Source of the DNA: Patescibacteria group bacterium
GTDB lineage: Bacteria; Patescibacteriota; Minisyncoccia; UBA6257; UBA9933
Reading direction: 5' to 3'
DNA length: 26,489 bases
NCBI GenBank assembly: GCA_038063395.1
Contig: JBBTVE010000002.1
Location: 1 to 26,489 of the forward strand
Under the pieces are notes generated by a model. That model was not told where the DNA came from. It searched no databases and saw only the letters and a program-made list of their open reading frames with translations. Position 1 is the first letter of the stretch. Each line of letters opens with the position of its first letter. Positions 1 through 26,489 of the stretch are shown in pieces. The position numbers and the translations under genes are program-made.

Positions 1-2563
1 ATCTTATAATTACTTTTTTATAAATCTCATCATGGCTTTTTTCCGAAAAACGAAGGTCTTCGGCTCGCATCACCGGTGAAGATAAAAGATAAAGACGAAG
101 CGCGTCGGCGCCGTATTTTTCAATAATTTCCATCGGGTCGGGATAATTTTTCAAACGTTTTGACATCTTTTGTCCGTCTTCCGCCAAAATAATCCCATTA
201 ACAACCGCGTTTTTGTAAGCGGATTTATTAAAAATCGCCGCTGACAAAACCAACATTGTATAAAACCAACCGCGCGTCTGATCAAGACCTTCTGCAATAA
301 ATTCCGCTGGAAACGCAAACTTTTCGCCCGAAAACGGATAATGCGTCTGACCGTAAGGCATTGAACCTGATTCAAACCAACAATCAAAAACTTCTAAAAT
401 TCGTTTCATTTTCCCGCCGCAATTACACCTTAATTCAACTTCATCGATGTAGGGCCTATGCAAATCAATTTCATAATTTCTATTATGCGGAATCGGCGCG
501 AAATCAAGTTCTTGAAATTCTCCGGTTTTAATAAAATCCGGCTTGTCTTTTTTTATTTCAACCGCTTTTTTCGCGTCGGCGCCCAAAGCCGTTGCAAACA
601 TCAACCAAATAGAATATTCATGACTGATAATTAAAATATTTTTACCGGAATATTTAATGTTAATTTCGTATAAAAATTCCGCGACGCGGTTTTTAAGTTC
701 AATAAGATTTTCACCCTCCGGCGGATTTTTATAAAATTTTTCTTCCAACGAAAAAAAGTATTTATGGTATTCTTCGGCTGACTGGCCGTCAAAAATTCCA
801 ACATTAACTTCGCGAATTCTTTCGTCAAAAATCAAATCATCGCCGTTAATGCCTAATTTTTCAACCATAATTTCCGAGGTTTCTTTAGTGCGCAAATAAT
901 CCGAAGAAAATATCATATCTATTTTCTCTCCTTTCAATTTAAGAGCCGTTATCGCAACTTGTTTTTTCCCTTTTTCGGTAAGATGATGGCCGTTTTTTAT
1001 ATTACAACTGGCGATATTTTCAATATTGCTTTGGGCTTCGCCGTGACGCATCACAAAATATTTATTGCCGGATTTTTCAGTTTTATTTTTAAGGTCATTA
1101 AGTGAACCGATAATTTCAATTTTTTCGCATTTTTGGCATTTCCAAACGGGAATCGGCGCTCCCCAAAAACGGCTTCTTGAAATCGCCCAATCTCTCGCTT
1201 CTTTGAGCCAATTTCCAAACCGTCCCTCTTTAATATATTCGGGAATCCAATTTATTTTTTTATTAATCTCGATAAGTTTATTTTTAATTGCCGCGACTTT
1301 CATAAACCATGAAGAAGCCGCGTAATTTATAAGCGGCGTGTCGCAACGCCAGCAATACGGATAAGAATGAGAGATTTTTAGCTTGCTAAAAAGTTTATTA
1401 TTAACAGCCAGCCATTTAATAATTTCAATATCCGTGGCTTGCGAATTGTCTTTTGATTTAACCGGCATGCCGGCAAAATCTTTAACCTCTTGCTTAAATC
1501 TGCCGTCAATTGAAACATGCTGAATAAAAGGCAAATTATGCTTTTGCGCCAAATTATAATCGTCTTCGCCGAACGCCGGAGCGATATGGACAACGCCTGT
1601 CCCCTCTTCGGTTGTCACGAAATCCGAGCTATAAATTTTCCAGCCATTTTCGAGATTTTTTAAAATTTCATCTTTTGCACCCTCTTTCGCTGAAGCTACA
1701 GCGGGCAAGTAGTAATTGAAAAGCGGTTTATATTTTTTACCAATAAGCTCCTCTCCCTTAAAATTATCTAAAATTTCATATTTTTCTTCACCTAAAATCT
1801 CCAATCTTTTTTTTGCCAAAATAAATTGCTGCGGTTCATTGTTCGTAGTTTGTGTCCTGATTTTTACATATTCAATTTCCGGATTTATCGCCAAGGCCGC
1901 GTTTCCGGGCAAAGTCCAAGGCGTCGTAGTCCAAGCCAGAATATAAGTATTCAATTCATTTTCCAGCTCAAATTTCACCGTAACTGAAATGTCGGTAATG
2001 TCCTTATAATTCATGCCTACTTCAAGATTAGAGAGAGTTGTTTCACATCTTGGACAAAGATGCATTGATTTATAACCCTCATAAATCAACTCTTTATCAA
2101 AAAGCGTTTTGAAAACCCACCAAACGGATTCCGTATATTCCCAATCCATTGTCTTATAATCATTTTCCATATCTACCCAGCGGCCGATGCGAGCAATCGT
2201 TTTTTTCCATTCATCGGCATAACGAAGAACGCTATCCTTGGCGGCTTTATTAAATTTTTCAACACCATAATTTTCTATCTCTTTTTTTGTTTTGAAGCCC
2301 AATTCTTTTTCAATTTCATACTCAACCGGCAAACCGTGGCAATCCCAACCCCAACGCCGCTTTACTTTATAACCCTTCATTGTTTTGTAGCGAGGAATGG
2401 CATCTTTAATAATGCTCGCTAAAATATGACCGTAATGAGGCGTGCCAGTGGCAAACGGCGGGCCGTCATAGAAAACAAAATCACCCTTTGGCGATTTTTT
2501 ATCCAAAGATTTCTCAAAAATTTTATTTTCTTGCCAGAATTTTAAAATTTCTTTTTCTAACAT
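1..2563 (-). CDS. ileS: Isoleucine--tRNA ligase (type 2, HYGH), 3'-truncated by window edge, with inserted histidine phosphatase domain
   Basis: Manual translation from ATG at 2563: YDGPPFATGTPHYGH, WGWDCHGLP, AWTTTPWTLPGN, GTGVVHIAPAFG, WAISRSRFWGAPIP, WFESGSMP, EGLDQTRGWF, KMSKR (M at 164-166). All anchors checked are in one frame. Absent from ORF track because no stop codon lies in the window. Confidence 0.97.
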   Translation of the reverse strand, partial: MLEKEILKFWQENKIFEKSLDKKSPKGDFVFYDGPPFATGTPHYGHILASIIKDAIPRYKTMKGYKVKRRWGWDCHGLPVEYEIEKELGFKTKKEIENYGVEKFNKAAKDSVLRYADEWKKTIARIGRWVDMENDYKTMDWEYTESVWWVFKTLFDKELIYEGYKSMHLCPRCETTLSNLEVGMNYKDITDISVTVKFELENELNTYILAWTTTPWTLPGNAALAINPEIEYVKIRTQTTNNEPQQFILAKKRLEILGEEKYEILDNFKGEELIGKKYKPLFNYYLPAVASAKEGAKDEILKNLENGWKIYSSDFVTTEEGTGVVHIAPAFGEDDYNLAQKHNLPFIQHVSIDGRFKQEVKDFAGMPVKSKDNSQATDIEIIKWLAVNNKLFSKLKISHSYPYCWRCDTPLINYAASSWFMKVAAIKNKLIEINKKINWIPEYIKEGRFGNWLKEARDWAISRSRFWGAPIPVWKCQKCEKIEIIGSLNDLKNKTEKSGNKYFVMRHGEAQSNIENIASCNIKNGHHLTEKGKKQVAITALKLKGEKIDMIFSSDYLRTKETSEIMVEKLGINGDDLIFDERIREVNVGIFDGQSAEEYHKYFFSLEEKFYKNPPEGENLIELKNRVAEFLYEINIKYSGKNILIISHEYSIWLMFATALGADAKKAVEIKKDKPDFIKTGEFQELDFAPIPHNRNYEIDLHRPYIDEVELRCNCGGKMKRILEVFDCWFESGSMPYGQTHYPFSGEKFAFPAEFIAEGLDQTRGWFYTMLVLSAAIFNKSAYKNAVVNGIILAEDGQKMSKRLKNYPDPMEIIEKYGADALRLYLLSSPVMRAEDLRFSEKSHDEIYKKVIIR

Positions 2564-2569
2564 ATTAAA

Positions 2570-2598
2570 AATATACTATTTTAGACCAGTAAATTCAA
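2570..2598 (-). promoter_or_regulatory. Sigma70-type promoter of ileS (probably leaderless)
   Basis: TTGAAT (2593-2598), 17 bp, TATATT (2570-2575), then 6 nt to ATG. Confidence 0.55.
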
Positions 2599-2634
2599 CA
2601 AAAAAGAGGGGTTGCGATAGCATTCCCCCCTCTT
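2597..2634 (-). terminator. Intrinsic terminator after the small Zn-ribbon ORF
   Basis: AAGAGGGG / CCCCTCTT stem (2604-2611, 2627-2634) followed by a T-run on the minus strand. Confidence 0.75.
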
Positions 2635-2647
2635 AAAGGTTTTTTTC

Positions 2648-2932
2648 TTAACATGAACCTCCCTTCAATTTTATTCTCACTTGGATGGGCCCCACCCTAC
2701 CCAAGTACATTCCTGGCCTCAAGGGCTGTCCTATACGACGTACCCCATTGGAATCGCTGATTGTTATTCCTTGCTTACATCTAGAACAAAAGACATTGTC
2801 TTCGAAAAACACTAGCAGTCCTTTGATAAGTGTCTTGCAATAAGGACATTTTACCTCAAAATTCTTTTCCGCGTTTAAAACCAAAACCGCTGTTTTGTAT
2901 TTTTTTTCATTCGTATTTACTCTATTTCCCAT
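2648..2932 (-). CDS. Hypothetical 94-aa Zn-ribbon protein (CPYC...CSRC)
   Basis: ORF track frame. Start moved to ATG 2932 (MGNRVN) because AGGAGG lies 5 nt upstream. Has its own promoter and terminator. Confidence 0.7.
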   Translation of the reverse strand: MGNRVNTNEKKYKTAVLVLNAEKNFEVKCPYCKTLIKGLLVFFEDNVFCSRCKQGITISDSNGVRRIGQPLRPGMYLGRVGPIQVRIKLKGGSC

Positions 2933-2972
2933 GACAACCTCCTGGTTTAATTTATTTAAATGTTCCAATTAT

Positions 2973-3001
2973 ATTATATCATAAGATAAATAATTTTGCA
3001 A
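2973..3001 (-). promoter_or_regulatory. Extended -10 sigma70 promoter of the Zn-ribbon ORF
   Basis: TTGCAA (2996-3001), 17 bp, TG-A-TATAAT (TATAAT 2973-2978). Confidence 0.7.
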
Positions 3002-3004
3002 TAC

Positions 3005-4606
3005 CTACATTTTTTTTGGGATATTTACTCCTAAAATGTTTAAAATATTTTCAAAAACAATTTGTGTTGCTTTTATTAATTCCAGGCGCGCCATTGTTAA
3101 ATCAATATCCACCCCTTCACCCACTACTCTCTCTTTTTCATAAAAATTATGAAATTCCCGTGCCAAATCCAAAGAATAACGAACTAAAATTTGCGGATTA
3201 TATTTTTCAGCCGATTCTTCAATAATTTCCGAAAATCGCGCTAGCATTCGCATCAAATTCAAATCTTCTTTTGTGTTTAATAAATTTGAGTTAATGTCTG
3301 GCCTTTGACCTTTGACCTTTGACTTCTGTAAAATACTATCGCATCTAACGGCCGCGTATTGAACATAATAAACCGGATTTTTCATTGACCGCTCTTTTGC
3401 CAATTCCAAATCAAAATCCATATGGGTTTCCGGCGAATGCATTAAAAAGAAAAATCTCGCGACATCAATTCCAACCTCGGCGATAAGATCGCCGAAAGCG
3501 ATGAATTCCCCTTTTCGTTTTGACATTTTTATTTCTTCCCCTTTTCTTATCAAACGAACCGCTTGAGTAATTATAATTTTACTGTTTTTAACCCCCATAA
3601 TTTCAGCCGCTGCTTGAATTCTTTTAACATAACCATAGTGGTCTGGTCCCATAATATTGATTTTTTGTCCAAATCCCCGTTTTTTTGTTTCCAGATAATG
3701 ACCGGCATCCGCCAAAAAATAAGTTGGAAATCCGTCTTTGGTAATAAGAACCCTGTCTTTATCGTCGCTAAATTGCGTTGTTTTGAACCATAAAGCGCCG
3801 TCTTTTTTGTATGTTAGCCCAGATTTTTCAAAAATCGCCAACGCTTTTTTTGTAAAATTTTTCTTTTGAATATGACGATCTTCCGAAGTAAAACGGTCAA
3901 AACGGATTTTTGAATCTTTTATTAAAACCTTTTTTATCGATGCGAGAAAATTTTTAGCCGCCAATTGCCCGATTTTCAAATAATTGTTTTTATACTTTTT
4001 AATCGCTGCCGAATTTTTATTAGCCCAATCCTTGATATAATCGCCCTGATAAAAATTTTCTTCCCGGGGAATTAAATTTGCCGTTGCGGCCATTGATTTT
4101 CCCAAAGTAATAATCTGATTGCCGGTATCATTGACATAATATTCACGCTCAACCTTATATCCTTGAAATTCTAAAATATTTGACAAAACATCGCCAAAAA
4201 ATCCTCCTCGACCGTTCGCCAAAGTTAAAGGGCCTGTTGGATTGGCAGAGATAAACTCAATCTGAACCTTTGACATCTGACCTTTGACATTTGACCGACC
4301 GTAATTCTTTTTCTTTTTTAATATTTCTTTCAATTCGTTTTGTAAAACTTTCGGTTTTAACCAAAAATTTATGAAACCCGGAGGAGTGACTTCAATTTTA
4401 TTAAAAACATCTGACGTCCGACGTCTGACATCTGACGCAATTTTTTCGGCAATTTGTATCGAATTTTCGCCGCGGATTTTCGTCAACTTCAAAGCGACAT
4501 TCGTTGAATAATGTCCGAACTGCTCGTTTTCCGGAATGAAAATTTCAATTTTTATTTTTTCTTTAATGGCTTTTTTAAAATAATTTATAATGTTTGACTT
4601 AATCAT
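3005..4606 (-). CDS. argS: Arginine--tRNA ligase
   Basis: FGHYSTNVAL, IEFISANPTGP, REYYVNDTGNQ, GPDHYGY, KMSKRKG, NPVYYVQYA and C-terminal DALR-type region; 533 aa. Confidence 0.97.
   Translation of the reverse strand: MIKSNIINYFKKAIKEKIKIEIFIPENEQFGHYSTNVALKLTKIRGENSIQIAEKIASDVRRRTSDVFNKIEVTPPGFINFWLKPKVLQNELKEILKKKKNYGRSNVKGQMSKVQIEFISANPTGPLTLANGRGGFFGDVLSNILEFQGYKVEREYYVNDTGNQIITLGKSMAATANLIPREENFYQGDYIKDWANKNSAAIKKYKNNYLKIGQLAAKNFLASIKKVLIKDSKIRFDRFTSEDRHIQKKNFTKKALAIFEKSGLTYKKDGALWFKTTQFSDDKDRVLITKDGFPTYFLADAGHYLETKKRGFGQKINIMGPDHYGYVKRIQAAAEIMGVKNSKIIITQAVRLIRKGEEIKMSKRKGEFIAFGDLIAEVGIDVARFFFLMHSPETHMDFDLELAKERSMKNPVYYVQYAAVRCDSILQKSKVKGQRPDINSNLLNTKEDLNLMRMLARFSEIIEESAEKYNPQILVRYSLDLAREFHNFYEKERVVGEGVDIDLTMARLELIKATQIVFENILNILGVNIPKKM
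3302..3322. repeat. In-frame heptamer tandem repeat (CCTTTGA x3) in argS
   Basis: Three perfect 7-bp units, encoding SKVKGQR. Confidence 0.9.
4267..4294. repeat. Heptamer tandem repeat in argS (CCTTTGA CATCTGA CCTTTGA CATTTGA)
   Basis: Four 7-bp units, encoding part of SNVKGQMSKV. Confidence 0.85.
4408..4435. repeat. Heptamer tandem repeat in argS (CATCTGA CGTCCGA CGTCTGA CATCTGA)
   Basis: Four 7-bp units, encoding part of SDVRRRTSDV. Confidence 0.85.
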
Positions 4607-4623
4607 TTGACTTCAATTATACT
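4594..4623 (+). promoter_or_regulatory. Putative promoter of the two-ORF islet
   Basis: TTGACT (4594-4599), 18 bp, TATACT (4618-4623). Confidence 0.55.
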
Positions 4624-4644
4624 GGGAATAGAACACTTAATCAA
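4616..4644 (-). promoter_or_regulatory. Sigma70 promoter of argS (near-leaderless)
   Basis: TTGATT (4639-4644), 17 bp, TATAAT (4616-4621), 9 nt to ATG at 4606. Confidence 0.65.
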
Positions 4645-4666
4645 AATAAAAAGGAGGCTCGGGAAT

Positions 4667-4891
4667 ATGGAAAAATGTCCAAAATGCAAAAGATACACAT
4701 TAGAGAGAACAAAGGTAAATGAAAAACGTTGTCTTAAAGATGGCTGCACAATTCGAGTTTATGACGACGGTTCAACATCAGACCTAGTACTAGTATTTGG
4801 ATTCAAAACGAACACAATAAAACGGGTTAGAACATATCCTGATGGGAGAAAAGAAACAATAAATGAACATTGCTTTCTTGGGGAGATTTAA
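4667..4891 (+). CDS. Hypothetical 74-aa Cys-rich (Zn-ribbon-like) protein
   Basis: MEKCPKCKRY...RCLKDGC. Start moved from 4607 to 4667 because AAGGAGG is at 4651-4657. Confidence 0.7.
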   Translation: MEKCPKCKRYTLERTKVNEKRCLKDGCTIRVYDDGSTSDLVLVFGFKTNTIKRVRTYPDGRKETINEHCFLGEI

Positions 4892-5041
4892 ATGGGAGAC
4901 ATTATAGATTTTAGGAAAAAGAAAGCAGAAAGAGACAAAAGAGAAGAAGTAAAAATATATGGCAATATGTTAAAGAATATAAAACATCTTTTGCCAAAAG
5001 ATCGAGAAGATCAAAATGACCCGCCGCCAAAAGCGTCTTAA
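4892..5041 (+). CDS. Hypothetical 49-aa charged protein (below ORF-track cutoff)
   Basis: MGDIIDFRKKKAERDKREEVKIYGNMLKNIKHLLPKDREDQNDPPPKAS*. ATG abuts the upstream TAA and GGGGAG lies at 4880-4885. Confidence 0.6.
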   Translation: MGDIIDFRKKKAERDKREEVKIYGNMLKNIKHLLPKDREDQNDPPPKAS

Positions 5042-5043
5042 AT

Positions 5044-5081
5044 GGCCGAAAAGTAATTTATTTACTGAGTAGGCCTTTTTT
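5044..5081 (+). terminator. Possible intrinsic terminator
   Basis: GGCC...AGTAA/TTACT...GGCC interrupted stem followed by T6. Confidence 0.45.
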
Positions 5082-5116
5082 ATTTCTAAAATCCAAAAAT
5101 CGCTTATACTTAAACC

Positions 5117-5554
5117 ATGCCTGTCATCACCATAAATAAACGCGCTTATTTTGATTATGAAATCCTGGAAACTTTTGAAGCCGGAATTGAACTTTTCGGT
5201 TTTGAAGTGAAATCCGTCAAAAACGGCCGAATAAATTTAGCCGGTTCTTATGCGATTATAAGAGGTGGCGAGATTTGGCTGATTAATACCGATATCCCAG
5301 CTTATCAACCCAAAAACGCTCCGCCTGATTATAATGCTAAAAGGAACCGCCGTCTTCTTTTGAAAAAAAAAGAGATAGAATTTTTAATCGGCAAAACCGT
5401 TGAAAAGGGCTTGACTTTAGTCCCTTTGAAAGTTTATACTAAAGAACGAAAAATTAAGATTGAAATAGGATTGACTAAGAACAGAAAGAAAAAGGACAAA
5501 AGAGAATTGATAAAAAAACGCGAAGCGGAAAGAGAAATCAAATTGGGGATGTAA
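5117..5554 (+). CDS. smpB: SsrA-binding protein SmpB
   Basis: NKRAYFDYEILETFEAGIELFGFEVKS, RRLLLKKKEI, GLTLVPLKVY, DKRELIKKRE. Confidence 0.98.
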   Translation: MPVITINKRAYFDYEILETFEAGIELFGFEVKSVKNGRINLAGSYAIIRGGEIWLINTDIPAYQPKNAPPDYNAKRNRRLLLKKKEIEFLIGKTVEKGLTLVPLKVYTKERKIKIEIGLTKNRKKKDKRELIKKREAEREIKLGM

Positions 5555-5883
5555 GGCTTCGACAGAAGATCTTTTCAAAAAACAGCGAGCCGAGCCGATT
5601 AACTCGTTAAACTGATTAAAACAAAAATAACTGCCAACAAAAATTTGGCTCCCGCGTTCGCTTTCGCGTAATGCGGCATCCGCTTTTAATCGCCTGAGTT
5701 GAAAAGTCGGGTGTTATACTTCAGGATATATCAGATATCAAGCCGAAAATATCTAATGAAAAATTCGGCGAAAATTTAGAAGGTTTTGTCAGATTTCAAC
5801 TTTTAAATTTATTCTAATCTAACTACGCTCGTAGAAGTCTTTTGGAAAATCTTTTGGACGGGGTTTCAATACCCCCATCTCCA
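5545..5883 (+). ncRNA. ssrA: tmRNA (one-piece)
   Basis: 5' GGGGATG pairs with 3' CATCTCC (5876-5882) including G3-U70. Discriminator A5883, 5' GGCTTCGAC motif, internal tag ORF after ATAACT, adjacent to smpB. Confidence 0.95.
5633..5671 (+). other. tmRNA tag reading frame ANKNLAPAFAFA*
   Basis: ATAACT-GCC AAC AAA AAT TTG GCT CCC GCG TTC GCT TTC GCG TAA. Confidence 0.85.
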
Positions 5884-5899
5884 CATAAAACATAACAAT

Positions 5900-6406
5900 A
5901 TTATCCAACAGTATCGTATCAACAATCAAATAAAGGCGCCGGAGCTTCGAATCGTTGACGAAGTCGAAGGGAACCTAGGAGTGATGTCGCTTGAGGCGGC
6001 ATTAAAATTGGCATCAGATAAAGGATTGGATTTGATAGAAATCGCGCCAATGGTCAAACCGCCGGTAGCAAAAATAATCAGTTTTGACAAATTCCGCTAT
6101 CAAAAAGAAAAAGAGTTGAAAAAACAAAGAGGAGGCCAAAAAATCAGCGAATTGAAAACCGTTCAAATCAGCGCCCGAGCGGCAAAAAACGATTTGGAAA
6201 CCCAGGCAAAAAAAATCGAAAAGTTCCTAAACGAAGGAAATAAGGTAGAAATATCTCTTCGATTAAGGGGCAGAGAAAAATATAATAGAGATTGGGCGCG
6301 CCAAAAATTAAATGAATTTATAGCGATGATTCCCGTTGAATACAAAATCGCGATGGAACCAAGATTTGGAGGAAAAGGAATAGTGATGCAAATAACAAAA
6401 AAATGA
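5900..6406 (+). CDS. infC: Translation initiation factor IF-3, non-canonical ATT start
   Basis: The frame upstream of the track's start reads IIQQYRINNQIKAPELRIVDEVEGNLGVMS, the conserved IF3 N-terminus. ATT at 5900 is in frame (ATC 5903 is an alternative). KIISFDKFRYQ and LRLRGRE follow. Confidence 0.93.
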   Translation: MIQQYRINNQIKAPELRIVDEVEGNLGVMSLEAALKLASDKGLDLIEIAPMVKPPVAKIISFDKFRYQKEKELKKQRGGQKISELKTVQISARAAKNDLETQAKKIEKFLNEGNKVEISLRLRGREKYNRDWARQKLNEFIAMIPVEYKIAMEPRFGGKGIVMQITKK

Positions 6407-6567
6407 AAAAATCAATTTCCAGTAGAATAAAAATTACCAAAACCGGAAAAGTATTGAGGCGGGCAATGGGTCAATGCCATTTCCGCGCTAAAAAAAGAAG
6501 TACTCAAACCAGACGAAGAAAAGGATTTCGCGGGATTGAACTTGGGAAAATAATTAAATATCTATAA
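6403..6567 (+). CDS. rpmI: 50S ribosomal protein L35 (54 aa, not in ORF track)
   Basis: MKKSISSRIKITKTGKVLRRAMGQCHFRAKK...; ATGA overlap with infC; infC-rpmI-rplT synteny. Confidence 0.92.
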   Translation: MKKSISSRIKITKTGKVLRRAMGQCHFRAKKRSTQTRRRKGFRGIELGKIIKYL

Positions 6568-6570
6568 ATT

Positions 6571-6915
6571 ATGACAAGAGTCAAACGCGGCAAAATTGCC
6601 GGAAAAAAAAGAGCAAAAATTTTAAAGTATACCAAGGGTTTTCGTTGGGGACGGAAATCCAAGGAAAGAGCGGCTAAAGAAGCTTTGCTTCATGCTTGGA
6701 CTCACGCTTTCCGCGGCCGGAAAGAAAATAAAAGGAATTATCGCCAAAAATGGAATGTCCAAATCAACGCCGGCAGCAGAGCCATTGGAATGACTTATGG
6801 TAAATTAATCGCCGGATTGAAAAAACAAAAAATTTTGCTTGACAGAAAAATTTTGGCTGATTTAGCTCAAAACGAACCGAAGATTTTTGAAAAGATAATT
6901 GAAAAAGCAAAATAA
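6571..6915 (+). CDS. rplT: 50S ribosomal protein L20
   Basis: MTRVKRG, KGFRWGR, HAFRGRKENKRNYRQKWNVQINA, LDRKILADLA. Confidence 0.98.
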   Translation: MTRVKRGKIAGKKRAKILKYTKGFRWGRKSKERAAKEALLHAWTHAFRGRKENKRNYRQKWNVQINAGSRAIGMTYGKLIAGLKKQKILLDRKILADLAQNEPKIFEKIIEKAK

Positions 6916-6943
6916 AGGAGCTATTTAAGTAGCTCCTTTATTT
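6910..6943. terminator. Bidirectional terminator between convergent rplT and Nudix genes
   Basis: Perfect 14-bp inverted repeat AAATAAAGGAGCTA / TAGCTCCTTTATTT with a 6-nt loop. Confidence 0.8.
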
Positions 6944-7370
6944 GCAAAACTTCGTACGCCTGCGTTAAAACTTTTTGGCTATCCTTGTATTTTGACAGAA
7001 TTTTCATTGCTTCTTTATAGGTGAGCCAACCATAACCGTTGTGTTCTTTTGAAATTTTAATTGAGAATTGTTCTGTTTCCGCCAGATAAAAAATCACGGT
7101 TTTAAACACTTTTTGCTTTTTTATTCCTCGGCCACCCCAAAAAACGAACTTTTCATAGGCCTTAAAATTATTGTAAAATTTCAAATCATTCCGATTCAAA
7201 CCCGTTTCTTCCCGCGTTTCCCTTAAAGCCGCCGGAAAACTTTTTTCCTCGCTTTCTATTTTGCCTTTGGGAAAATTCCAATAACTGCCTCCGTGATAAA
7301 GAATCAAAAACTTCAACCCCTCAAATGTTTTTCTATAAATAATGATGCCGGCGGCAATTTCTTTAATCAT
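6921..7370 (-). CDS. Nudix hydrolase (Ap4A hydrolase-like)
   Basis: AAGIIIYR, WNFPKGKIESEEKSFPAALRETREETGL (Nudix box), SKEHNGYGW. Confidence 0.92.
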   Translation of the reverse strand: MIKEIAAGIIIYRKTFEGLKFLILYHGGSYWNFPKGKIESEEKSFPAALRETREETGLNRNDLKFYNNFKAYEKFVFWGGRGIKKQKVFKTVIFYLAETEQFSIKISKEHNGYGWLTYKEAMKILSKYKDSQKVLTQAYEVLQIKELLK

Positions 7371-7381
7371 ATCCAGTTAAT

Positions 7382-9112
7382 TTATTTTAGCATACTAAGC
7401 ATTTTTTTAACGCTCCAACAATTAATAATATCTTTTTTTTCAGCCCAACCTTTTCGCGCCTGCGAAACGCCGTATTCCATAAGATTTAATTGATCTTTAT
7501 GATGACTATCGGAATTAATAATCATTTTTACGCCAATTTCTTTGGCCTTACGGATATTTTGATCGTTTAAATCCAATCTGTAAGGATTGGCGTTAATTTC
7601 TAAAACCGTTCCTGTTTCCTTTGCCACCCTTAAAATTTTGTCAAAATCAATTTCGTATTCTTCGCGTTGATTTAAAATTCTTCCGGTTGGATGAGAAATA
7701 ATATCAACATTGGGATTTTCCATTGCTCTAATAATTCTCTTAGTCATTTCATCTTTGGCTATTTTCATCTGCGAATGAACGCCGGCAATCACATAATCCA
7801 ATTTTGCCAATGCTTCATCGGAAATATCAATTGAGCCATCAGACATTATGTTGGCCTCGCAACCGTGCAATATTCTAAATTTTAAATTTTTAATTTTAAA
7901 TTTTAAATTGATTTTATCTATTTCTTTTCTTTGTTTTGCCAACTGTTTTTCGTCTAAACCGTGTTCTATATGTAAAAATTTTGTGTGGTCGGAGATACCG
8001 ATATATTCATAATTCATCGCCATTGCCGCTTCCGCTATTTCTTTAATTAATCTCTTCCCTGCTCCCCAATGCGAATGACAATGTAAATCGCCTTTAATAT
8101 CTCCAAGTTTAATAAGTTTTGGCAATTTGTTTTTCAACCCCAATTCAATTTCGCCGTTATTTTCCCGCATTTCTGGAGGAATCCATCTTAACCCTAATTT
8201 TTCATAAATTTCTTTTTCATTCTCGCCGGCAATCATTTTTGAACCCTTGAAAAGACCGTATTCCGACAACTTTAATCCCCTATTAATGGCTATTTTTCGA
8301 AGCGCGATATTATGCTCTTTTGAGCCGGTAAAATATTGTAAAGCCGAGCCGAATTGTTTTTCCGGCAAAACCCGCAAATCAACGTCAAAACCTTCCGACA
8401 TCCTGACCGACGCTTTAGTTGACCCTTTTGCCCAGATTTTAACAATGCCTCTAAGAGAAGCGAAATAATCGATGACTTTTTTAGGATTAGAACTGGCAAT
8501 TAAAATATCGGCATCGCCGATTGTTTCCTTGCGCCGTCTTATTGAACCGGCTTCGGAAATTTGCTTAACCTCTTTTAAATTTTTAAATTCAGCGATAATT
8601 TCGGAAACTTTCGGCAAAATTTCGCCCAACAAAAATCTCCCCTTGCTTCTTTTTAAAAATTCAATGCCTTCCAAAATATTATCTTCTGTTTTTTGACCGA
8701 AACCGAACAAAGGCGCGATTTTATGAATTTTAGCGGCTTTTTCAAGATTTTTAATGTTTTTAATGCCTAATTTTTGATATAAGATTTTGATTTTTTTGGG
8801 TCCCAAACCTTCGATACCGATTAATTCTTCCAAATCAACCGGTGTTTTCTTTTTGAGCGCTGTCAATTCTTTAATTTTTCCGGTTTTCAAATATTCCTCA
8901 ATTTTAAAAGCGATACCTTCACCAACGCCGGGAATTTCTTTTAACGCCTTTAATCCGCCTTTTTTATAAATACTTTCCACATCCTCGTTTAAGGCCTCCA
9001 AATTAACCGCCACTTTTTTAAGGGCGATGGACTTAAAAGGAACCTTATCCCCTTCCATATCCAAATAAAGAGCCATTTTATAGAATATTTTAGAGAGGTC
9101 TTGATTGATCAC
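7382..9112 (-). CDS. polX: DNA polymerase X family with C-terminal PHP domain
   Basis: HhH motifs, GSIRRRKETIGDADIL, VDLR, YFTGSKEHN, PHP motifs DLHCHS, ISDH, ISHPTGR, NSDSH. GTG start overlaps the upstream TGA. Confidence 0.95.
   Translation of the reverse strand: MINQDLSKIFYKMALYLDMEGDKVPFKSIALKKVAVNLEALNEDVESIYKKGGLKALKEIPGVGEGIAFKIEEYLKTGKIKELTALKKKTPVDLEELIGIEGLGPKKIKILYQKLGIKNIKNLEKAAKIHKIAPLFGFGQKTEDNILEGIEFLKRSKGRFLLGEILPKVSEIIAEFKNLKEVKQISEAGSIRRRKETIGDADILIASSNPKKVIDYFASLRGIVKIWAKGSTKASVRMSEGFDVDLRVLPEKQFGSALQYFTGSKEHNIALRKIAINRGLKLSEYGLFKGSKMIAGENEKEIYEKLGLRWIPPEMRENNGEIELGLKNKLPKLIKLGDIKGDLHCHSHWGAGKRLIKEIAEAAMAMNYEYIGISDHTKFLHIEHGLDEKQLAKQRKEIDKINLKFKIKNLKFRILHGCEANIMSDGSIDISDEALAKLDYVIAGVHSQMKIAKDEMTKRIIRAMENPNVDIISHPTGRILNQREEYEIDFDKILRVAKETGTVLEINANPYRLDLNDQNIRKAKEIGVKMIINSDSHHKDQLNLMEYGVSQARKGWAEKKDIINCWSVKKMLSMLK
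7873..7907. repeat. Heptamer tandem repeat (TTTTAAA-type x5) in polX
   Basis: TTCTAAA TTTTAAA TTTTTAA TTTTAAA TTTTAAA, encoding LKFKIKNLKFRI. Confidence 0.75.
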
Positions 9113-11643
9113 ATTACAAATTTTATCTCTCCGTTTTCCAAAATTACTTTAACGCTGCTGCCTTTGACAATTTCCTCTCTTAAAATTTTTTCCGCCAAAA
9201 CAGAACGCAGTTTTTCGGATATGACGCCGCGCAATGGCCTAGCGCCGAAAACCGGGTCATAACCGAGTTTAGCGATATATTCAACAACCGCCATGTCAAA
9301 ATCCAAGCTGATACCATGCGTTTCGGAAACGGCTTTTGTCAGTGATTTCAACTGGAATCCGGCAATTTCTTCAATATCTTTAGGTGAAAGATTTTTGAAA
9401 GCAATGATACCGGAAAAACGATTTAACAATTCAGGCTTAAAATATTCTGTCAATTTTTTCTTCAATTCTTCGCTAATTTTTCCAATATTATCGCCCGCCT
9501 CGATTCTTTCTTTAATAAAATTAGAATGGGCGTTGGAAGTGGCAATAATGATTGTATTGGTAAAATCCACGGTTCTCCCTAAACTGTCAGTCAAGCGACC
9601 GTCGTCAAAAACCTGAAGAAATAAATTTAAAATATCGGGATGAGCTTTTTCAAATTCGTCCAATAAAATCAAACTGTACGGTTTTTGGATAATCGCTTCG
9701 GTTAAAACGCCGGCGATTTTGCCGTCTGTTGAACCGATAAAACGCGAAATACTTTCTCTTGCTTGATATTCCGTCATATCAAATCTAATCATTGCCTCTT
9801 CAGAACCGAATTGAACGCTCGCCAAAATTTTGGAAAGCTCGGTTTTGCCGACTCCGGTCGGTCCCACGAACAAAAACGCCGCAATCGGCCCGCCTTTGCG
9901 CGATAATCCGCTCCGATATTCCCTCAAAGCCCGAGCAACCGCTTTAACCGCTTCTTCTTGGTCAACTAAACGCTCGTGAATAATATTTTCAAGATTTAAT
10001 AATTTTTCCGATTCTTCTTTACCGGCTTTATGGAGAGGCACATTAATTTTTCGTTGAGCCACCGCGATTATGTCGTCGGCTTGGAGCAATTTATCGTTTC
10101 TTTGACTGGCATAAGCCAGAGATTCTTTTAATAAATCCTCGGCGCTTGAAGGCAATTGTTTGTAACGAAAATGTTTATGAGCCAAATAAACCACTTGTTT
10201 AATCGCGCCAAAACTGATAGTCATTTTATATTTCCTTTCTAAAATCAAACTGTCATATATTAAAAATTCCACTGCTTCGTCTTCAGAAATTTCTTCAACG
10301 CGAATAACTTCAAAAGCCGCGGAAAAATCGCTTTGCGATTCAATTGAAGTTTTTAATTCTTTAGGATAAGTAACGCCGATAACGGGAAAAATATCGTTAT
10401 TGATTATCGGCAAAAGGATATCGGCCGCGTTTAACCCTCCCCTTTCCGAAGTTTTAAATAAATTATGAATATCCGGAATATAAAGAATAACATTGCCGGT
10501 TAAAATTATTTCTTCAACGATTTTATTCAGCCGACTGGCAATTTCTTCGGTCAAAGCGCCTGAAATCAAATCACCGATTGACAAAGACACCACTCTTTTA
10601 TCAAAAATCGCTTCCGGCACTTCATCTTTGATAATGCCGAAAGCCAAAGCTGAAATTATCGTTTCTTTTCCCACTCCCGGCTCGCCGACAAGCAAGGCGT
10701 TGGGTTTTGTCGGCCGCGACAAAATATCAATCAGTCTCGCGTATTCTTCCTTGTGACCAATTAAAAAACCAGTTCTGCCTACGCGCGCCAAATCCGTAAA
10801 ATCAACTCCGTATTTATCGAGCGTCGGCGTCGGCCGACTGGTCCAAGCCCTATTCATCACCCGGTGCCGAATTTTATACGGCTGTTGAGCGAATCCGCCC
10901 AAAACTTTCGGAAGTCGCCAATTAAAACGGGAAAAAATTATCGCTTTTTCCAAATCAGCCGAATTGATTTCAAATAAAGAAAAAAGGCGGTTAATTCTGA
11001 AATCGCCAAGATTTCCCAAAACCGCGAACAAATCATGCGGGTCAATAAAGCGATTTTTACAGCTAATTGCTTGAAGAAACGCCGTTTTCGCGAATAACTC
11101 TATCTTTATCAGTAAATCGCTTTTTAATTCTTTTATGTTTTTAATTTCTTCACTAGCGACGAATTCTTCTATTTTACGCTCTAAATCTTCCGCGTTAATA
11201 TCCATCCTAGTCAGCGCTTTCCGGATATTCGGCAATTGAACCAAAGATTTCAAAATATAAAGATAAAAGTCGCCGCCCACCAAAACCACCCTGTCGTAAG
11301 CCCGCTCAATAACGGCAAAACTATTCGGCGAAAGATAATAAGCGACATTCAAATTTTGAGATTCTTTGCTTAAATTGCGCCGACTAAGCCTTGGAAGATA
11401 CCTCATTAAACCAACCGTTGAACGCTCGGCTTGTCTTATGTGAAACAGGCGGTATCCCAAAAACAACACAAATAAAATCCCAAGCCAAAATAATTTCTCG
11501 ACATCGGAAAACAGAAAAATGCCGGTGGCCGCGACGAGCACCGCGTAGAAAGAATAAATAATCAGTCGCGCCAAAAATCGGCTGAAAGAATTCATCGCCA
11601 GCCGCGGTTCAAAAAAGTGAAGGTTTTCGATTTTAATCTCCAT
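9109..11643 (-). CDS. Membrane-anchored ClpA/ClpB-family AAA+ ATPase
   Basis: Two hydrophobic N-terminal segments, Clp_N-like region, D1 GEPGVGKET, D2 GPTGVGKTE / LILLDEFEKAH / GRLTD / FKPELLNR / GARPLR. Confidence 0.9.
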   Translation of the reverse strand: MEIKIENLHFFEPRLAMNSFSRFLARLIIYSFYAVLVAATGIFLFSDVEKLFWLGILFVLFLGYRLFHIRQAERSTVGLMRYLPRLSRRNLSKESQNLNVAYYLSPNSFAVIERAYDRVVLVGGDFYLYILKSLVQLPNIRKALTRMDINAEDLERKIEEFVASEEIKNIKELKSDLLIKIELFAKTAFLQAISCKNRFIDPHDLFAVLGNLGDFRINRLFSLFEINSADLEKAIIFSRFNWRLPKVLGGFAQQPYKIRHRVMNRAWTSRPTPTLDKYGVDFTDLARVGRTGFLIGHKEEYARLIDILSRPTKPNALLVGEPGVGKETIISALAFGIIKDEVPEAIFDKRVVSLSIGDLISGALTEEIASRLNKIVEEIILTGNVILYIPDIHNLFKTSERGGLNAADILLPIINNDIFPVIGVTYPKELKTSIESQSDFSAAFEVIRVEEISEDEAVEFLIYDSLILERKYKMTISFGAIKQVVYLAHKHFRYKQLPSSAEDLLKESLAYASQRNDKLLQADDIIAVAQRKINVPLHKAGKEESEKLLNLENIIHERLVDQEEAVKAVARALREYRSGLSRKGGPIAAFLFVGPTGVGKTELSKILASVQFGSEEAMIRFDMTEYQARESISRFIGSTDGKIAGVLTEAIIQKPYSLILLDEFEKAHPDILNLFLQVFDDGRLTDSLGRTVDFTNTIIIATSNAHSNFIKERIEAGDNIGKISEELKKKLTEYFKPELLNRFSGIIAFKNLSPKDIEEIAGFQLKSLTKAVSETHGISLDFDMAVVEYIAKLGYDPVFGARPLRGVISEKLRSVLAEKILREEIVKGSSVKVILENGEIKFVM

Positions 11644-11649
11644 CTAGAT

Positions 11650-11658
11650 ATTTTAACA
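11650..11658 (-). promoter_or_regulatory. Extended -10 element upstream of the Clp ATPase gene (leaderless spacing)
   Basis: TG-T-TAAAAT, 6 nt before ATG 11643. Confidence 0.45.
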
Positions 11659-11675
11659 GATTCATCTTTTAACCG

Positions 11676-13889
11676 CTATCTGATATTGACGGGAGGAAAT
11701 TTTGTTGTCTTAGAGCTTCTTTCCAAAATTTTTCTAAACAAAAAATTAAAATCCTTATCATCTAATTTATTTTCAAGCAAATTCACCGCTTTTCCAAATA
11801 AACCGGATCCTTCATAAGCAATTGCCAAATTCCAAATAATTTCTTTTCTATCGGGGAAAAGATTATTCATTTCCTCAAAATGCTCCATTGCTTTCCTATA
11901 TTGGCCGTCCTCCAAAAGAGCCATCCCTTTTCTAATGTAAATTTCCGTTTTTTGCTCCGCGACAAAATTATCGTTGAACAAATTAATCGCTCTTTCATAA
12001 TAATTAATTGCCTGTTTAAAATCTTTTTTTGAAAAATAAACTTCAGCTAAATTCCGATAAGCCGAAGCGTAACCGGCTTTTGTTTCTTCAAATTCCTTGT
12101 TTGACTGAATTTGAATGTCCGGCGGCTGATAATATCCCTTGCCGTTTTCTATTTCCATCCCGGCTTCAAAACATTTTTTTAAAGAAAAATCGCCAAAAGT
12201 CGGCAGTTTTAAATTACAAAACCGAGAAACTTTAAAATCAAAATCCCACTTTTTCAAATCCGGTTGTTCTTCGCTCAGCGAATATTTATAGCCAAATCCC
12301 CAAGGGATAATTTTTAACTCCTTAAAATTATCCGGCATTACCGTATAAATGTTGAATTTTTCGATATTAGCTTTTATAAAAGCCTCTAAATAACGATCGT
12401 TGAAATCAGCGCGCTTTTTTTTATCGCTAACATCTTTCGAACTGATATCTAAATCAGGCAAAATCATGCCGCGACTTTCATATTTTTTAAGATTCTGGCG
12501 CGCCCAAGGCGCCCAAAAAGAATTGCGATGAATGGCAATGGCATTTTGTTTTTCTCCTAAAATAAATTGATTGTAAAGTATCGAATTTAAAGCCACGCCG
12601 GTTTCCGCGATTATTATTGAGCCATCTTCAACGCTTTTTAAAATATTATGACCGGCTTCTTCGGGATAAAAATTCTGACGCCGATCCAAAGTTAACCAAT
12701 TGTTTTTAAGATTACCAAAAACAACAAACACTAAAAGTAAAATTATGATTGTTTTAAAAACACCGTTCAATTTTTGAAATTTCCATTGAAATATCGCGTA
12801 AAATCCGGCGGCCATAAAAATCGCCAGTCCCAAATGAGCCGGAATCAACCAACTCTCGTATTCTCCAGTAATATAAATGGTTGCCCAAAAGCCGGCGCCA
12901 GTAATCAATAAAAGCAAAAATTGAAACAACTGCGCCTTTCTAATAAAAACATAAAACAATCCGACAAAAGAAAATATCAGGCCGATTGAGAAAAATTGAT
13001 AATAAGAAAGGCGAATCCAATTGCCGACATTTTCAAAAAATTTCTGATTCAAAAAGACAAAAAGGCTTTTTTCTCCAGTCCAATACCGACCAGTAACATG
13101 ATTGACAAAATTAGTGAAATTTTCCGGATTACCCCAATCCATTACCGGATTTTGAAGCGATCTGATGGGAATATAAATGTAAGGCAATAACCCCGCCAGC
13201 ATAAAAATAATAAACAACGTGATAAAAAATTTTTTTTCGTTAAAAATGGTTTTCCTGATTTTAATCAAATACCAAAGAAAAAGCGGTATTAAACCGACAA
13301 TCATCGGATGATTGGCAAAAGAAAAGCCGAAACTTAACGCCGCTCCGAGTAAATATCTTTTTTGTTTTTCCGCGTCAATGCCGGCTGAAATTAGAAAATA
13401 AATAATCAAAGCCGTCAAAAAAATATGGAAGGTATAAACTTCCGCGTAAATCGCCTGATACCACAAACTATGAGAAAAACCGAAAGCCAAAGAAGAAAAA
13501 AAGGCTATAAGAGTTCCAATAGGTTCGTTATTGAAAAATTTCTTCTCAAAAAAATAAAACTTATTTTCCGATAATTTCAAAATAATCAAATATAAAACTC
13601 CTGAAGCTAAGCTCGCAAAAATAGAAGATAAAAAGTTGATTTTTTGGGCAAAATTAAATCCCAATAAAGGCAAATAAGACCAAAATTTGGCAATAATAAT
13701 ATAAAGAGGGAAACCCGGCGGATAAGCGATACCGAATTCTTTAATCGTCGTCAAATAAATGGCGCTGTCTATCCAAAACATTGTCCGCCCCAAAGTCAGA
13801 TAATAAACTAAAAGCGTCAAAAAAAAGACCGATAAAAATCCGATTGATTTTCTATTTAAAAAAATAAACGCCTTCATTTTCTCGAACAA
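11676..13889 (-). CDS. DUF2723/TMEM260-like GT-C membrane glycosyltransferase with C-terminal TPRs
   Basis: WIDS...GIAYPPGFPLY, YQAIYAEVYT, FANHP, IYIPIRSLQNPVMDWGNP, many TM segments, TPR-like YRNLAEVY...AINYYERAI. True start may be MKAFI, four codons in. Confidence 0.8.
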   Translation of the reverse strand: MFEKMKAFIFLNRKSIGFLSVFFLTLLVYYLTLGRTMFWIDSAIYLTTIKEFGIAYPPGFPLYIIIAKFWSYLPLLGFNFAQKINFLSSIFASLASGVLYLIILKLSENKFYFFEKKFFNNEPIGTLIAFFSSLAFGFSHSLWYQAIYAEVYTFHIFLTALIIYFLISAGIDAEKQKRYLLGAALSFGFSFANHPMIVGLIPLFLWYLIKIRKTIFNEKKFFITLFIIFMLAGLLPYIYIPIRSLQNPVMDWGNPENFTNFVNHVTGRYWTGEKSLFVFLNQKFFENVGNWIRLSYYQFFSIGLIFSFVGLFYVFIRKAQLFQFLLLLITGAGFWATIYITGEYESWLIPAHLGLAIFMAAGFYAIFQWKFQKLNGVFKTIIILLLVFVVFGNLKNNWLTLDRRQNFYPEEAGHNILKSVEDGSIIIAETGVALNSILYNQFILGEKQNAIAIHRNSFWAPWARQNLKKYESRGMILPDLDISSKDVSDKKKRADFNDRYLEAFIKANIEKFNIYTVMPDNFKELKIIPWGFGYKYSLSEEQPDLKKWDFDFKVSRFCNLKLPTFGDFSLKKCFEAGMEIENGKGYYQPPDIQIQSNKEFEETKAGYASAYRNLAEVYFSKKDFKQAINYYERAINLFNDNFVAEQKTEIYIRKGMALLEDGQYRKAMEHFEEMNNLFPDRKEIIWNLAIAYEGSGLFGKAVNLLENKLDDKDFNFLFRKILERSSKTTKFPPVNIR

Positions 13890-14220
13890 TTATTCGATAA
13901 ACGATATAAACGGGAGCAACCAACCAAAAAAGATACAACGCGATGGCTATTGAAATGACAATTAAATAAACTAAGCCGCCGACAACCATTCTCCAAAATC
14001 TAAAAATAAAACCGAAAAAGTAGCCTATAACGCTTCGGTCGCCGTAAAGCGGATTAAAAAGATGGCGCAAAGTTATTTTAAAAGCGAAAAAACGGTCCAA
14101 TTTTTCCAAAATAGAAACGACGAAATTAACGTAAACAAAAAAACTTATAATATACCAGTGGCGCAAAAATTCTTTCAAGCGAAAAACAAAACGATTGAAG
14201 AGATAAATAAGAACTTTCAT
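13852..14220 (-). CDS. Hypothetical 122-aa membrane protein
   Basis: Hydrophobic and aromatic-rich; ATGA-coupled to the upstream dehydrogenase gene. Confidence 0.8.
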   Translation of the reverse strand: MKVLIYLFNRFVFRLKEFLRHWYIISFFVYVNFVVSILEKLDRFFAFKITLRHLFNPLYGDRSVIGYFFGFIFRFWRMVVGGLVYLIVISIAIALYLFWLVAPVYIVYRIIVRENEGVYFFK

Positions 14221-15185
14221 TTTACCAAATTCTGCGGTTCTTTGCCTTCTAAAGCGGCAATAATGTTTTGGGCCGCTAAAACAGCCATTTTAGAACGGGT
14301 TTCTTCCGTGGCTGAAGCCGTATGAGGAGTTAAAATTACATTATTTAAATCACTCAATCCTTCGGCGAGAGCCGGCTCGAATTCATAAACATCCAAGGCC
14401 GCCCCTTTAATCAAATTTTCTTTAAGCGCCTCAACTAAAGCTTTTTCATCAATAACCGGACCACGCGAAGTGTTAATTAAATAAGCGGTCGGCTTCATCA
14501 ATTTAAATTCTTTTTCGCCAATTAAATGACGAGTTTGAGGCAAAAGCGGCACGTGAATTGAAATAAAATCCGATTCTTTTAAAAGTGTTTCCAAATCAAC
14601 AAATCGGGCGTTATATTCTTTTTCAAATTCTTGATTGGGTTTAGTGTCATAATATAAAATTTTCATTTCAAGTCCTTTAACCGCGTAATGCGCCACCCTT
14701 GAACCAACCCGACCCAAACCGACAATACCCAAAGTTTTTCCGGCAATATCGCTTCCTAAAAACAGCATCGGTTCCCAACCGCGATATTCCCCGCTTCTTA
14801 TGAATTTATCCGACTCAACAATGCGGCGACTGGTTGCCATAAGCAAGGCAAAAGTGTGTTCAGCTACGGTTTCCGTCAAAACGCCGGGAGTGTTGGTTAT
14901 TATCATCCCTCGATTTTTCGCCGCTAAAAGATCGATATTATCAAAGCCAACCGCGTAATTGGCGAAAATTTTACATTTTTGACCAGCGGCTTCAAAAATT
15001 TCGTCATCAATTTTATCCGTTAAAAGACAAAGAATCGCGTCGTAATTTTTCCCTTTTAAGGCGGCGATTAATTCTTCTTTCGTTAAAACTCCGTTTTTTT
15101 CGCTGACATCAACGGAATAACCCTTTTCTTTTAAGAGATTAATTCCGACTTCGGAAATTTTTCTGGTAATGAAAACGCTGGGCAT
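14217..15185 (-). CDS. D-isomer-specific 2-hydroxyacid dehydrogenase (glyoxylate reductase / D-glycerate dehydrogenase-like)
   Basis: YAVGFDNID, TNTPGVLTETVAE, GIVGLGRVG, LINTSRGPVIDE, ALDVYEFEP, LTPHTASAT. Confidence 0.92.
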   Translation of the reverse strand: MPSVFITRKISEVGINLLKEKGYSVDVSEKNGVLTKEELIAALKGKNYDAILCLLTDKIDDEIFEAAGQKCKIFANYAVGFDNIDLLAAKNRGMIITNTPGVLTETVAEHTFALLMATSRRIVESDKFIRSGEYRGWEPMLFLGSDIAGKTLGIVGLGRVGSRVAHYAVKGLEMKILYYDTKPNQEFEKEYNARFVDLETLLKESDFISIHVPLLPQTRHLIGEKEFKLMKPTAYLINTSRGPVIDEKALVEALKENLIKGAALDVYEFEPALAEGLSDLNNVILTPHTASATEETRSKMAVLAAQNIIAALEGKEPQNLVK

Positions 15186-15192
15186 TAAAAAA

Positions 15193-15768
15193 TTATTTTA
15201 TAATTTCATCAACCACCCCATATGCTTTCGCTTGTTGAGCATCAAGATAAAAATCGCGATCCGTGTCTTTTTCAATTCGTGAAAGCGACTGACCGGTGTG
15301 TTTTACTAAAATCTGATTCAATCTGTCTTTAATTTTTAAAATTTGTTTGGCGGTAATTTCTATTTCAACCGCTTGCCCGCCGGCTTCGCCCATTACCTGA
15401 TGAAGCAAAATTTCGGAATTAGGTAAAGTGAATCTTTTCCCCTTTTTACCGGCCGCCAAAAGTACCGCTCCCATTGAAGCCGCCATACCAACGCAAATAG
15501 TGGAAACATCGGGCTTGATATGCTGTATCGTGTCATAAATTGCCAAGCCGGCAGTTACCACTCCTCCCGGACTGTTAATATAAAGTTTAATGTCTTTTTT
15601 AGAATCTTCATGTTCCAAAAAAAGCAATTGAGCGATAATTGAATTGGCGACCGCGTCGTTAATCGACCCACCAAGGAAAACAATCCTGTCTTTTAAAAGA
15701 CGCGAGTAAATATCGTAAGCTCGTTCTCCATACGGAGATTTTTCTATGACGGTTGGAACAAAATTCAT
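15193..15768 (-). CDS. clpP: ATP-dependent Clp protease proteolytic subunit
   Basis: [26 protein letters not shown] (Ser), LHQ (His), DRD (Asp). Confidence 0.98.
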
Positions 15769-15793
15769 ATGTTTAATCTCGTTTAATTATAAA

Positions 15794-17788
15794 TTAATTT
15801 AAAAATCTTACAATCAATAACGCCACTATGTTTATAACTTTAATCAGCGGATTAATTGCCGGACCAGCGGTGTCTTTATAAGGATCGCCAACGGTATCTC
15901 CGGTAACACTGGCCTTATGAGCTTCAGACCCCTTGCCTCCGTGATTGCCGGATTCAATATGCTTTTTAGCATTATCCCAAGCCGCGCCGCCGGTAGTCAT
16001 TGAAAGCGCCACAAAAAGACCTGAGATAATAGAACCGATTAAAAGCCCTCCCAAGGCCTTGGCCCCCAAACCAAAACCAACAATTAAAACTGAAACTATC
16101 GGAATCAAAGAAGGTAAAATCATTTCTTTCAAAGCCGCTTTTGTCACTAAATCAATCGCTCGGTCGTAATCCGGTTTATTTTTCCCTTCCATAATGCCGG
16201 GAATTTCCCGAAATTGTCTTCGGACTTCCTCAACAACCGTTCCAGCTGTTTTCCCCACCGACTTCATCACAATCGAACTAAAAAGATACGGCAAAGACGC
16301 GCCGATAAAAAGTCCGATAATAACATAAGGATCCTGAAGATTAAATTCAATATTTCCGATAAAATTTTTTAATTCTTCCGTATAACTTGCGAACAAAACT
16401 AAGGCGGCTAAACCCGCCGAAATAATGGCATAACCTTTGGTAACCGCCTTGGTTGTATTACCGACAGCGTCCAAACTGTCTGTCACTCGTCTTACTCCTT
16501 CCGGTTGATTAGTCATTTCCGCGATACCGCCGGCATTATCAGTAATCGGACCGAACGAATCAATGGCGATAATTATTCCGGCAACTGAAAGCATCGACAT
16601 CGCGGAAACGGCAATGCCATAAAGGCCGGCAAAATAAAAACTCGCTAAAATGCCACAACTAATCAAAATAATCGGTAAAAAAGTGGCTTCCATGCCAACG
16701 GACAATCCCATAATAATATTTGTGGCATGGCCCGAACGCGAAGCTTCGGCAATTGAATAAACCGGCCGGAAACGCTTAGCGGTATAATAATCCGTAATTG
16801 CCACTATTAAAATCGTAATAATCAAACCAATAATCGCGCTCAAATAAAACCTCCAATAATTTTCCGCGAAATAAAATTTTGTGATTGGATAAAATAAAAC
16901 AGCGGAAATTATTAAAGACGCCAAAAATCCTTTGTAAAGCGCTTTCATTATATTGGCGCTTTCATGATTTGAAGATTCTTTTCTGGCTATTTTAACAAAA
17001 AAGCCGCCAAAAATTGAAGCAATAATAGCTGAACCGCCTATGGCCAATGGGAAATAAACGCCAACATTGCCGATAATTAAATATCCCAAAAGAATCGCCG
17101 CGATCAAAGTAACGACGTAAGTTTCAAAAAGATCAGCCGCCATGCCGGCGCAATCGCCCACATTATCTCCGACATTGTCGGCAATTACCGCCGGATTTCG
17201 AGGATCATCTTCCGGTATATTAGCTTCAATCTTGCCAACTAAATCCGCTCCCACATCGGCGGCTTTGGTAAAAATGCCACCGCCCAATCTCGCAAAAATA
17301 GAAATCAAACTGGCCCCAAAACCCAAACTGACTAAAATTTTAATGTCTCCAATAAAAAAATAAAGCAAACTTACGCTGAGTAAAGCCAAAGCCGTCACTA
17401 AAAACCCCGTAACCGAACCGGCTTTAAAAGCCAAAGAAAGGGACTGTGATAAACCAGTTTTGGCGGCTTCGGCTGTTTTAACATTGGAATAAGTTGCAAC
17501 ATTCATTCCGATATATCCAGCTAAAGCCGAAGCAATGGCGCCGCTTAAAAAACCAACGACAAACAACCAGTCAAAAACTAAATAAAGAACGATTGAAACT
17601 ATTGCCGCCACCACTGCCACGGTTTTATATTGCCTGTTCAAATAAGTGTTGGAACCCAAACGAATGGCTAAAGAAATTTCTTCCATTTTTTCGTCTCCAA
17701 CCGGCTGTTTTTTAAGCCAGAAAATAATGTAAGCGCTATATAAAATCGCGATAAACGCCGGGATAATAGTTATATAATAAATAAACAT
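15794..17788 (-). CDS. hppA: Membrane-integral pyrophosphatase, K+-independent H+-pumping signature
   Basis: [75 protein letters not shown]. Confidence 0.96.
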
Positions 17789-17806
17789 TTTTTATTATTA
17801 AGATAT

Positions 17807-18988
17807 TTATGATTTTTTAATATCAACTTCGCTTTCAGGATTACTCTCCGAACCGCTTTCATTACTTTCAGCAATCCCCTCATTAATAGCTTCTTCGGGC
17901 CGAGAAAGCGATCTGACATCAATTTTCCAACCAGTGAGCCTAGCGGCTAATCTAACGTTTTGACCGCCCTTGCCGATTGCTAAACTTAATTGATCTTCGG
18001 GAATAAAAACTCGCGCCTCCCGTCGCGGCAAAATTTCCACGGCTTTGGCTTTGGCCGGCGAAAGCGAAGAGCCAACGAATTTTTCCGGGTCATCCGACCA
18101 TTCAATAATATCTATTTTTTCCGACCCCAATTCATTGGTAACCGCCATCACCCGTGTGCCTCTTTGACCAACGCAAGCGCCTATTGGATCGACATTTTCA
18201 ATTTTTGAAGCCACGGCAATTTTAGTGCGGCTGCCCGGCTCTCTCGCAATAGCTTTTATTTCTACGGATTTTTCATGAATTTCCGGCACTTCCAATTCAA
18301 ACAACTTAGCGACAAAACCGGGATGAGATCGCGACAAAACTATTCCTGGGGCCCTCCCCTCGTCTTGAACGGCCAAAAGATAAAATCTCAACCTTTCGCC
18401 AACGCGATAATATTCGCCCGGTATGGTTTCATTAAAAAACATCACCCCTATGACCCGGCCAAGATCAATGTAAATATTACCGTGTTCTATTCTTTGAACA
18501 ACGCCGCTGACAATTTCGCCTTCTTTACCTCCATATTCGCTTTTAATTGATTCCCTTTCCGCTTCCCGTATTTTTTGTAAAATCACCTGCTTGGCGGCTT
18601 GAGCCGCGATTCGGCCAAAATCTTCATGCCCCTCAAGAGAAAATTCCAATTCTTCGCCAACGGCAATTTTCGGCTTGATTTTTTTCGCTTCTTCAATAAA
18701 AATATGACGGTCCGGATTATAAAAAGGCAGATGTTCTTCACCCGTTTTTAACTCTTTTATTTCTGTTTCAACGGTATTTTTATCAACCACTTCTTTAGCC
18801 TGCCAAAAATTAACCTCGCCGGTTTTAGAGTCCATCTTGGCCTTAATAACTTCTCCTCTTTTTCCATATTCTTTTTTATAAGCCGCGGCAATCGCCGATT
18901 CCACCACTCCTAAAATCTTTTCTTTATCAATCCCTTTTTCATCGGCAATCTGCTCAACCAGCCTATTTAAATTTTTTAGATCAATCAT
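17807..18988 (-). CDS. nusA: Transcription factor NusA
   Basis: FGRIAAQAAKQVILQKIREAERE, S1 domain, AREPGSRTKIAV, GACVGQRG, SLAIGKGGQNVRLAARLTGWKIDV. Confidence 0.98.
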   Translation of the reverse strand: MIDLKNLNRLVEQIADEKGIDKEKILGVVESAIAAAYKKEYGKRGEVIKAKMDSKTGEVNFWQAKEVVDKNTVETEIKELKTGEEHLPFYNPDRHIFIEEAKKIKPKIAVGEELEFSLEGHEDFGRIAAQAAKQVILQKIREAERESIKSEYGGKEGEIVSGVVQRIEHGNIYIDLGRVIGVMFFNETIPGEYYRVGERLRFYLLAVQDEGRAPGIVLSRSHPGFVAKLFELEVPEIHEKSVEIKAIAREPGSRTKIAVASKIENVDPIGACVGQRGTRVMAVTNELGSEKIDIIEWSDDPEKFVGSSLSPAKAKAVEILPRREARVFIPEDQLSLAIGKGGQNVRLAARLTGWKIDVRSLSRPEEAINEGIAESNESGSESNPESEVDIKKS

Positions 18989-18992
18989 CTTA

Positions 18993-19025
18993 GTTAAAAT
19001 ATAAGGCCGCTTTCTGAGCGACCTT
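18993..19025 (-). promoter_or_regulatory. Hairpin plus weak U-tract in the nusA 5' leader (possible attenuator)
   Basis: AAGGUCGC-UCAGAAA-GCGGCCUU then AUAUUUU. The U-G pair works only on the minus strand. Confidence 0.55.
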
Positions 19026-19036
19026 TAATATTGAAA

Positions 19037-19065
19037 AGCATATCTTAATATTTCAATAAAGTCAA
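19037..19065 (-). promoter_or_regulatory. Sigma70 promoter of nusA
   Basis: TTGACT (19060-19065), 17 bp, TATGCT (19037-19042). Confidence 0.7.
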
Positions 19066-19067
19066 CC

Positions 19068-19745
19068 TTATCTCTTCCTCCTCCACTCCTCTATTTTTTT
19101 ATGATTGCCTGAAAGCAAAATTTTCGGAACTGAATATTCTTTGTTTTTCCATTTAAAAATTTCCGGTCGAGTGTAAACAGGCATGCCAATGCCATGTCTT
19201 TTCTCCTCAAGCGATTCTGTTTTCCCTAAAACTCCGGGAATTTGACGGGAAATTGAATCAATTAAAACCATTGCCGGCAATTCGCCGCCGGTTAAAACAT
19301 AAGGACCTATGGAAATTTTTTCCGCCGACTGGCGAATTAAATTTTTAATTACTTTTTCTACTCTTGCGTCAATACCTTCATAACGGCCACAAATTAAAAT
19401 CAGATTGTCATAATTTTTTGCTAAATTAACGGCGATTTTATTATCAAATTGCTTTCCAGTCGGAGTAAATAAAATTATCTTGGTTTTTTTCTTAATTCTT
19501 AATTCTGTATTCTTAATTCTCAAAATTGAACTAATAGCGCTAATTAATGGTTCAATTTTAAGCGCCATCCCAGGCCCTCCGCCAAAAGGTCTATCATCTA
19601 CTTTATGATGCTTATCCTTGGTAAAATCCCGTAAATTATGGATTTTAATGTCAATCAATTTATTTTTTTGGGCGCGTTTCAAAATAGACTCATTTAAATA
19701 AGAATCAAAAATTTTCGGGAAAATTGTGATAATATTAAATTTCAT
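19068..19745 (-). CDS. trmD: tRNA (guanine-N1)-methyltransferase
   Basis: VDDRPFGGGPGM, LICGRYEGIDARV, SIGPYVLTGGELPAMV, VPKILLSGNH. Confidence 0.98.
   Translation of the reverse strand: MKFNIITIFPKIFDSYLNESILKRAQKNKLIDIKIHNLRDFTKDKHHKVDDRPFGGGPGMALKIEPLISAISSILRIKNTELRIKKKTKIILFTPTGKQFDNKIAVNLAKNYDNLILICGRYEGIDARVEKVIKNLIRQSAEKISIGPYVLTGGELPAMVLIDSISRQIPGVLGKTESLEEKRHGIGMPVYTRPEIFKWKNKEYSVPKILLSGNHKKIEEWRRKR
19321..19336. repeat. Short palindrome (TTCGCC-AGTC-GGCGGA) inside trmD
   Basis: 6-bp stem with one U-G pair on the minus strand, encoding IRQSAE. Confidence 0.55.
19489..19523. repeat. Heptamer tandem repeat (TTCTTAA-type x5) in trmD
   Basis: TTCTTAA TTCTTAA TTCTGTA TTCTTAA TTCTCAA, encoding LRIKNTELRIKK. 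Confidence 0.85.
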
Positions 19746-19787
19746 TTTGAAACCTTAACGGAAACGCATTCTTTATTTATTATAACC

Positions 19788-19817
19788 AAAAACCCCACTG
19801 TTAAAAGATGGGGTTTT
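19788..19817 (-). terminator. Intrinsic terminator after khpA
   Basis: AAAACCCCA / TGGGGTTTT inverted repeat with T-run. Confidence 0.7.
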
Positions 19818-19835
19818 CAGTGTCTAAGTTTGAAT

Positions 19836-20162
19836 TTAAAAATTAATATCTCCTATCGCTTTATTAGCGGCAGGTCTATCAGACCCGATAGGTCTTTGTC
19901 CTCTAGTTGAACCTTCCGGTTCGGCAATTTTCAAATTAACTCGGGCGTTATTTTTAAGCCCGACAATTCTTAAAAGCGATCTAACCGCTTGAGCGGTTGC
20001 TCCGCTTCGGCCAATTACCTGAGCCATATCGGCCGGATTGACATGAAGAGTAAGCAACACTCCCATTTCATCAACCTTCCTTTCAACCTTAACGTCATCC
20101 GGATTATTAACAATGGATTGAACCACAAATTCAAGAAAATTCTTGTCTTTTTGATCTGTCAT
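19836..20162 (-). CDS. khpA: KH-domain RNA-binding protein KhpA (YlqC family)
   Basis: FLEFVVQSIVNNPDDVKV, DMAQVIGRSGATAQAVRSLL; rpsP-adjacent. Confidence 0.9.
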   Translation of the reverse strand: MTDQKDKNFLEFVVQSIVNNPDDVKVERKVDEMGVLLTLHVNPADMAQVIGRSGATAQAVRSLLRIVGLKNNARVNLKIAEPEGSTRGQRPIGSDRPAANKAIGDINF

Positions 20163-20211
20163 AGGATTTAACTGATTTTTTCCTTGTTCATTTCGACCTT
20201 TTTACAACTTA

Positions 20212-20496
20212 TCAAGCCGTTACCGGCTTTTTTGATTTCTTGTGAACGGCTTTTTTTTGTCCGGAAATAATTTGCGTTTTTACTAATAAATTATAAATAC
20301 TGTCCGTCGGCTGCGCGCCTATTTTAACCCAATACTCGGTTCTTTCTTTATCAATCTTAGATTCTTTGGTATGCGGATTATACCAGCCCAAATCTTCGAC
20401 AAAACGGCCAAAAACTTTGGATCGTTTTTCTATCACGATTATTCGATAACTGGCTTGTCCTTTTTTTCCTATTCTTTTGAATTTAATCGCTAACAT
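20212..20496 (-). CDS. rpsP: 30S ribosomal protein S16
   Basis: MLAIKFKRIGKK, YRIIV, GRFVEDLGWYNP, WVKIGAQPTD. Confidence 0.98.
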   Translation of the reverse strand: MLAIKFKRIGKKGQASYRIIVIEKRSKVFGRFVEDLGWYNPHTKESKIDKERTEYWVKIGAQPTDSIYNLLVKTQIISGQKKAVHKKSKKPVTA

Positions 20497-20509
20497 AAAT
20501 AATGGTGAT

Positions 20510-20539
20510 AGTATAATTTAAATTTGATTTCAATGTCAA
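20510..20539 (-). promoter_or_regulatory. Sigma70 promoter of rpsP-khpA
   Basis: TTGACA (20534-20539), 18 bp, TATACT (20510-20515), 13 nt to ATG. Confidence 0.65.
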
Positions 20540-20543
20540 GGAT

Positions 20544-20583
20544 AAAAAATGGCCATGGCGTGATAAAATCACGCGCATGGCCA
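20544..20583 (-). terminator. Intrinsic terminator downstream of thrC
   Basis: 15-bp stem with one bulge (TGGCCATGCGCGTGAT-TTT-ATCACGCCATGGCCA) followed by a T-run. Confidence 0.8.
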
Positions 20584-20645
20584 GTGGACTACTTACTACT
20601 CGCGAGATTTTGTGTCCCCCCCTTTATCCTCCTTTATTTTGTATT

Positions 20646-21989
20646 TTAAAAAATTTTAGCTAAAGCGGCCTCAACATCTTTAATTGAAGTCCCCTCAACG
20701 ACAATATAAGGATTAGAAAATCCATTATTGCCATTAAGATGATATTCAATGGCTGAATCCACAAACTTTAGACCACTCGCCGTGGAAACAGCCACAACCG
20801 TATCTTTTTCTTCTATGAAACCGTTTTCGCGCGCCTGCAAAACAGCGCTAAGAGCTACTGCTCCCTGCGGGCAAATATCGGCCCCGGCAGAATTAAACAG
20901 CGCCCGCGTATTGTTGATATCTTTCTCGCCCGCATCATAAAACAGCATTTCAAACTGCGAATGCAATTTTTTAATGCGAGGAAAACTCACTGGCGATTGG
21001 ATATTCATCGCTGACGCAATGGTTGATTTTAAAACACCGGGCTGAAAATCTTTACAACCTGATTTCCCCCACCTCACTATCGTATTCGCCGCTTTTGACT
21101 GGGCGACAATAATACCGGGTAAATCGTCTATTAGCCCAAATTGCTTTGCCCTAAGACATGAAAGCATTAAAGCCGTAAGATTGCCGCCATTTCCAGTCGG
21201 TACAGAAATCCATTTCGGCGCTTTCCAGCGTAAATCCTGGAAAATTTCCAAAGCAATGGTTTCCTGCCCGATAATCCTAAAAGCATTTTTGGAATTTACC
21301 AGTGCCATCTCGGGATGAGCGACGCAAAATTCCTCAATCAATTTCATGCACCCATCAAATCCTTGGGGATGCTTTATGGCAACAACAATTGCTCCGGCCA
21401 TCATTGCTTGGCTGAGTTGGCTGGGAGAAATCTTTTCATACGGCAGAAATACAACACACTTCAACATGTCGCGATAATAAGCTGAATATGTCGCCGCTGC
21501 CGCTGAAGTATCGCCCGTACTGGCGCAACATACATACTTTATTCCAAGCTCCGGCTGTTGAATTTGAAGTCTTCTGGCCTCTGAAATAGCAACGCACATC
21601 CCGCGGTCTTTAAAACTGCCGGAAGGCCCTTGCCCTTCCATCTTTATGAAGAGTTTTTTCAAACCAATTTGTTTTTTAAGCCACATCGGCGGCTCAAAAA
21701 GATCAGTAAATCCCTCATGAAGTGAAAGAACCGCCTTATTCGGAAATCCCGGAAGAATAAAATCCTTCCACATGAACACTCCGCTACCGTAAGGATATTC
21801 CACAGCTTTAGGGCCAAAACGAATTGAATCAAAATACGCTTTTGCCCCTTTCCCAAATCCAACCCTCATCTGGATAAACTGTTCATCCCTTTTCGGAAGA
21901 AACAACCCTCTGCATTTCGGACAGATATAAAAGTTGTGGTTTTCCACAACCTGATATCCGCAACCAATACATTTCATGCAATAACGCAT
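20646..21989 (-). CDS. thrC: Threonine synthase (PLP-dependent) with N-terminal CxxC...CxxC
   Basis: EGQGPSGSFKDRG (PLP lysine), CASTGDTSAA, VPTGNGGN, CPQGAVA, STASGLKF. GAGGAG lies 7 nt upstream of ATG. Confidence 0.88.
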   Translation of the reverse strand: MRYCMKCIGCGYQVVENHNFYICPKCRGLFLPKRDEQFIQMRVGFGKGAKAYFDSIRFGPKAVEYPYGSGVFMWKDFILPGFPNKAVLSLHEGFTDLFEPPMWLKKQIGLKKLFIKMEGQGPSGSFKDRGMCVAISEARRLQIQQPELGIKYVCCASTGDTSAAAATYSAYYRDMLKCVVFLPYEKISPSQLSQAMMAGAIVVAIKHPQGFDGCMKLIEEFCVAHPEMALVNSKNAFRIIGQETIALEIFQDLRWKAPKWISVPTGNGGNLTALMLSCLRAKQFGLIDDLPGIIVAQSKAANTIVRWGKSGCKDFQPGVLKSTIASAMNIQSPVSFPRIKKLHSQFEMLFYDAGEKDINNTRALFNSAGADICPQGAVALSAVLQARENGFIEEKDTVVAVSTASGLKFVDSAIEYHLNGNNGFSNPYIVVEGTSIKDVEAALAKIF

Positions 21990-22081
21990 CCCTAATCTCC
22001 TCTTCTATTTTTATTTTTTAAAATAAAACCATATTAAATTATTAAAAATAAAGCTGATTTAAAATAACACTCTTTGACGAT

Positions 22082-24244
22082 TTATGCAAGTTTTATAGTG
22101 TCAAGTTTTAACGACAATATCTTTGACGTCCCGTCTTCGTTCATTGTGACGCCGTACAAAACATCCGCCGATTCCATTACCGCCCGATTATGAGTGACTA
22201 TAATAAATTGGGTTTGACTGGAAAAATCTTTAATTAAATTTGCGAAACGCTTTGAATTTTTTTCATCTAAAGCCGCGTCTATTTCATCAAGCACCAAAAA
22301 CGGCGGCGGACTGACGGAAATTAAAGCAAATAAAGCCGCTATTGAAACCAAGCTTTTTTCTCCGCCGGAAAGCATTTCCAAACCGGTAATTTTTTTCTTC
22401 GGCAAATTTAATTCTATTTCAACACCCGATTTAATTTCTTTTTCTTCTTCCTCATCTTCTCCAACTCCTTCTTCCTCTTCCTTAATTTTTGCCTGATAAT
22501 TTTTAATTTTAAGCTTTGCGCTTCCGCCGCCAAACATTAAATGAAAAAAGTGATTGAACTTTTCGTTAATCGAATGGAAAGCGGCGTTAAAATCGCTATT
22601 GATTTTTTCTTTTAATTCTTCAATGAGCGTTTTTAAATCCTGAACAGCTTTTTCCGAATCCTGAATCTGCGTTGACAAAAAATTATAATGCTTTTCCGTT
22701 TCTTCCGCTTCTTTAATCAAGGAATGGTCAATTTCGCCGATATTAGAAAGTTCCGCCCTTAATTTAAAAGATTTTTTTTCAATTTCATCGAGTTCTAAAA
22801 GAGCTAACTCAATAGTTTGAAAGTCGCGGAATTCAGTCGATTTTCTTCCCGCCTGACGCAATTGATGTTCTAAATCTTGAACCTTTAAACCGATTTTTTC
22901 CCTTTCAAAAAGAATTTTTTGCTTTTGGGATTCAAGATCGGAAATTTCTTCTTTTTTTTGTTCAATATCTTTAAAAGATTTCTGAAAGCGTTTATTAAAT
23001 TCTTCGAGCGTCGTCGCCGCCGCCATTTCTTCTTTATTCAATTTTTCCAAACCCTCTTTAATCAAGCTCATTTCTTTTTCTAAACCATTTTTGGCTTCTT
23101 CTAATTCGCGATGCGAACCGGATTTTTTTAATTCACCCCCTCCGGCCAAAAGTTTATTAATCCTATTAATAACGCCTTCAACTGCCGTGATAATATTTCC
23201 CAATTCTCTGTTTTTTAAACTTTGATTTAAAGAATCGCCAATCTCCTTAAGAAGACCGATTGTCTCGTTAATTTCAAAAACATGATTACCGTTTTTTTCT
23301 TCTTCCCCTAAAATTTCCATCCTTGCTTCAAGCCGGCCGCATTCAGACTGTATTTTCATTTGCCTGCTTAAAAATTCATTTTTTTGTTTTCTAATTTCAT
23401 TGAAATCCGATTGGCCTGATTTTTTTTCCAATTCCCCGACTTTCCCCTCTAAAAATTCCAATTCTTTTCTCTTCTCGGCAATTTCTTTCCCGATTTTTTC
23501 CAAAATTGGGATTATTTTTGATTCTTCTTTTTCAATTTCCCGAATCTTAAAAGAAAAATACTTGTTCTCCAAATCGTTCAGCTCCTTTTCCACTTCCGCC
23601 CTTCTTGACCATTTGACGGTCTGACGCTTGAGCATTCTCAACCGCGGGATCACCTCTTCTACCATCGCTTTTACTTTTTCCAAATTGATATCGACATTAT
23701 CGAGTTTTCTTTCGGCTTCGGATTTTTTTATCTGAAATTCCCTTAATCCCAAAACCTCCTCAATCATTGTTTTTCTTTCTTCCGCGCTAACTCTGACAAA
23801 TAAATCGCTTGATCCCTGATTAATGATTGTTAATCCTCTTGTTCCCAAACGGGCTTTGGCAAAAAAATCAATTATATCTTTTAACCTGACTTCCGATTTA
23901 TTAAGAAAATAATTAGAGATGCCGTCGCGGCTCATCCGGCGAACAACGGAAACTTCGTTAAAATCAACCGAGAAAAAACCGGAAGCATTATCAAAAAAAA
24001 GGCCGACTGAGGCCATGCTTCCGCGCGATCGCTTTAGAGTGCCGGAAAATATTAAATTTTCCGCTTTGACGCCGCGCAAATTTTTTGCCTCCCGCTCTCC
24101 TAAAAGCCAACGGATTGCGTCAATAATGTTGGATTTCCCGCTACCATTGGGACCGACAATGGCGGTAATGCCTTTTGGAAATTCCAAAACAATTTTTGAG
24201 GCGAACGATTTAAAACCGTTAAGTTCTAAAGATTTAAGAAACAT
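22082..24244 (-). CDS. smc: SMC-family ATPase, short (720 aa), no recognisable hinge
   Basis: LELNGFKSF, VGPNGSGKSNIIDAIRWLLGE, IINQG, coiled coils, LSGGEKSL, LVLDEIDAALDE, IIVTHNR; follows rnc. Confidence 0.88.
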   Translation of the reverse strand: MFLKSLELNGFKSFASKIVLEFPKGITAIVGPNGSGKSNIIDAIRWLLGEREAKNLRGVKAENLIFSGTLKRSRGSMASVGLFFDNASGFFSVDFNEVSVVRRMSRDGISNYFLNKSEVRLKDIIDFFAKARLGTRGLTIINQGSSDLFVRVSAEERKTMIEEVLGLREFQIKKSEAERKLDNVDINLEKVKAMVEEVIPRLRMLKRQTVKWSRRAEVEKELNDLENKYFSFKIREIEKEESKIIPILEKIGKEIAEKRKELEFLEGKVGELEKKSGQSDFNEIRKQKNEFLSRQMKIQSECGRLEARMEILGEEEKNGNHVFEINETIGLLKEIGDSLNQSLKNRELGNIITAVEGVINRINKLLAGGGELKKSGSHRELEEAKNGLEKEMSLIKEGLEKLNKEEMAAATTLEEFNKRFQKSFKDIEQKKEEISDLESQKQKILFEREKIGLKVQDLEHQLRQAGRKSTEFRDFQTIELALLELDEIEKKSFKLRAELSNIGEIDHSLIKEAEETEKHYNFLSTQIQDSEKAVQDLKTLIEELKEKINSDFNAAFHSINEKFNHFFHLMFGGGSAKLKIKNYQAKIKEEEEGVGEDEEEEKEIKSGVEIELNLPKKKITGLEMLSGGEKSLVSIAALFALISVSPPPFLVLDEIDAALDEKNSKRFANLIKDFSSQTQFIIVTHNRAVMESADVLYGVTMNEDGTSKILSLKLDTIKLA

Positions 24245-24926
24245 AATCCATTTCTTTCAACGCGTTCTTCGCCGCTTCCACTTCGGCTTCCTGTTTTGAT
24301 AATCCCTCGCCTTCGGCCGCCAATTTCTCTCCTAAATACACCCCGACTTTAAAAATCTTGGCGTGATCGGGCCCTTTTTCGGAAATTACCGCGTAATTCG
24401 GCGTTAATTTTAATTTTTCCTGAATAATTTCTTGAAGCAGACTTTTTGAATCCTTATAAAGTTTTTTTTCAATGACTTCATCCAAGCGCGGAATCACGAA
24501 TCGCTCGACGAAATTTTTCGCCGTCAAATATTCCGCGTCAAGATAAATGGCTCCCAAAACCGCTTCAAAAGCGTTTGCTAAAATAACCTCGCGAGCTTTG
24601 CCAATATCCTGGGCTTCGCCCCTTGAAAGCAAAACATAGTCATTCAATCCCATTTCTTTGGCAATGGCGGCCAGCATCTGGTAATTTACCAAAGCCGAAC
24701 GGATACTGGTCAAATCCCCTTCGGAATAATTCGGGTATTTATTAAAAAGAATTTCCGTAGTTGCCAATTCTAAAACTGCGTCACCCAAAAATTCCAAACG
24801 CTCATTATTAGGCAACTCCCACGAAGGATTTTCATTGAGATAAGAACGGTGAGTCAATGATTCCTTGAGGAAATTTTTATTTTTAAACTCTATTCCGAGT
24901 TTTTGTTCTAATAAAAAAAAGTCCAC
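24234..24926 (-). CDS. rnc: Ribonuclease III
   Basis: LTHRSYLNE, NERLEFLGDAVL, ANAFEAVLGAIYLD, dsRBD KSLLQE...GPDHAKIF...SKQEAE. GTG start. Confidence 0.98.
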   Translation of the reverse strand: MDFFLLEQKLGIEFKNKNFLKESLTHRSYLNENPSWELPNNERLEFLGDAVLELATTEILFNKYPNYSEGDLTSIRSALVNYQMLAAIAKEMGLNDYVLLSRGEAQDIGKAREVILANAFEAVLGAIYLDAEYLTAKNFVERFVIPRLDEVIEKKLYKDSKSLLQEIIQEKLKLTPNYAVISEKGPDHAKIFKVGVYLGEKLAAEGEGLSKQEAEVEAAKNALKEMDYVS

Positions 24927-24934
24927 TATTTTGA

Positions 24935-25348
24935 TTATATTTCTTTATATATCGTTCCCAAAACGCCGTTGACGAATTTTCCGGAATTCGCTCCGCCATA
25001 ATTTTTGGATAATTCAATTGCCTCGTTAATCGCCACTTTTCCCGGAACTTCATTTTTATCGGCGTAAAGAAGCTCGTAAAGACCGATTCTTAAAACATTT
25101 CTATCGATGACGGAAATCTGATTGATCGGCCACTCGGGCGCGGCTTTTTCTATTATTTTATCAAACTCTTTCAGATGATCAATCACTCCTTTGACGATTT
25201 TCCAAACAAATTCCGGCTCATCAATGCCAACGCCGAATTCTTTCATATTCCGCTCGATAATCTCCGTCAAATCCGGCTTTTTATTATAAAAATCCCATTC
25301 GTAAAAGGATTGAAGAACAATACTTCTTGCTAAATGCCGAGTAGCCAT
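24935..25348 (-). CDS. nusB: Transcription antitermination factor NusB
   Basis: [46 protein letters not shown]. Confidence 0.97.
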
Positions 25349-25350
25349 TT

Positions 25351-25545
25351 TTATTTTTTGATTTTCAATTTCGGCTCTTTTACCACCCTCCCTTTATAAC
25401 TGCCGCAATTAGCGCAAAGTCGATGAGGCAAAATCGGATGCTGGCAATTTTGGCAAACAAAAATCTGACTCGGCTTTAAAGCCAAATGAGATCTTCTCCG
25501 ACCGGTTTTCGATTTTGTATGATGTTTTGTCGGTACGCCTCCCAT
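25351..25545 (-). CDS. rpmF: 50S ribosomal protein L32 (Zn-binding form)
   Basis: [21 protein letters not shown]...[13 protein letters not shown]. Confidence 0.96.
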
Positions 25546-25553
25546 AATGATTT

Positions 25554-25582
25554 AGAATATAGAAAATTAAAATATAAGTCAA
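25554..25582 (-). promoter_or_regulatory. Sigma70 promoter of rpmF-nusB-rnc-smc (near-leaderless)
   Basis: TTGACT (25577-25582), 17 bp, TATTCT (25554-25559), 8 nt to ATG. Confidence 0.65.
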
Positions 25583-25668
25583 TAATCTTGCTTTTATTAT
25601 TAATTTCTGGCTTAATTATAACAGCAAAAATTCCAACAAAAACAAAATAAGGAGGATAAGGAGAGAAA

Positions 25669-26489
25669 ATGGCGTTATCAAAAGTAAAAAAAATAGCGGA
25701 AGGGAAAACGAAGATTGTATATGAACATCCCGTTAATCCGCATCTTGTTTTAATCAAAAGCAAAGACGACATTACCGCCGGCGACGGAGCTAAAAAGGAT
25801 TGTTTTGACGGCAAAGCCGTTTTTTCAACCGAGACAATCTGCAATTGTTTTAAATTGCTGAATTTACGGGGATTACCGACCCATTATCTCGGTCAAATTG
25901 AACCAAAAATATTTCTGGCCCGCAAAGCAAAAATGATACCACTAGAACTGGTTGTCAGACGGATTGCAACTGGTTCTTACCTTAAGCGCAGCCCAGAAAT
26001 CGCAGAAGGGACAGTTTTTAATTCTCTCGTCTTTGAAGTTTTTTTAAAAAACGACGAGACACATGACCCATTAGTCGTGTACGACTTTACGAATGAAATA
26101 TCTCTTTTATACGATCCAAAGAAACCACTAAGCAACGGTTTCTTTCAAAAAAGATCTCTTGAAGAAGGCGGTATTCTAATGACGCCATATTTACTTAACG
26201 ACTTAAGAGATCTCGCCGTCAAAACCTTCGAAATCCTTGAGGGGGCTTGGGCAAAACAGAATGTCAGTCTCGTTGATCTCAAGATTGAGTGCGGATTTGA
26301 CGAGGAAACCGGCAAGCTAATGATCGCCGATGTCATCGACAACGACAGCTGGCGCATTTGGCCCGCCGGCGACAAGACTCAAATGAAAGACAAACAGGTT
26401 TATCGCGATCTTCTTCCGACAATGACGCCGGAAGCCCGCGAACTATTAAAGAAAAACTATCAGTGGGTAGCAAAAGCCACTGAAAAGTT
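25669..26489 (+). CDS. purC: SAICAR synthetase, 3'-truncated by window edge
   Basis: Manual translation: IAEGKTK, KDDITAGDG, IPLELVVRRIATGSYLKR, FLKNDETHDP, LVDLKIECG, ADVIDNDSWRIWP, DKQVYR. Open to the edge, with a strong GGAGG leader. Confidence 0.93.
   Translation, partial: MALSKVKKIAEGKTKIVYEHPVNPHLVLIKSKDDITAGDGAKKDCFDGKAVFSTETICNCFKLLNLRGLPTHYLGQIEPKIFLARKAKMIPLELVVRRIATGSYLKRSPEIAEGTVFNSLVFEVFLKNDETHDPLVVYDFTNEISLLYDPKKPLSNGFFQKRSLEEGGILMTPYLLNDLRDLAVKTFEILEGAWAKQNVSLVDLKIECGFDEETGKLMIADVIDNDSWRIWPAGDKTQMKDKQVYRDLLPTMTPEARELLKKNYQWVAKATEK

What the first reader, a model, noticed from the sequence alone, without database searches (positions are those of the whole stretch)
3302..4435. 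Three in-frame heptamer arrays of one family inside argS
Seen: three separate tandem arrays (3302-3322, 4267-4294, 4408-4435) share the 7-bp consensus CNTYTGA (one unit is CGTCCGA) in the same orientation, giving SKVKGQR, SNVKGQMSKV and SDVRRRTSDV. The repeat is at the DNA level with period 7, so the peptide cycles through all three frames and the motif cannot be protein-selected. Units vary at fixed positions rather than randomly. Inference: recurrent insertion or templated synthesis of heptamer arrays at tolerant loops, with frame-preserving lengths selected. This is a candidate undescribed repeat-writing or mobile system, or a contingency mechanism. I recall heptamer tracts near four-helix-bundle/IVS-type genes in other bacteria, but no such gene is in this window.
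Basis: partly seen in the sequence, partly recalled or inferred. Interest (0 to 1): 0.75.

Follow-up and report, generated by a model that had tools for sequence, protein, structure and literature searches.

The report
In-frame heptamer repeat arrays in argS
Three short runs of a 7-base repeat are read straight through inside the arginyl-tRNA synthetase gene of a tiny groundwater bacterium, and they belong to a lineage-wide habit of carrying such runs in the loops of essential enzymes, a little-understood kind of bacterial repeat rather than a new genetic device.

Summary
Three period-7 arrays (coding-strand unit GTCARAN, four units each) lie in frame in argS, where chance gives none. They are part of a genome-wide excess: 22 period-7 arrays in ORFs, against 0.33 after codon shuffling and 2.1 after synonymous shuffling. 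Nearly all sit in housekeeping genes.

Related CPR/Patescibacteria genomes show the same feature. At ArgRS loop 426-442, period 7 is the best period in 22 of 50 CPR orthologues, against 3 of 56 from other phyla, and the units differ between genomes. A loop of triosephosphate isomerase behaves likewise in 18 of 30.

The argS arrays are not insertions. They align without indels to close orthologues, and two of them are shared with relatives. Contigs from three studies (2019-2025) show no unit-number variation. No four-helix-bundle (IVS) gene or reverse transcriptase was found in this 84%-complete genome.

Best reading: the arrays belong to the known, mechanistically unexplained heptanucleotide-repeat class, here filtered by frame and stop codons. 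Three things remain unexplained: a four-to-five-unit size mode, wholesale replacement of arrays between congeners, and unit families shared between genomes.

The scan has noted in-frame heptamer arrays before on other DNA.

The parts
3005..4606 (-). argS (arginyl-tRNA synthetase), 533 aa, intact open frame that reads through all three arrays
   Evidence: ORF list and translation. Pfam Arg_tRNA_synt_N, tRNA-synt_1d and DALR_1. AlphaFold2 model with mean pLDDT 90.4. Matches solved ArgRS chain 3fnr_A at E 2.8e-73.
3296..3323 (-). Array at 'site 3': GTCAAAG x3 plus a degenerate fourth unit, encoding SKVKGQR (aa 429-435) in the loop at the start of the DALR domain
   Evidence: TRF gives 3302-3323, 3.1 copies, 100% match. 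Four units when 1 mismatch per unit is allowed. Loop 429-439 has the lowest pLDDT block of the model, 65. Period 7 is the best period at this loop in 22 of 50 CPR orthologues against 3 of 56 from other phyla.
4268..4295 (-). Array at 'site 2': GTCAAAT GTCAAAG GTCAGAT GTCAAAG followed by GT, encoding SNVKGQMSKV (aa 105-114) in the loop before the first Rossmann strand
   Evidence: TRF gives 4266-4296. Four units. Loop 102-112 has a pLDDT block of 72. It is the most conserved 30-nt window (28 of 30) between this gene and a 49%-identical orthologue, L015.
4409..4436 (-). Array at 'site 1': GTCAGAT GTCAGAC GTCGGAC GTCAGAT followed by GT, encoding SDVRRRTSDV (aa 58-67) in the N-terminal domain
   Evidence: TRF gives 4410-4437. 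Four units. It lies at the end of helix 49-63 plus the following turn, pLDDT 90-95. A diverged copy of the same array is at the same place in L002, L005 and L004.
7872..7909 (-). Another in-frame period-7 array (AATTTAA x5.4) inside a PolX-type DNA polymerase gene (7382-9112). One unit reads AATTAAA exactly where the consensus would put TAA in frame
   Evidence: TRF, sequence, Pfam DNA_pol_B_thumb, HHH and PHP, stop analysis. The congener G001 has a different period-7 stretch of the same length there.
19489..19520 (-). Another in-frame period-7 array (AGAATTA-type x4.6) inside trmD (19068-19745)
   Evidence: TRF, sequence, Pfam tRNA_m1G_MT. The same TrmD site carries a GTCAAAR array in G004 and an AAATCAA-type stretch in G001.

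Best explanation
The three arrays are short heptanucleotide tandem arrays of the kind already known to be over-represented in many bacteria. That class includes the long simple-sequence repeats with 7-nt units, the cyanobacterial, Xanthomonas and Beggiatoa heptamer repeats. Here they occur in a CPR/Patescibacteria lineage whose genome is about 90% coding. They arise and turn over at the DNA level. The most likely route is error-prone reiterative or slipped DNA synthesis in a 7-nt register during replication or repair (inferred, not shown). Selection then keeps only what an essential gene can bear: the strand without stop codons, a net length that keeps the frame, and places where the protein tolerates any hydrophilic sequence. 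In argS they are simply translated as ten or so loop residues. They are inherited within the family and are neither a mobile element nor a switch. Shown: the DNA-level periodicity, its excess, the stop and frame filter, the loop location, the persistence of array sites across the order with changing units, and the stability across samples. Inferred: the polymerase-slippage origin and the neutrality of the encoded residues.
For: (1) Excess is specific to period 7. 21 arrays (score >=40, >=3 copies) stand against a mean of 0.15 in 20 order-3 Markov shuffles. In 440 ORFs, 22 stand against 0.33 after codon shuffling and 2.13 after synonymous shuffling.
(2) Location follows coding density. 22 of 25 arrays lie wholly in ORFs and the coding fraction is 0.90. 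The hosts are ArgRS, PolX, TrmD, Fmt, GatC, LigA, PheS, PheT, LeuRS, two other class-I synthetase ORFs, Adk, ParB, TIM, MnmA and a prepilin peptidase.
(3) A stop-codon filter is visible. 13 of 21 consensus units are stop-free on the sense strand. The other 8 carry variant units where a stop would fall. For 18 of 21, the antisense orientation would contain stops.
(4) The feature is lineage-wide. There are 17 arrays in 123 kb of relatives' argS loci against 0.05 expected. CPR-named loci give 18 TRF rows in 99 kb, against 4 rows in 241.5 kb from other phyla, none of those inside argS.
(5) Array sites persist while units change. This holds at ArgRS site 3 and at the TIM loop, 18 of 30. There are 36 period-7 arrays at about six TIM sites in 30 orthologues.
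(6) The argS arrays are inherited and length-neutral.
(7) No unit-number change appears in contigs of 4 runs from 3 studies, 2019-2025.
(8) The literature describes heptamer over-representation and the polymerase-footprint slippage hypothesis (passages of PMC4692102 and PMC4679880). Rehm et al. also report a preference for four units.
Against: Simple one-unit slippage frameshifts an essential gene, so it cannot build these arrays step by step. Yet 21 of 22 GTCARAN arrays in 9 genomes have four or five units, and only 1 has three. The general length distribution has a mode at 28-34 nt instead of decaying.

Between the two genomes of the same genus, 8 of 13 array sites compared hold unrelated sequence, mostly another period-7 array. 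In 3 of these the length is unchanged and the flanks are conserved (TIM, PolX, LeuRS site 706). This looks like replacement of a patch, not gradual drift.

The site-2 array is better conserved (28 of 30 nt) with a 49%-identical orthologue than any catalytic motif.

Unit families are shared between genomes and between unrelated sites, and they cluster locally in one genome: 6 of 12 GCGRCAN arrays lie within 4.1 kb in G041.

No polymerase property was tested, and 'why seven' stays unexplained.
Confidence: 0.6

Rival explanations
1. A dedicated patch-writing or copy-paste activity lays down discrete arrays of about 30 nt (four units) at a set of sites and overwrites older arrays. It may be the same activity that builds the heptamer arms around four-helix-bundle (S23p/IVS, PF05635) genes.
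For: Array size is tight: four units in 15 and five in 6 of 22 GTCARAN arrays, with GT following in 14. Among the 16 arrays from relatives, all three codon phases occur (7, 6 and 3). Congeners show length-neutral replacement by a member of a dispersed family, for example the TIM loop, AAATTTA-type in G000 against GTCAAAG-type in G001. Nearly the same four-unit string, including the odd unit GTCGGAC, sits at ArgRS site 1 here and at site 3 in L008. One unit family clusters locally in G041 and G043. PF05635 genes are found in 27 of 41 relatives, up to 8 per genome, and are bracketed by 7-8-nt arrays in the 6 loci examined, on both sides in 4. The Coxiella IVS has GACAGAT repeats before its S23p ORF (PMC4990558, passages).
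Against: No PF05635 match in G000, G001, G010, G011, G016, G017 or G018. This group includes the four genomes with the most similar ArgRS, and G000, G001, G010 and G018 still carry GTCARAN arrays. Only 5 of 9 genomes with GTCARAN arrays have PF05635, against 22 of 32 without. No reverse transcriptase was found in G000. The arrays have no conserved flanks, terminal inverted repeats or target duplications by inspection. Within G000, near pairs of arrays are no more alike than far pairs: 2 of 17 same-family against 1.69 expected, p 0.51. Length changes at replaced sites are 6-15 nt, not a fixed cassette.
Confidence: 0.2
2. The arrays are selected nucleic-acid signals in the mRNA or DNA. One example would be rows of binding sites for a cold-shock-domain or S1-type protein that covers about 7 nt, as proposed for TAACTGA repeats. 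Another would be translation-pausing tracts.
For: Periodicity is kept at the same sites over order-level divergence. The site-2 array is conserved 28 of 30 nt with a 49%-identical orthologue. MacGregor 2015 argues for regulator binding and cites one CspB per heptamer (PMC4679880, passages).
Against: The unit sequence at a given site differs between genomes, even between congeners. One genome holds many unit families. Arrays occur in all three codon phases and in unrelated genes. A sequence-specific reader would not accept them all.
Confidence: 0.08
3. The arrays are contingency (phase-variation) loci that switch argS or diversify its loops by changes in unit number.
For: Tandem repeats in coding sequence are the classical substrate. 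Heptanucleotide phase variation exists in Haemophilus (PMC8262952, search listing only). One contig of run X7 has a single base left out at 3318.
Against: argS is single-copy and essential, and a one-unit change destroys it. Contigs of 4 runs from 3 studies over six years carry the same three arrays. The one-base difference is in a single contig of depth 5.68. Contigs hide rare variants, so low-level variation is not excluded.
Confidence: 0.03
4. The periodicity is a by-product of protein-level selection for Lys/Ser/Gln-rich flexible linkers with biased codons.
For: The arrays encode hydrophilic low-complexity peptides and are 50% A on the sense strand.
Against: Synonymous shuffling that keeps every protein sequence leaves 2.13 arrays against 22 observed. 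A 36-nt string is shared by two orthologues in different reading frames. Period 7 cycles through all three frames.
Confidence: 0.02

Closest known systems
Heptanucleotide long simple-sequence repeats of prokaryotes (Mrazek, Guo and Shah 2007). I did not read that paper. I know it only as summarised in passages of PMC4692102 and PMC4679880.
   Same: Tandem 7-nt units are over-represented relative to other unit sizes and to chance. The origin is proposed to be polymerase slippage tied to a 7-nt footprint.
   Different: Per those summaries, units that are multiples of three are the ones expected in coding regions. Here the 7-nt arrays are almost all inside genes, in frame, at recurrent loop sites of essential enzymes.
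GGGAATC and GGGGA(C/T)T repeats of Xanthomonas and Nostoc (Rehm et al. 2015, PMC4692102; abstract and passages read)
   Same: A dispersed family with one unit consensus. [quoted passage not shown] High conservation at unit positions 1-4 and 6 (their wording). The same cyclic pattern fits GTCARAN, but my own count of that is circular.
   Different: Theirs are G-rich, form G-quadruplexes, are mostly intergenic and under-represented in coding regions, and vary from 2 to 26 units. The arrays here are A-rich, cannot form G4, lie in genes and span 3 to 5 units. So the four-unit mode cannot be due to G4 here.
TAACTGA direct repeats of marine Beggiatoaceae, Cyanobacteria and Bacteroidetes (MacGregor 2015, PMC4679880; abstract, section 15 and passages read)
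   Same: One heptamer family is dispersed over a genome and shared between distant lineages with no evident mechanism. Orientation within ORFs is dictated by stop codons. A few copies are read through as peptide.
   Different: Those are mainly 5' of start codons, and their in-ORF copies lie at protein ends. Here the arrays are internal, in conserved enzymes, and many unit families coexist.
STRR heptanucleotide repeats of heterocystous cyanobacteria (Mazel et al. 1990). This is recalled and not read. Rehm et al. mention three tandem heptanucleotides in Calothrix PCC 7601.
   Same: Several heptamer families per genome, each in short tandem arrays.
   Different: STRR are described as intergenic. 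No frame filter or site persistence in proteins has been described, as far as I recall.
Heptameric GACAGAT repeats in the 23S rRNA intervening sequence of Coxiella burnetii, upstream of the S23p four-helix-bundle ORF (PMC4990558, passages read)
   Same: A 7-nt unit one base away from GTCAGAT, in two to three tandem copies plus a degenerate one. In this window's relatives, PF05635 genes are bracketed by such arrays.
   Different: There is no IVS, no PF05635 gene and no inverted partner arm at argS or anywhere found in G000. Copy number varies between Coxiella strains but not here.

Membership tests
Heptanucleotide tandem-repeat class (LSSR / STRR-type) | Head-to-tail repeats of a 7-nt unit, three or more copies | tested here: met
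   TRF period 7 with 3.1, 4.4 and 4.0 copies. Four units each when 1 mismatch per unit is allowed.
Heptanucleotide tandem-repeat class (LSSR / STRR-type) | Genome-wide excess of period 7 over chance and over other periods | tested here: met
   21 against 0.15 in Markov shuffles, with period 9 next at 10 against 0.4. 22 against 0.33 after codon shuffling.
Heptanucleotide tandem-repeat class (LSSR / STRR-type) | Dispersed loci sharing a unit family | tested here: met
   10 GTCARAN arrays (up to 2 mismatches in 21 nt) on 9 contigs of G000. The family is found in 9 of 41 related genomes, with 0 hits for the reversed control pattern.
Heptanucleotide tandem-repeat class (LSSR / STRR-type) | Mainly intergenic location (as described for Xanthomonas, Nostoc and Beggiatoa) | tested here: not met
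   22 of 25 arrays lie wholly inside ORFs, in a genome that is 90% coding by my own ORF calls.
Heptanucleotide tandem-repeat class (LSSR / STRR-type) | Preference for about four units (Rehm et al. 2015) | tested here: met
   Four units in 15, five in 6 and three in 1 of 22 GTCARAN arrays. The length mode over all families is 28-34 nt.
Heptanucleotide tandem-repeat class (LSSR / STRR-type) | Unit-number differences between strains | tested here: inconclusive
   None in contigs of 4 runs, but contigs drop rare variants. Between congeners, arrays are replaced rather than resized.
Phase-variable contingency locus | Repeat-number change that reversibly switches or alters a dispensable gene, seen as polymorphism in populations | tested here: not met
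   The host is the only argS match in G000 (1 match). No unit-number variant appears in 4 runs from 3 studies.
IVS-type module (hairpin of repeat arms around an S23p/PF05635 four-helix-bundle gene) | PF05635 gene between the arms | tested here: not met
   0 matches in G000, which is 84% complete. The module is present in 27 of 41 relatives.
IVS-type module (hairpin of repeat arms around an S23p/PF05635 four-helix-bundle gene) | Two arms in inverted orientation able to pair | tested here: not met
   All three argS arrays have the same orientation. The inverse orientation would put TGA in frame.
Retroelement-templated diversification (DGR-like) | Reverse transcriptase gene in the genome | tested here: not met
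   PF00078 has 0 matches in G000. Template and variable repeat pairs were not searched.
Miniature mobile insertion (MITE-like) | Insertion relative to empty sites, with conserved ends or target duplication | tested here: not met
   There is no indel against close orthologues at sites 1-3. There are no conserved flanks among 22 family members by inspection, apart from a trailing GT in 14.

The most novel reading that the evidence does not exclude
Heptamer arrays are not slow microsatellites but discrete patches of about 30 nt (four units). On this reading an unrecognised DNA-synthesis or repair activity writes or copies them, repeatedly overwriting the same loop-coding sites without disturbing the frame. 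The same activity would produce the four-unit heptamer repeats of Xanthomonas and Nostoc and the heptamer arms around S23p/IVS four-helix-bundle genes. The coding arrays of CPR genomes would then be a natural record of its events, filtered only by frame and stop codons. That would make the old question of why bacteria over-produce 7-nt repeats directly testable.
Probability: 0.2. Interest if true: 0.8.

Novelty: new variant of a known kind. Interest (0 to 1): 0.5.

Why it matters
Heptanucleotide repeats have been known as an oddity of bacterial genomes since at least 2007, and no mechanism has been established. These tiny, gene-dense CPR genomes put the repeats inside essential enzymes. There, frame and stop codons act as a strict filter, and orthologous loops can be compared across dozens of genomes. 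That exposes properties hidden in intergenic DNA:
- fixed array sites with changing units;
- a four-to-five-unit size that cannot come from G-quadruplex selection;
- whole-patch replacement between congeners.

These properties constrain any mechanism. They also offer a way to date and count events. Practically, such arrays inflate apparent divergence in the loops of marker proteins and can mislead alignments of CPR proteins. If the passive-slippage reading is right, the finding is a tidy extension of a known bias. If patch-writing is right, it points to an undescribed activity.

Tried and rejected
- Local spread of unit families inside G000. Near pairs (within 5 kb) are same-family in 2 of 17 cases against 1.69 expected, p 0.51. 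An earlier version of the test also gave no difference, 2.57 against 2.56. The binomial figure for 3 of 10 GTCARAN arrays lying in argS is post hoc and I do not lean on it.
- Quantised growth by three units (21 nt). The longest site-3 and TIM loops are about 7 aa longer than the shortest. But length differences at replaced sites between G000 and G001 are 6, 9, 12, 15 and 15 nt, and intergenic arms in relatives also have 4-5 units. I dropped it as a general rule.
- Positional conservation within GTCARAN. The arrays were collected with that pattern, so the count is circular. Only position 7 is informative (T 45, G 21, A 20, C 7).
- Link to four-helix-bundle genes. PF05635 was not found in G000 or in six of its relatives. 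There is no positive association with GTCARAN arrays: 5 of 9 genomes against 22 of 32.
- Reverse transcriptase: not found.
- Rfam: only the tmRNA at 5545-5886, and nothing on argS.
- Reads. All four runs are contigs, not raw reads. Run X10 covers only parts of the stretch. Contigs of X9 end at 4298 and resume at 4329, beside array 2, and that is not evidence of variation.
- G001's argS could not be compared at site 3 or at its 5' end, because those stretches read N.
- MnmA was not found in G001 with this query.
- Notes on this genome: none exist.
Full report
**Observation.** The window's minus strand holds an intact 533-aa arginyl-tRNA synthetase gene at 3005-4606. Tandem Repeats Finder reports three period-7 arrays inside it:
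- 3302-3323: 3.1 copies, 100% match;
- 4266-4296: 4.4 copies;
- 4410-4437: 4.0 copies.

It hits nothing in 100 shuffles. On the coding strand the unit is GTCARAN. With one mismatch per unit allowed, each array has four units.

**The arrays belong to a genome-wide feature.** The assembly has 408 kb in 71 contigs, 37% G+C, and is 84% complete.
- It holds 21 period-7 arrays (score >=40, >=3 copies), against 0.15 in order-3 Markov shuffles. No other period comes near. Period 9 is next, with 10 against 0.4.
- I called 440 ORFs with a simple longest-ORF rule, not a gene finder. In them, 22 arrays stand against 0.33 after shuffling codons within genes and 2.13 after shuffling synonymous codons only. 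So the periodicity is in the DNA, beyond what the proteins require.
- 22 of 25 arrays lie wholly in ORFs, 2 partly and 1 between genes. That matches a coding fraction of 0.90.
- The hosts are core genes: ArgRS, a PolX polymerase, TrmD, Fmt, GatC, LigA, PheS, PheT, LeuRS, two further class-I synthetase ORFs, adenylate kinase, ParB, TIM, MnmA and a prepilin peptidase. 1 of the 14 ORFs outside the window had no Pfam match.

**Selection's filter is visible.**
- In 13 of 21 arrays the consensus unit has no stop trinucleotide in tandem on the sense strand.
- In the other 8 the array is imperfect exactly where a stop would fall. The PolX array reads AATTAAA once where AATTTAA would give an in-frame TAA.
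- For 18 of 21 the opposite orientation would contain stops.
- The arrays are 50% A on the sense strand.

**Place in the protein.** An AlphaFold2 model from 15 orthologues has mean pLDDT 90.4 and pTM 0.90.
- Site 2 lies in loop 102-112, where the block pLDDT is 72.
- Site 3 lies in loop 429-439, where the block pLDDT is 65, the lowest of the model.
- Site 1 is the last turns of helix 49-63 plus the following turn, at pLDDT 90-95.

So 'tolerant loops' is right for two of the three sites.

**The argS arrays are not insertions.** I aligned 17 orthologues taken from the 40 nearest genomes.
- Sites 1 and 2 have the same length as in L003 (72% identical), which shows no period 7 there.
- Site 3 has the same 20-residue loop in 6 other close orthologues. 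It differs by one residue from the solved chain 3fnr_A.
- The site-1 array is present in diverged form in L002, L005 and L004. The site-2 array is present in L005, L004 and L015.

So these arrays are inherited, not recent.

**The lineage.** The nearest named ArgRS loci are MAGs labelled Candidatus Brennerbacteria, Patescibacteria group, and several labelled Saccharibacteria. The organism is therefore a CPR bacterium. The runs that hold it are groundwater metagenomes.

**The same feature fills its relatives.**
- The 29 argS loci of relatives (123 kb) hold 17 period-7 arrays, against 0.05 expected.
- 23 CPR-named loci (99 kb) give 18 TRF rows. 57 loci of other phyla (241.5 kb) give 4 rows.
- All 28 period-7 rows inside argS coding sequence are in CPR genomes.
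- At ArgRS site 3, period 7 is the best of periods 2-12 in 12 of 27 relatives and 10 of 23 CPR-named orthologues, against 3 of 56 others. In tiled background windows of the same genes the figures are 7.7%, 7.8% and 3.8%.
- The units at that one site differ between genomes: GTCAAAG here, CTACAAA, AAATCAA, ATCAAGC, GTATCAA, AATTTCC, AAATTCA, GAAATCC and GCGACAA elsewhere.

Related genomes are not independent samples. The different units do show separate events.

**Replication in a second protein.** At the TIM loop before the AYEP strand, period 7 is best in 18 of 30 orthologues. TRF finds 36 period-7 arrays at about six discrete TIM sites. One 250-aa TIM (L157) carries four arrays with four different units.

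**Turnover between the two genomes of one genus.** I compared 13 array sites between G000 and G001.
- 5 sites keep the same array with a few substitutions: PheS, PheT, one site of a class-I synthetase, and ArgRS sites 1 and 2.
- 8 sites hold unrelated sequence, mostly another period-7 array.
- In TIM, 33 nt of an AAATTTA-type array are replaced by a GTCAAAG-type array. The length is unchanged and the flanks are almost identical.
- PolX and LeuRS site 706 are also length-neutral.
- The other five sites differ by 6-15 nt.
- Conservation tracks gene divergence. PheS is 97% identical and keeps its array. LeuRS is 64% identical and all three of its sites differ.

**Stability in the population.** Contigs of four runs from three studies (2019-2025) match the stretch with the same three arrays. 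The only difference inside an array is one base left out at 3318, in a single contig of depth 5.68. These are contigs, not reads, so rare variants would be missed.

**What plain slippage does not explain.**
- Size. Of 22 GTCARAN arrays in 9 genomes, 15 have four units, 6 have five and 1 has three. GT follows in 14. The 16 arrays from relatives use all three codon phases (7, 6 and 3). Over all families the length mode is 28-34 nt. [quoted passage not shown] The A-rich arrays here cannot form G4.
- One-unit steps would frameshift essential genes.
- Whole arrays are replaced between congeners.
- The site-2 array is the best conserved 30-nt window (28 of 30) between this gene and a 49%-identical orthologue, ahead of every catalytic motif.
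- Two 48%-identical orthologues share a 36-nt string at site 3, read in different frames. The loop's conserved Lys-Ser-Lys codons (AAR TCA AAA) could seed the same unit independently in both.
- Clustering. In G041, 6 of 12 GCGRCAN arrays lie within 4.1 kb around argS. In G043, 2 of 3 AAATTCN arrays are in argS. In G000 the genome-wide test is null.

**The four-helix-bundle lead.** G000 has no PF05635 match and no reverse transcriptase match. Among 41 related genomes, 27 have PF05635, with up to 8 copies. G000, G001, G010, G011, G016, G017 and G018 do not. That group includes the four genomes with the most similar ArgRS. G000, G001, G010 and G018 nevertheless carry GTCARAN arrays. In the 6 PF05635 loci fetched, 7-8-nt tandem arrays flank the gene, on both sides in 4 and on one side in 2. 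The Coxiella IVS paper describes three GACAGAT repeats before the S23p ORF, with copy number varying among strains (PMC4990558, passages).

**Literature.** Heptamer over-representation and the polymerase-footprint slippage idea are cited to Mrazek et al. 2007 in passages of PMC4692102 and PMC4679880. I did not read the 2007 paper. MacGregor's section on repeats within ORFs makes the same point about stop codons and orientation. Three searches looked for a description of heptamer arrays in CPR:
- 'heptamer repeats' with 'Candidate Phyla Radiation' gave 0 papers.
- Patescibacteria with heptanucleotide, heptamer, 7-nt or tandem repeat gave 12 papers holding three terms, of which the 10 listed do not contain 'Patescibacteria'.
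- Intervening sequence, four-helix bundle, 23S rRNA, tandem repeats and heptamer gave 1 paper, the Coxiella one.

I found no description of in-frame heptamer arrays in CPR genomes in that library. Subscription journals are not covered.

**Verdict.** It is the local face of a strong, lineage-wide, DNA-level phenomenon that belongs to a known but unexplained repeat class. The 'DNA-level, frame-selected, loop-tolerated' core is supported. The scan has reported in-frame heptamer arrays in other CPR and non-CPR genomes. This report adds:
- the persistence of array sites with changing units;
- the four-to-five-unit mode in non-G4 units;
- patch replacement between congeners;
- the lack of dependence on PF05635.

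Noticed in passing
window 2-2563 (-): A class-I aminoacyl-tRNA synthetase ORF (tRNA-synt_1, aa 6-500, with a trace of the LeuRS editing domain) carries a histidine-phosphatase domain (His_Phos_1, aa 503-670, E 1.3e-29) in the same open frame. The frame runs off the window start. This is an unusual fusion or insertion.
   Followed up: no
window 4193-4234 (-), ArgRS aa 125-138: The class-I 'HIGH' signature is not canonical. It reads PLTLANGRG where the solved ArgRS 3fnr has PLHIGHARG. N131, R133 and G134 are invariant in all 15 aligned relatives, whose consensus is PLTxGNGRG. A KMSKRKG motif is present.
   Followed up: no
L010 (G005) ArgRS site 3; L180 and L181 (G001); L169 (G014): A GC-rich mini-hairpin of about 20 nt (TCCGYC-N4-GGYGGAC followed by AAAT) lies in relatives. 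It encodes Pro-x-x-Gly-Gly-Gln, in several cases within or beside heptamer arrays. The four GGYGGACAR hits in G000 lack the hairpin.
   Followed up: partly
L111-L116 (relatives G009, G028, G007, G003, G019, G025): PF05635 (23S rRNA IVS / S23p four-helix-bundle) genes reach 8 copies in genomes of about 0.6 Mb. They are flanked by 7-8-nt tandem arrays rich in TAG, and the two arms are often inverted.
   Followed up: partly
L084 genome (G041) C2:64288-68360: Six of the twelve GCGRCAN x3 arrays of a 400-kb genome lie within 4.1 kb, three in argS and three just beside it.
   Followed up: no
window 4402-4436, run X9 record 28: A 1011-nt contig of depth 140 in one groundwater run matches only the site-1 array (35 nt, 5 differences). 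So a far more abundant organism in that run has a similar array in another context.
   Followed up: no
L004 ArgRS site 1; L070 ArgRS site 3; L008 and L010 near ArgRS aa 495: Orthologues carry GC-rich in-frame insertions of 10-22 aa, for example GQPRRQRVGAPTET and PSFADATAGRE, in the same variable loops. This is a second kind of loop filler, distinct from the heptamer arrays.
   Followed up: no
G000 genome-wide: Period-9 tandem arrays are also in excess: 10 against 0.4 in Markov shuffles, and 9 against 1.0 (codon shuffle) or 3.9 (synonymous shuffle) in ORFs. They may be protein-level repeats.
   Followed up: no
G000 C17:305-334: An intergenic double array (AGTGGCT x2, GCTAATC x2.7) sits next to what looks like a tRNA gene. 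It resembles the arm units around a PF05635 gene in L115.
   Followed up: no
window 5117-5886 (+): smpB (5117-5554) is followed directly by the tmRNA gene (5545-5886, RF00023, 148 bits). This is ordinary, but it fixes the annotation.
   Followed up: yes
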